53,767 nucleotides of DNA. It comes from Leptospirales bacterium. Lineage in GTDB: Bacteria; Spirochaetota; Leptospiria; Turneriellales; JAOUFE01. Under the pieces are notes generated by a model that worked only from the letters and a program-made list of their open reading frames with translations, was not told the origin of the DNA and made no database searches. This document shows positions 1 through 53,767 of this stretch, piece by piece. Position 1 is the stretch's first letter. The number at the start of each line of letters is the position of its first letter. A program made the position numbers and the translations under genes. Location of the stretch: positions 36,569 to 90,335 of the forward strand of contig JBEQLE010000006.1 in the NCBI GenBank assembly GCA_040326155.1, written 5' to 3'.

Positions 1-1471
1 CTGGAATTTGCGGAATCAATTCGTTGCGAATAGAGTATAACGTTTTCGCAAGAAAAACATTTTGTAAGTGGCGATTTAGCTTATGCTCCCAGCCAATTAA
101 GTGATTATACAAATCAAATTCAAAATCTTTTAAAGCGGAATTTCTGTGAAGTTTTTTTGCAAGAGCTTCTGGAAATGAAATATCATATAGTAAAAATACG
201 ATAGAAGATAAAACCCTGCTGATTTCAGTGTGAACTTTTACGCCTTTTAATTGAAATTGCTCTGCAAGCCGTTCGGCAACCGAATCGTCATAATCGGACA
301 ATGGCCACAATAGCAACAATTGAAAACGAACCGGTCCTCCCGCTGACTGTATTAACAACATACTTTCTACTTTCATTCGCGCATTGTATACGAGTTCACT
401 GAAACTTAAAAACATGTCTAACGGAGTAATAAGACGATAATCGAGCGGAAGCAGGTTTGCCACATGCAAAAAGTCTGCAAACTCAATTTGTGATTCCACA
501 TTTTTTAACCGGGTATTCACAATTTTCAACTTTTCTTTTAAATATGGAATATCGGCCGTACTTGTAGTCTCCGCTTTTCGAGTGAAGAGTCCGGCAATAA
601 GGTTTTCCCCAATCTGAATAACAAAAATGTTACCTTTTCTATTTATATATTCAATGATTTCGGAACGATAAAAACTTAACGTCTCTTTAGCTTCAGGAAG
701 TTCATTTTCTACACGTTCGGCAAATTGGGGCGATTTAAACATTCCCAGATTTTTTTTCGCAGTTTTTAACCCAAAGAAAATGAAATTATCCAGGCAGAGC
801 CAGTCGAGCAATTCTCGCTCTTCCCCGCCAAAAGGAAGGTCATAAATCTGTGACTTCATCTCTCCAAAGTCGTTCGTTAAAAAAGCCAGATTTTCAAACA
901 AAGCAAGAATTTCCTGCTTTAATAATTCTACATCTAGTTTTTCCGTATAATCAATAATAATATAGGCGTGAAATTCATCGGAATACTCTTCTTTTCCATT
1001 TTCGGATATACTGAAACTGGTAAGTTTGTGTTGAGATCGGTTTACTCGATACAACGTATATATATAAGTTTTAATTCTATAGTTTCGCGAATGAATAAAA
1101 TCCATTAAACTATCTTTCAGAAATTTAGCGTCTGGAATAATAAGTTCAATAACGTGAGCGTTTGGTATCCAGAATTCGTCTGGAGTTTTGCGTATCTCGA
1201 CTTTCCCGGTGTATTCTTCTTCTTTTTTACTCTTTGCTTCGGTTGAATATATAAATTCAAAACGATTGAACAAAAATTGTGCCAGATCTTCTTCAGCTAG
1301 AAAATTCAGGTACTCTTTCGGAACTCGCGATGAGTACAAACGGACAAACTCTGAAAGAAGGTCTGTTTTGACACCCGGGTAGGCATCATTCACTTTTTTC
1401 TTAAGTAGTATTTCAACTTCTTCGAAAAGTTTTGCTTTGTTTTTGGTTGTGGTTGTTTTATTAATATTCAT
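1..1471 (-). CDS. Large NAD-specific glutamate dehydrogenase, N-terminal part (runs off the window start; absent from ORF track)
   Basis: Manual translation from ATG at 1471 (MNINKTTTTKNKAKLFEEVE...) gives motifs PDAKFLKDSL, LLDWLCLDNFIFFG and AGLFTRKAETTSTADIPYLKKK, which resemble the N-terminal region of large bacterial GDHs. Confidence 0.7.
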   Translation of the reverse strand, partial: MNINKTTTTKNKAKLFEEVEILLKKKVNDAYPGVKTDLLSEFVRLYSSRVPKEYLNFLAEEDLAQFLFNRFEFIYSTEAKSKKEEEYTGKVEIRKTPDEFWIPNAHVIELIIPDAKFLKDSLMDFIHSRNYRIKTYIYTLYRVNRSQHKLTSFSISENGKEEYSDEFHAYIIIDYTEKLDVELLKQEILALFENLAFLTNDFGEMKSQIYDLPFGGEERELLDWLCLDNFIFFGLKTAKKNLGMFKSPQFAERVENELPEAKETLSFYRSEIIEYINRKGNIFVIQIGENLIAGLFTRKAETTSTADIPYLKEKLKIVNTRLKNVESQIEFADFLHVANLLPLDYRLITPLDMFLSFSELVYNARMKVESMLLIQSAGGPVRFQLLLLWPLSDYDDSVAERLAEQFQLKGVKVHTEISRVLSSIVFLLYDISFPEALAKKLHRNSALKDFEFDLYNHLIGWEHKLNRHLQNVFLAKTLYSIRNELIPQIP

Positions 1472-1489
1472 AGATAAACTTGAGTTTCT

Positions 1490-2455
1490 TTATTCCTCTT
1501 TAATTAAGTCGATTACCAACTTTAATTTCTCTTTTTCATTATTCTTCAATGGGTTTTCGACTAAAATATGCATATCCTTATCTGTTTTAATAGAATGAAA
1601 CAAAGCAAAGGAGCCTTGTGGATAAGAGTTTTTATTCTGGAAATCGACGATCATCATAACAGGTATCCTCAGTTTATCAGTAAGGAAGACGGTGTCAAAG
1701 TATTTTAAGTTTTTTTCAATTTCTCGTTTTTTTGTTTTATGGTTTAATATATACTCTTTGATTTCTATTGCTGTTAAAGTTTTATTGTTATCTGAGACAT
1801 TAGAGTAGTTTGAATAGGAGGGTTCAAGCAACACAATTTTTTCGCCCCGTTGCATAAAATGATGAACAAACAGAGCCATCGCAGAGCCGTTCCCTTTCCC
1901 AAGTATAAATATTTTTTGCTTATCGATATTAATTTGCAACCGCAACGCTTCCATGGAGCGATACGCATCGAGATACAGGTGTCTAAGATAATAATCATTT
2001 TTATTTAATAAATTTTCTTTAAAATATCCGTAACTCGCTTGAGCCTCTTCTTTTGAAGTTGATTCTTCGCTATCTACACCTTCACTTTCTGCAATCCTCA
2101 TATTTTCTTCATGTCCGCGCAAACAAACAATAAATAGACTTAGCCCAGCGTCCGCATATTTCTCATATTCTTTTATATCTTCCATGTAATCAGGAAAAAC
2201 AATAAGTGTAGGAGTCTTTTTTAACAATTTTACTGGTGCTATAAGTTTTGCCGTTAAACGGTATTTATTGATACCTGTAAACTCTAAATCGATTATTTTT
2301 CGTGGTTTTTTAATACTGGTTTTTTTCGATACAACTTTTAATTCCAACGGAATTTTTTTAAGCTTTTGAAGTTCACTTTTCCAGAATTTTTCCCAATCAA
2401 GAGGTTTTTCACCTGCAATTGGTTTCGTTTGAAAATATGTATCGAAATCAGTCAT
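1490..2455 (-). CDS. Acetyl xylan esterase (AXE1/CE7)-like alpha/beta hydrolase, possibly inactive
   Basis: DFDTYF..FW N-terminus, LRGH and YYLRHLYLDAYRS motifs; nucleophile elbow reads GKGNG. Confidence 0.7.
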   Translation of the reverse strand: MTDFDTYFQTKPIAGEKPLDWEKFWKSELQKLKKIPLELKVVSKKTSIKKPRKIIDLEFTGINKYRLTAKLIAPVKLLKKTPTLIVFPDYMEDIKEYEKYADAGLSLFIVCLRGHEENMRIAESEGVDSEESTSKEEAQASYGYFKENLLNKNDYYLRHLYLDAYRSMEALRLQINIDKQKIFILGKGNGSAMALFVHHFMQRGEKIVLLEPSYSNYSNVSDNNKTLTAIEIKEYILNHKTKKREIEKNLKYFDTVFLTDKLRIPVMMIVDFQNKNSYPQGSFALFHSIKTDKDMHILVENPLKNNEKEKLKLVIDLIKEE

Positions 2456-2473
2456 AGTTTTCTTTTTCGGTGT

Positions 2474-3385
2474 TTATGCTTTATTTAAACAGTGCAGTAA
2501 AACCGCTTTAACGGAGTGCAGTCTATTTTCAGCCTGGTCAAAAATACGAGAACGGTCAGATTCGAACACCTCTTCTGTTATTTCTTCCCCTTTATTTGCA
2601 GGAAGGCAATGTAAGATAAAAGGTTTTTTATCGGCTTTGTTATAGAGCTCTTTATTGAGCTGGTAAGGTTGTAAGTCACGTTTTCGAACCTCGGTTTGGC
2701 TTTCATCACCCATGGAGACCCAGACATCTGTATAAACTGCGTCGCAATCGGAAATTGCCTTTTCCGGATTTGTTTCCAGAATTATTTTCCCATTTAATTT
2801 TTCAACGGAAGTTAAAAATTCACGATCTGGCATATACTTTTCAGGAGAACACATTACAACGGTTAAACCGCTAAGGGCTGCCCCTATAGCCATACTGCGA
2901 CTGACATTATTATTCGTATCGCCAATAAAACATAGTTTAGTTTTGCTTAATATTAATCCATTCTCTTTTAAAGTCGCAAGATCGGCAATAATTTGAAGTG
3001 GATGAAACAAATCGGACAATCCGTTAATTACGGGGATATCGCTAAAACGTGCTAATTGCTCCAGCGTTTTATGAGACTTGGTGCGTATTACAAGTGCGTC
3101 TAAATATCGAGAAAATACTCGAGCCGTATCGGGTATGCTTTCGCCTCGGCTTAATTGAATATCTTGAGAATTGAGATAAATTGCATTTCCACCCAGTTGA
3201 GAAATTCCAACTTCCAGTGAAATTCGGGTACGCGTAGAAGGTTTTTCAAATAAAATTCCAATTTGCGTAGATGCTAGTTTGTCGGAAACGAGATTCGGGC
3301 TGTTTTTAATGCGGATCGTTGTATCGATTATACCGCGAAGGGTTTCGGCGCCAATATCCGTTAGGGTGAGTAAATGTCTGTTCAT
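2474..3385 (-). CDS. argF: Ornithine carbamoyltransferase
   Basis: FEKPSTRTR, HPLQ, DVWVSMG, HCLP and QAENRLH motifs; start placed at MNRHLL. Confidence 0.96.
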   Translation of the reverse strand: MNRHLLTLTDIGAETLRGIIDTTIRIKNSPNLVSDKLASTQIGILFEKPSTRTRISLEVGISQLGGNAIYLNSQDIQLSRGESIPDTARVFSRYLDALVIRTKSHKTLEQLARFSDIPVINGLSDLFHPLQIIADLATLKENGLILSKTKLCFIGDTNNNVSRSMAIGAALSGLTVVMCSPEKYMPDREFLTSVEKLNGKIILETNPEKAISDCDAVYTDVWVSMGDESQTEVRKRDLQPYQLNKELYNKADKKPFILHCLPANKGEEITEEVFESDRSRIFDQAENRLHSVKAVLLHCLNKA

Positions 3386-3386
3386 A

Positions 3387-4028
3387 TCAGGAAAGCGTTC
3401 GATAAACCACAATGGCCTCAAGCTTCAAACTGTCGTGTATTTTTTTATACAACGGCTCAAGAACTGTTTTATCTTTCGTCTTTCCTGCGTAAACAAGCCA
3501 AAATCGAATGCCTCTTTCGACTCTTGCTTGTACACCTTGTTTACTCAGCTCTTCTGCATACCGTTTCGCGTCGGTTTCACGTTTATAGGCGCCAAGTTGT
3601 ATTGTATAATACTTATTTGTTGATTTGGAACTTTCATTCACTGTTCTCGGTGTGTTCGATGTAGCCGGTTTGTCGATCTGAGTGGTTTGGGTGCTTTGGG
3701 TGCTGTTTTGTCGAGTTACCGGACGTGGCGGCGCATCGAGAAAGGGATCTTCCTGGGTACGTAATGCTGGTTTATCAGGCTTTGAATTTGGTATGGCAAC
3801 GTTGAGTTCGCCGATTGGTTCAAGAGGAGTAAGCTCGACATAGTTTGAACCTGTATCATTTGCGCTGTTTTGAGAACCCATTATACTATTAAAATCTTCA
3901 TAGGCAGTATAACCGGAGCTTTTTTGCATACTTCCGGCGTAAAAAGCGGCTCCCACAACTGACAAAATTGCGCCCATCAGAATAAGTATTCTTTTTTTAT
4001 CGAGATTTACTACATAGACTTTTTTCAT
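3387..4028 (-). CDS. SPOR domain-containing membrane protein
   Basis: N-terminal TM helix, low-complexity linker, C-terminal YTIQLGAY SPOR motif; ATGA overlap with the coaE stop. Confidence 0.8.
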   Translation of the reverse strand: MKKVYVVNLDKKRILILMGAILSVVGAAFYAGSMQKSSGYTAYEDFNSIMGSQNSANDTGSNYVELTPLEPIGELNVAIPNSKPDKPALRTQEDPFLDAPPRPVTRQNSTQSTQTTQIDKPATSNTPRTVNESSKSTNKYYTIQLGAYKRETDAKRYAEELSKQGVQARVERGIRFWLVYAGKTKDKTVLEPLYKKIHDSLKLEAIVVYRTLS

Positions 4029-4690
4029 TTTGTCTTCCATTTTAACAGCCATAACCAAAGCGGGTCCATCTGTGCTTTTAATTGCTCTAGGTTTTCCCGG
4101 TTATCTATCACATAATCGGCCATTTCCTTCTTTTTTTCAATTGAAATTTGTTTTTTTAACCTTTTTTCTACCTGCATTCTGGTTAATTTGGTTCTTGCTA
4201 AAGCGCGCGCGATTGCTATTTCTTCAGGAACATACACTACAATAACTTTTTTAACAAGTTTTTCTATCTTTATTTCATATAATAGGGGAACATCATATAC
4301 AATCATTTTATTTGCGGGGGTTTGGTCGACTGCTTCACGAAACTGTACCCCCACTTCCCGATGAATAATTGTATTTAATATTGATAACGCGTTTTCGTCT
4401 TCAAATACCAGGCGAGCTGTATTAGCCCTGTTCAAGTTTTCTCCATCGAAAATCGATTCTCCGTATCGTTGCTGGCTTAAGGGTTCAAGCTGTTCGGTTA
4501 GATTATTTCTTACCCGATCGTAACCTTCGTATTCGGGAGTTGTAGCATATCGGGCCAGTTCATCTGCGCGAACCAGAATCGCCCCTTTGTCTTCGAGCAT
4601 AGCAGCCACAGTTGTTTTACCCGAACCCATAATTCCAGTTAAACCGAAAACTCGATGATATGGCGGGCTCTCTATTGATTTTAAATGCAT
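4025..4690 (-). CDS. coaE: Dephospho-CoA kinase
   Basis: GLTGIMGSGKTT P-loop, DVPLLYE, ADYVIDN. Confidence 0.95.
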   Translation of the reverse strand: MHLKSIESPPYHRVFGLTGIMGSGKTTVAAMLEDKGAILVRADELARYATTPEYEGYDRVRNNLTEQLEPLSQQRYGESIFDGENLNRANTARLVFEDENALSILNTIIHREVGVQFREAVDQTPANKMIVYDVPLLYEIKIEKLVKKVIVVYVPEEIAIARALARTKLTRMQVEKRLKKQISIEKKKEMADYVIDNRENLEQLKAQMDPLWLWLLKWKTK

Positions 4691-4846
4691 AATATGATTA
4701 TCCCTTTTAATTATGATCTAGCGATGATCAACCTTACTTTCAACGTATTTGCGTCTATTTATGGGTAGTCGTCTTTTTTTTCAAAATATGAGGAAATTTA
4801 CAACATTTGCTTGTCATATTGTAAAGTTTTATTAATTTCGCTACGT

Positions 4847-6613
4847 ATGTCACCTAAATATGAATTCGATGAGACGCGCGATGCAATCGGCGCCGATAAA
4901 CTTCAAGATAATGAACGCAAGGCTATGTTGGACAAATTCCAGCAGGGTGGCGGTCAAGTTATGAGCGAGCGGGAATTAAAGCAACAAAAGGCCGAAAGAA
5001 ATCGGGATAAGAATCGTAGCGAAGGCGATGCAAAGCGTCGAAAAGCGGGTGGCTCCAAAGGTGGCAGTAGCCGAGGCGGAAAAGGCGGCGGTTATGGTGC
5101 GGTTGATAAGAAACCGGTTGCGCCGGAAAAGGCATACCAGGGAAATTTTACAAACTTTATTTTAAAATTTAGATCGATGGTTGCCGGACTCACTGCTTTC
5201 GGAGGAGAAACCGCAAAACCGGCTTTTTTCTCTTTTCTCGGACTCGAAGTAAAACAGGCTCTGGTTGAGTTTAACCTATTAGGTAATGACCTCTTTTTAC
5301 AAGATCGGGAAATCGGCAAGAAAATGGCTCGCAGTCTTGACAATAAAAGTCCAATTTTAATGGAAGTGCTCGAACGAATGCATTCCGTATTTGACTCGAA
5401 AGAATTCAATAAATTAATTGAGTTTAACCAATCGAACCCTAAAGCGATGATTCCCTTTGGAGTTATTGACGAATCCATTAAATTACTCTATAAAAGACTT
5501 TATTATTTATATCCATATCAGGAGACCTTAAAAAAAGCATTTTTATATGCAGTTGAAATGTATAAAAAGGAAAGTACCGACAGTAATGAAAAATCTTTGC
5601 TCGATCAAAAGAAGAAAAGGTTTATGCGTGATGTTAAAACCGTATTTGTCGATGCCTTCCCGAAACTGTTTCTATTGATATGTCGAATGGATAAGACTGA
5701 ATATCCACCTTTTTCCGTTTTGCTTGAAAAAGCGATTAACGTAGACCAGGAACAAAAGCTGGGTAAAAGATCAACCGGTGAAAGTTCAGCTCTGGCTTCG
5801 GGCATAAGTGGTTTCGATGAAGAAGGTGAAAACAGTGAAACCGATGAGGAGACAGAAGAGAAAGAAGAAGAGGAAGTAAAAGAAAATCCTATTTTACAGA
5901 CCAAAGAGTATCAATACGGAATGAAGTTGATGAATTCTCGCGCTTTAAAAGATGTTCAAACTGTTCATGACCCCAAAAGTCATTTCTCTTTTTTGAATTT
6001 TAATGATAAAGCATACCTTGCCTACTTGTTCTTTATGGAGTTTGATACCGAGATGTCTTTTGTACTTACTACAAATAAAATTCAACTGAATGTCGATTAT
6101 TCGGGTGGAACAAAAGTCGATTATAAAGAAACTTTAAACGATATTTATGACGAATCGAGAAATATTATTCAAAATTTTGAAAAATACGCTGAAACTCGCG
6201 AAGAAGCGACACGCCTTGAAAAGCAACAAGGGGGCAATGCCAATTATGTCGAGCAATCTCAAAGAAAGGAAAAAGCGAAAACGAGAATGGACATGGAAGG
6301 AAGAAATACTCGCGGGACCATTCAGTCGTATATGGATAGAGTTACCAGAACGCTGGCCATTCTAATTGCCGATATGAAAGGTGAAAAAAAGATTGTGGAT
6401 AACATGGACGAGGCTCTCAATTTCGATTCGGAACTCGAAGGGTCCAAACGGCTGAACGGACAGGCTGTAAAACAGTGTATTCTGGAAGCCTACTGCTTCT
6501 CGCTTGCTTTAAGTTACCGTCTCTCTGAAGGCGATCTTTTTGGAGGCATTCTGGAAATGACCGACGAAGAGATGGTAAGTTCTTTTGGTAAAACTTACGC
6601 TTCGGGTTCATGA
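4847..6613 (+). CDS. Hypothetical protein (largely helical, acidic tract)
   Basis: Long ORF overlapping the kdsB start (ATGA); no recognisable motif. Confidence 0.75.
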   Translation: MSPKYEFDETRDAIGADKLQDNERKAMLDKFQQGGGQVMSERELKQQKAERNRDKNRSEGDAKRRKAGGSKGGSSRGGKGGGYGAVDKKPVAPEKAYQGNFTNFILKFRSMVAGLTAFGGETAKPAFFSFLGLEVKQALVEFNLLGNDLFLQDREIGKKMARSLDNKSPILMEVLERMHSVFDSKEFNKLIEFNQSNPKAMIPFGVIDESIKLLYKRLYYLYPYQETLKKAFLYAVEMYKKESTDSNEKSLLDQKKKRFMRDVKTVFVDAFPKLFLLICRMDKTEYPPFSVLLEKAINVDQEQKLGKRSTGESSALASGISGFDEEGENSETDEETEEKEEEEVKENPILQTKEYQYGMKLMNSRALKDVQTVHDPKSHFSFLNFNDKAYLAYLFFMEFDTEMSFVLTTNKIQLNVDYSGGTKVDYKETLNDIYDESRNIIQNFEKYAETREEATRLEKQQGGNANYVEQSQRKEKAKTRMDMEGRNTRGTIQSYMDRVTRTLAILIADMKGEKKIVDNMDEALNFDSELEGSKRLNGQAVKQCILEAYCFSLALSYRLSEGDLFGGILEMTDEEMVSSFGKTYASGS

Positions 6614-7362
6614 GCAAAAAAAACCTGGCTATTATACCTGCCCGTATGGGTTCTACCCGATTTCCCGGTAAACCTCTGGCGCAAATTGCCGGTAAGCCGA
6701 TGATTCAACGTGTCTATGAAAGAGTTTGCCTGGCAAATTCTCTGGATGAAATAATTGTAGCTACGGACTCCTCCGAGATTTTCACTGTGGTGGAAAATTT
6801 TGGCGCAAAAGTTGTCATGACCTCCCCCACTTGTCCAACCGGTTTAGACCGGGTTATAGAAGCTTCTACCTCTTATGACGAATATTCCCACGTTGTCAAT
6901 ATACAAGGCGATGAGCCGATTATAGATCCGGCGACTATTGACGGTGTTTTATCTTTATTTAAAGAACAACCGGGTTGTGAAATTTCTACGGCTGCAATCG
7001 CGTTTCAAACAGAAATTGACTTTAAAGATGAGAACCAGGTAAAAGTAGTTTTCGATAAAAACCGTAAGGCAATGTATTTTTCGAGATCTCCCATACCTTA
7101 TAATGGTTTTTCTAAAGATGCAAAAAACAGCAACGCCTTTAAACATCTTGGTATATATGCATATACAATGGATATTTTAAGAAAAATTAAACATTTAGCA
7201 CCCTGCACCATCGAGAATATGGAGAAACTGGAACAATTGAGGTTTCTTCATAACGGAATTTCACTCTATGTGTATGAAGCCAGACATGATAGCATTGGCG
7301 TCGATACTCCCGAAGACATAACAAAAGTTGAAAAACTCTTAAAGGAAATGGAATTAAACTGA
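6610..7362 (+). CDS. kdsB: 3-deoxy-manno-octulosonate cytidylyltransferase
   Basis: IPARMGSTRFPGKPL, NIQGDEP, YFSRSPIP, EKLEQLR, GVDTPED. Confidence 0.96.
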   Translation: MSKKNLAIIPARMGSTRFPGKPLAQIAGKPMIQRVYERVCLANSLDEIIVATDSSEIFTVVENFGAKVVMTSPTCPTGLDRVIEASTSYDEYSHVVNIQGDEPIIDPATIDGVLSLFKEQPGCEISTAAIAFQTEIDFKDENQVKVVFDKNRKAMYFSRSPIPYNGFSKDAKNSNAFKHLGIYAYTMDILRKIKHLAPCTIENMEKLEQLRFLHNGISLYVYEARHDSIGVDTPEDITKVEKLLKEMELN

Positions 7363-7364
7363 CC

Positions 7365-8528
7365 ATGGAAATAAATTGGAAAAAAATATCTAGCGAGTTT
7401 CCGATCAACCGTAAAAAGATATGGCTGAATAACTGTGGGGTCTGCCCGCCACCCGATTTTGTAAGTAAACGAATGAAAGCTTATCTCGATGACTACGCGC
7501 AAGAGCTGTTTTTATCTCAAAATTTTAATTATGCCAAAGCCAAAGCAAACATAACCAGTCATCTTTGCAAGTTAATTGGCTGCCAACCTATGGAAGTAAC
7601 TCTGTTGCATAATACCGCTGAAGGCATGAATAATATTGCCCAGGGCCTTGATTTTAACAAAGACGATGTCATTCTAATTGTGGAAGATGAATATCCGAGT
7701 AATGTGTATCCATGGGCCCGTTTGTATAAACAAAAAGGGGTGTTGGTAAAATTTGTACCCATTGAAAGAGACCCTGAAAGTTTTTTAAAGGGACTGGAAA
7801 AGACGATCGATGAAAACAAGAAGAAAAATATTCGCCTCCTTTCCATTTCCGGAACTCACTGGATTACAGGGATGCCTTTCCCCCTTGAAAAAATAGGCCA
7901 ACTCTGTGCGCAGCATAATATCTTTTTCTGTGTCGATGGAGCGCAACTTGTGGGTATGTCTCCTGTGGATGTAAAAAAAATGAAAATAGACTTTATGGCT
8001 TTTTCTGCCTGGAAGTGGTTAATGGGTCCGCTTGGCCTGGGCGCTTTTTACATTAGCGAAAAATTTTATAACGCCATTGAACCCACGTTTATCGGTACCA
8101 GCAGCGTCGTTGACGAGTTAAACCATTTTCCGTATCGTAATAAATTGAAAGATGGCGCCGACAAATTTAGTTTTTCTACCCCGTCTCTGAACGACTGGAT
8201 TCATTTCGACGCTTCACTCGAATACCTGGACAACATTGGCTGGCCGAATATTCAAACCCGTATATATAAATTAGCAGAAATTCTGAAAGAACAATTGATT
8301 GACCTCGGCATGACCCTGCCCTCCGAACGATTTGCCGATTACAATACCGGAATTATCTCAGCAAAAACACCTGCTCTACTCAACACAAAAATAGTAGAAG
8401 CCCTGGAAAAAGAAAATATCTACACCTCAGCGCGAAAAGAGTATGTACGGTTTTCCCCGCATATAAGTAACACGGAAGATCAACTGGCGATAGCTGTTGG
8501 CAAACTTGGCGAAATTATAAAGAGCTGA
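7365..8528 (+). CDS. Aminotransferase class V / cysteine desulfurase-like PLP enzyme
   Basis: HNTAEG, VDGAQ, FSAWKWLMGPLG (PLP lysine), RFSPH. Confidence 0.88.
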   Translation: MEINWKKISSEFPINRKKIWLNNCGVCPPPDFVSKRMKAYLDDYAQELFLSQNFNYAKAKANITSHLCKLIGCQPMEVTLLHNTAEGMNNIAQGLDFNKDDVILIVEDEYPSNVYPWARLYKQKGVLVKFVPIERDPESFLKGLEKTIDENKKKNIRLLSISGTHWITGMPFPLEKIGQLCAQHNIFFCVDGAQLVGMSPVDVKKMKIDFMAFSAWKWLMGPLGLGAFYISEKFYNAIEPTFIGTSSVVDELNHFPYRNKLKDGADKFSFSTPSLNDWIHFDASLEYLDNIGWPNIQTRIYKLAEILKEQLIDLGMTLPSERFADYNTGIISAKTPALLNTKIVEALEKENIYTSARKEYVRFSPHISNTEDQLAIAVGKLGEIIKS

Positions 8529-8530
8529 TT

Positions 8531-8695
8531 ATAAGGAAAGCAGGAATTGACGATAAGGAAGGCAGGAATTATAGGGAGAAGAAGAGAAGAGTATTAGACA
8601 GGATTTACATGATTAACAGGTTAAGAGAAGATTAGTGAATTGAATCAAAAGTGATATTATGATTTTGAACGTAGTTATTCTCTCAAATTATGTTA
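8531..8695. repeat. Left half of dispersed inverted-repeat element (AAGGAAGGCAGGAA arm in two copies, plus GACAGGATTTACATGATTAACAGG 9-mer array)
   Basis: Inverted match to 10283-10359; homologous to 18612-18842 and 28192-28368. Confidence 0.85.
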
Positions 8696-8844
8696 TCGGC
8701 AATAAACGCGCGTTAATACTCGAACTCGCACGTCGTGTGCTCTCAATCTAAAAGAAATATATTTGACATTATATTTTAACTATAAAGACTTCCGTATATG
8801 AAAGTAATCCAACTTAATATATTGAACAACCTTATATTAAAATG

Positions 8845-10037
8845 TTAGCATTGTGCAGGTAGATAAATGAAGTTTACTGCCTTACCTGTAAATGTAGGCG
8901 ATTCATTTTTAATAAGAACTGAAAACTATGTGGTTCTTGTTGACGGGGGCATGAATAAACAACATATACTAAAGTTACTACGCCAAGAAAAAATCCCGAA
9001 TAATCATATTGATTTACTTATTTGCACTCATTACGACGCAGACCACATAAATGGCATAATCGGAATTCTTAAATCACAAAAATACTCATTTAAAGAACTT
9101 TGGTTGCCCGAAATATTAGGTTCAATTGGCTACACTTTGTCAAAAAATATTGGAGAGTTATTTGGCGATCCCAGAAACTATAATTTTTCAATTGAGAAAT
9201 ATCAAACGAATAGCCATTCAGTATTTGACAGATATGAAAGTGAAGAAATAAACGAGGTGTCATCTAGTAATAATTCATTTGAGAAAATTGATAATGACGT
9301 GCTAAGTGGTATTGGCAAAGCCTTCTTTCCTTGGTATGATGAATTATTTTGGAACTTTAATAAAATCAATACAACATCACAATATAAGATGATATCTAGT
9401 GCTAAATCAGTTGCGTCTTTGGTTAGTAATTCTCTAAGTTCAGGTGCATATATAAGGTGGTTTAAATATCAAAACAAAGAAACTCACAAAACATACGGAT
9501 TTAATATGTATTGTGAGAATTCCCTTCAAACAGATATTACTCTTTTTGACAGGGAATTATTCTTCTTAGCTTTATATGAAATATCTTTATCCAAAATCAA
9601 CAAATATAGTCTTGTTTACATGCATAGAAAAGATGAGATTCCAGATGTTCTATTTACGGCAGATTCTGATTTAAACTTTTACTCAAATAAAGTGGCCTTA
9701 AAAAATAACTCAATTATCACTTCTCCACACCATGGTTCATCTGCAAATGATCTGGCATACGCGAAGATTACTGGTGCTAATTTAACATATGTTCGTAGTG
9801 ATAGAAGCCAACAAAACAGACCCGGGAAAGGGTATTTAAATAATCAAAATAAATTTTGCACGATCTGTAGAAATATTACTCAAAAGCAAAAAATAGAATT
9901 TGATTTTAATGGCACAATATTTACCACTAGTGCCAGAGTATGTAACTGCTAACAATTAGCTCCAGTGGACAATTGCAAGCAGTATGTTTTTGAAAACGCT
10001 CAATAAATGTTGCTTTGAATTGCCGTTGAGCAAGGCG
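8845..10037 (+). mobile_element. Integron-type gene cassette carrying the MBL-fold gene
   Basis: Begins at G|TTAGCA (8844-8850), the exact reverse complement of R'' TGCTAAC (9947-9953) that overlaps the stop codon; ends at G|TTAAAA. Confidence 0.85.
8867..9952 (+). CDS. ComEC/Rec2-like metallo-beta-lactamase-fold hydrolase
   Basis: VGDS, LVDGG, THYDADHING, LFTADS and PHHGS motifs; visibly more AT-rich than neighbouring genes. Confidence 0.88.
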   Translation: MKFTALPVNVGDSFLIRTENYVVLVDGGMNKQHILKLLRQEKIPNNHIDLLICTHYDADHINGIIGILKSQKYSFKELWLPEILGSIGYTLSKNIGELFGDPRNYNFSIEKYQTNSHSVFDRYESEEINEVSSSNNSFEKIDNDVLSGIGKAFFPWYDELFWNFNKINTTSQYKMISSAKSVASLVSNSLSSGAYIRWFKYQNKETHKTYGFNMYCENSLQTDITLFDRELFFLALYEISLSKINKYSLVYMHRKDEIPDVLFTADSDLNFYSNKVALKNNSIITSPHHGSSANDLAYAKITGANLTYVRSDRSQQNRPGKGYLNNQNKFCTICRNITQKQKIEFDFNGTIFTTSARVCNC

Positions 10038-10043
10038 TTAAAA
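9947..10043 (+). other. attC recombination site (97 bp)
   Basis: R'' TGCTAAC, 5-nt spacer, GCTCCAGTGGACAATT ... AATTGCCGTTGAGC, 5-nt spacer, R' GTTAAAA; unpaired C and A on the top strand correspond to extrahelical G and T on the bottom strand. Confidence 0.88.
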
Positions 10044-10125
10044 ATGTGAAATAAGTGTCTTATTGCTTCATAGAAACTTCTTCGGCGTCCCTGCCTCATC
10101 AGTGTTTGATTTAATTAGCGTTTAC

Positions 10126-10302
10126 TGCCGATAACAAATTTTGATCTGCTCAGGCGCGCCTTCGGGGTTCGCATTGTTTTATACTTCGAGTTGTATTTTA
10201 CTTTTATAGAGACAGTATATCAATTGTTTTTTTGAAAATGCTCAACCACATTTCGGAACTACCTACGCTTATCCCCGCAGGCTCTCTCAAATCATGTTAA
10301 TC
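10126..10302 (+). other. Long attC-like site of the outer cassette
   Basis: TGCCGATAAC-5 nt-TTGA ... TCAA-5 nt-GTTAATC; partial internal pairing (CTGC/GCAG, GCATT/AATGC). Confidence 0.5.
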
Positions 10303-10359
10303 CTGTAAATCCTGTCCTCTTATCCTCCTCTTTTCCTGTCTCCCTTCCTGCCTTCCTTA
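10283..10359. repeat. Right half of dispersed inverted-repeat element
   Basis: AATCATGTTAATCCTGTAAATCCTGTC ... TTCCTGCCTTCCTTA, inverted relative to 8553-8622. Confidence 0.85.
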
Positions 10360-10397
10360 CAAAAAATATCTCTATAAGCATAAACAGATCTGTAGTG

Positions 10398-10479
10398 CGG
10401 TCGCATTCCGAACGATATACCTGGGAAGATTGTACCTTTACAATTCTAAAATACTGATTGGGTAGACGGCCAAATTATT
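10398..10479 (-). repeat. 82-bp dispersed 3'-end repeat, copy 1
   Basis: AATAATTTGGCCG...GTAAAGGTA...CCAGGT...TTCGGAATGCGACCG; ungapped match to 25674-25755 and 27999-28080. Confidence 0.75.
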
Positions 10480-12526
10480 CGAATTCAGCGATTGCGGTTT
10501 CGGCGGCCATCATGTGTTTCATGGAGCCCCAAAAAGAGAAACCATTTACGCCGGAGTCGTAGGTGGCTTGAATCTGGTCTTTAAAGTACTGCTTTCCATA
10601 GCCCCATAGTTTGGTTTTCATGGGAAAAGCCTGCAGGTAGGGACGAATTACAAAATTTTCTCGGGAAAGGTAAACGCCACGAGATACGCTTCTTTTGATT
10701 AGTTCATAGGTACGTTTTGCAAAAGGGAGATTCGTCATGTATAAATCGCCAAAATGAGAGCTGTATAACATGGGGGATATAACGTCTGCGTGTCTTCCGT
10801 AGGCTTCAATGTCCTGGCCGATTATACCGGATGCTCGGTAGAGTCCATTGTATCCATATACGTCGACGCCGAGTGGAATTTTAATGGCGTTGGACAATGC
10901 ATATAAAAAGTTTTCCATTGCTTCGGAACGATACTGGTCACCTTTTTTATGAGTAAATTTGCATCGGTAGACGCCTCCATCGGAAGGGAAACGAATGTAG
11001 TCAAGTTGAACTTCGTCAATGCCGATTTTTTCAAGTTCTTGAACCAGGGGGATATAATAGTTTGTTGCAATGTCGGAACTGTATGGGTCGACCCATCTTT
11101 CGCCTTCTAAGCCTATCCAGTTTTTTCCAGTTTTTCGATCTTTAATAGCGTACCCTTTTTGTTTGTATAAAACGGGGTCTTTAAAAACAACGATACGCGC
11201 GACTATATATTTATTTAGTTTATGAACTTCTTCAATAAAGCTTCGCAGATCTATGGGTGATTTTACTGCGCCAATTTTTTTTGCATATTCTACTTGTGAA
11301 TTATAGCGAAGGTAACCAAAGTCGTCTTTGACATCGATGACAATACCGTTATATTTGCCCCCGTTTAGTAACTTTAAAATATTCTTTTTTTTGTCTTTAA
11401 AGTTATACGCCGAACTGTAAAACAGTTTTTTACTTTTAGCTTTTTGTATTCGTTTTGCCTTTTGCGCTGTGGGTGGCCTGTAGCGATTATTGTAAATTGC
11501 CGTTAAGCCCGGGTTTTGCTTCGACTCGAACATAAAATAGTGAAGTCTTTGGCCAAAGAATTTTTTATATTCTGACCAGCCATGAAACTTGCTTGTCAAA
11601 GTTTTACCTTCATTATTAACTTTTGAAACTTTAGAAATAATAACTAGACCTGCATCTGTCGAAACCCAAATTGTTTTTTCGTCCGAAGACGTTGAAATAA
11701 AGTTTACGTCGTCAATTTCAGGAGCTTCTTTAGGCCATGGTAGAGCGCGAAAACTTTTGGCACCTTTAGATTTGTAATGGACCGCTCCGTGAATTCCCGA
11801 ACCAATATAAATTGCCCCTGAGGGCCCAATGTGAATTGCACGAACTTCTTCGTATAATCGAATATTTTTACTATGAGAAATATAAGGCAACCCCGTTGCT
11901 GTTTTTTTGAAATAGAGTTTTTTCCTTTTTTTTGCGTTGGAAACCCCGTTTTCGGCTATAAAAAGCCCGTTTAAAGCAGTTCCTATATAAAGATTTTTTC
12001 CATCGGAGGCAAAAGATGTAAATAGTTTACCGCTGGAAATATCGTGTGATACCGTTTTTGACTTTTCAGTTTCTGAACTTTTTTCATTATCCGGTTTATT
12101 TGAAATTTGAGTGATGTGCCCAAAAGATGCCAGACTGTGTTTATGCAAAAGAAAACTTGAATTCAGGTCCAGCCCTATTAATTCTCGAAAGGAATCTTCA
12201 AACGAAACCAGTCTTTTCTGGGCAATTGTAGTTTCTTCTACCTGAAAATTATCAAGATGAATGAAGGTCAATGGTCCATGCATTTTTGCATAAGCAATTT
12301 TACCTGTTGTTAACCTCAGCAAACGTATTCTATCGGAGGACTTAAGCGAAACAACCTTTTTACCAGAATAATAGATACCTCGTTCATCGGCTGATACAAT
12401 TAATTTCAGGGTGTTTTTGACGCTATTTGCCTGAAGCTGGTAACAGGAAAACAGACTCGTGATGCCCAGGAGGCCAAAAAGGCCAACAATATATAAATTG
12501 GTATATTGAAAATAGTTTCGTTTCAT
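10475..12526 (-). CDS. Putative glycoside hydrolase (DUF4015-like) lipoprotein
   Basis: Lipobox-like LFSC; VIDVKDDFG, ARIVVFKDP, DEVQLDYIRFP, SPMLYSSHF, RPYLQAF. Confidence 0.8.
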   Translation of the reverse strand: MKRNYFQYTNLYIVGLFGLLGITSLFSCYQLQANSVKNTLKLIVSADERGIYYSGKKVVSLKSSDRIRLLRLTTGKIAYAKMHGPLTFIHLDNFQVEETTIAQKRLVSFEDSFRELIGLDLNSSFLLHKHSLASFGHITQISNKPDNEKSSETEKSKTVSHDISSGKLFTSFASDGKNLYIGTALNGLFIAENGVSNAKKRKKLYFKKTATGLPYISHSKNIRLYEEVRAIHIGPSGAIYIGSGIHGAVHYKSKGAKSFRALPWPKEAPEIDDVNFISTSSDEKTIWVSTDAGLVIISKVSKVNNEGKTLTSKFHGWSEYKKFFGQRLHYFMFESKQNPGLTAIYNNRYRPPTAQKAKRIQKAKSKKLFYSSAYNFKDKKKNILKLLNGGKYNGIVIDVKDDFGYLRYNSQVEYAKKIGAVKSPIDLRSFIEEVHKLNKYIVARIVVFKDPVLYKQKGYAIKDRKTGKNWIGLEGERWVDPYSSDIATNYYIPLVQELEKIGIDEVQLDYIRFPSDGGVYRCKFTHKKGDQYRSEAMENFLYALSNAIKIPLGVDVYGYNGLYRASGIIGQDIEAYGRHADVISPMLYSSHFGDLYMTNLPFAKRTYELIKRSVSRGVYLSRENFVIRPYLQAFPMKTKLWGYGKQYFKDQIQATYDSGVNGFSFWGSMKHMMAAETAIAEFE

Positions 12527-12559
12527 TAGATTCTCTTTTTATACTATGGTACCCTTTTC

Positions 12560-13066
12560 TTACCGCTTTTGAGCAGAATCAACATGGGCTTGATCGGGTA
12601 TGGGAATAGGTATGAAGATATGAATTATACATTTAAGGGTAAACGTAACAAACAAGGGAATATACACTGTGACTATCCAATTTGTGTCGTCAAACTCGGA
12701 AGTTTTCCAGGCTGTGTAAATAAAAATTCCCAGAATAACGGAAGTCGCCAGGTATAAAAGCGGGTTTAAAAACCGCGCCAGTTTTTCAGGATAATATTGA
12801 CGTAGAAAATCGATTCGAATAACCTCATTTCGGCTTACTCCGATGGAGGCGCCTAATAGGCCGACAATAATAATCATATGAGGAAGAGTCGTACCTATCC
12901 AATCGGCTAAATTGATGGACCATTCAGATTGTAAGAAATTGCGTATAAGAAGGTTCGCTAAAGAAAAAAGAACGATTGCTGAAAAAGCCAAAATACCCAC
13001 TCCGGTTTCGATAAAAACTAGTATTTTGTCAGCTTGTTTGAATTTGTCGACCACTGTGTGACACAA
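12560..13066 (-). CDS. TRAP transporter small permease (DctQ-like)
   Basis: Four TM helices, LGASIGVSRNEVIRID motif. Confidence 0.65.
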   Translation of the reverse strand: MCHTVVDKFKQADKILVFIETGVGILAFSAIVLFSLANLLIRNFLQSEWSINLADWIGTTLPHMIIIVGLLGASIGVSRNEVIRIDFLRQYYPEKLARFLNPLLYLATSVILGIFIYTAWKTSEFDDTNWIVTVYIPLFVTFTLKCIIHIFIPIPIPDQAHVDSAQKR

Positions 13067-13144
13067 TTATGATGGTAATCAAAACGACAAGGATGAAATG
13101 ATTTGACGTTGACACATCGAAAGACAGAAAGTTTGTATCCGATT

Positions 13145-13666
13145 ATGTGGCTATGGGTGGGGTTAGGAAACCCCGGTAAAAAATACGAAAACACGAGACA
13201 TAACATTGGCGCGATTATGCTGCGTCATGTTGCTCCAGAATACATATCTTATTCAATCGATAAAAGCATGAACGGCGAGCTTGCGAAAATGAAAACCGAT
13301 GAAGATCATCTTTTGCTTATTCCTCTGACGTTTATGAACCTTTCAGGCGATGCAGTTGTTAAGACGATGAAATACCACAAAATTAAACCCGATAAAATGG
13401 TTGTATTTCATGATGAACTGGAACTCGAACCACTCGATGTACGCTACAAATTTGGCGGCGGGCACAAAGGACACAACGGCCTGCGCGACATTATACAAAA
13501 AATTGGTTCCCCCGATTTTCATAGGTTGCGAATTGGTATCGGACGACCACCGAATCGTGACTACTCTGTTGCCGACTATGTTTTGTCGAGAATGCCTAAA
13601 GATGATATCCCCGACCGGCAAAGCGTTATGGATATATTATTAGACAATAAGCTGCCTGTTTTGTGA
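13145..13666 (+). CDS. pth: Peptidyl-tRNA hydrolase
   Basis: VGLGNPG, TRHNIG, FMNLSG, HDEL, GHNGLRDI, RLRIGIGRP. Confidence 0.96.
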   Translation: MWLWVGLGNPGKKYENTRHNIGAIMLRHVAPEYISYSIDKSMNGELAKMKTDEDHLLLIPLTFMNLSGDAVVKTMKYHKIKPDKMVVFHDELELEPLDVRYKFGGGHKGHNGLRDIIQKIGSPDFHRLRIGIGRPPNRDYSVADYVLSRMPKDDIPDRQSVMDILLDNKLPVL

Positions 13667-13761
13667 AATTACCAGAATATATAACTTCTTAAATATTATT
13701 GTTGATAAACATCATTGACCAGGAATATATGTTAATTTTTTATTTAGATGGATACACTAGT

Positions 13762-13940
13762 GCTGTGACTGGATGGATGTTACATTAGCTTATTTCAATA
13801 TAATCTATCTAGTCACAGCTTAAGTCATAGACCAACCGGTCATAGACTCTGAGTGCAAAAGGCACTTCGAGTGGCGTTTCCGCTTGAATTTGTGAAGCGG
13901 TAGCCGTTGGCTAGCCGACGGCTAGCGGAACAAATTAAAA
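13762..13940. other. Intergenic segment with several hairpins and a palindrome
   Basis: 17-bp stem 13762-13778 / 13803-13819; GTCATAGAC direct repeat; near-perfect 24-bp palindrome 13901-13924. Confidence 0.6.
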
Positions 13941-13950
13941 AGACACGGCA

Positions 13951-14544
13951 CTAGAAGGACCACCCTATATCAAACTGAAGTGTAAAATAATCCCACATAT
14001 AAGAATTTTCCCGATATAAGACCTCTTCATCATATTCACTCTGTTCAGTGAATTCAACTAAATGTGCTAAACGGACCCCGAAAGTAAAACCGCTTTTCAA
14101 TACCCATTGGTGCCCAAATTCGTAACCTATGCTAAAACTCTGATTCACACTATCCAGGTATGTGCTAGTGCTGAAACTTGAACTATTTGCATACGAAAAA
14201 GCTGGGCCAATATATAAACCATTTAGACCAGTTATCCCAACTTTTTTATTAAAGGCTGCAAAATTAATTCTATATCCGACACCAAGGGAATATCCATTGG
14301 CATAATAACTATTAATAATACCTGCATTCAAATTTAAATGACTAAAACTGTTTACAGCCAGGTTCACCTGTGCCATGAGTGCAAAATTATCTCCAAACAT
14401 TATATCGTATAGAACTTGAAGTGGTTTAACCGAAAGGACTATCGCAACTTTTTTCTCTTTAACTTCGGTCACACTGGCTACCTGAGAAATAGGTAAAAAT
14501 AGAAATAACGAAACTAAAGAAAAAAGAACCAAAGATTTAATCAT
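13951..14544 (-). CDS. Putative outer-membrane beta-barrel protein (DUF3575-like)
   Basis: Signal peptide, GLYIGP, C-terminal FDIGWSF beta-signal. Confidence 0.65.
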   Translation of the reverse strand: MIKSLVLFSLVSLFLFLPISQVASVTEVKEKKVAIVLSVKPLQVLYDIMFGDNFALMAQVNLAVNSFSHLNLNAGIINSYYANGYSLGVGYRINFAAFNKKVGITGLNGLYIGPAFSYANSSSFSTSTYLDSVNQSFSIGYEFGHQWVLKSGFTFGVRLAHLVEFTEQSEYDEEVLYRENSYMWDYFTLQFDIGWSF

Positions 14545-14545
14545 A

Positions 14546-15172
14546 TCAGAAAGCCCAGCCTATGTCAAAAAACATAGAAAATTCATTGTATGTTGTCGAA
14601 GTTTTTTTAATTGTCTCGCCATAAGTTTTTATATAGTTGGTAAATTTTTTATCAATAAATTTATATTGATACGACAACCTTAAACCAAAGCTTAAACCAG
14701 CTTTAAAAATTCCCAGTAACCCTGTCTCTATACCTACACCTATAGCTGTTTCATCAAGAATTCCTTTAGGTTTGATGCGTGAGAAATATTCATTCTTTGA
14801 AAAAACGGGGCCAATATAAATTCCACTGTGACGATCTACGTTCAATTTTTGATCTAGCGACCAAAGCGTGTAACGAAAACCAAGTTCAGTTCCAGGTCCA
14901 ACTTTGGTACTACGGGTATGAAATTCTTTAATATTAAAATGAAAACGATTTCCCAGGAAAATATTAAGTTGCCCTCCCCAAATATAAGATTGCATTTCTG
15001 GAATAAGCATTGTTCCAAACCCAATAAATACTACAAACTTTTTTTCTTTATACTCTTTTATTTCCTTTGTTTCCTTTGTTTCCTTTGTTTCTTCACTATA
15101 AACAAAAGTCGTTATAATTAAATTTAAAATCAGGATAATTAGTATTTTATTAAATTGAACAGCTCTACTCAT
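14546..15172 (-). CDS. Putative outer-membrane beta-barrel protein (paralog of neighbour)
   Basis: Signal peptide, GIYIGP, C-terminal FDIGWAF; ETK-type 9-bp repeats near the N-terminus. Confidence 0.65.
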   Translation of the reverse strand: MSRAVQFNKILIILILNLIITTFVYSEETKETKETKEIKEYKEKKFVVFIGFGTMLIPEMQSYIWGGQLNIFLGNRFHFNIKEFHTRSTKVGPGTELGFRYTLWSLDQKLNVDRHSGIYIGPVFSKNEYFSRIKPKGILDETAIGVGIETGLLGIFKAGLSFGLRLSYQYKFIDKKFTNYIKTYGETIKKTSTTYNEFSMFFDIGWAF

Positions 15173-15336
15173 TTTTGTTTCACTTTATCTTTCATTTGTA
15201 TTTAGCTTTTTAGCCTACACTATTATTTCGTGATTATATGCAATGTCAACCATAAATTACATTAACGCCTTAAAATTCACGTTGCCTGCCAGCTTCGCCT
15301 AACGTGGAGACCTAATAAATATTTTCCAGATCGTGG

Positions 15337-15549
15337 TCTTCCTGCCTTCCTGATCAAAACCCTGAATGTATCCACGAAGAAAGAATTTGACAAGGAAGGC
15401 AGGAAGAAAGGAAAGCAGGAAAAGAAACTAAGATGACAAAAAATGGATAACCACAAAACGCAAATCCCTCCTGTTAATCCTGTTAATCCTGTTAATCCTG
15501 TCTAATTCTCTCCTCTCTTCCTCTTTTCCTGTAATTCCTGCCTTCCTTA
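15337..15549. repeat. Composite copy of the GGAAGGCAGGAA / 9-mer repeat family
   Basis: Perfect 15-bp inverted repeat 15337-15351 / 15393-15407; (CCTGTTAAT)x3 + CCTGTC at 15470-15502; TTCCTGCCTTCCTTA ending at 15549. Confidence 0.85.
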
Positions 15550-15616
15550 GATACTTCTTACGTTGCAAAGTTTGGTTGACGGTGAGTTTGAAAAAGTAAG
15601 CTTATCTACATTATAA

Positions 15617-16639
<1,023 letters not shown>

Positions 16640-16654
16640 TTCCAGGTAATAAAA

Positions 16655-17410
16655 ATGGCAGGTCATTCTAAATGGGCAAATATCAAGCACCGCAAAGGAG
16701 CGCAAGACGCTAAGCGGGGGCAGCAGTTTACTAAAATAGCAAAAGAGATTATAATCTCGGCGAAACTCGGGGGTGGTGATATGAATACCAACCCCCGGCT
16801 TCGCGCTGCAATTGCGAAAGGTCGAGCCGGCAATATGCCGAAAGACAACATTGAGAAGGCCATTAAAAAAGGGACCGGTGAACTCGAAGGTGTCAATTAC
16901 GAAGAAATTCTATACGAAGCCTACGGACCCCATGGCATAGCTATTATTATTGAAGTGTTAACCGACAAAAAGTCACGAACTATACCCGAATTAAAGAATA
17001 TACTGATGAAATCAAGCGGAAACCTGGCTGAAGCCGGTTCTGTCTCTTATCTATTCGATCATCTTGGCATTATACTGATTGAAGGTGAAAATATTGTTGA
17101 AGATGAACTTCTAGAATTTGTTATTGAATCGGGCGCGGATGATTTTGAAAAAGACGATGAAAATATATATGTAATTAAAACACAAAAAGAAAATTTTCAT
17201 GCTGCTTTGACTACCCTTACCCCGATGTTCGAAGAAAAAAGCTGGAAAATTCTTGCTTCTGAACTTCGCTATGTTCCCAAAAATCTAATTGAGCTTGATA
17301 AAGATAAAGAAGATAAAGTATTAAAACTCATCGACATTCTGGACGATCACGATGATATTCAGAATGTATATTCCAACCTGGAAGAATCAAGCGAAGAAGA
17401 AACCGGTTAA
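16655..17410 (+). CDS. yebC: YebC/PmpR family protein
   Basis: MAGHSKWANIKHRK, YEAYGP, DDIQNVYSN. Confidence 0.96.
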   Translation: MAGHSKWANIKHRKGAQDAKRGQQFTKIAKEIIISAKLGGGDMNTNPRLRAAIAKGRAGNMPKDNIEKAIKKGTGELEGVNYEEILYEAYGPHGIAIIIEVLTDKKSRTIPELKNILMKSSGNLAEAGSVSYLFDHLGIILIEGENIVEDELLEFVIESGADDFEKDDENIYVIKTQKENFHAALTTLTPMFEEKSWKILASELRYVPKNLIELDKDKEDKVLKLIDILDDHDDIQNVYSNLEESSEEETG

Positions 17411-17937
17411 TGATTTTTCTCGGGCTTGATCCCGGTTATGCTCGTCTCGGTTTTGGCGTAGTACAAACTGGACAAACCGGAAAAACTGAAACAAAGGCAA
17501 ACGCTCACTCCATGCCCAAATATGTGGATTGCGGAGTCATTGAAACCCCCTCTACTGAAAAAGAACCAGCACGACTGGCCACAATTGAGGCCAAATTGAC
17601 GGAACTTTTGCATAAATACAATGTGGAGTGTTGCGCGGTTGAAAAACTCTATTTTGGTAAAAATCTGACGACCGGTGTATCGGTATTGCAAGCGCGCGGT
17701 GTTTTGCTTTTGACCCTGCATAAATTTAATATTGCTCCCATTGAGGTCTCGCCCAATGAAGTCAAGAAAATGATTTCAGGGTTCGGTCATGCAGGCAAAA
17801 GTCAAATGCAATTAGTTGTTAAAAACATATTAAAACTAAAAGAAATTCCCAAACCGGATGACGCTGCCGATGGACTTGCACTTGCGCTTTACGCCTGGCT
17901 GTACAATCGAAATCATAAAATTCATAGAGGTGTATAA
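17410..17937 (+). CDS. ruvC: Crossover junction endodeoxyribonuclease
   Basis: GLDPG, VEKLYF, QARGV, PDDAADGLA. Confidence 0.96.
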   Translation: MIFLGLDPGYARLGFGVVQTGQTGKTETKANAHSMPKYVDCGVIETPSTEKEPARLATIEAKLTELLHKYNVECCAVEKLYFGKNLTTGVSVLQARGVLLLTLHKFNIAPIEVSPNEVKKMISGFGHAGKSQMQLVVKNILKLKEIPKPDDAADGLALALYAWLYNRNHKIHRGV

Positions 17938-18581
17938 TGATAGGAAGTTTAGAAGGTAAAGTACAGAAATTAAAACCATTTGAGGCCGTAATCTCCTGTT
18001 CTGGAGTCGGGTATGTTGCCCTGATTACTTTGCAGGCTTTTGAATATTTAAACAAGCTTGAACCAGAAAACGATGCTTTCTTACACATTAGAACCATATC
18101 AAAAGATACCGGTGTTACTTTATACGGCTTTTCAAATGAATCGGAATTAGCGCTTTTCGACTTTCTAATTTCGTTACAAGGAATTGGTCCTAAGAATGCT
18201 CTCAACCTGATTTCTCACTTAGGCGAAAAAGAGTTGCTCACGGCTTTAACGGAAGAAAACTCCGGTTTGATAATAAAAACTCCGGGCGTTGGGCAATCCA
18301 AGGCAAAGAAAATTTTGTTCGAAGCTCAACAAAAAAAGAAAAAATTGAAAGAGATTATGCTTTCCATCGACCAACCTTCACAAGGTGCCGCCCGAGAGAG
18401 CATAAATGTTGTACTTGAAACCGTATACGAAGCTTTACAAAACCTTGGCTTTCAAATTAAAGAAATAGAAAAAGCAAAAACCCGCATTGACTTTACCACA
18501 GACTCAGGTGAAACCGAAAAACCCCCGCTCGATTATAACCACATGCAAGACTGGATACGCCTCTATCTAAAATACTTATAA
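17937..18581 (+). CDS. ruvA: Holliday junction branch migration protein
   Basis: MIGSLEG, GVGY, LYGF, GIGPKNAL HhH motifs. Confidence 0.93.
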   Translation: MIGSLEGKVQKLKPFEAVISCSGVGYVALITLQAFEYLNKLEPENDAFLHIRTISKDTGVTLYGFSNESELALFDFLISLQGIGPKNALNLISHLGEKELLTALTEENSGLIIKTPGVGQSKAKKILFEAQQKKKKLKEIMLSIDQPSQGAARESINVVLETVYEALQNLGFQIKEIEKAKTRIDFTTDSGETEKPPLDYNHMQDWIRLYLKYL

Positions 18582-18611
18582 AGAATACTAGAAATAATAA
18601 AAAGATTAGCT

Positions 18612-18842
18612 ATAAGGAACGCAGAAATTGCAGGAAAAGAGGGACAAGGAAGAGAAGAAGAAAAAATTTTGACAGGATTTACATGATTTACAGGTTAAGA
18701 AATTAATAGTGATATGAATTTGGAAGTATTATAATATCAGAAAAGGTGTCATATGCTCAACCCATTTTATATCTTAAAATCATGTTCATCATGTCAATCC
18801 TGTCTAACTCTCTTTCTTTTCCTTACCTTCCTGCCTTCCTTA
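18612..18842. repeat. Complete empty copy of the inverted-repeat element (MITE/REP-like)
   Basis: Outer arms 18612-18629 / 18828-18842; inner 9-mer arrays starting at 18671 and ending at 18804; lies between convergent genes. Confidence 0.85.
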
Positions 18843-21095
18843 TTAAACCATCAATTCAGAATCTTGCGCTTTATCTTGCGGTAGACTGAAATTGTGAACA
18901 AGGGCTGAAACTTCATCAAGTACTTCAACGAGGTTCTGCAACAAGGAATCCAGGCTTTCTGACTGGTCCACGTTTTGCGCTGTAATTTCGTTGGCTCGAC
19001 TCATATCTTCCGTAATTTCCTCAGCAGACTGACTTTGCAGTTTTGTCGCTTCGGCGATCTCTCTGGCAAGTTCCGCTACATTCGTGGCCCGCATAGAGGT
19101 TTGAATTACAGCTTCAGATTGTTTCTGGTCAAAATCACGTACAAGAACAATATCTTTTGCCAGTTTATCCATGGATATAATAATTCTTTCGAAAATATCT
19201 TTTGTGGCTGATACCTTGTCCGTACCAAGTTCCACCTTCTGGTTCGCTGTTCGTAGCAGCCTTGCAATCTCTTTTGCTGAAGCGGAACTTCTTTCTGCCA
19301 GCTCCGAAATTTCCTGCGCCACAACTGAGAACCCTTTACCATGCTCTCCCGCTCGCGCCGCCTCAATAGAAGCGTTCAGAGCCAGAAGGTCAGTCTGGTC
19401 TGCAATATCGTTAATAACGTCAATAATACCAAGAATTCTCTGTGAAGTTTCTGAAATTTCCTCCATGCTACGCATAGAAAGTTCCACAGCAGAACCCCCC
19501 GACCTCGCATGCCGCATTGTCTCTTCTGCCTCACCACTAATCTGAACTTGAATATCAGCAGATTTCGTAAACAGATGCTTTAGCTCTTCCATCGCCCTTG
19601 AGTTTGCTTCTGCGCCAGAAAGCTGTTTTTGCGTTGCTTCGAAAATGCTTTGAGTAGACGCAGAAAGCTCTTCAAGAGAGGCCGAGGCTTCTTCTAGAAG
19701 CGCAGCTTGTTCCTGGGAAGATCGAAGTACATCTCTGGCTTTTGCCGAAGCGTCCATCGAAGTTTCAGAAGCCTTTGATCTGGACATTACAAGAGCTTCC
19801 ACTAGTTTTCGCAGGTTAAATACAGTATGATTCAAGTAAAACTGAAGTTTTCCGAGCTCATCGTTTGTTTCCACTCGAACCAGTTTGGTCAGATCACCCT
19901 CCCCGATTTTTTCAATAAGATTCGCAGAACGGTCAATCGGACCTGTAATTTTTCTGGCATAAAGAAAAATAAATATAAGAACAACAACAAGAACAATCCC
20001 GGTAGCAATCGCTGTACCAATGAAGACATCTTTTGTGGCGCTCATAACATCGTCCACGGAAGCGCGAGCGATAATACCCCAACCGGTTCCCGAGAATTCG
20101 TCAAAACCTGACTCTTTTGCAATTGCCGTTAAAAATGGTTGATTTAATCTTTCATGTAAAACTTCTTCATGGTGGGCACCGGGGTTTTCATCAATCCAAA
20201 ATGTAACAAATTCAGAATTTAAATCGATCATGTTGTCTGAAAAAGCGTTGTCACCCCAGATTACCAGGCCGGTCTTATCAATAACTGCCAGCTCAAAAGT
20301 TCCCCATTGTCTTTTTAACATGGTCTTTGCAAAATGATAGATATTATCTAAACGGTCGATCGAAAACGCGTTTACCATACAGCCGATCGTTCGTCCGCCT
20401 TCTCGAATAGGCATTGTAAATAATATATTATACTCAGGCAACCCAAGTTCTGCAAATATAACGGATTTTTTTATTAAGGCGGTATAACCTGGTTTTGTCT
20501 GGCCCGGACTCACACATTCGGTAAACCATTCGTCGTCGTTCACGACTTCCGATTTAGCAGTTAACCATTTCCAGTTTCTGACATTCTTTTTGTATAATGA
20601 AGCTGATGCAAGAGAATCGCCATAATTATCAACGGAATTTACCTGACGAACATTCCCTGCGCGATCAATAATCATAATTAAAGAATATTTCTTGTAAATC
20701 TGCACATACTTATTCAATTTCTGCACGACAGAGGAATTTCTTATTGTATGGACGCCCAGTGTAGCCGCTTGCGTTGAAGCGATTAACTCTACAGTAGCGT
20801 AAGAGTCCAAAAGGCCCTCTGTGGTGGTTTCTCGAATAAGGTTCGCCGCATTTACCATTGTACCTGTAGCAGATACCTTCAAGGCTTTTCGAAATTGAAC
20901 AATACCGATACCACCTACAACAATGGGAATTAATAATGAAATCATTACGAAAATCCAGGCAAGCCGTACTTTCAAAGAAGATGAAGTTTTAAACTTTATA
21001 TCTTCATTGTCTGTCGATTTGAAAGTGAGTAGCCTTCCATCATCGGGAATTTCTGAGTCTTCGTCTAGTGGTTCTTTTGTTTTTTGGTCTGCCAT
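18843..21095 (-). CDS. Methyl-accepting chemotaxis protein (Cache-like sensor, HAMP, MA domain)
   Basis: Two TM helices, [40 protein letters not shown]. Confidence 0.95.
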
Positions 21096-21315
21096 ACGTA
21101 TCCAAAATATCGGCAAATAGTTGTATGTAAATGAGTTTTTATCTTATTTGACCAAACAAAGGAATAAAAAAGCGAATAGGCAATAAATAAAACATCTCCC
21201 GCGCAATATTTACACTTTCCTGAGTTTTCTTCGTTTTTTTAATCATTTTTTAACCATTTCCTATTTTATTTCGATTTTAGTGAAAAAAAAATGAATTTTG
21301 CCCTATTCATACTAT

Positions 21316-22026
21316 ATGAAAGCAGGTTTTCTTACAATTGGAAATTACATTTATAATTCCATTCTACCAGAACGGTGTCCTGTTTGTATGGTCGATTTTG
21401 TTCCCCCTGGTAAACCACTTTGTATAAATTGCCTTCACCAATTCATTACAAGTACACCTGGCTCTTTTATAAGTACCGAGCCGAATGCTTTGCTGGCGCG
21501 TTTTAACATGGAAGAGAGAATTTTCTATTTTGCTAAATGGCATTACATCTGGGAATATAACCAAAGTGCTCGTGTGTTATACCGAGCTGCAAAATTCAAT
21601 AGAAGAAGATTAAGCGAAAAACAGATTGAAAAAGCGGCGTATAAAATTCTATTTTCCAATCTGGGGAATTATCCGTTATATCCATTGCCCTCGTCCTACA
21701 ATCTTATTTCTCGTATAATAAAAAAGATAGGGCAAATAAGGGGTCAAAACATAGAAAAAGTATTTTATAAAAAGAAAAAAGGGCAAATTAAAAAAAAGGA
21801 AAAAAACATTCGGTACCTGGAAATTGAAAATTCTCTCTGTCTCGATTTGTACAAAATTGACCCGGCAGCCAAAGCTAATAAAGTATATGTTATTGATGAC
21901 TTGTGGTCCACGGGGGCTACAATGAACAAAGCATGCATGCTGTTATGTCAAGCTGGCTTTCAAATTGAACAAATTGAAGCCGTTGTTCTCTTTTTTAACC
22001 CGGAACGCAGCAAAAACGACGCTTAA
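21316..22026 (+). CDS. comF: ComF family protein (zinc ribbon + phosphoribosyltransferase-like)
   Basis: CPVC...CINC and VIDDLWSTGAT. Confidence 0.8.
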   Translation: MKAGFLTIGNYIYNSILPERCPVCMVDFVPPGKPLCINCLHQFITSTPGSFISTEPNALLARFNMEERIFYFAKWHYIWEYNQSARVLYRAAKFNRRRLSEKQIEKAAYKILFSNLGNYPLYPLPSSYNLISRIIKKIGQIRGQNIEKVFYKKKKGQIKKKEKNIRYLEIENSLCLDLYKIDPAAKANKVYVIDDLWSTGATMNKACMLLCQAGFQIEQIEAVVLFFNPERSKNDA

Positions 22027-23033
22027 AATTGACGCAGATCACCGCGTCTCGGTTTATGGTGTTCGTGTATGGAAGAAAGAATTTTTATATAATCGTCATA
22101 ACGAGAAACAGAGATTTCGCCTTGCTGGAGTTTTTCTTTTACACCGCAGTCGGGTTCACGGTGGTGCAGACAATTATCGAATTTGCATTGCAAATCTTGA
22201 AACTCCCGAAACCCTCTTGCAATGGACGCTGGTTCATGGTGCATTAACCCAAACTCCCTGACCCCCGGTACATCGATAATCTGGCCGCCTTTCAATGTCT
22301 CAAATAATACAGGGTTGACCGTCGTGTGTTTACCGCGCTGCGAAGCGCCAATTTCACGAGTTTTCTGTACTTTTTCACCGATCAGGCGATTCACGAAGGT
22401 GCTTTTGCCGACACCGGACTCGCCAAATACAATATGGCGACCCGAGCTACACAGGTCGATTAACTTTTTCGATATTTTATTTACAAATGTTTCACGATAG
22501 ACATTGTAACCAAACGACTCTAAATAATTTATTTTCCCGATTATGGCGTCATAGGCAACTTTTTTCGGAGAGTCCGGTTTATAATAATCGGATTTGTTCA
22601 AAACAATAACAGGTTCTATACCGGAAAGTTGCGCCTCCACCAGAACCCTGTTCAATAGACCTTCATTGAAAAGCGGAAAATCAAGCGATTGTATTATAAT
22701 AATTCCAGATAAATTTGCGCCTAAAAGTTGTAACCTGCGCACGGAACCCCGGCAAAATAGATTTTTTCTTTCAATAACGTTAACAATAATCGCCTCAATT
22801 TCATCTTTTTCGTTATCGAGTTTTTTCAATTCAACAATATCACCAATGGCAAGCGGGTTATCGGGTCGGGTAAAGCGGTTAAAAGTACTGTTTTGATTTT
22901 GTCTGGCATATTCAATTCGCAGTTTCCCGCGCATTTTAGCAAGCAACGTTTTAGAGACTGTTTTCTCATCCACACTATCGGTTAATTGAACTCGATAAAA
23001 AGCTCCATAAATTCCTGTGACCAAAGCGTGCAT
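22023..23033 (-). CDS. rsgA: Ribosome small subunit-dependent GTPase
   Basis: Circularly permuted NKSD, GESGVGKS, GKHTT, DVPG; CKFDNCLHHREPDC zinc site. Confidence 0.95.
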   Translation of the reverse strand: MHALVTGIYGAFYRVQLTDSVDEKTVSKTLLAKMRGKLRIEYARQNQNSTFNRFTRPDNPLAIGDIVELKKLDNEKDEIEAIIVNVIERKNLFCRGSVRRLQLLGANLSGIIIIQSLDFPLFNEGLLNRVLVEAQLSGIEPVIVLNKSDYYKPDSPKKVAYDAIIGKINYLESFGYNVYRETFVNKISKKLIDLCSSGRHIVFGESGVGKSTFVNRLIGEKVQKTREIGASQRGKHTTVNPVLFETLKGGQIIDVPGVREFGLMHHEPASIARGFREFQDLQCKFDNCLHHREPDCGVKEKLQQGEISVSRYDDYIKILSSIHEHHKPRRGDLRQF

Positions 23034-23034
23034 T

Positions 23035-23709
23035 TTAAATATTTTGAAAAACTAATTCAAAAAATTCCTTACCTGGTAATTTCCGTGAATACGAATAATC
23101 GTTCGATGCAAAGACAGCTCTTTCCGGGTGCGGCATTAAACCGATGACTTTCCCGTTTGCATTACAGATTCCAGCAATTCTCTTTGCCGAACCATTCACT
23201 TCATCCGAATAACGAAGCAAAATTCGACCCTCGTTTTCGAGCTCTTCGAGAACCTCTTTATCAGCAATGTAATTTCCTTCAGAGTGGGAAACCGGCAGGG
23301 CATACTCTTTCGAAAGTTTATCGTTCCAATTACCCGAGGGTGTAAGTTTCACCCATTTACAAATATGTTTTAAAGTAGAATTTTTTACGAGCGCCCCCGG
23401 AAGAAGATGAGACTCGGTTAAAATTTGAAACCCATTGCAAATACCGACAGTTTTTATCTGTTTATGGACGGCCTCTTTTAAGGATTGCATGCTTAAAGAT
23501 CGAGCTGCCAGCGAACCGCTTCGCAAATAGTCCCCGTAAGAAAAACCGCCGGCCACAAAGTAGATATCATGTTCGACAGAGAAAGAGTTCTGGTGCCATA
23601 GAAAATCGACACTAAAGCCATACTCTTCGAGAGCCATCTGCAAATCTTTTTCGCAGTTGGTTCCCGGAAAAACCAGTATTCCTGCTCTTTTATTTTTAAA
23701 CGGTTTCAT
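23035..23709 (-). CDS. purQ: FGAM synthase glutaminase subunit
   Basis: FPGTNC, GGFSYGDYLR, GICNGFQIL, MPHPER. Confidence 0.96.
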   Translation of the reverse strand: MKPFKNKRAGILVFPGTNCEKDLQMALEEYGFSVDFLWHQNSFSVEHDIYFVAGGFSYGDYLRSGSLAARSLSMQSLKEAVHKQIKTVGICNGFQILTESHLLPGALVKNSTLKHICKWVKLTPSGNWNDKLSKEYALPVSHSEGNYIADKEVLEELENEGRILLRYSDEVNGSAKRIAGICNANGKVIGLMPHPERAVFASNDYSYSRKLPGKEFFELVFQNI

Positions 23710-23959
23710 CCAATTCTTCCATCTCTATATGACAAACTTCCATAACCGGATTGTACAGTCCGCTTTCAGCGATCTTTTCTATTTTCTTTTGTGCTTCTTC
23801 TTTACTCGCAGCGTTTACAACCGTTTCAATATGCTTACCGACGCGAATTTGTTCCACGTCCGTATATTCTCGCTCTTTGAGCGAAAGTTCAATGGCTTTA
23901 CCCTGTGGTTCCAACACTGACTTTTTAAAACGAACAATTACATTTCCTTTAAAGCGCAT
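23696..23959 (-). CDS. purS: FGAM synthase subunit PurS
   Basis: KSVLEPQGKAI, RVGK, LYNPVME. Confidence 0.93.
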   Translation of the reverse strand: MRFKGNVIVRFKKSVLEPQGKAIELSLKEREYTDVEQIRVGKHIETVVNAASKEEAQKKIEKIAESGLYNPVMEVCHIEMEELDETV

Positions 23960-24837
23960 TCAATAATCCTCTCTATTTCCCTGTATTTTTCCAGGGCTTT
24001 TTCTAAAATTTCAGCGGGCAATGGCGGTGGCGGTGGGTTCTTGTCCCAGTCCAGAGTCAAAATATAATCTCGTATAATTTGTTTATCCATACTCGGTATG
24101 GCGTTGCCGCTTTTCATCGCTTGGTCGTACTCTTCTTTTTTACAGTAGCGTGAAGAATCAGGGGTTAAGATTTCATCTATTAAGATCAACTGCCCTTCGT
24201 CAAGGGCAAACTCAAATTTTGTATCGGCCAGTATAATTCCATTTTTTTGAAGAACTGCAGAAGCTTCAGAAAATATTTTTAAACTTGTTTCTTTCAGCTC
24301 TTCGGAGCGCTCTTTGCCCAGATGTTCGGCCATAAATTCATAGGAGACATTTTCGTCATGTCCTTTGTCCGACTTTGTGCTGGGGGTAAAAATCGGTTCC
24401 GGTAGTTTTTCGCCTTTTTTTAAGCCCGGTGGAATTTCAACCCCGCAAACGGTCCCCGTTTTTTTATACTCTTCATATCCTGAGCCCATTAAATAGCCAC
24501 GAACAATACATTCAAAATCTATTCGCTGCCCTTTTTTTACAAGGATAGTCCGATCTTTCAGACTTTGTGTCTGGTCACAAAAAGGCGACGGCATTTTTTC
24601 AACGTCCGTCTCTATAATATGGTTGGGTATGTCTTTAAAGTAATTAAACCATCGATTTGAAATTCTGGTTAAAATTTCTCCTCGTTCAGCAATTCCTTCT
24701 TTAAAAACCACATCAAAGGCAGATATTCGGTCTGTTGAAACAATGACCAATTGGTTTCCCAGGTCGTACAAATCGCGTACTTTTCCCACATAAGAAGGTT
24801 GGGCATTTTTAATTTGTATATTCGTTTTTGGTTCCAC
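23938..24837 (-). CDS. purC: SAICAR synthetase
   Basis: GKVRDLY, DRISAFD, TPSTK, ADTKFEF, DEILTPDSSR. Confidence 0.96.
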   Translation of the reverse strand: MEPKTNIQIKNAQPSYVGKVRDLYDLGNQLVIVSTDRISAFDVVFKEGIAERGEILTRISNRWFNYFKDIPNHIIETDVEKMPSPFCDQTQSLKDRTILVKKGQRIDFECIVRGYLMGSGYEEYKKTGTVCGVEIPPGLKKGEKLPEPIFTPSTKSDKGHDENVSYEFMAEHLGKERSEELKETSLKIFSEASAVLQKNGIILADTKFEFALDEGQLILIDEILTPDSSRYCKKEEYDQAMKSGNAIPSMDKQIIRDYILTLDWDKNPPPPPLPAEILEKALEKYREIERIIECALKEM

Positions 24838-24892
24838 GCTGGATTAGTTAACAAATCGCAACGCGCGGACAAGAAAAATCTTTAAAAAAAAG

Positions 24893-24963
24893 AATTACGG
24901 AGTGTGAATTACTAGTTTCGGCGTATTAATTCGTAATTGAATATTAATTCGTAATTCGTAATT
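24893..24963. repeat. Inverted heptamer array (AATTACG ... CGTAATT units)
   Basis: TATTAATTCGTAATT twice (24924-24938, 24942-24956) plus an extra unit; opposite-orientation units at 24893 and about 24907. Confidence 0.7.
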
Positions 24964-24989
24964 ATTAATACATACCGTTTAAAAAATAC

Positions 24990-25024
24990 TTGCCAAACAG
25001 TATTGTTATTAGTACTATTAACAA
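24990..25024 (+). promoter_or_regulatory. Sigma70-type promoter with overlapping palindromic TA operator
   Basis: TTGCCA-17 nt-TACTAT; near-perfect palindrome TTGTTATTAGTACTATTAACAA at 25003-25024. Confidence 0.7.
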
Positions 25025-25043
25025 ACCTTCTAAAGGTGTTCAT

Positions 25044-25301
25044 ATGAGCAATATTATTACAGCAAATGAATTAAAAACTAAAGGGATATCAGCAATTAAC
25101 AATGCCACTTCTGATGACAATGAAGCAATTATTACTGAAAGGGGTAAGAATAAATATGTTGTTATTGCGATCGAACATTACAATTATTTAAGAGAATGTG
25201 AACTTGAATCTGCCTTGCATGAATCAAAACAAGATTATAAGAGCGGGAAGTATGTTAAAGAGTCGGTCGCTAAGCATCTAAAGAGAATTACCGGTGGCTA
25301 A
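25044..25301 (+). CDS. Phd/YefM-family antitoxin
   Basis: ITANELK...AIITERGKNKYVV; overlaps the toxin start. Confidence 0.85.
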   Translation: MSNIITANELKTKGISAINNATSDDNEAIITERGKNKYVVIAIEHYNYLRECELESALHESKQDYKSGKYVKESVAKHLKRITGG

Positions 25302-25566
25302 TTTAATCTATACTGACACATATATTAAAAAAGCCAAAAAGTTTGTCAAAAAGCATCCTGACATGCTTAAGCAATATGAAAAAACTTTATTATTGCTTGA
25401 AGAAAATCCGTATCACCCCTCGTTGCGTTTACACAAATTAGAAGGTAATTTATCTGAAATTAATTCCGTTTCTATAAATCTTATATATCGTATTTCTATG
25501 GATTTTATTATTGAAAAAGATAATATAATTCTAATAAATGTCGGAAAACATGATGAGGTATATTAA
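25294..25566 (+). CDS. RelE/YafQ-superfamily mRNA interferase toxin
   Basis: NPYHPSLRLHKLEG, YRI, VGKHDEVY. Confidence 0.88.
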   Translation: MANLIYTDTYIKKAKKFVKKHPDMLKQYEKTLLLLEENPYHPSLRLHKLEGNLSEINSVSINLIYRISMDFIIEKDNIILINVGKHDEVY

Positions 25567-25673
25567 TGCCTACCTTGGACATCCGAGTCACAGTTTTTAT
25601 CTGCTCTGCCCTTGTCATGCTGCCTTAATCAACCGGAAATAGAATACGAAACTAAAATTCCATAAAACTAAAT

Positions 25674-25755
25674 CGGTCGAATTCTGAAATGCAGACCTGG
25701 CAATTTATTACCTTAACAACTCTAAAAGCCAGGGGAGTTTGTCGGCCAAATTATT
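25674..25755 (-). repeat. 82-bp dispersed 3'-end repeat, copy 2
   Basis: Ungapped alignment to 10398-10479. Confidence 0.75.
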
Positions 25756-25781
25756 TGTTTTATGAAATGCCTCTCCGGAAG

Positions 25782-27098
25782 TTACTCTTTTTTTGACTGA
25801 TCGATCTCGGCCTTTCTTGCTTCGGCCAGTTTTTGGATGGTAGTCGCAAAATCGGGGTAACGAGAAAGTACGTTATCGAAAGTCTTTTTTTCAAGTACAT
25901 AGAGGTCACAATAATCGGAGGCCCGTATACTAGCCGTTCTCGGGGAATGCAGTAGAAGGGCAATTTCACCAAAGAAAGATCCGTCGCTTAAAGTCGCATA
26001 GATAATAGACTCATCTTCAGAAATAACCTGCACGGAACCTTTGCTGATAAAATACATCTCAGAACCCGTATCACCGATTCTAAATACATAGTCTCCGGGC
26101 GTTACAACCGCTGGTTTCAAATGTAATATAATTTCTCGTATAAAAGCGTCAGAAGCTCCTTTAAACAAAGGAACTTTTTCAATAATTTCCCTGTTTAAAT
26201 AAAGTGAAACACTTGTCTTTAAAGGAAGCGGCAACTCAGCAAGTACAGAAGCTTCGTCGTAACCTCGGCGACTCTCCCAGAGATAGTCATAATAGGCGTT
26301 AATCTGATTTTGCAACGCATCGGGAATATTTCTATATTTTAAAAACGTATTCACTCGTTCGAGTTTTTCTCGAAATTGAGCTTTTGCAATATCAATATTT
26401 GCTATTAAGTTGGCAATATTACCAATTAAAAAACCATACATACCTGCGCCAATAATTTCTATTCCAATGGTAAACAAAGTCTGTAGATTATTTTGCGGCG
26501 TTATATCGCCATATCCGATCGTGGTCATCGTGGTAATTGTCCAATACAACGATTGAATATACGCAGAAACATTATCAGAACTCTCCGGAATACCAGTAAT
26601 ATAGAGCCAACCACAAGCAATATAATGGGCCACCATCAAAATCCAGAAAATTAGAAATATTAAACGTAAAACAGATGGGTTTATAATATTATTGCGCCTT
26701 ACCCTGCTTAAAAAACTCGCTACGCGAAAAAGTTTAAAAAGACGGGATAGTCGTATTACCCGCAACGACTTTCCGAGACGAAGATATGGAAATTGATTGG
26801 CTAAAAGATCAAAAGGAATTGTCGCCAGTAAATCAATGAACAACCAGCCTTTCGCATAATTTTTTGCGACAGTTTTTCTGTCCATGACCAATTTAATTCC
26901 AATATGAGAGCCAGTCATAAAATGGACTATGATATCTAATGAATAGCTGACTGTTAAAATATAGTCGAATACAACCAACCATGTGTCGGGTTCATAGTTC
27001 AACACCATTCGAAGCGGTATTTCTATAGATACAATAATAGTGATAATAAATATATACGTTTCCCAGAAAATTCTGGATTTTGTATCCGGATGTATCAT
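25782..27098 (-). CDS. Cyclic nucleotide-gated potassium channel (SthK-like)
   Basis: Six TM helices with Arg-rich S4, TTIGYGD filter, C-linker, FFGEIALL..RTASI cNMP-binding domain. Confidence 0.93.
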   Translation of the reverse strand: MIHPDTKSRIFWETYIFIITIIVSIEIPLRMVLNYEPDTWLVVFDYILTVSYSLDIIVHFMTGSHIGIKLVMDRKTVAKNYAKGWLFIDLLATIPFDLLANQFPYLRLGKSLRVIRLSRLFKLFRVASFLSRVRRNNIINPSVLRLIFLIFWILMVAHYIACGWLYITGIPESSDNVSAYIQSLYWTITTMTTIGYGDITPQNNLQTLFTIGIEIIGAGMYGFLIGNIANLIANIDIAKAQFREKLERVNTFLKYRNIPDALQNQINAYYDYLWESRRGYDEASVLAELPLPLKTSVSLYLNREIIEKVPLFKGASDAFIREIILHLKPAVVTPGDYVFRIGDTGSEMYFISKGSVQVISEDESIIYATLSDGSFFGEIALLLHSPRTASIRASDYCDLYVLEKKTFDNVLSRYPDFATTIQKLAEARKAEIDQSKKE

Positions 27099-27223
27099 TA
27101 CTTGATTATCGGCAATTATTCATAAAATATCAACGCCGCTTTTTTCATTTCTTAAAGAACCCGACGCGAAAACCACAAGTGGATTTTCTCTTGACGCTCA
27201 GGGTAAAAAATGTACTTTTGCGC

Positions 27224-27988
27224 ATGTCGCTTAAAAAATCGTCTCAAACTGTTCTATATGTTTTATTAACCGTTTTAATGAGTTTCCTTTTTTGTAAAAA
27301 GGAGGCTCCCGTTGAAATAAAGGTTGGGGATACCGTCTATTTATCCGGCGATAAAGTTCGCCTGAGAAACGGTCCATCCACAAAGTCAGCTGCGGTTACC
27401 GAATTTCGACTTGGCGATAAAATGCAAATTGCCGAAATTTCAGCTGAAACAGACACAATCGGTGGGGTCACCACTTATTGGTATAAAATTCAAACCGACA
27501 AGAAAAACTCAGGATGGATTTTCGGGAAGTTTGTTTCGCTTAAAACTGTAGACACCGTTGAAGCAACGAAAAAAAAACTGAAAGGTACTTATTATTATTG
27601 CAAATCGAAAGAAAAAAACGACTGCACCCATATACTTGAAATAAACGGTAATAAATATGAACATAAACTTTTTGACACAAATATCGGCATTACCGATTAC
27701 TATACGGGAACAGTCTCCTACTCTTCAAAACATATTCTCCTGACTCCAAAAACCAGAATCGCCCGTTACGCTTTTTACCAATACAGTCTTCCTTACGAAC
27801 AACAATACGACTACGATGCATATGCATACGGAACCTATTCCGAAGATTTATCGACTTTAAGTGAAATCGATAATCTGGGAATGGATGAACCGTGGAAACT
27901 CTACATTCTAACATGCAACGAAAAAATATTCTTACCGAATTTTGCAAATGGCAATTGTGGAAACACCTTCTATAGCTATTACCCGTAA
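27224..27988 (+). CDS. Bacterial SH3 domain-containing lipoprotein
   Basis: FLFC-KKE spirochaete-like lipobox; VRLRNGPST...WYKI...GWIFGKFV. Confidence 0.8.
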   Translation: MSLKKSSQTVLYVLLTVLMSFLFCKKEAPVEIKVGDTVYLSGDKVRLRNGPSTKSAAVTEFRLGDKMQIAEISAETDTIGGVTTYWYKIQTDKKNSGWIFGKFVSLKTVDTVEATKKKLKGTYYYCKSKEKNDCTHILEINGNKYEHKLFDTNIGITDYYTGTVSYSSKHILLTPKTRIARYAFYQYSLPYEQQYDYDAYAYGTYSEDLSTLSEIDNLGMDEPWKLYILTCNEKIFLPNFANGNCGNTFYSYYP

Positions 27989-27998
27989 AAATAAAAAA

Positions 27999-28080
27999 AA
28001 TAATTTGGTTGGCGACCAGCCAGGTAGACAGGTAACGTAAAGGGACAAAACTCATTTGTTCGTAGTGCGGAATGCAACCG
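27999..28080 (+). repeat. 82-bp dispersed 3'-end repeat, copy 3
   Basis: AATAATTTGGTTGGCGA...GTAAAGG...GTAGTGCGGAATGCAACCG; closest to 44667-44749. Confidence 0.78.
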
Positions 28081-28191
28081 CAATAGTCTAAAAACAGATT
28101 CTTTAAAGTTTTCTTTAAAACATCTATAAAGAAAATGAACTACCACGTAGCGATCGTAAAAAGACCGCAGGATTTTTTTACGGACTAATAA

Positions 28192-28368
28192 GACAGGTTT
28201 GACTTGATGAACATGATTTTAAGATATAAAAGGTCCTGAACTTTTTACGCCTTTTCTGATATTATAATACTTCAAAATTCAAATTACTATTAATTTCTTA
28301 ACCTGTAAATCGGTAAATCCTGTCTAATAATTCTTTTTTTATTTTCCTGTCTTCTTGACTTCCTTATA
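28192..28368. repeat. Empty copy of the inverted-repeat element, inverted relative to 18671-18804
   Basis: Reverse complement aligns along its whole length, including the AT-rich spacer, with 18671-18804. Confidence 0.88.
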
Positions 28369-29928
28369 AATTGTTGTTTCTTTCTTTAAATATTTATCAT
28401 TTCGTCGTAAAAATCCTTCTCGGGAAGTATAAGGGTTCCGCCAGGTTCTGTATTTGCCTCTTTCCTTTTCGGGCAAAGATTCTAAAAATGCGTTCCAGAG
28501 TTTTTCGGGTAGCAAGGTGTAAAACCCCGGAAGATACTGAATTTCAGAAGCGTTTTTTCCCAGCTGTTTTTTGTACACTTCTGGACTCACTCCATAGGCA
28601 AGCCGATATATAGGTCGCCCTTCATGCTTTTGTTCAGGTAGAAAATGAAAAGCGTCTTTTCGTTCGGCGTAACAGTAATAGTAGTCAAATCCCTGATGAA
28701 CTATCATAAGGGAATCTTCGGGAAGATTTATTAGTGGCGTGATTTGTGATATCGTACCATAATCTATACCTGCTTTTTTTTCACTGGCAATCTTGTTGTT
28801 ATTCCAGATTCCAAGGGCCAATAAACCGAAAAGTACAAACGGACGAAAACGGGGAATAATAACTATGGAAGACAGACCTAGAAAACCCACCGGTATAAAC
28901 GATAAAAGAAAAAGACGGTACGCCATATCAAATCGGTTAAATTTTAAAAAGGGAAACCATGCCACCAATAACAAACAAAGTGAAACTAAAATAAGAATAT
29001 CCCACTTTATTTTGTCTTTGTATTTAGTTTGTAATCTATACCGACTTACATACTTATAGAAAAATATACCGATTATAAAAACCATTATTCCTGTATCAAC
29101 AACACTCACCAGGTCGTAACCGCGCAATTTCAGATATGAAAACGGAGCCGCCTGGGGAGAAAACGTAAGGGCCTTCCCTACTCTTTCAAAATCTGTTAGA
29201 TGGATAAAATTTGGCAAATAGATATAAGCAGCCGCAAAACCCATAACGAAAAAAGCCATTGCGCCCAGAACCCACCATAACCTTTGTTTAAAAAAATTTA
29301 CGATACGCTCTTTGTGCCCGGTAAAAACTATATGCATTAAAAATACAATTGCTAAAAGTACCGAAATACCCGCCACCAGTTTATGAGACAGGGAACCCAG
29401 AATTAAGAAAGCGGTTATAAATAGATAATCCCTTTTTCGTTTTTCAGCCTTCAATAAAAAGGCCAGATAGAAAATAAAAAATACCAACGCTCCGAAATTC
29501 TTAACAAATTCAAAAGAAAATTGAGTTACCAGTGAGCTGTACCCGTAATAGGCGGCTAATAACAAACCTGAAAATTTATTAATTCGACTACCTGCAAGAT
29601 ACGCGCCAGATAACAATAATGCATTCAGAAGCAGAACAAATATTTTATTCATAAAAACAATGTCATTTCCCAGACGAGAGAAATAGGCCATTGCCGGTAA
29701 TACAATCGAAGAATCTGGCGAGAAGAAACGCCCTTTCGCCCAAAATGACTTTATCTGGGCGGCGTAATAATATCCGTCTATACCAAAAGCATGTTCAGTT
29801 GCAAACAAAGTGCTTGCGCGTAAAAAAATAATAAAACAGATTATAAATAAAAGCCAATACAAGCTATATCGTTCTACGTCAAAAAAATCGCCAGGCAATC
29901 TGCTATTATTTTTACTGTTTTTTATCAT
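28339..29928 (-). CDS. Polytopic membrane protein (possible GT-C-fold glycosyltransferase)
   Basis: Many TM helices; GIDGYYY loop after TM1. Confidence 0.6.
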   Translation of the reverse strand: MIKNSKNNSRLPGDFFDVERYSLYWLLFIICFIIFLRASTLFATEHAFGIDGYYYAAQIKSFWAKGRFFSPDSSIVLPAMAYFSRLGNDIVFMNKIFVLLLNALLLSGAYLAGSRINKFSGLLLAAYYGYSSLVTQFSFEFVKNFGALVFFIFYLAFLLKAEKRKRDYLFITAFLILGSLSHKLVAGISVLLAIVFLMHIVFTGHKERIVNFFKQRLWWVLGAMAFFVMGFAAAYIYLPNFIHLTDFERVGKALTFSPQAAPFSYLKLRGYDLVSVVDTGIMVFIIGIFFYKYVSRYRLQTKYKDKIKWDILILVSLCLLLVAWFPFLKFNRFDMAYRLFLLSFIPVGFLGLSSIVIIPRFRPFVLFGLLALGIWNNNKIASEKKAGIDYGTISQITPLINLPEDSLMIVHQGFDYYYCYAERKDAFHFLPEQKHEGRPIYRLAYGVSPEVYKKQLGKNASEIQYLPGFYTLLPEKLWNAFLESLPEKERGKYRTWRNPYTSREGFLRRNDKYLKKETTIYKEVKKTGK

Positions 29929-29972
29929 AATAAAATGTATTTATAACGAAAAGGCTTTATTATTGTTAAAAT

Positions 29973-30725
29973 CTAAAAAACCTTTTTATAAATGGATTCT
30001 CCTAAATTCTCTTTACCATCAGGTAAACTGTTGTTAACTTTTTCTCTAAACGTTTGAACTGTAATGGTTTTTTGGGTGTCGGAGGTTCTTACAAAAGAAA
30101 CCTTATACTCGACCAATGGTATTCTCGTCCTTGTTTGAAGAGTTACACTCTTTTGGTCCACGTCAAGTTGAAATACAATATTTGCTTTAGAATTATTTTT
30201 AAAACGCAAATCTTTATACCCATAGACAACGGTGGCATCCGAACCTAATTCTGAATATCTTTCACTTTCTTTATATATATCAACAGAGTGAGAATGTCTT
30301 TCAATTATTTGTAATCCGTTCTCCAGGGCAAAAATATAGAGCAAACCTGAAAGCTGGCATAACCCTCCGCCGGTTTCACTTTGAACTGTCTCTTGTTTAA
30401 TCACCCTTCCTTCTACAAAGCCACTGGTTGCGTCGGGTGAACCCATAACTTTCCAGAAAGAAAAAATTTTCCCGGGCCGAAGGCATAACCCATCCATTTT
30501 TTGTGAGCATATGAAAAGGTTTTTCACCTTGTTTTGCGAAGTTTCCGTTTTTTTTATCTTTTGAATTTTTTCCCAGTGAAAGGTATAAACAGAACCAGCA
30601 GGGTAAATTTTCGCTTGCATTTGAAACAGCCTCAGACGAACAAAGTCACTTAAAAACCGGACGACTAATCTAAGGGGAAGTCGCAATCGGGAAGGTATAG
30701 ACTTTTTAAGTTTATTCCATATCAT
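29973..30725 (-). CDS. VanW family protein
   Basis: FSFW, GGGLCQLS, ERHSHS, DATVVYGYKDLRF. Confidence 0.9.
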   Translation of the reverse strand: MIWNKLKKSIPSRLRLPLRLVVRFLSDFVRLRLFQMQAKIYPAGSVYTFHWEKIQKIKKTETSQNKVKNLFICSQKMDGLCLRPGKIFSFWKVMGSPDATSGFVEGRVIKQETVQSETGGGLCQLSGLLYIFALENGLQIIERHSHSVDIYKESERYSELGSDATVVYGYKDLRFKNNSKANIVFQLDVDQKSVTLQTRTRIPLVEYKVSFVRTSDTQKTITVQTFREKVNNSLPDGKENLGESIYKKVF

Positions 30726-30881
30726 TATTACTCAATTTCGTTAATTTGCTCTTAGCAGATGGTTCGTCAATTTGAATTTTAACTCTGCTTCAAGGAGGTA
30801 GGCGATAAAAATAAGATTGTAGAAGGGTTTGAAATACAGTTTTTGTAAAACGATATCGATTCAAAACCAAAGGGAAATATT

Positions 30882-31925
30882 TTATCCGGTGCGTTTACGG
30901 TATATTCGAATAAAAACCAAATGCAACACAAAACACAACAATGTCCCTGCGACAGAACATAAAATAGCGATCGTCTCATTTTCAATACTTCGCGGCATGG
31001 CTGGCATTTGAAAATAATATTTCAACATATGATCACTCCAGTACCTGTAAAAAGTGGCGCCGAGGACAAAAAGGGCGACAACAAAACTATGCAGTATCCA
31101 AAAACTCAACGGATATGCGCCGGACCGGTTTATTTTTTTATATATACTATTTAAAAAAGAGTTCTGAGTAACCTCTTTTCGATCGCGAAAATAATGAAGT
31201 ATAACACCCAATATAGTAAACCAAAAACCCCAGCTGATATAAATATAAGACGGATGTATCGTACGGCGCGTAGGCATTTCATTAAAAAACAGGAAATGTA
31301 AAATCGCCAAAACAAAACTAATACCACCGAGTGTCATCATAAATTTAAAAAACTTCTTTTGGTCGATCGTGTAATAATGCCCTGCCATATAACCCCATAT
31401 GGAAGTAAGTAAAAAAGCCACCGATAAGAATCTGTAATCTCCCGTTGGGTTTTTATTAACTAGTCCATATGTAATAGATAAAACAATAAAAATATAAGGC
31501 CAATATTTCAGTTGTTTGCCAAACAGATAAATAAGCGTAGAGCTAAGTATTAAACTGATTCCAAGTATAACCAGAACCGAACGAAAAAACACGGTGTATT
31601 CATTTGCAAATAAGGAGATCGTATAAGAGACAAGTAACATTCCAATTCCAATAATTACAATGGCTCTTTTATTGGCATATTTGAGTAATTTTTTACCGGT
31701 AATATTCTTATATTTTTCGATGAGAGCCAGGTTAAAACCAATCATAATAAAAAAGAAAATCGCGATTAAATCGCCTGGCGCCATTATTTCACCATCGTGA
31801 CTGAAAAACCAACGTTGCCGTGACGAGGTCGCATAATACAAATTTACAAAGGCCATTAACAAAAGTACAAACCCACGAATGGTATCCAAAGTATAAATAC
31901 GCCTTGTTTTCAATTTTTTATTCAT
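30882..31925 (-). CDS. HGSNAT/DUF1624-like membrane acyltransferase
   Basis: RIYTLDTIRG..LLMAFVN, DLIAIFFF; multiple TM helices. Confidence 0.7.
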   Translation of the reverse strand: MNKKLKTRRIYTLDTIRGFVLLLMAFVNLYYATSSRQRWFFSHDGEIMAPGDLIAIFFFIMIGFNLALIEKYKNITGKKLLKYANKRAIVIIGIGMLLVSYTISLFANEYTVFFRSVLVILGISLILSSTLIYLFGKQLKYWPYIFIVLSITYGLVNKNPTGDYRFLSVAFLLTSIWGYMAGHYYTIDQKKFFKFMMTLGGISFVLAILHFLFFNEMPTRRTIHPSYIYISWGFWFTILGVILHYFRDRKEVTQNSFLNSIYKKINRSGAYPLSFWILHSFVVALFVLGATFYRYWSDHMLKYYFQMPAMPRSIENETIAILCSVAGTLLCFVLHLVFIRIYRKRTG

Positions 31926-32001
31926 TTGCTGCTTCTTCTCTTTATTGGTCAAAAATATTTTTAGATCAACACGGGAAATAAGAAATAAAATATGATATTT
32001 A

Positions 32002-32030
32002 TTGACATGGGGAGGAAATTTATGTACTGT
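32002..32030 (+). promoter_or_regulatory. Sigma70-type promoter of vapBC
   Basis: TTGACA-17 nt-TACTGT, 6 nt before the ATG. Confidence 0.65.
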
Positions 32031-32036
32031 GAGTGT

Positions 32037-32273
32037 ATGAAACGTACAAATCTTGTGTTAGATGAACATTTGCTCGACGAAGCCAAGACGATATCAACTC
32101 AAGCGACTTATTCAGCAGTCGTAAACGAAGCGCTCGATGAGTACTGTCGGTTGCGCCGAGTCAAAGATATCTATGCGTTACAAGGTTCCGGCATCTGGGA
32201 AGGCAACCTCAGCGAAATGCGCAGAGACTACGGCGCTCGCGACAAAGACGACACGAATAAAAAAAAACCATAA
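32037..32273 (+). CDS. vapB: VapB-family (RHH) antitoxin
   Basis: MKRTNLVLDEHLLDEA...VVNEAL...WEGNLSEMR. Confidence 0.88.
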   Translation: MKRTNLVLDEHLLDEAKTISTQATYSAVVNEALDEYCRLRRVKDIYALQGSGIWEGNLSEMRRDYGARDKDDTNKKKP

Positions 32274-32308
32274 CCAGGGTCTTCTACATACAAGGAAAAT
32301 AACGATCT

Positions 32309-32698
32309 ATGTATTTAATCGACTCATCTGTCTGGATAGAATTCTTCTCTAAAAAGTCTACCTTCAACCTGGAAACCACTGCTTCGCCACATGAAATCTT
32401 TATTATACAACCGATCTACCAGGAGGTTTTACAGGGAATAAAAGACGAGAAGGCTTTTCGCGCAGTGTCCCGATCCCTTTTATCGGCGAACTTCGTTGAA
32501 AATCCATTGACGTTTGATGTAACCGAAGAAGCCATTTCGATCTACCGCATAGCGCGAAAATCGGGAATCACCATTCGCTCCTCCGTAGATTGCCTTATAG
32601 CCGCCTGCGCCATCCGAAATAATCTGATTGTGTTGCACAAAGACCGCGACTTTACAAACATAGCTACGTTTACTGCCTTGAAAGCGCAAGCTATTTGA
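32309..32698 (+). CDS. vapC: VapC PIN-domain toxin
   Basis: LIDSSVWIEF, QEVLQG, DCLIAA, HKDRDF. Confidence 0.92.
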   Translation: MYLIDSSVWIEFFSKKSTFNLETTASPHEIFIIQPIYQEVLQGIKDEKAFRAVSRSLLSANFVENPLTFDVTEEAISIYRIARKSGITIRSSVDCLIAACAIRNNLIVLHKDRDFTNIATFTALKAQAI

Positions 32699-32712
32699 TT
32701 CTGAGTTGTTTA

Positions 32713-32734
32713 TTTTGGTCGGAAATTCCCCACC
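32713..32734 (+). repeat. 22-bp REP-like repeat TTTTGGTCGGAAATTCCCCACC
   Basis: Identical to 42760-42781. Confidence 0.8.
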
Positions 32735-32794
32735 AGTTTTTTTTGCCAGACAAAAATTGAGTTACGTTTGGTCACAAATGGCGATTGTATCCGA

Positions 32795-33523
32795 GTGAAT
32801 ATACTGCTTACAAATGACGATGGTATTGAATTCCCGGGAATTCACGCCTTACAAGATGAATTTGCTGATATGGGTAATCTCTTTACCTTTGCGCCTCGTA
32901 TGGAAAAAAGCGCGACCAGCCAGGCTATGACACTTTACGAAGATATCTATGTAAAACCGATTGATGATAAAACATTTATCGTGAACGGGTTTCCCGTGGA
33001 CTGTGTGAATATTGCTTTGCATGGAGACCTAGTCGATGTTAAGTTCGACCTGTTAATCAGTGGAATCAACAAAGGTGTAAATATGGGTGAAGATATTCTT
33101 TATTCGGGGACGGTCGGGGCAGCTCTTCATGGATTTATTCATGGCATACCATCTATTGCAATATCATCCGGTTATCTCGACAAAACCGGAGACTTTACCA
33201 AAATAGCTCGATTTCTAAGGCATTTTATTGAACAGAGTAAAGAACTTCTAAAAACACCGGTAGTTTGGAATATCAATTATCCATCTGAAATAAAAACAGG
33301 TGAAACGGTAAAATGGACTAAGTTAGGAACGCGAATCTACCGAGATAAGTATATAAGAACTCATGCTGAAGATGGAGCTTTTTTCTTCAATCTCGGTGGT
33401 TCTGAGTTAAACCATAAGGAGGCGGAAGGAACTGACTTTGATGCTTATTCAAAAGGGCATGTTTCAGTTACCCCGTTAACAACTGATGCAACAGACTACT
33501 CATACCGAAATAGATTTAAATAA
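32795..33523 (+). CDS. surE: 5'/3'-nucleotidase SurE
   Basis: ILLTNDDG, SGINKGVN, YSGTVGAA, VSVTPL. Confidence 0.95.
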   Translation: MNILLTNDDGIEFPGIHALQDEFADMGNLFTFAPRMEKSATSQAMTLYEDIYVKPIDDKTFIVNGFPVDCVNIALHGDLVDVKFDLLISGINKGVNMGEDILYSGTVGAALHGFIHGIPSIAISSGYLDKTGDFTKIARFLRHFIEQSKELLKTPVVWNINYPSEIKTGETVKWTKLGTRIYRDKYIRTHAEDGAFFFNLGGSELNHKEAEGTDFDAYSKGHVSVTPLTTDATDYSYRNRFK

Positions 33524-34307
33524 GAAAGATAACGAATGGCTTGAAGAATTCTTAAATACCAATGACGTCACCGAACTGATGAATTCCCCTGAGCAAAGTC
33601 CAAACCAGGGTGGAAAAGGCTCCGGAATAGTTCAGATTGAGAATTTTAACCAGATTAAGAAAAAAGCGATTCGTCTTTATGAAGGAAACCGCTTTAAAGA
33701 AGCAACGCAGGCTATTGAAGACGCAATTCGGCTTCTACCGGGCGACCTGGAGCTGAATTTTTTTCATGCTCAGTGTCTTTGCCGTTTAGGGAATTTCGAC
33801 CAGGCAACCAAAATTCTGGAAAATCTTATTAACATTGATGAGGATAAAAGTTTTACCCACCTGCCCCGCTTGCTTGTATACTTATTGCTTGTTCGTGAAA
33901 AATATATCGAAGCGGAAAAGTGGGTTCATAACCTGTTGGCGCAATATGGAAATGATATGCAACTTCGCAGCATGTTAGGTTTCGTAAAAGAAAAACAAGA
34001 CAAGCTAGATGAAGCCCAGACAATTTTTACAAAAATACTCGAAGAAGACGCTGACAATGCAAACGCTTGCAACTCCCTGGCTTATATTTATTATCGTAAA
34101 AAAATCAATATGCAGCTTGCAGTAGAGTTGACCACCAGAGCTCTAAACTCAGAAGCAAGAAACCCGGCGTTTCTAGATACCTATGGCGTAGTGCAACATT
34201 GGGCAAAAAATACAACCATTGCAAAAGAAGCTTTACAAGAGGCTCTTAAAATAGCCCCAAAGAATGGAATTATTTTAGCGCATATCGGTGAATTTCTGGA
34301 AACGTAA
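33486..34307 (+). CDS. Tetratricopeptide repeat protein
   Basis: TPR pattern; NSLAY...NPAFLDTYG. Confidence 0.85.
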   Translation: MQQTTHTEIDLNKKDNEWLEEFLNTNDVTELMNSPEQSPNQGGKGSGIVQIENFNQIKKKAIRLYEGNRFKEATQAIEDAIRLLPGDLELNFFHAQCLCRLGNFDQATKILENLINIDEDKSFTHLPRLLVYLLLVREKYIEAEKWVHNLLAQYGNDMQLRSMLGFVKEKQDKLDEAQTIFTKILEEDADNANACNSLAYIYYRKKINMQLAVELTTRALNSEARNPAFLDTYGVVQHWAKNTTIAKEALQEALKIAPKNGIILAHIGEFLET

Positions 34308-35143
34308 TGCAGTTTGTCGACGTAGTTATACCGACATACGAGAGATACGATTTAACATATGAGGCCGTAAAGTCGGTATTAGATCAAACTTACAAACACC
34401 TGCAAATCTACATTATCGAAGACGGCTCAAATGTCTGTTGCGAACTCAAAAAAGAGTTTCAACAAGATGAAAGAATTCATTATTTCGCTCTCGGTAGAAA
34501 CCGGGGAACTTCTTATGCTCGCAACTTTGGAGCCAAAAAAGGTAAAAACCCATTGCTCGCTTTTTTAGATTCTGACGATCTATGGCTACCCGATAAACTC
34601 GAAAAACAAATTCAATATTTTAAAGATAACCCCGAATATAAGTGGCTACATACAAATGAAGCCTGGTTTCGAAATGGAGCTCCGGTAAAGCAAAAATCCA
34701 TGCATAGAAAACAAGGAGGAAAGTTCCTTGAAAAATTATTTCAACGCTGTATAATCTCTGCATCTTCGGTATTGTTTCGAAGAGAGTTTTTTGAAACTTC
34801 CGGATATTTTTTACCGCATTTACGAATTGGGGAAGATTACGAGTTATGGCTTCGCTTAAATTACCTGGAACCAGTTGGTTTTCTAGAAGAGAATTTAACC
34901 ATCAAAAGAGCCGGAGAGTGGGACCAATTAAGCGCAATAACTGAAATCGACCGGTACAGAGTATTAGCTCTTCATCGCTTTTACAAAAAACATGAAAACG
35001 AAAAAGGGTTTTTACCCTTTAAAGAAAGTTGCCGAAATGAAATTATACACAAAATTGAGATTCTTTTAAAAGGCGCTAACAAACATAACAATACTTCCAG
35101 AATAAAACAGTATCAAGACTGGCTACGCCTTTTTGCGATCTGA
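34307..35143 (+). CDS. Glycosyltransferase family 2
   Basis: VVIPTY, EDGS, ARNFG, FLDSDDLW, EDYELWLR. Confidence 0.92.
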   Translation: MQFVDVVIPTYERYDLTYEAVKSVLDQTYKHLQIYIIEDGSNVCCELKKEFQQDERIHYFALGRNRGTSYARNFGAKKGKNPLLAFLDSDDLWLPDKLEKQIQYFKDNPEYKWLHTNEAWFRNGAPVKQKSMHRKQGGKFLEKLFQRCIISASSVLFRREFFETSGYFLPHLRIGEDYELWLRLNYLEPVGFLEENLTIKRAGEWDQLSAITEIDRYRVLALHRFYKKHENEKGFLPFKESCRNEIIHKIEILLKGANKHNNTSRIKQYQDWLRLFAI

Positions 35144-36456
35144 CGAATTCTCAATACCCTTTCCATTTCATCGGGAACACGCAAATATTCTCTGGAATAA
35201 TGGTGGATATATTCGACATACATTTCTAGCTCTTTTTGCGGAACTCTGGCTTCCACTTTTTCTTCGGCCAGTAAAACAATCTTATAAGCTGACCTTGTAT
35301 CTAAACTGTTCAGTTCATGCGCCAATTCAAAATGGTACATTGCTGTTTTAAAATAAGCGTCATCCCAGCTTTTTCGAGGGTCTTCGTAGGGAACTTTTCG
35401 ATATGGTAAAACAAGTTCAGTTAATAGAATTGCTCTTTCTTCTCTGCTCAACCACTCGAGAACCGTAGTATAACTGTATTTTACTTTTTGATTACCATTT
35501 AAAATATGATAAATATTTTCAAGCAAAGCGCCATATTGATATTGAAACTCCGGGTGAGGAATTCCTTTTTGTTCTAACATGCGTAAAACCGGGACCGAAA
35601 GATAAGACTTTATCCAGACAATCTGTTTTTTGTATTTCCGAACTTCATTCAACATTTTCAGGTATTTACGCAATCGATATGAGTTCACCTCGCCCTGAAT
35701 TTCACCGCCGGAAATTTTCCTTTCTACATCTTGCATTATAGCGGGAATATAAAGCCCCGGCAATTCCAGATAGGCATTCGGGTCTACAATTTTACTATTT
35801 AAGTCCCAGGCTTGTTTAATATAGACAAACGCTTTTCTATCCATACCCTGAACATGCATCAATTTTGACAATTTGATATAAGACTCGGGACGATTCGAAT
35901 CAAGGTCGAGACTTTGTTTATACCAGTAATACGCTTTTGAATAATCTTTTAAACTAAAATAACGATCGCCTTTACTTGAGTACTCCATGGCAAGCGCACG
36001 CTGGGTACCGAAATCAAGCCGAGCGATAAAATGCCCTTTTTTGACCATCGATAGATTCCCGCTGGCCTTTAGCATCCAACCTTGGAACTCTGTTTGAAAA
36101 ACCGAAACGATCACACCTCGACCTACAATTAGTCCATTTTTATATCGCGTATGGTCAGGATCTTTCTGTATTACAAATACTTCGTCTCCGATTCTAACAC
36201 CGGAATGCTCATACAGCTGGGCACTTAAGATCATCTCTCTGGTATCGTAGTCCAATACCTTACGACGACTTTTAGCTGCAACCTCATGTCCTTTCGAAGT
36301 TACAACGCCAATCAGCTCCATTTTCTTCATGCGGGTGGAGCCGTAATCTTCAAAAGCGTGAAGCGCGTATGTTACACTAAAAGCATTATCGCTCAAAGCA
36401 AATAAAGTAGAAAATATAAATGTCGTAAATACAATTCGTTTTATCATCCTTCTCAT
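35113..36456 (-). CDS. Exported TPR-containing hypothetical protein (start uncertain)
   Basis: Signal-peptide-like N-terminus, central TPR-like helices. Confidence 0.65.
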   Translation of the reverse strand: MRRMIKRIVFTTFIFSTLFALSDNAFSVTYALHAFEDYGSTRMKKMELIGVVTSKGHEVAAKSRRKVLDYDTREMILSAQLYEHSGVRIGDEVFVIQKDPDHTRYKNGLIVGRGVIVSVFQTEFQGWMLKASGNLSMVKKGHFIARLDFGTQRALAMEYSSKGDRYFSLKDYSKAYYWYKQSLDLDSNRPESYIKLSKLMHVQGMDRKAFVYIKQAWDLNSKIVDPNAYLELPGLYIPAIMQDVERKISGGEIQGEVNSYRLRKYLKMLNEVRKYKKQIVWIKSYLSVPVLRMLEQKGIPHPEFQYQYGALLENIYHILNGNQKVKYSYTTVLEWLSREERAILLTELVLPYRKVPYEDPRKSWDDAYFKTAMYHFELAHELNSLDTRSAYKIVLLAEEKVEARVPQKELEMYVEYIHHYSREYLRVPDEMERVLRIRQIAKRRSQS

Positions 36457-36567
36457 TATCGGAAGATTTACAATGTTTTCAAGTTCAAAATTTTCTACAT
36501 AGTCTGTATAATTTGCATAATCCACCCAATCAGCATAGATTCTACACCGATTGGGCTTTCAATTCAA

Positions 36568-38514
36568 TCAACAGTCCACTTCGAGGCGATTTTTCAAAAG
36601 GTCGTCTAAGACCCCCGGGTCTGCTAGAGTACTGGTATCGCCGACATGTTCGAGGTCGTTCGCGGCTATTTTACGCAAAATTCTTCGCATTATTTTACCA
36701 GACCTTGTTTTTGGTAAACCCGGCGCCCATTGAATTAAATCTGGGTTTGCTATTGGACCGATCTCCGAACGAACCATATTCACCAGGGCTTTTTTTAATT
36801 CATCGCTTGGTTCACTTCCCTTAATGAGTGTAACATAAGCATAAATGCCCTGCCCTTTTACAGGATGGGGAAAACCTACGACCGCCGCTTCAGCGACTTC
36901 TTCGTGTAAAACCAGAGCGCTTTCAATTTCAGCTGTTCCAAGTCGGTGACCTGAAACGTTAATTACATCGTCCACTCGACCGGTTATCCAATAATCGCCG
37001 TCTTCGTCTCTTCTGGCTCCGTCTCCCGTACAATAATAACCCGGAAATTGTGAAAAATATGTTTCAATAAACCTTTTATGATCGCCATAGAGTGTTCTCA
37101 TCTGTCCCGGCCACGATCGTTTAATTACCAAAGCGCCTTCGGCAGCTCCACTTTTCTCTTTACCTTGTTCATCCATAATTGCGGGTTCTATGCCAAAAAA
37201 CGGTTTGGTCGCCGAGCCAGGTTTTGTATCTACCGCTCCGGGTAGCGGTGTAATCATGTGACCTCCGGTTTCTGTCTGCCACCATGTATCGACAATGGGA
37301 GCGCGAGTTTCACCGACAACATTGTAATACCACTCCCATGCTTCCGGGTTAATTGGTTCGCCGACAGTTCCTAGAATTCGAAGACTTGACCGCGAGGTTT
37401 TTTTCACAGGCGCATCACCGTCTCTCATTAAAGCTCGTATAGCTGTTGGAGCAGTGTAAAAAATATTAACTTTATGTTTATCGCATACCTGCCAGAAACG
37501 AGAAGCGTCTGGATAGGTAGGCACACCTTCAAAAATAAGACTGGTGCCTCCGTTAGCCAGAGGACCGTATACAATATAACTATGCCCGGTTATCCAACCT
37601 ACATCTGCGGTACACCAGTAGATTTCTCCTTCCTGGTAATCGAAAGTATATTTATGCGTTACGGCTGCGTATAGTAAATACCCGGCCGTCGTGTGTAAAA
37701 CCCCTTTTGGTTTGCCGGTTGAGCCGCTGGTATACAAAATAAACAACGGATCCTCTGCGTCCATACTTTCAGGTGCACACTCCATTGCGGCGTGGTCTGT
37801 TTCATCACGATACCAGAGATCGCGCCCCTCTTTCCAGGTTATTTCCCCACCTGTACGCTTTAAGACAATCGCATGTTTTACATTCGGACAGTGTTCCAGC
37901 GCTTTATCAACATTATTTTTCAGAGGAATCGCCTTTGAACCGCGCAACCCTTCGTCAGCTGTAATGACAATAGTACAATTCGAATCTAAAATTCTGTCTT
38001 TTAAAGATTCAGGAGAGAAACCGCCAAAAACTACAGAATGTATGGCGCCAATTCGTGCACAAGCCAGCATTGCATAAACAGCTTCGGGAACCATTGGCAT
38101 ATAAATGCAAACCCGGTCGCCTTTTTTTACACCCCGGTTTTTTAAGACATTCGATAACCTGCAAACTTCTTCATGCAGTTGTTTATAAGTAATTTTACTG
38201 TCAACTTCAGGGTCATCACCTTCCCAGATAAGAGCGACCTGGTCGCCTCGTTTTTCAAGATGACGGTCGATGCAATTTACAGTTACATTAAGTTTTGCCC
38301 CTTCAAACCATTCCACCTTTACATCATTTTTGAAATCCCAGTTCAGGACGTTGTCCCACTTTTTTTCAAAAGTTAAAAATTCTTCGGCAATATCACCCCA
38401 GAACTTTTCGGGACTCTCCATAGATTGCTTATACATTTCGTTGTAATTATCTTTGTTTATATGTGCGTTTTTAGCTATTTTTTCATCTACTTTATATACT
38501 TTCACTTCATGCAT
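36568..38514 (-). CDS. acs: Acetyl-CoA synthetase
   Basis: [42 protein letters not shown]. Confidence 0.97.
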
Positions 38515-38688
38515 TTTCATCACCTCTACATTAATCAAGTTTGACCCAAAATTGTTCTTTTTTTATTAACGTCAAGGATATTCGGGTTTTCATGAAATAA
38601 TGTAGATTTTGATACTGCCCAAAGTCGAATATTATTGGAAAAAAATTTTACTTTACACTTATGAAACTTTTTAATTAATTTATTCTTC

Positions 38689-38718
38689 TTGACAGTATGT
38701 CGTCTTTGCGTGTATAGT
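38689..38718 (+). promoter_or_regulatory. Putative sigma70 promoter for the RRM-DEAD operon
   Basis: TTGACA-18 nt-TATAGT about 130 nt upstream of the ATG. Confidence 0.5.
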
Positions 38719-38849
38719 CCGAAAGTAAATGAAATTGGCTTGTTTAGAATATTTTTCTGCTTGGTAAACTGTTGTCTTAGTTAATCGTCACGTTTTTTAT
38801 TCCTCTCAAAATAAGTTCATCGAACAATTAAAACAACAAGGAGCATTTT

Positions 38850-39128
38850 ATGCAACTATACGTAGGAAACCTGGATTACGGGACTACCGAACAAAGTTTA
38901 ACAGACCTCTTCGGCCAATATGGAGAAGTGGTTAGCGCAAAGATTATTATGGACCGTGATACTGGCCGATCAAAAGGTTTTGGTTTTGTTGAAATGGGCG
39001 CCAAAAACGATGCCATTAAAGCAATATCAGATCTTAATGGTCAAGAAGTCAGCGGACGTAACATCAAAGTCAACGAAGCACAGCAGAAACCTGCTGGTGG
39101 CGGCGGCGGTGGTCGCGACAGATGGTAA
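38850..39128 (+). CDS. RRM RNA-binding protein
   Basis: LYVGNL (RNP2), KGFGFVEM (RNP1), Gly-rich tail; AAGGAG RBS. Confidence 0.95.
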   Translation: MQLYVGNLDYGTTEQSLTDLFGQYGEVVSAKIIMDRDTGRSKGFGFVEMGAKNDAIKAISDLNGQEVSGRNIKVNEAQQKPAGGGGGGRDRW

Positions 39129-39129
39129 A

Positions 39130-40245
39130 ATGGGTTTTAACTCATTAAACCTGCATTCTAAACTGGCCGCCCGAGCGGAAACGCTCGGGTTCAAGGCCCC
39201 TACTCCCATTCAATTGGCTGCCATTCCGGTGGCTCTTAAAAAAACTGATATCATTGGCCTGGCTCAGACTGGAACGGGCAAAACGGCAGCTTTCATACTG
39301 CCAATTTTGCAGAACATTATTACCTCACCACGAAAACCCGGCATCAAAGCGCTGATTATTGCACCCACGCGAGAACTCGCGGAGCAGATTAACGAAGTCG
39401 CTATTTCTTTTGGTGGTGAGTTAAAAGTACGTAGTGTTTCCATTTTTGGCGGAGTAAATATTAACACCCAGGTCAAAGAACTTAGACGCGGTGTTGATAT
39501 TGTTGTTGCCTGCCCTGGCCGTTTGCTCGACCACATAAATCGCAAAACGATCAACCTTTCTACCGTTGAAACGCTTGTACTTGATGAAGCTGACCAGATG
39601 TTAGACATGGGGTTTTTTCCGGATATCAAAAAAATTACAGGGAAATTGCCGCGACAAAGACAAACACTTTTGTTTTCTGCGACAATGCCTTCTGCAATTG
39701 AAAAACTGACCCAGAGTATACAACAGAATCCGGTTAAAATTCAGGTAGATCGTCGCGAACCGACAACCCAGGTGGAACACTCCATGTATCCTGTGCAACA
39801 GCATCGTAAAAAAGATTTGCTGCAATATGTTATTAAGAAAGAAAACTCTTTTTCAACCCTGGTTTTTACTCGTACAAAACATCGAGCCAAACAATTGGCT
39901 CAAAAACTGAGTAAAACCGGCCACAAAGCGACTTCTTTGCACGGAAATCTTTCTATTAGTCAAAGACGCCACGCTGTAGAGGGCTTTAAAAAAGGTAAAT
40001 ACCATATTCTGGTTGCCACTGATATAGCTGCGCGAGGTATAGATATTTCGGGTATATCACACGTCATTAATTATGACGTCCCTGTAACTCCAGAAACATA
40101 CATTCACCGTATTGGACGAACTGGCCGCGCCGCAGAAACCGGCGTTGCGTACACTTTCGCCAGCAATGAAGAGATGGGCGCAGTAAGCCAGATAGAAAAA
40201 ATACTTAAAAGTAAATTACCTGTCAATAAACACAGCTTTCGCTGA
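39130..40245 (+). CDS. DEAD-box RNA helicase (RhlE-like core)
   Basis: Q motif, AQTGTGKT, PTRELA, DEAD, SAT, HRIGRTGR. Confidence 0.95.
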   Translation: MGFNSLNLHSKLAARAETLGFKAPTPIQLAAIPVALKKTDIIGLAQTGTGKTAAFILPILQNIITSPRKPGIKALIIAPTRELAEQINEVAISFGGELKVRSVSIFGGVNINTQVKELRRGVDIVVACPGRLLDHINRKTINLSTVETLVLDEADQMLDMGFFPDIKKITGKLPRQRQTLLFSATMPSAIEKLTQSIQQNPVKIQVDRREPTTQVEHSMYPVQQHRKKDLLQYVIKKENSFSTLVFTRTKHRAKQLAQKLSKTGHKATSLHGNLSISQRRHAVEGFKKGKYHILVATDIAARGIDISGISHVINYDVPVTPETYIHRIGRTGRAAETGVAYTFASNEEMGAVSQIEKILKSKLPVNKHSFR

Positions 40246-40253
40246 TGCAGCTT

Positions 40254-40270
40254 TTCCTGCCTTCCTTATA
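40254..40270. repeat. Solo outer arm TTCCTGCCTTCCTTATA of the repeat family
   Basis: Matches 18828-18843 and 10345-10359. Confidence 0.7.
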
Positions 40271-40413
40271 AAACTTGTTTTAAAAAAAATCTACATTAAA
40301 AACGAGGGTAAAACCGTTTACAATGACGCTATCATATTTGATATGGATTCTCGAATTTTAGATGAGCAGGTTGCTTTGAATAATCGATAAACGGTCGACT
40401 TTTAGAGGGTTGA

Positions 40414-42678
<2,265 letters not shown>

Positions 42679-42709
42679 TTAACAGAGCTCTATAGAATTC
42701 GATCTATGT

Positions 42710-42736
42710 AAAAGCCCGGTTTATCCGGGCTTTTTT
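42710..42736 (+). terminator. Rho-independent terminator (probably bidirectional)
   Basis: AAAAGCCCGG-TTTAT-CCGGGCTTTTTT. Confidence 0.85.
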
Positions 42737-42759
42737 AGTTTTTGGGGCGTTACAGTCCG

Positions 42760-42806
42760 TTTTGGTCGGAAATTCCCCACCTACAAAATTCCATTTCAAC
42801 CGCAAT
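42760..42806 (+). repeat. REP-like repeat (22 bp identical to 32713-32734, followed by TAC...CAACCGCAAT)
   Basis: Reverse strand reads GTAGGTGGGGAATTTCCGACC; the CAACCGCAAT end is shared with 28075-28084. Confidence 0.7.
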
Positions 42807-42845
42807 CGAATAGATGGATTTTAAGTTTAAAAATGATCGTTTACA

Positions 42846-44579
42846 TTATAACATGGCTCTATTTAATTCCTGGAGAAAAGCAGGAAGCTGTTTGTTCTCA
42901 ATTCGTAAATCTTCCACATATTCAGTGAATTCTTGCTCGTTTCCGTTTTTTTGGGCCAGAGATTTTCCCTTCGAGAGGTATTTAGTGGCTAATTGATACT
43001 GGCCTCGCCCTCGTAGACGAATGTGGTACTCAGCCTGTTTTTTGTAAAGCTCCATCACCTGTTCGGGGAAAACTTTTTGTGCGGCCTCTACGACTTGTGA
43101 TGTTATATCGTTCCAGAAATATGCATAGCTTGTTTTAAATAGATCCCAGGCGTTTTCAATGTCGCCTTTTGCCAGATAAATGAGCACTGGCAGGTCACTG
43201 TTTTTTTCTATTACGGCCCGCTCTATTAAATCACTTTCTATTTGTTCTTTTTTGGGGTGAGCCTCTATTAAAGAAATAATTACTTCATACTGCTTAAAGG
43301 TCGGTTGAACATCGTATAGTTCCAAAGCGATTGTTAAAGCGGAATCTTTCTGGTTGTGTGAAATATAATACTCTTGCAGCCAAAGAATGGGACGCCCATC
43401 TTCAAGCGCATCGGGGCGCGCCAGAATTACCTCTTCTATTATTTGCATTTGATTGTTTTGAACAAAAACTTCGGCTAGTTCGACCAACTTATAAGGGTGA
43501 ACTTTCATTGCCAATTCCCTTGCTTCAACAGGTTTTTCCAGTTCCAGCAGTTTCGTCGCAAGTTCCGCAGTTAAGCCGGTGTCCTCGCATATCTTTATAT
43601 ATAAATTGTCATCGATAATATCACCCTGTAATACGAGATAAAATCTACCCAGGCATTCTAAATAATATATACGTCCTTGATATTTCAATGTTTCAATTTT
43701 CTTATAAACATTACCACCCAAAGATTTTTGTTCAGCGACTGTGCAATGTTGCACAAGGATGGGCTCTACATAATCACTGATTCCTATTCCACCATATTCA
43801 TAATCAAATTCAATGATAGATAATAGATGCTTGATAATATTCTTTCTCAGTGTTTTCCCATCTTTTTCTCTCGCATTTTTTAAACAAATACCCAAAGCGT
43901 CAATGCACCCATCGAGGGTATTTCGCAAGTAACCACCCTCATCACTGTAATTATTAAAAGAGTTCATTAACTTGTTTGATAAATAACTTGCAATTTTAAA
44001 CGTATTTTCATAGTCTTTGCTTTTCATAACCTGATGAAGGGTCAGCATAACATTTATTATATTATCACTTACTTCACGCTCAGAAACCCATCTTTTTCCA
44101 TAAGTGTTAAAAGCCCTGTTAATTTGTTTTTTTATTGCTTGAATATCAACGACGCCTGTAAATGCTTTAACCAATTCCTTTGTACTCTCGGAGTCATTTG
44201 CCATTCTCTGGATAAAATCGATTAACTCTTCTTTACTTTTGCTCTGTAAATCAGAAGCTAAGTTCAACTGACTTCCAAAATCCTGCGATTCATTTAGCCA
44301 GGACAATAGCAAGGCAGCGATATGTTTGCAATCACCGTCATAACCCACCGGACAAGAACATTTCGATACAGCGATACCGGTTTCATTCATCTCTATCCAT
44401 AATTCATATGAATCTTCATAAGAGCCCTCGCATTTGGCTTCAATTCTGTTTTTAATAATGGAACAATCGTAGATTGCATTGTTTCTAAAGTAAGTTTTAC
44501 CTCTTGAATAACTTTTATCGCCACACCAGCCTCGAATGTAATTCTCGCTCAACTCTTCTTTAATTTTTTTCATATCCAT
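42846..44579 (-). CDS. SWIM zinc finger protein with helical C-terminal region
   Basis: RGKTYF, CSCPVGYDGDCKH. Confidence 0.88.
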   Translation of the reverse strand: MDMKKIKEELSENYIRGWCGDKSYSRGKTYFRNNAIYDCSIIKNRIEAKCEGSYEDSYELWIEMNETGIAVSKCSCPVGYDGDCKHIAALLLSWLNESQDFGSQLNLASDLQSKSKEELIDFIQRMANDSESTKELVKAFTGVVDIQAIKKQINRAFNTYGKRWVSEREVSDNIINVMLTLHQVMKSKDYENTFKIASYLSNKLMNSFNNYSDEGGYLRNTLDGCIDALGICLKNAREKDGKTLRKNIIKHLLSIIEFDYEYGGIGISDYVEPILVQHCTVAEQKSLGGNVYKKIETLKYQGRIYYLECLGRFYLVLQGDIIDDNLYIKICEDTGLTAELATKLLELEKPVEARELAMKVHPYKLVELAEVFVQNNQMQIIEEVILARPDALEDGRPILWLQEYYISHNQKDSALTIALELYDVQPTFKQYEVIISLIEAHPKKEQIESDLIERAVIEKNSDLPVLIYLAKGDIENAWDLFKTSYAYFWNDITSQVVEAAQKVFPEQVMELYKKQAEYHIRLRGRGQYQLATKYLSKGKSLAQKNGNEQEFTEYVEDLRIENKQLPAFLQELNRAML

Positions 44580-44666
44580 AGATAGTTACCATTTCAAATT
44601 ATTTTTCTTCCTGAAAACACCGTTCGTTTGTGAATGTTCTGTAAACATAATGACCTGTCTCTGTTT

Positions 44667-44749
44667 CGGTTGCATTCCGCACTGCGAACACGTGGAGTGT
44701 TTTACCTTTACTCTAATATTATACACTGCGCTTCGCCAACCATATTATA
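44667..44749 (-). repeat. 83-bp dispersed 3'-end repeat, copy 4
   Basis: 23/24 identity to copy 3 at one end (CGGTTGCATTCCGCACTRCGAACA) and TCGCCAACCA at the other; overlaps the SNF2 stop codon. Confidence 0.78.
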
Positions 44750-47700
44750 TTTTCTCTGCCGATAAAAGAGTCATCATTTCGTCTTTACTTATGGAAGCTC
44801 TGTTTTTAAAACCCCCGTCGGCGAATAGTTCATTAAATAGAGCCTGTTTTCTACGTTTTAGAACAAGCACTTTTTCTTCAATGCTGTCTTTGGAATATAA
44901 GCGGTAGACCGAAACTTTTCGTTTCTGGCCAATTCTGTGCGTACGATCTGTGGCCTGGTTTTCTGTCTGGGGGTTCCACCAGGGGTCGAGGTGAATAACC
45001 GTGTCAGCGCGATGAAGAGTCAGGGCGTTGCCTCCGGCTTTCAGGCTGATGAGAAATACCTGTCTCTCCCCTTTTTGGAAATCTTCGACCTGTTGTTTGC
45101 GTTTTTTTTGCAGAGTGGAACCGTCCAGATAAAAGTACTCGACACTCATACTTTTTAACAGTTCGCCGGCAAGTTTTAAAATGTCGGTAAACTGACTGAA
45201 AATAAGGATACCCGAGGCCGAGCTGATTAGCTCTGGAATTACAGTTTGCAGATACTGAAATTTACCCGAACCACCAATTTCCACTTTTTTACCGCTTCCC
45301 AGATCGGGGTGACATGAAATTCGTCTTAATCTCATAAGATAAGGAAGTATCAGGAATATATATTTGCTGCCCGCATTTGCTAAAGCTTCAACGGCTTCTA
45401 GTCGGACCTTCTCGTGTACCCGTTTTTGCCTGTCTGTCATGAGCACCGGAACATCAGATTCGATTTTCGGGGGAAGTTGTTTTAATACCTGCTCTTTATG
45501 CCGCCTTAAAAGAAAAGGGTTCATTCGGGCTTTTAGTCGTATGGAATCTTCTTTGGTGAACGATTCGTCATCATAGGTTTTTACAAAACTTTTTCGCGTT
45601 CCTAAAAGACCTGGAACACAAAGATCCATCAGCGACCATAAGTCGGCTAATCGGTTTTCCAGGGGTGTGCCGGTGAGGCAAAATATGCGCGTTGTATTTA
45701 TGGTGCGCATAGCTAAAGAGGACAACGTTGTATGGTTTTTAATCGCCTGCGCTTCGTCGAGAATGGCCATTGAAAATTGGTCGCTTTCGAAATCTTTGTA
45801 ATCTTTATTTAATGTTGCATAGGTTGTTATAAGTATCTGTTTTTTTAAGGCAACTTTTTTATCTCGATCTGCACCGTGCCAACGATACATCGTTATTTTC
45901 GGAAAAAACTTTTGGACTTCATCTTCCCAGACGGACAAAGCCGATAACGGCGTAACTAGTAAAACGGGCTGTAATTTTGGATAATCTTCAAAAACCTGGT
46001 TTAGAAAGGCCAGCGTCTGCATGGTTTTCCCCAGTCCCATATCGTCGGCTAAAATTCCACCGATCTGGTATTCGAACAATTTCCGAAAAAAGGCAACACC
46101 GGTTTTCTGGTAGGAGCGAAGTTTGCCGTTAAAGTTTTTACCGGGTTTATTGTAAGAGACATCGGGAAGTTCTGTCATCTTTTTTATCCGCTCGATCGCC
46201 TCGGATGATTTTTTGTCGGTGTGAAAATCCAGCTCTTCATTTAGAGCGTACAAGTTGCCCGTTGAGATCCCTTCTACGCTGCCGTCTTGTCTCATTTTTA
46301 AACCCAGGTTTTCTATCTGTTTTAAAATTTTCGTTAAACCGATATCTTCCGGATTCAGCCATTGGCCATTGTCGAGTTGAACCAATTCTTGTTTTTGCTT
46401 TACGGCTTTAATTAGAGCCACCCTCTCTTTGTCTGAAATTCCATCAATTTTAGCTTTGGCTTCAAACCAGCCGATATTGGAGGGTGAACCAATCTGCAAC
46501 GTTGCCCGATATGTCTTATTGAATAAAGTTGACAGGTCTTTGTGTACACGAACGGTTACATTCCACTTATAAAGCTCTGGCAGTTTCTCTTGCGTAAAAG
46601 AGCGTAATCTTTTCACGGAAAGACGCACTTTACCGGTTGATTTTTTATAGACAAGTGGAAAATTAAAAGGTAACAACTCTTTTTCTTTTTCAGAATTCCT
46701 ATGTACGATGACTTTTTTATCATTATGCAATATTTCGTGGTAACCTGATCCGGGTTTTAAGGCAGGAGCAAAAAAGACAAGGTCAGGCTGTTTATCTGGC
46801 GCATTCGCATTTTCAATTATATGATCTATCATTTCTGTGTATTCTGCATAGAATTCTACATCGTATTCTGTGTTTTCTTTACTGCCAGCTACAGTATCTG
46901 CATCACCCTCGAGCTCATCACCTTCATTGTATTTTTTGGGGTCTGTTATGAAGTTTTGCATTTCGGTTTCATTGCCTGCGTAAACCAGGTTTAAACAAGC
47001 GGAAAGTTGCAACTGTGGTTCAGTGTCTTGGTCAGAACCAGGTTTGGATTCTTGTTTTTGTTGTTTCGCTTTCGGAGCTTCGTTCAAGTCAACTTCGGCA
47101 TATTGTGGAGATATAAATAAAACGAGTCTGGGACCGGTTTGCCATAGTTCAGGAATAAGCTCAACGTTTTGAATTCCATTTTCACTTAACAATTCCTTAT
47201 TCTCTGTAACAAAATCATGAGTTAAAGAATCAAAGACAAATTTTTTCAAAGCTGCCGGTTTTGGGGGAATGTTGACAAGGTAGTACTTAGTTAAGGTTTC
47301 ATCTCGTGTGGGGTATTTTGCAGGGTTTATGACTGTGTCATCATCTGAAAAATGTACGGTTTTTAAATACTGCATTACATTTTCCATATCCTGAGTTATT
47401 TTCAAATCGAAAGTGTGGAAAAAAGGGGCCTCTTGCTCCGGAATATATGTTATATTGTCTGAACCTGTTTTTTCAGGATTTTCCACCGAAAGAGCTATAT
47501 TATATGTAAACCGAGACCCGGGTTGCAGCGTCCGGTTTGCCCCAATTTTGCCCGCAAATTGAACTAACCTTCCATCGTACAGGTAATATTTTATCTGTTT
47601 TAGAAGATGCAAATTCGCTTCAGGCTCAGAGATTATTTCTAATAAAACGTTGATATCATAAGAAGAATCGAACTTTCTTTTTTTTGCTGGAAAATTAGAC

Positions 47701-48173
47701 AATATAGACTTGTACTTTTCTTTTATTTGCGGAAAATCGGAATCTTTTTTTATGTAAGTGAAGCCCTGGTTACCCACCATTAGAAGATAAACATATTTCA
47801 TCTTAAAATTAAATTGAAATGCAAGGTCCGAAAGTTCCAGCTCTAAGTTCTTGTTTTCTATGGCCGGTATTTCAAGTTGTATTTTCTGTTCGCCATCTTG
47901 CATGTGGAATATTACAGCGCAAATATGGTAACATGTATTGGTTTCATAACAGGTGCATGTGTATTTTTGCCTGTTAAAATTCAGACTCACCCGATAATTT
48001 TGTTTGTCGTGAACAACACCGGTAATAACATTTTCGTTATTTCGAATTCGATCGACTTTTCCCTGGTCCGCCAGATCTTTACCCTGTTTTTGCCACGTTG
48101 CATCAACCGAGTCTATAATCTGCTGAAGTTCTTTGGAAATACTTGACATGGTTTCAACTATTAATTTTTGCAC
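44745..48173 (-). CDS. SWIM-SNF2 family ATPase (start possibly 48149)
   Basis: CTC..CYH SWIM; LADDMGLGKT, DEAQ, TGTPLEN, SLKAGG, QATDRTHRIGQ. Confidence 0.93.
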   Translation of the reverse strand: MQKLIVETMSSISKELQQIIDSVDATWQKQGKDLADQGKVDRIRNNENVITGVVHDKQNYRVSLNFNRQKYTCTCYETNTCYHICAVIFHMQDGEQKIQLEIPAIENKNLELELSDLAFQFNFKMKYVYLLMVGNQGFTYIKKDSDFPQIKEKYKSILSNFPAKKRKFDSSYDINVLLEIISEPEANLHLLKQIKYYLYDGRLVQFAGKIGANRTLQPGSRFTYNIALSVENPEKTGSDNITYIPEQEAPFFHTFDLKITQDMENVMQYLKTVHFSDDDTVINPAKYPTRDETLTKYYLVNIPPKPAALKKFVFDSLTHDFVTENKELLSENGIQNVELIPELWQTGPRLVLFISPQYAEVDLNEAPKAKQQKQESKPGSDQDTEPQLQLSACLNLVYAGNETEMQNFITDPKKYNEGDELEGDADTVAGSKENTEYDVEFYAEYTEMIDHIIENANAPDKQPDLVFFAPALKPGSGYHEILHNDKKVIVHRNSEKEKELLPFNFPLVYKKSTGKVRLSVKRLRSFTQEKLPELYKWNVTVRVHKDLSTLFNKTYRATLQIGSPSNIGWFEAKAKIDGISDKERVALIKAVKQKQELVQLDNGQWLNPEDIGLTKILKQIENLGLKMRQDGSVEGISTGNLYALNEELDFHTDKKSSEAIERIKKMTELPDVSYNKPGKNFNGKLRSYQKTGVAFFRKLFEYQIGGILADDMGLGKTMQTLAFLNQVFEDYPKLQPVLLVTPLSALSVWEDEVQKFFPKITMYRWHGADRDKKVALKKQILITTYATLNKDYKDFESDQFSMAILDEAQAIKNHTTLSSLAMRTINTTRIFCLTGTPLENRLADLWSLMDLCVPGLLGTRKSFVKTYDDESFTKEDSIRLKARMNPFLLRRHKEQVLKQLPPKIESDVPVLMTDRQKRVHEKVRLEAVEALANAGSKYIFLILPYLMRLRRISCHPDLGSGKKVEIGGSGKFQYLQTVIPELISSASGILIFSQFTDILKLAGELLKSMSVEYFYLDGSTLQKKRKQQVEDFQKGERQVFLISLKAGGNALTLHRADTVIHLDPWWNPQTENQATDRTHRIGQKRKVSVYRLYSKDSIEEKVLVLKRRKQALFNELFADGGFKNRASISKDEMMTLLSAEKI

Positions 48174-48308
48174 TCAGGTGTAAATAAAAACTCGCTGGGA
48201 ATGCTTTTTACATATGTAATAGTAGAAAAATTGCGGATTGTTGGGGATTTCATGATGGGTAAATGCAGACCTTTTTGTGCTCTGAGTTTGAAGTGTAGTT
48301 TTTACAGA

Positions 48309-51300
48309 TTAATCCTTCGTCCAGCTATCGCTCAAAACCTCTGCTTGCTGTAATACCAGATCAATGGCTTCATCTGCCATATCCGGTGGGTATTTATATT
48401 TGCGTAAAAGTATTCTAATTGTATTTCGGATTTTCGCACGTACACTGTCGCGAACCTGCCAGTCTACCGTCGTGCTGTTTCGTAGTTTTTCGACCAATTC
48501 GTGTGCGATCTTTTTTAGAATTTCATCACCAAGTTCTCGTACGGCACTTTCGTTGTTGGCCAATGCGTCGTAAAAGGCTAATTCGTCCAGATTTAACCCA
48601 AGATCTTCATGACGTTTCATAGCCTCTTGAAAGTCTTTCGCCATGGCAATCATCTCTTCGATGACCTGAGCGGCTTCAATGGCTCTGTTCCGATATTTTA
48701 ATAATGTTGCTGCTAGGCGTTCACTAAAAGCTTTTTCTTGCACGACATTGGTTTTGGTTCTCGAACGAATTTCATCACGAAGTAGTTTTTCAAGCAGCTC
48801 TACCGCAAGGTTTCTGCTTTTCATATTCCGCACATCATCCATAAAATCGGGATCAAGCAAGCCGATGTTTGGTCTATCCAACCCGGCCAATTTGAAAATA
48901 TCTTCTATGCCCTCTGCAATGACTGCATTATCGATGATTTGTTTTAACGCTGAGTTCTTTTCTTCTTCTGTTCGTTTTTTATCTACCGTAGTGTGTTTTG
49001 TTATAGCTACCTTTATGGCATTAAAAAAAGCAATCTCTTTTGTAAGCTCTTTTGCCGCATCGAGAGTTCCACACAGGGCAAAGGCTGATTGTATATTACT
49101 CATCGCATCGAGAAATTCTTTTTTTCGATCTTTCTTATGATCAATATCTAAACTCAAAATATGATCTAAGGCCGGTACTAATATGCGCAGTACTTTGGTT
49201 TCATCTTTGTAATCGCTATAATCAAAAGCTGACAGCATGCCACGAACAATGTCCATTTTTTCAAGCAGAACAGAGAAGGCTTCTTCGGCAAAGTTCGTCG
49301 GGCGACCTTTACCTTGAGATTCCGTATAGGTTTTAAGAGCTGCTTTAAGTTCGTTTGCGATGCCGATATAATCAACAACTAGCCCACCGGGTTTATTTTT
49401 AAACACACGGTTCACACGGGCAATGGCCTGCATTAAATTATGCCCCTTCATGGGTTTATCAATGTACATTGTATTTACACACGGTGCGTCAAAACCTGTC
49501 AGCCACATGTCGCGAACGATCACAAGTCTAAGTGGGTCTGTCGGATTTTTAAATCTTTTCTCTAAGTTTTTCTTTTGCAGTTTCGCATAGATATGAGGTT
49601 GAAAATGTTTTTTATCCGAAGCGCTACCAGTCATTACAATTCGAATGGCGCCATCGGCGCTATCATAATAACCTGCATCCCCTTGCTCTTTTTTATGCAA
49701 AGTGCCTTTCCACTCGGGTTTGATTTCAGTGATGGCATCAAAAAGTTGCACACAAATTTCACGGCTCATGCAAACAATCATGCCCTTACTTTCGGATGCC
49801 GCACTTCTGGCTTCAAAGTGATCGACAAGGTCGGCGGCTACTTGTTGTATACGCGCTTGGGAGCCGACGAGTTTTTCGAGTGCCGTCCACTTTCCCTTGG
49901 TTTGCTCCCGAACACCAACATCTTCTTCATCTTCCATGACTTCGTCGACTTCTGCATTGAGTTTTTCAATCTCACCAGATTTAATATCGAGTTTTGCCAA
50001 ACGGCTTTCGTAGTATATGGGTACAGTGGCTCCATCTTCCACAGCGTCTTCGATATCATAAATACTGACGTAACCACCAAACACCGCCTGGGTGTCTCTG
50101 TCATCAGAGGAAATTGGCGTGCCGGTAAAACCAATAAAGGTGGCCGTGGGCAGGGCATCGCGAAGATGTTTAGAATATCCATATTTATAGACGCCTGTTT
50201 TAGTGTCGAGTTTAGCATCATGGCCATAATGACTGCGATGAGCCTCATCAGAAATAACCACTATATTGGAACGAATGTTTAGAGCAGGATGTTTCTCTTC
50301 GTCGTTGAGTAGGGCAAATTTTTGAACGGTGGTAAAAATAATTCCCCCCGACTGACGATCGGAAAGTTCTTTTCGCAGCTCTTCACGGCCATTCGCTTGA
50401 ATCGGTGTTTGTTTGAGCAGCTCTTTCGCGGCAGTAAACGTTTGAAAAAGTTGCCCATCAAGGTCATTGCGATCGGTCACCACAACAATGGTCGGATTGT
50501 TCATTTCTGGCTGCTGCAATAACTTGCCAGCATAACACACCATAGAAATACTTTTTCCAGAACCCTGGGTATGCCAGACAACACCAGCTTTTCGTGAACC
50601 CGGCAACACTTCTTTACCATAGGTTGCACGAGGTTCTTTTACAACATTTTCTTCTAGATTTCGTTGGGAGGCAATGATCGAAACGCGCACGGCTTCACGC
50701 ACAGCGTGAAACTGATGGTAGCCAGCGATCTTCTTTATAACGTTATCACCGTCTTGTTCGAATAACACAAAATGGCGAATGTAATCGAGCAATAGTTCGC
50801 GATCAAAAAAACCTCGTACGACTTTTTCAAGCTCGAACTGCATCAAAGGTTTATCGTTTTCATCTTTCACCGAACGCCACGGCATAAACCATTCTTTGTT
50901 GGCAGTTAATGAACCCACTCTGGCAAGCCAACCGTCGCTGATCACCAGTGATTCGTTAAAAACAAAAAGGTCAGGTATTTCTTCTTTATAAGTTTGCAAC
51001 TGATTATAAGCATCGCCAATATCGATACCTTCGTTGGCAGGGTTTTTAAGTTCTATTACAGAAATGGGCATTCCATTTATAAACACTACAATGTCGGGCC
51101 GACGTAGACGTTTTGTTCCGGTAACGGTGAACTGGTTCACCGCCAGAAACTGGTTGTTGTCAGGATTATGAAAGTCAATAAATTGAACATGGTCTGATTT
51201 CTTTTCATCATTTTTATCTGTGTATTCAACCTTGATACCATTTAGCAAATACCGCTGAAACTGCCGGTTGTTGTGAATCAATGTTGGGCTTTCGGGTTTA

Positions 51301-51521
51301 CCTAAAACATGAACCACTTGTTCTTCTAAGGCTGAAACAGGGATATGTGGATTAATGCGTTGCAAGGCTTCGAGTAATCTACCGGTCAAAAGTATTTGTT
51401 TGTAGTCTTCACGTTCAGGGGTTTCGCCATCAGGAGCGATGTCACGACCATGGCAAACATCATAATTACATTCACGAAACCATGACAGGCAGAGTTTTTC
51501 GAGTTGGTCTTCGGTGATCAT
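48309..51521 (-). CDS. hsdR: Type I restriction endonuclease subunit R
   Basis: RPDIVVF..IELK nuclease motif, WHTQGSGKS, DEAHR, FTGTP, QAIARVNR. Confidence 0.96.
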   Translation of the reverse strand: MITEDQLEKLCLSWFRECNYDVCHGRDIAPDGETPEREDYKQILLTGRLLEALQRINPHIPVSALEEQVVHVLGKPESPTLIHNNRQFQRYLLNGIKVEYTDKNDEKKSDHVQFIDFHNPDNNQFLAVNQFTVTGTKRLRRPDIVVFINGMPISVIELKNPANEGIDIGDAYNQLQTYKEEIPDLFVFNESLVISDGWLARVGSLTANKEWFMPWRSVKDENDKPLMQFELEKVVRGFFDRELLLDYIRHFVLFEQDGDNVIKKIAGYHQFHAVREAVRVSIIASQRNLEENVVKEPRATYGKEVLPGSRKAGVVWHTQGSGKSISMVCYAGKLLQQPEMNNPTIVVVTDRNDLDGQLFQTFTAAKELLKQTPIQANGREELRKELSDRQSGGIIFTTVQKFALLNDEEKHPALNIRSNIVVISDEAHRSHYGHDAKLDTKTGVYKYGYSKHLRDALPTATFIGFTGTPISSDDRDTQAVFGGYVSIYDIEDAVEDGATVPIYYESRLAKLDIKSGEIEKLNAEVDEVMEDEEDVGVREQTKGKWTALEKLVGSQARIQQVAADLVDHFEARSAASESKGMIVCMSREICVQLFDAITEIKPEWKGTLHKKEQGDAGYYDSADGAIRIVMTGSASDKKHFQPHIYAKLQKKNLEKRFKNPTDPLRLVIVRDMWLTGFDAPCVNTMYIDKPMKGHNLMQAIARVNRVFKNKPGGLVVDYIGIANELKAALKTYTESQGKGRPTNFAEEAFSVLLEKMDIVRGMLSAFDYSDYKDETKVLRILVPALDHILSLDIDHKKDRKKEFLDAMSNIQSAFALCGTLDAAKELTKEIAFFNAIKVAITKHTTVDKKRTEEEKNSALKQIIDNAVIAEGIEDIFKLAGLDRPNIGLLDPDFMDDVRNMKSRNLAVELLEKLLRDEIRSRTKTNVVQEKAFSERLAATLLKYRNRAIEAAQVIEEMIAMAKDFQEAMKRHEDLGLNLDELAFYDALANNESAVRELGDEILKKIAHELVEKLRNSTTVDWQVRDSVRAKIRNTIRILLRKYKYPPDMADEAIDLVLQQAEVLSDSWTKD

Positions 51522-52201
51522 TTTTTCCTCTTAGGCTTAAACGCATTTATGTAAGCTTGCTTGGGATGCGTTGGTGTGGTTGGAAAGGCCAGCTTTAAGC
51601 TACCATCTTTTTCCATTATTGTTAAATATTGTTTTCTCAAACTATCATTGTTTCGATTGAGAAGTTCAGAAAGTACTTGCAGGGTGATATAACGACCTTG
51701 ACAAAGATCAGCTATTATTTTTTCCATTTCAGGCTTTAAAAGCCGGGGTTTATCTTTTGCTGGTTGAGCTATAACTTGCATACTTTGAGCAATTTCTTTT
51801 GTTAATTCTGCTAGGTTGTCAACGATTCCGAACTTTAAACTACTTGAAATCAAATAGCCTTCTTTAGAACGTTCAGAATATTCATGCGTATCCTCAAATT
51901 CCTTATACCCGGAGCTCGATTCCTTATGCCCGGAGCTCGAATCCTTATGCCCGGAGCTCGTGTTTATTTCATCACCACCCATTTTGTTTTTTATTTCAAT
52001 AGGCTCCATTTGAAAAGTTTCGTTGTTTTCCCTCAGACCCAGAACTATATAACCCCCGGCAGTATTGGCAAAAGCGGAGTATGTCTCCCAAAAGGTTTTG
52101 GGCAGTTCACCCTTGCCGTCCTTACCGGCAGCGAGTTTGTATTCGAGTTCGAAGCTCTCGCGTAGGGCGACGATATCATCTATGGAAGAGATATTTAACA
52201 T
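51518..52201 (-). CDS. AlbA_2/Schlafen-domain protein, apparently internally deleted (possible pseudogene)
   Basis: ELEYK...WETYSAFANTAGGYIVLG stops after about 65 aa, followed by SSGHK repeats and a winged-HTH-like end (PTHPKQAY). Confidence 0.65.
   Translation of the reverse strand: MLNISSIDDIVALRESFELEYKLAAGKDGKGELPKTFWETYSAFANTAGGYIVLGLRENNETFQMEPIEIKNKMGGDEINTSSGHKDSSSGHKESSSGYKEFEDTHEYSERSKEGYLISSSLKFGIVDNLAELTKEIAQSMQVIAQPAKDKPRLLKPEMEKIIADLCQGRYITLQVLSELLNRNNDSLRKQYLTIMEKDGSLKLAFPTTPTHPKQAYINAFKPKRKK
51900..51960. repeat. 21-bp coding tandem repeat (about 3 copies)
   Basis: TCCTTATRCCCGGAGCTCGA-type units encoding SSGHKD/SSGHKE/SSGYKE. Confidence 0.9.
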
Positions 52202-52305
52202 GGTGTCTCGCGCATTGGTATTGCGTTGCGATCATAGGAAGAAGCATAGCCCTGATCTTGGAACCAGGTGAGGCAGAGTTGTTGGAGTTTGTCTTCGGTG
52301 ATCAT
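52195..52305 (-). pseudogene. hsdR: hsdR 5'-end remnant (36 aa)
   Basis: MITEDKLQQLCLTWFQDQGY... versus HsdR MITEDQLEKLCLSWFRECNY...; 32/35 nt identity between 52271-52305 and 51487-51521. Confidence 0.85.
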
Positions 52306-52480
52306 ATTGGTTTTCATATTTATGTTAACGACATCAATGTCGTCGACATAGAAATCTAGTTTTTATTGTCTATATTTTTGTCATTAAAATTGATTTTACT
52401 GCGATGAAAAGCGAAAAATTAAGAGGTGAAACAGTTCGTGATAGAATCCAAACTTTTAAACAAAGATCGAAATCTTGTTT

Positions 52481-53713
52481 TTACTTGCGTTTTTGCAAAA
52501 TTGTTAATAAATAATCATCCGTTGCATTAAAAATGGGCTCTACTTCATTTTGCTTTACCATCATTGGAATTACCTTTGTACGCACACCCATACCTCTGGC
52601 ATCTACGTATTCGTAATCTCGTAAAATATCCATTATAATCGGATTTCGAGGTGATCTTTGGCCTGCAGTCATTTTTTCAACGGTCATAGAATTTGGCAAT
52701 TTGCCCGGACTGTTAATTTCCAATCGGTCCGAATAACTTGTGATTTCAATATCTACAGACCGTGTCCAATCACGATGCGCTATTGCATTAATAACAGATT
52801 CACGAATAGCCTCCCAAGGGTAGAACAACTGTTTCTCCCTTCTAAAATTATTATTGATTTCTGAACCTTCCTGTTCGATCCAGGGGGTAAGCATGGATGC
52901 CATTTTTTCGATTAAACCGTCACCAATTAGTTCAGCCTTTCCGGTATCGTCAACTCGCCACCTGCCGACGAATGGTGCATCGAGAATTTCATCCAGTTGT
53001 GCTTGATACTGCTTATCAACACTGGTAAAACTCATCATGCGAATACCTGCCTGGGGGAGAAAACGTCGCGGATGAATTCCAAAACAAAGTAGACCAGCGA
53101 TGGAACAAACGGTGTTACCATGTCCATCTTCAGATAAAAGCCCCATTGCGAGCAGACGTTTTTGCCATTCTCCTTTACTGTCCGGGACTTTTGGATCGCG
53201 AATGACATGTGACAAATAGTATTGCAATCGATCCATGTCGAGTTCGTTGATCGAAGTACCGGGAACCGGCAAGAGCTCAATATGGAGCAGACCACCGCTT
53301 TCAAAAAGTCGAAGTTGTTGCTCGCGAGACGCCAACTCAGAGCGATCTCCCATTCTTACATAGGTATCATCACGGTTGTTATGCTTTACAACATAAGGTT
53401 TAGAAATTCCCGCTGGTACCGTGACCACGGCTATGGATTTTTTTTCGTCCATCTTTATCTCTTCATAAAAAGGTATAACTTGGGGAAATATCTTGTCTCG
53501 AAAAATATTAAGAACCCACTCTTGTGTATTTGCCTGATGAAGTCCCGAAATTGTACCATCATCTTCAATACCCAAAAGAAGCCTTCCCCCTTGAAGATTT
53601 AAAAAGGCGACAACCTCTTTGGCTATCTGTTCTGGCCTTATATCATCACGCTTGAATTCTATACCAGAATTCTCACCATTGCTAATTATTTCTAATAATT
53701 CCGTTTTCAGCAT
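52481..53713 (-). CDS. AlbA_2 + HATPase_c_4 (RecG-C-like) putative DNA-binding ATPase
   Basis: GENSGIEFK..AFLNLQGG, RESVINAIAHRDW, SPGKL, RNP, GMGV. Confidence 0.88.
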   Translation of the reverse strand: MLKTELLEIISNGENSGIEFKRDDIRPEQIAKEVVAFLNLQGGRLLLGIEDDGTISGLHQANTQEWVLNIFRDKIFPQVIPFYEEIKMDEKKSIAVVTVPAGISKPYVVKHNNRDDTYVRMGDRSELASREQQLRLFESGGLLHIELLPVPGTSINELDMDRLQYYLSHVIRDPKVPDSKGEWQKRLLAMGLLSEDGHGNTVCSIAGLLCFGIHPRRFLPQAGIRMMSFTSVDKQYQAQLDEILDAPFVGRWRVDDTGKAELIGDGLIEKMASMLTPWIEQEGSEINNNFRREKQLFYPWEAIRESVINAIAHRDWTRSVDIEITSYSDRLEINSPGKLPNSMTVEKMTAGQRSPRNPIIMDILRDYEYVDARGMGVRTKVIPMMVKQNEVEPIFNATDDYLLTILQKRK

Positions 53714-53767
53714 AGGTTTTCTCAAAAATTATATTTTAATTTCCGTTGGTTGAATGCTTCTCGGCCA

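Follow-up and report, generated by a model that had tools for sequence, protein, structure and literature searches.

The question raised by this locus is how a gene-bearing unit came to split a palindromic repeat (PR), and whether repeats of this kind serve as landing pads for cassettes throughout the genome. In the window, which is the whole stretch of 53,767 nucleotides from Leptospirales bacterium that was analyzed, one PR copy is flanked by the aminotransferase and DUF4015 genes, which converge on it, and is split by an insert of 1,604 nt (8693 to 10296) at G/TTA, the slash marking the junction. The initial annotation had described three nested layers, namely repeat arms, an insert and an inner cassette, and had proposed that the PR family provides genome-wide landing pads for a distributed integron served by an integrase in trans. 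The insert is probably a solitary cassette of an integron-like system that lodged in the right arm of the PR. The PR is not a dedicated landing pad. The cassette likely belongs to a genome-wide integron-like system, the likely recombinase of which does not possess the domain thought to define integron integrases.

The inverted repeat arms, the outermost layer, belong to a real family. The outer ends of the window copy, TAAGGAAGGCAGGAA (8554 to 8568) and TTCCTGCCTTCCTTA (10345 to 10359), are exact inverted copies, and the inner arms (8597 to 8628 and 10285 to 10316) are 84% complementary. The left arm (8554 to 8625, plus strand) starts with TAAGGAAGGCAGGAA, followed by a purine-rich tract and 9-mer repeats GACAGGATTTACATGATTAACAGG; the center (8626 to 8678) differs among the copies in an alignment of 27 PRs; and the right arm is at 10283 to 10359 on the minus strand. 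Directly after the stop codon of the aminotransferase gene, a partial additional terminal motif (AAGGAAAGCAGGAA...) occupies positions 8531 to 8553. Further copies in the window are at 15380 to 15550, 18613 to 18845 and 28190 to 28370, and the genome contains 116 matches to the inner-arm motif and 27 arm pairs spaced by 60 to 260 nt. The PR resembles miniature inverted-repeat elements (MITEs) in several respects: it is about 230 nt in size, its terminal inverted repeats are long, it does not code for protein, and it occurs in dozens of copies between genes. Unlike in MITEs, no parent element or transposase was found for it, and its arms consist of 9-mer repeats (ACAGGATTW) containing GTTAAT.

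The G of the left junction G/TTATCGGCA is position 8692, TGCCGATAAC occupies positions 10126 to 10135, and the right junction G/TTAATC is at 10296/10297. Both junctions lie within direct repeats of 17 nt that differ by one mismatch: TCTCTCAAATTATGTTA (8679 to 8695, plus strand, junction G/TT at 8692/8693), with which the PR right arm begins, and TCTCTCAAATCATGTTA (10283 to 10299), which forms the first 17 nt of the right arm as it now stands behind the insert. An insert with G/TT ends and a direct repeat at each junction, as annotated, is therefore present. Deletion of 8693 to 10296 in silico yields TCTCTCAAATTATGTTAATCCTGTAAATCCTGTC, in agreement with the right-arm consensus of the empty PR copies, so that the empty layout is restored as claimed. 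An empty site, for which a search in relatives had been suggested, was found in genome G003 of another genus: 18 nt separate the corresponding aminotransferase and DUF4015 genes (46% and 42% identical), compared to 1,946 nt in the window.

The two ends of the insert are related to each other. Its 5' module (8693 to 8786, plus strand), which includes a small hairpin (8728 to 8740) and a TTGACA motif (8763 to 8768), starts with TTATCGGCAATAAACGC, and its 3' module (10038 to 10119, plus strand) is followed by an inverse-core-like end, GTTTACTGCCGATAAC (10120 to 10135, plus strand), which is reverse-complementary to positions 8692 to 8707 at 15 of 16 positions. A wider inverted repeat (8683 to 8716 and 10111 to 10144) is 82% complementary. 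When position 10296 was joined in silico to 8693, the cassette ends folded with −29.4 kcal/mol (z of −3.46, none of 200 shuffles as low); in their chromosomal, unjoined order, the value was −12.2 kcal/mol (z of +0.54). Complementarity of a cassette start to its own inverse core is the footprint of a circular intermediate that characterizes integrons. Similar starts were found on C12 beside a recombinase gene and at C7:362, C112:7316, C130:1408, C91:2203 and C82:9632; moreover, positions 10034 to 10098 are 80% identical to C130:3-67, where a different gene precedes the module.

Behind the inverse-core-like end begins a long attC-like element (LAE), a member of a family with 72 loci on 49 of the 171 contigs. 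These elements are 160 to 290 nt in size and multi-branched, begin with ...YAAC/AAATTTTGATCTG and end with ...CAGATAAAATTGAAAC/GTTA. Their ends are YAAC and GTTR, AAATTTTNATCTG pairs with CAGATAAAATT, and GAAAC stays unpaired, but size and branching are atypical for attC sites; a classical attC site is one hairpin of 57 to 141 nt. The full copy on C7 folds with a z of −3.91, none of 200 shuffles being as good, and when 15 full copies were folded, the majority had the same branched layout. The LAE of the window (10136 to 10282, plus strand; nhmmer, 138.6 bits) is truncated at its 3' side when compared with full copies, does not possess the canonical end ...TCTCAAAACGTCAGATAAAATTGAAAC/GTTA and does not fold (z of +0.64, 146 of 200 shuffles folding equally well). 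Because it is cut short and does not fold, the copy in the window is probably fixed, meaning a decayed and immobile cassette.

The cassette signature was searched for at 47 LAE loci: the 16 nt that terminate in AAC were reverse-complemented, and a match at 13 or more of 16 positions within 4 kb was required. Such matches were present upstream of 12 loci and downstream of 1. In arrays, the complementary start is situated exactly behind the previous LAE (C7, C161, C140 and twice on C106). Covariation was modest: in a set of 26 rows that included spurious motif pairs, the 8-nt inner stem paired on average at 4.96 positions with its own partner and at 4.43 with the partners of other copies, and several copies have mismatched halves. 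No Rfam family matched in the window at gathering thresholds, nor did any match two array loci when E values of up to 1 were allowed.

The proposed system comprises cassettes starting with TTA... after a G, an LAE behind each of them, and an IntI-related recombinase encoded on C12 that lacks the IntI-specific domain. In the circular cassette, the start would pair with the 16 to 34 nt preceding its own LAE, and the recombinase, acting on folded sites, may then have joined the circle to G/TTAATC in the PR arm, which is close to a GTTRRRY core and would have been used as a secondary site. Subsequent loss of the 3' part of the LAE would have immobilized the window copy. The presence of the 17-nt direct repeat of PR sequence at both junctions does not follow from a simple exchange between an attC and a secondary site, which speaks against this explanation, as do the truncated LAE of the window, which does not fold, and the modest covariation among the LAEs.

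The role of the PRs as genome-wide landing pads was not borne out. A PR arm lies within 100 nt of 3 of the 72 LAE loci, and the remaining 69 have none at this distance. Random placement would lead to 1.03 such loci (P = 0.078) and, within 400 nt, to 2.57 loci compared to the 5 observed (P = 0.11), with expectations raised by loose two-mismatch hits among the 304 motif hits used; the enrichment is not significant. Alternatively, the PR may have been the mobile frame itself, either as a cargo-carrying PR-type transposon or spread by homologous recombination, with the breakpoint due to common descent. A third repeat (TGTAGTGCGGTCGCATTCCGAAC...) is in accordance with this, since it is common to three LAE/PR neighborhoods beside the right end of the PR, and the shared breakpoint could thus stem from the descent of one composite block. 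It is positioned behind the PR right end at two of them, the copy in the window and C106:12.4 kb, which also have an identical 20-nt junction, TCTCTCAAATCATGTTAATC; at C106:38.2 kb it follows the LAE and immediately precedes the outer end of the PR. On C106, PR arms additionally enclose 6.5 kb with four LAEs. Nevertheless, this alternative is unlikely: the duplicated 17 nt of the PR arm and the perfect empty PR obtained upon removal fit an insertion into an existing PR, no transposase was present in any filled PR copy examined, and most LAE loci are far from any PR.

In the solitary-cassette reading, the enzyme would act from elsewhere in the genome. As the initial annotation had stated, there is no integrase nearby: the contig of the window, C138, contains no match to PF00589, and the locus is a site without a neighboring integrase, as are CALINs and solitary attC sites. 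Only four clear tyrosine recombinases are encoded in the genome, three of them Xer-like. The fourth, a protein of 352 aa on C12, is preceded about 150 nt upstream of its start by ...AATAAGT/GTTATCGGCAATAAACGC, the same cassette start as at position 8692 of the window. Since the contig breaks off there, 100 nt past the GTTA, a single adjacent junction is what connects the recombinase with the cassettes, and this counts against the explanation. Joining C12 to C1 had to be discarded, as the 69 nt by which they overlap belong to another dispersed repeat found at contig ends. An IS91-type element with an upstream attC-targeting integrase was likewise rejected, as no IS91 transposase (Y2/HUH) adjoins the recombinase gene in the neighborhoods examined.

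With the integron integrase model TIGR02249 (cut-off, 265), the C12 protein reached 181.8 bits, its match being split in two and leaving out model positions 185 to 237; true IntI controls each aligned in a single stretch, with 508.6 and 443.2 bits. In the alignment with 2a3v, residues 267 to 279 of the query take the place of chain residues 191 to 244, leaving 13 residues in the region of the IntI-specific domain compared to 54 in VchIntIA; the additional domain of integron integrases near patch III is thus missing. The best NCBIfam model was NF040815, "XerA / integron integrase" (206 bits; cut-off, 220), and the best solved relative was the XerA-like protein of P. abyssi (4a8e, 141 bits), while in a quick tree the protein clustered with IntI and not with the Xer proteins of its own genome (SH-aLRT of 90). 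The three other genomes of the host family all encode homologues (42% to 46% identical) with a GTTA junction at equal distance and a contig end close by, so that a GTTA junction with a cassette-type start is located 150 to 250 nt upstream of the recombinase gene in four of four genomes, the contigs ending soon after. The GTTA is invariant in alignment A2, and CGCAATACACA-AAT../GTTAT is common to genomes G000 and G002. On the 3' side are housekeeping genes; the neighbors include TrkH, UDG, ribosomal protein S7, an amino-acid kinase and a deaminase. Among named organisms, the best KdsB relative belongs to a Spirochaetia MAG (52% identity).

These data bear on a second alternative, that the cassettes are CALIN or SALIN remnants of an ordinary integron, the true IntI being unassembled or lost and the C12 protein an unrelated Xer-type neighbor. 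In its favor, the assembly, with its 171 contigs, has a completeness of 94.66%, CALINs without IntI are common according to Cury 2016, and the R''/R' ends agree with RYYYAAC and GTTRRRY. This is quite improbable all the same, as no canonical IntI above the TIGR02249 cut-off, far exceeded by both controls, was found in the four genomes of the family, the enzyme without the domain adjoins the GTTA junction in all of them, and its clade occurs beside arrays in two other phyla. It is very improbable that the LAE is a structured RNA gene or a transposon or MITE end, and the "cassettes" small inverted-repeat elements inserting into LAE palindromes: although the LAEs are long, multi-branched and strongly structured and units on C106 and C156 between LAEs of opposite orientation have inverted ends readable as their own termini, there is no Rfam match and no associated transposase, each unit carries different cargo, the ends obey the integron core consensus, and an IntI relative stands at the unit start in four of four genomes.

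The proposed integron-like system has several features of sedentary chromosomal integrons and CALINs: its units start at G/TT with their first bases complementary to their own inverse core, their ends conform to RYYYAAC ... GTTRRRY, the recombinase is divergent and has a putative attI-like junction, the cargo consists of single genes, some of them defense-like, and many sites are located away from the integrase. It differs in the recombinase without the IntI-specific domain, in branched sites of 160 to 290 nt in place of one hairpin, in an end complementarity of 13 to 16 nt or more instead of 7, and in unusually scattered cassettes. The C12 protein has the domain layout of Xer and archaeal XerA proteins, with no extra domain, but it is distinguished from them by an N-terminal extension of 80 residues, a C-terminal ...SPL tail as in IntI, and a position beside cassettes, not at a dif site. 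Of the distributed integron served in trans, the scattered cassettes and a plausible recombinase could be retained, albeit with an enzyme that is not an IntI by its domains; judged from its sequence and surroundings, it is plausible that this candidate acts on cassettes from a distant contig.

In Cury 2016, PMC4792948 and PMC7790495, the IntI-specific domain is regarded as the innovation that allowed recombination of folded single-stranded attC sites, and recombinases without it near attC sites are classed as "not IntI". A recombinase without a domain held necessary for recombination of folded attC sites is a point against the solitary-cassette explanation. The clade without the domain is found beside cassette-type junctions in the four genomes of the host family, and in two other phyla its members lie next to arrays: L027 (Patescibacteria) adjoins two sites ending in ...CATCAGATATACTGAAAT/GTTAGCC, and L030 (a Firmicutes MAG) adjoins four cassettes with sites of 270 to 350 nt. 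No paper on cassette arrays that depend on an integrase lacking the IntI domain emerged from the literature searches. With some reservation, this free-living bacterium of about 4.3 Mb may possess a working integron-like system with a sister of IntI lacking the domain, giant branched hairpins as recombination sites, and cassettes dispersed over dozens of places. If so, cassettes could be captured without the IntI-specific domain, and integration at secondary sites could predominate. Most sites being dispersed, the system would behave as a scattered gene pool and not as a single platform, and an active enzyme would provide a natural test of the origin of integrons and the purpose of the extra domain.

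The putative inner cassette, the third of the annotated layers (G/TTAGCA ... GGCG/TTAAAA, 8845 to 10037, plus strand), is thinly supported and stood only in part. Its motifs G/TTAGCA (G at 8844), TGCTAAC (9947 to 9953) and G/TTAAAA (G at 10037) are present, a 7-nt complement being expected by chance at an estimated 0.07 to 0.1 per 1.2 kb, and TGCTAAC contains the stop codon of the open reading frame at 8867 to 9952. The hairpin-rich element behind this frame (TGCTAAC ... GGCG/TTAAAA, 9947 to 10043, plus strand), read as an attC in the annotation, has a z of −3.17 on the bottom and −1.77 on the top strand, but two local hairpins are the best fold of 9944 to 10046, and a forced attC-type long hairpin is less stable by 5.4 (top strand) or 7.2 (bottom strand) kcal/mol. 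It gave no significant match to the LAE profile. The PR center and this inner hairpin were also considered as diverged LAEs and rejected, since the LAE profile, searched against 2 kb, scored negatively on both (E values of 0.32 and 0.5); they have only 17-nt motifs in common with the LAE. C130 was dismissed as a second nested architecture: both modules, 5' and 3', occur there, but a search for a start that would be complementary to the inner GCTATAAC found none.

The open reading frame (plus strand) encodes 361 aa, of which the N-terminal 70 to 80 residues form an MBL fold (PF00753, E value of 3.6e-11); no Pfam family matched beyond them. The protein has 175 homologues, many of them on contigs of 1 to 4 kb. 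PADLOC matched its N terminus to RTasMBL, LmuA and Avs1a. A role in phage defense is possible for the cargo protein.

The assembly (4.26 Mb in 171 contigs, 39.6% G+C, 94.66% completeness) carries the window on contig C138. There, a class-V aminotransferase gene (7365-8528, plus strand) and a DUF4015 gene (10475-12526, minus strand) are separated by 1,946 nt between their stop codons, and a single palindromic repeat copy (PR) forms the outer shell of this gap. The left arm of the PR (8554-8625) contains TAAGGAAGGCAGGAA, followed by a purine-rich tract and the 9-mer repeats GACAGGATTTACATGATTAACAGG; the centre is located at 8626-8678, and the right arm (10283-10359) terminates in TTCCTGCCTTCCTTA. 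The PR is a dispersed family with 116 genome-wide matches of the inner-arm motif, 27 arm pairs spaced 60 to 260 nt, and empty copies in the window at 15.4, 18.7, and 28.3 kb. It looks like a MITE; no parent element was found. A 1,604-nt insert splits the copy after TCTCTCAAATTATG (G at 8692), and the arm resumes behind a repeat of the same 17-nt sequence, at 10283-10299, with one mismatch. In silico removal of 8693-10296 yielded a right arm matching the consensus of the empty PR copies. Up to this point the initial annotation is exact. The 17-nt duplication at the insert ends is not predicted by a simple site-specific exchange. In G003, which belongs to the family but to another genus, 18 nt separate the convergent genes for the aminotransferase (46% identity) and DUF4015 (42% identity). 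PR plus cassette, in whichever order the two arrived, is therefore an insertion in this lineage.

The right end of the insert (10136-10282) matches a many-copy repeat, the long attC-like element (LAE). A profile made from 28 copies gave 84 matches, merging into 72 loci on 49 of the 171 contigs; by our own tally from the profile search, 45 loci scored at least 50 bits. Full copies start with ...YAAC|AAATTTTNATCTGCTCAGG and end with ...TCTCAAAACGTCAGATAAAATTGAAAC|GTTA..., with 158 to 287 nt between these marks; profile positions 65-131 are absent from a short form. Most of 15 full LAEs had a similar fold, with AAATTTT.ATCTG paired to CAGATAAAATT, GAAAC unpaired, and three hairpins branching from the centre; the copy on contig C7 reached -34.9 kcal/mol (z -3.91; none of 200 shuffles was as good). 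No Rfam family matched the LAE. Compared to full LAEs, the window copy misses the canonical 3' end, breaking off after ...GCTCAACCACATTTCGGAACTACCTACGCTTATCCCCGCAGGC into PR sequence, and alone it is no more stably folded than shuffled sequence (z +0.64; 146 of 200 shuffles did as well). It appears to be a decayed copy. A subfamily on contigs C21 (190-460), C58, and C81 (13080-13180) has the complement of its ATTCTACAGMCTCAAC end only 98 to 99 nt upstream, forming very short units without genes.

In an integron, the first bases of a cassette complement the inverse core of the attC site that the cassette itself carries, because both are joined in the circular form. To search for this footprint at 47 LAE loci, the 16 nt up to and including AAC were taken, and their reverse complement was looked for within 4 kb to each side. 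A match of at least 13/16 was present upstream at 12 loci versus 1 downstream (means, 11.9 versus 10.4), and upstream stretches were short at many loci because the contigs end there. In arrays, the complementary start sits directly behind the preceding LAE (C7, C161, C140, and twice on C106). The paired end sequences vary between cassettes, for instance GTTAAATGAAATTGCG with CGCAACTTCATTTAAC or GTTAGACGCAAGATTA with TAATCCTGCGCCTAAC, so that the pairing is maintained and not copied. In the window, 15 of 16 positions are complementary between 8692-8707 and 10120-10135. Joining 10296 to 8693 in silico gave a circle junction folding with -29.4 kcal/mol (z -3.46 versus mononucleotide shuffles), compared to -12.2 kcal/mol (z +0.54) in the chromosomal order.

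The genome encodes four clear tyrosine recombinases, three of them XerC/D-like. The fourth, of 352 aa, is located on the 9.6-kb contig C12. Its best NCBIfam models were NF040815, "XerA / integron integrase," with 206 bits (cut-off 220) and TIGR02249, "integron integrase," with 181.8 bits (cut-off 265), the latter match being split in two with model positions 185-237 skipped; two true IntI controls scored 508.6 and 443.2 bits, each in one stretch. Where the solved Vibrio cholerae IntI chain (2a3v) has 54 residues, the C12 protein has 13, which means that the IntI-specific domain is missing, and both proteins share a C-terminal ...SPL tail. About 150 nt upstream of the recombinase start, on the other strand, the junction ...CACACAATAAGT|GTTATCGGCAATAAACGCAGAGATT leads into the same cassette start as at window position 8692, C7:362, and C112:7316, and the contig breaks 100 nt past it. 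A short repeat, GACAATTAGAAATGCCGGTTGACGACAATTAGAATTACCG, found at this contig end, at C1:23-91, and on C99, C137, C150, and C82, halts the assembly right after this first cassette start, and several contigs end in it. Each of the three other family genomes possesses a homologue (42 to 46% identical) near a contig end, with a GTTA junction equally far away and a cassette-type start behind it, and the GTTA does not vary among the four aligned regions. None of the four genomes had a match above the TIGR02249 cut-off. On the other side of the recombinase are housekeeping genes that vary between the genomes, with no IS91 transposase among them. Between recombinase gene and GTTA junction, ACGCAATAC occurs twice on C12 (locus L010, 2590-2680) and several TGCGCATAA or TATGCGCAAA motifs occur in G003 (locus L022, 1020-1120). 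They are similar to the cassette end motif ...CGCATAAC and may represent binding sites.

When one genome per species was scanned, 601 relatives of the C12 recombinase turned up. The nearest (38 to 43% identity) were from Patescibacteria MAGs and one Firmicutes MAG, many at contig ends. In the patescibacterial locus L027, a 270-aa enzyme is followed, in divergent orientation to it, by two cassettes with sites of about 125 nt ending in ...CATCAGATATACTGAAAT|GTTAGCC and ...GTATATGCCGAAAC|GTTAGCT. In the Firmicutes locus L030 (1-5000), four cassettes, separated by structured elements of about 270 to 350 nt of the form TAAC|GCCTATTGGCTAAACG...CGTTTAGCCTGTTG|TTAGG, adjoin a recombinase of 290 aa that lacks the IntI domain; Firmicutes are reported to have no complete integrons (Cury et al., 2016). 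Three Bacteroidota loci (L032, L051, L060) likewise have signature pairs next to such enzymes. An Xer-rooted quick tree of 38 proteins, from a short search with thin sampling and omitting L034 (truncated frame) and L073 (identical to L072), placed a clade of the family, L030, and Patescibacteria as sister to canonical IntI (SH-aLRT 90 at the joint node, 100 for IntI). Cury et al. (2016) considered recombinases without the IntI domain that lie close to attC sites, using complete genomes, and concluded that these are not IntI; Ghaly et al. (2022) describe archaeal IntIs as having the domain. A full-text literature search found no account of arrays served by a domain-less enzyme. The system is an unusual integron variant, apparently undescribed, and the proposal of an integron cassette served in trans was largely right.

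The proposal that the repeat family provides landing pads did not hold. A PR arm motif was within 100 nt at only 3 of the 72 LAE loci (window, C106:12232-12388, and C160:61458-61501; 1.03 expected from random placement, P = 0.078) and within 400 nt at only 5 (2.57 expected, P = 0.11). Searching with the outer PR motif added PR/LAE neighbours at C106:34334-38355, C156:8819-11018, and C127:32135. The window and C106:12.4 kb have the junction TCTCTCAAATCATG|TTAATC in common; since these two sites and C106:38.2 kb share a third repeat, this junction may have been inherited and not re-created. This repeat (about 100 nt, ...TGTAGTGCGGTCGCATTCCGAAC...CCT...CTAAAA...CGGCCA) is present in the window at 10380-10480 and 25674-25755 and at C106:12520, C106:34575, and C106:38240; it adjoins the right PR end at three LAE/PR sites, behind it at two and just before the outer end at C106:38.2 kb. 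GTTAATC occurs several times per PR copy in the arm and is close to the GTTRRRY core, making the arm a plausible secondary site. As a landing pad, the PR mostly does not qualify. At C106:5949-12486 (L014), a PR copy is split by 6.5 kb with four LAEs, one inverted. The inserted DNA encodes a 587-aa OLD/AriA-like ATPase-Toprim protein along with three unknown proteins and has the look of a small, cassette-built defence island.

Of the three nested layers initially annotated, the inverted arms and the insert stand; the innermost cassette is weak. G|TTAGCA (8844|8845) is complementary to TGCTAAC (9947-9953) across 7 nt, and the ORF stop codon falls inside the latter motif, a common arrangement in cassettes. 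The best fold of element 9944-10046 was two local hairpins (z -1.77 top, -3.17 bottom strand), the attC-type long hairpin being worse by 5.4 (top) and 7.2 kcal/mol (bottom). The predicted inner circle junction brought no gain (-15.3 versus -15.4 kcal/mol), and the element did not match the LAE profile. The 3' module (10034-10098) recurs on C130 behind another gene, starting from the same GGCG|TTAAAAAT, which fits a recurrent junction; on C130, no complementary inner start was found, and the likeness of the 5' modules stops about 60 nt before 8845. A real nested cassette is less likely than not.

The 361-aa cargo protein has an MBL-fold N terminus (PF00753, E = 3.6e-11), MBL being the label of a fold and no beta-lactamase assignment. 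Only residues 1-80 resemble MBL domains of PADLOC defence proteins (RTasMBL, 7.5e-17; LmuA; Avs1a). Its 175 homologues are mostly unnamed and often on contigs of 1 to 4 kb. The cargo of other cassettes includes two ATPases, one OLD/AriA-like and one ParA-like, and a secreted cysteine-rich protein. Elsewhere in the window, at 51898-51960, the 21-nt unit ATTCCTTATRCCCGGAGCTCG is present in three tandem copies.
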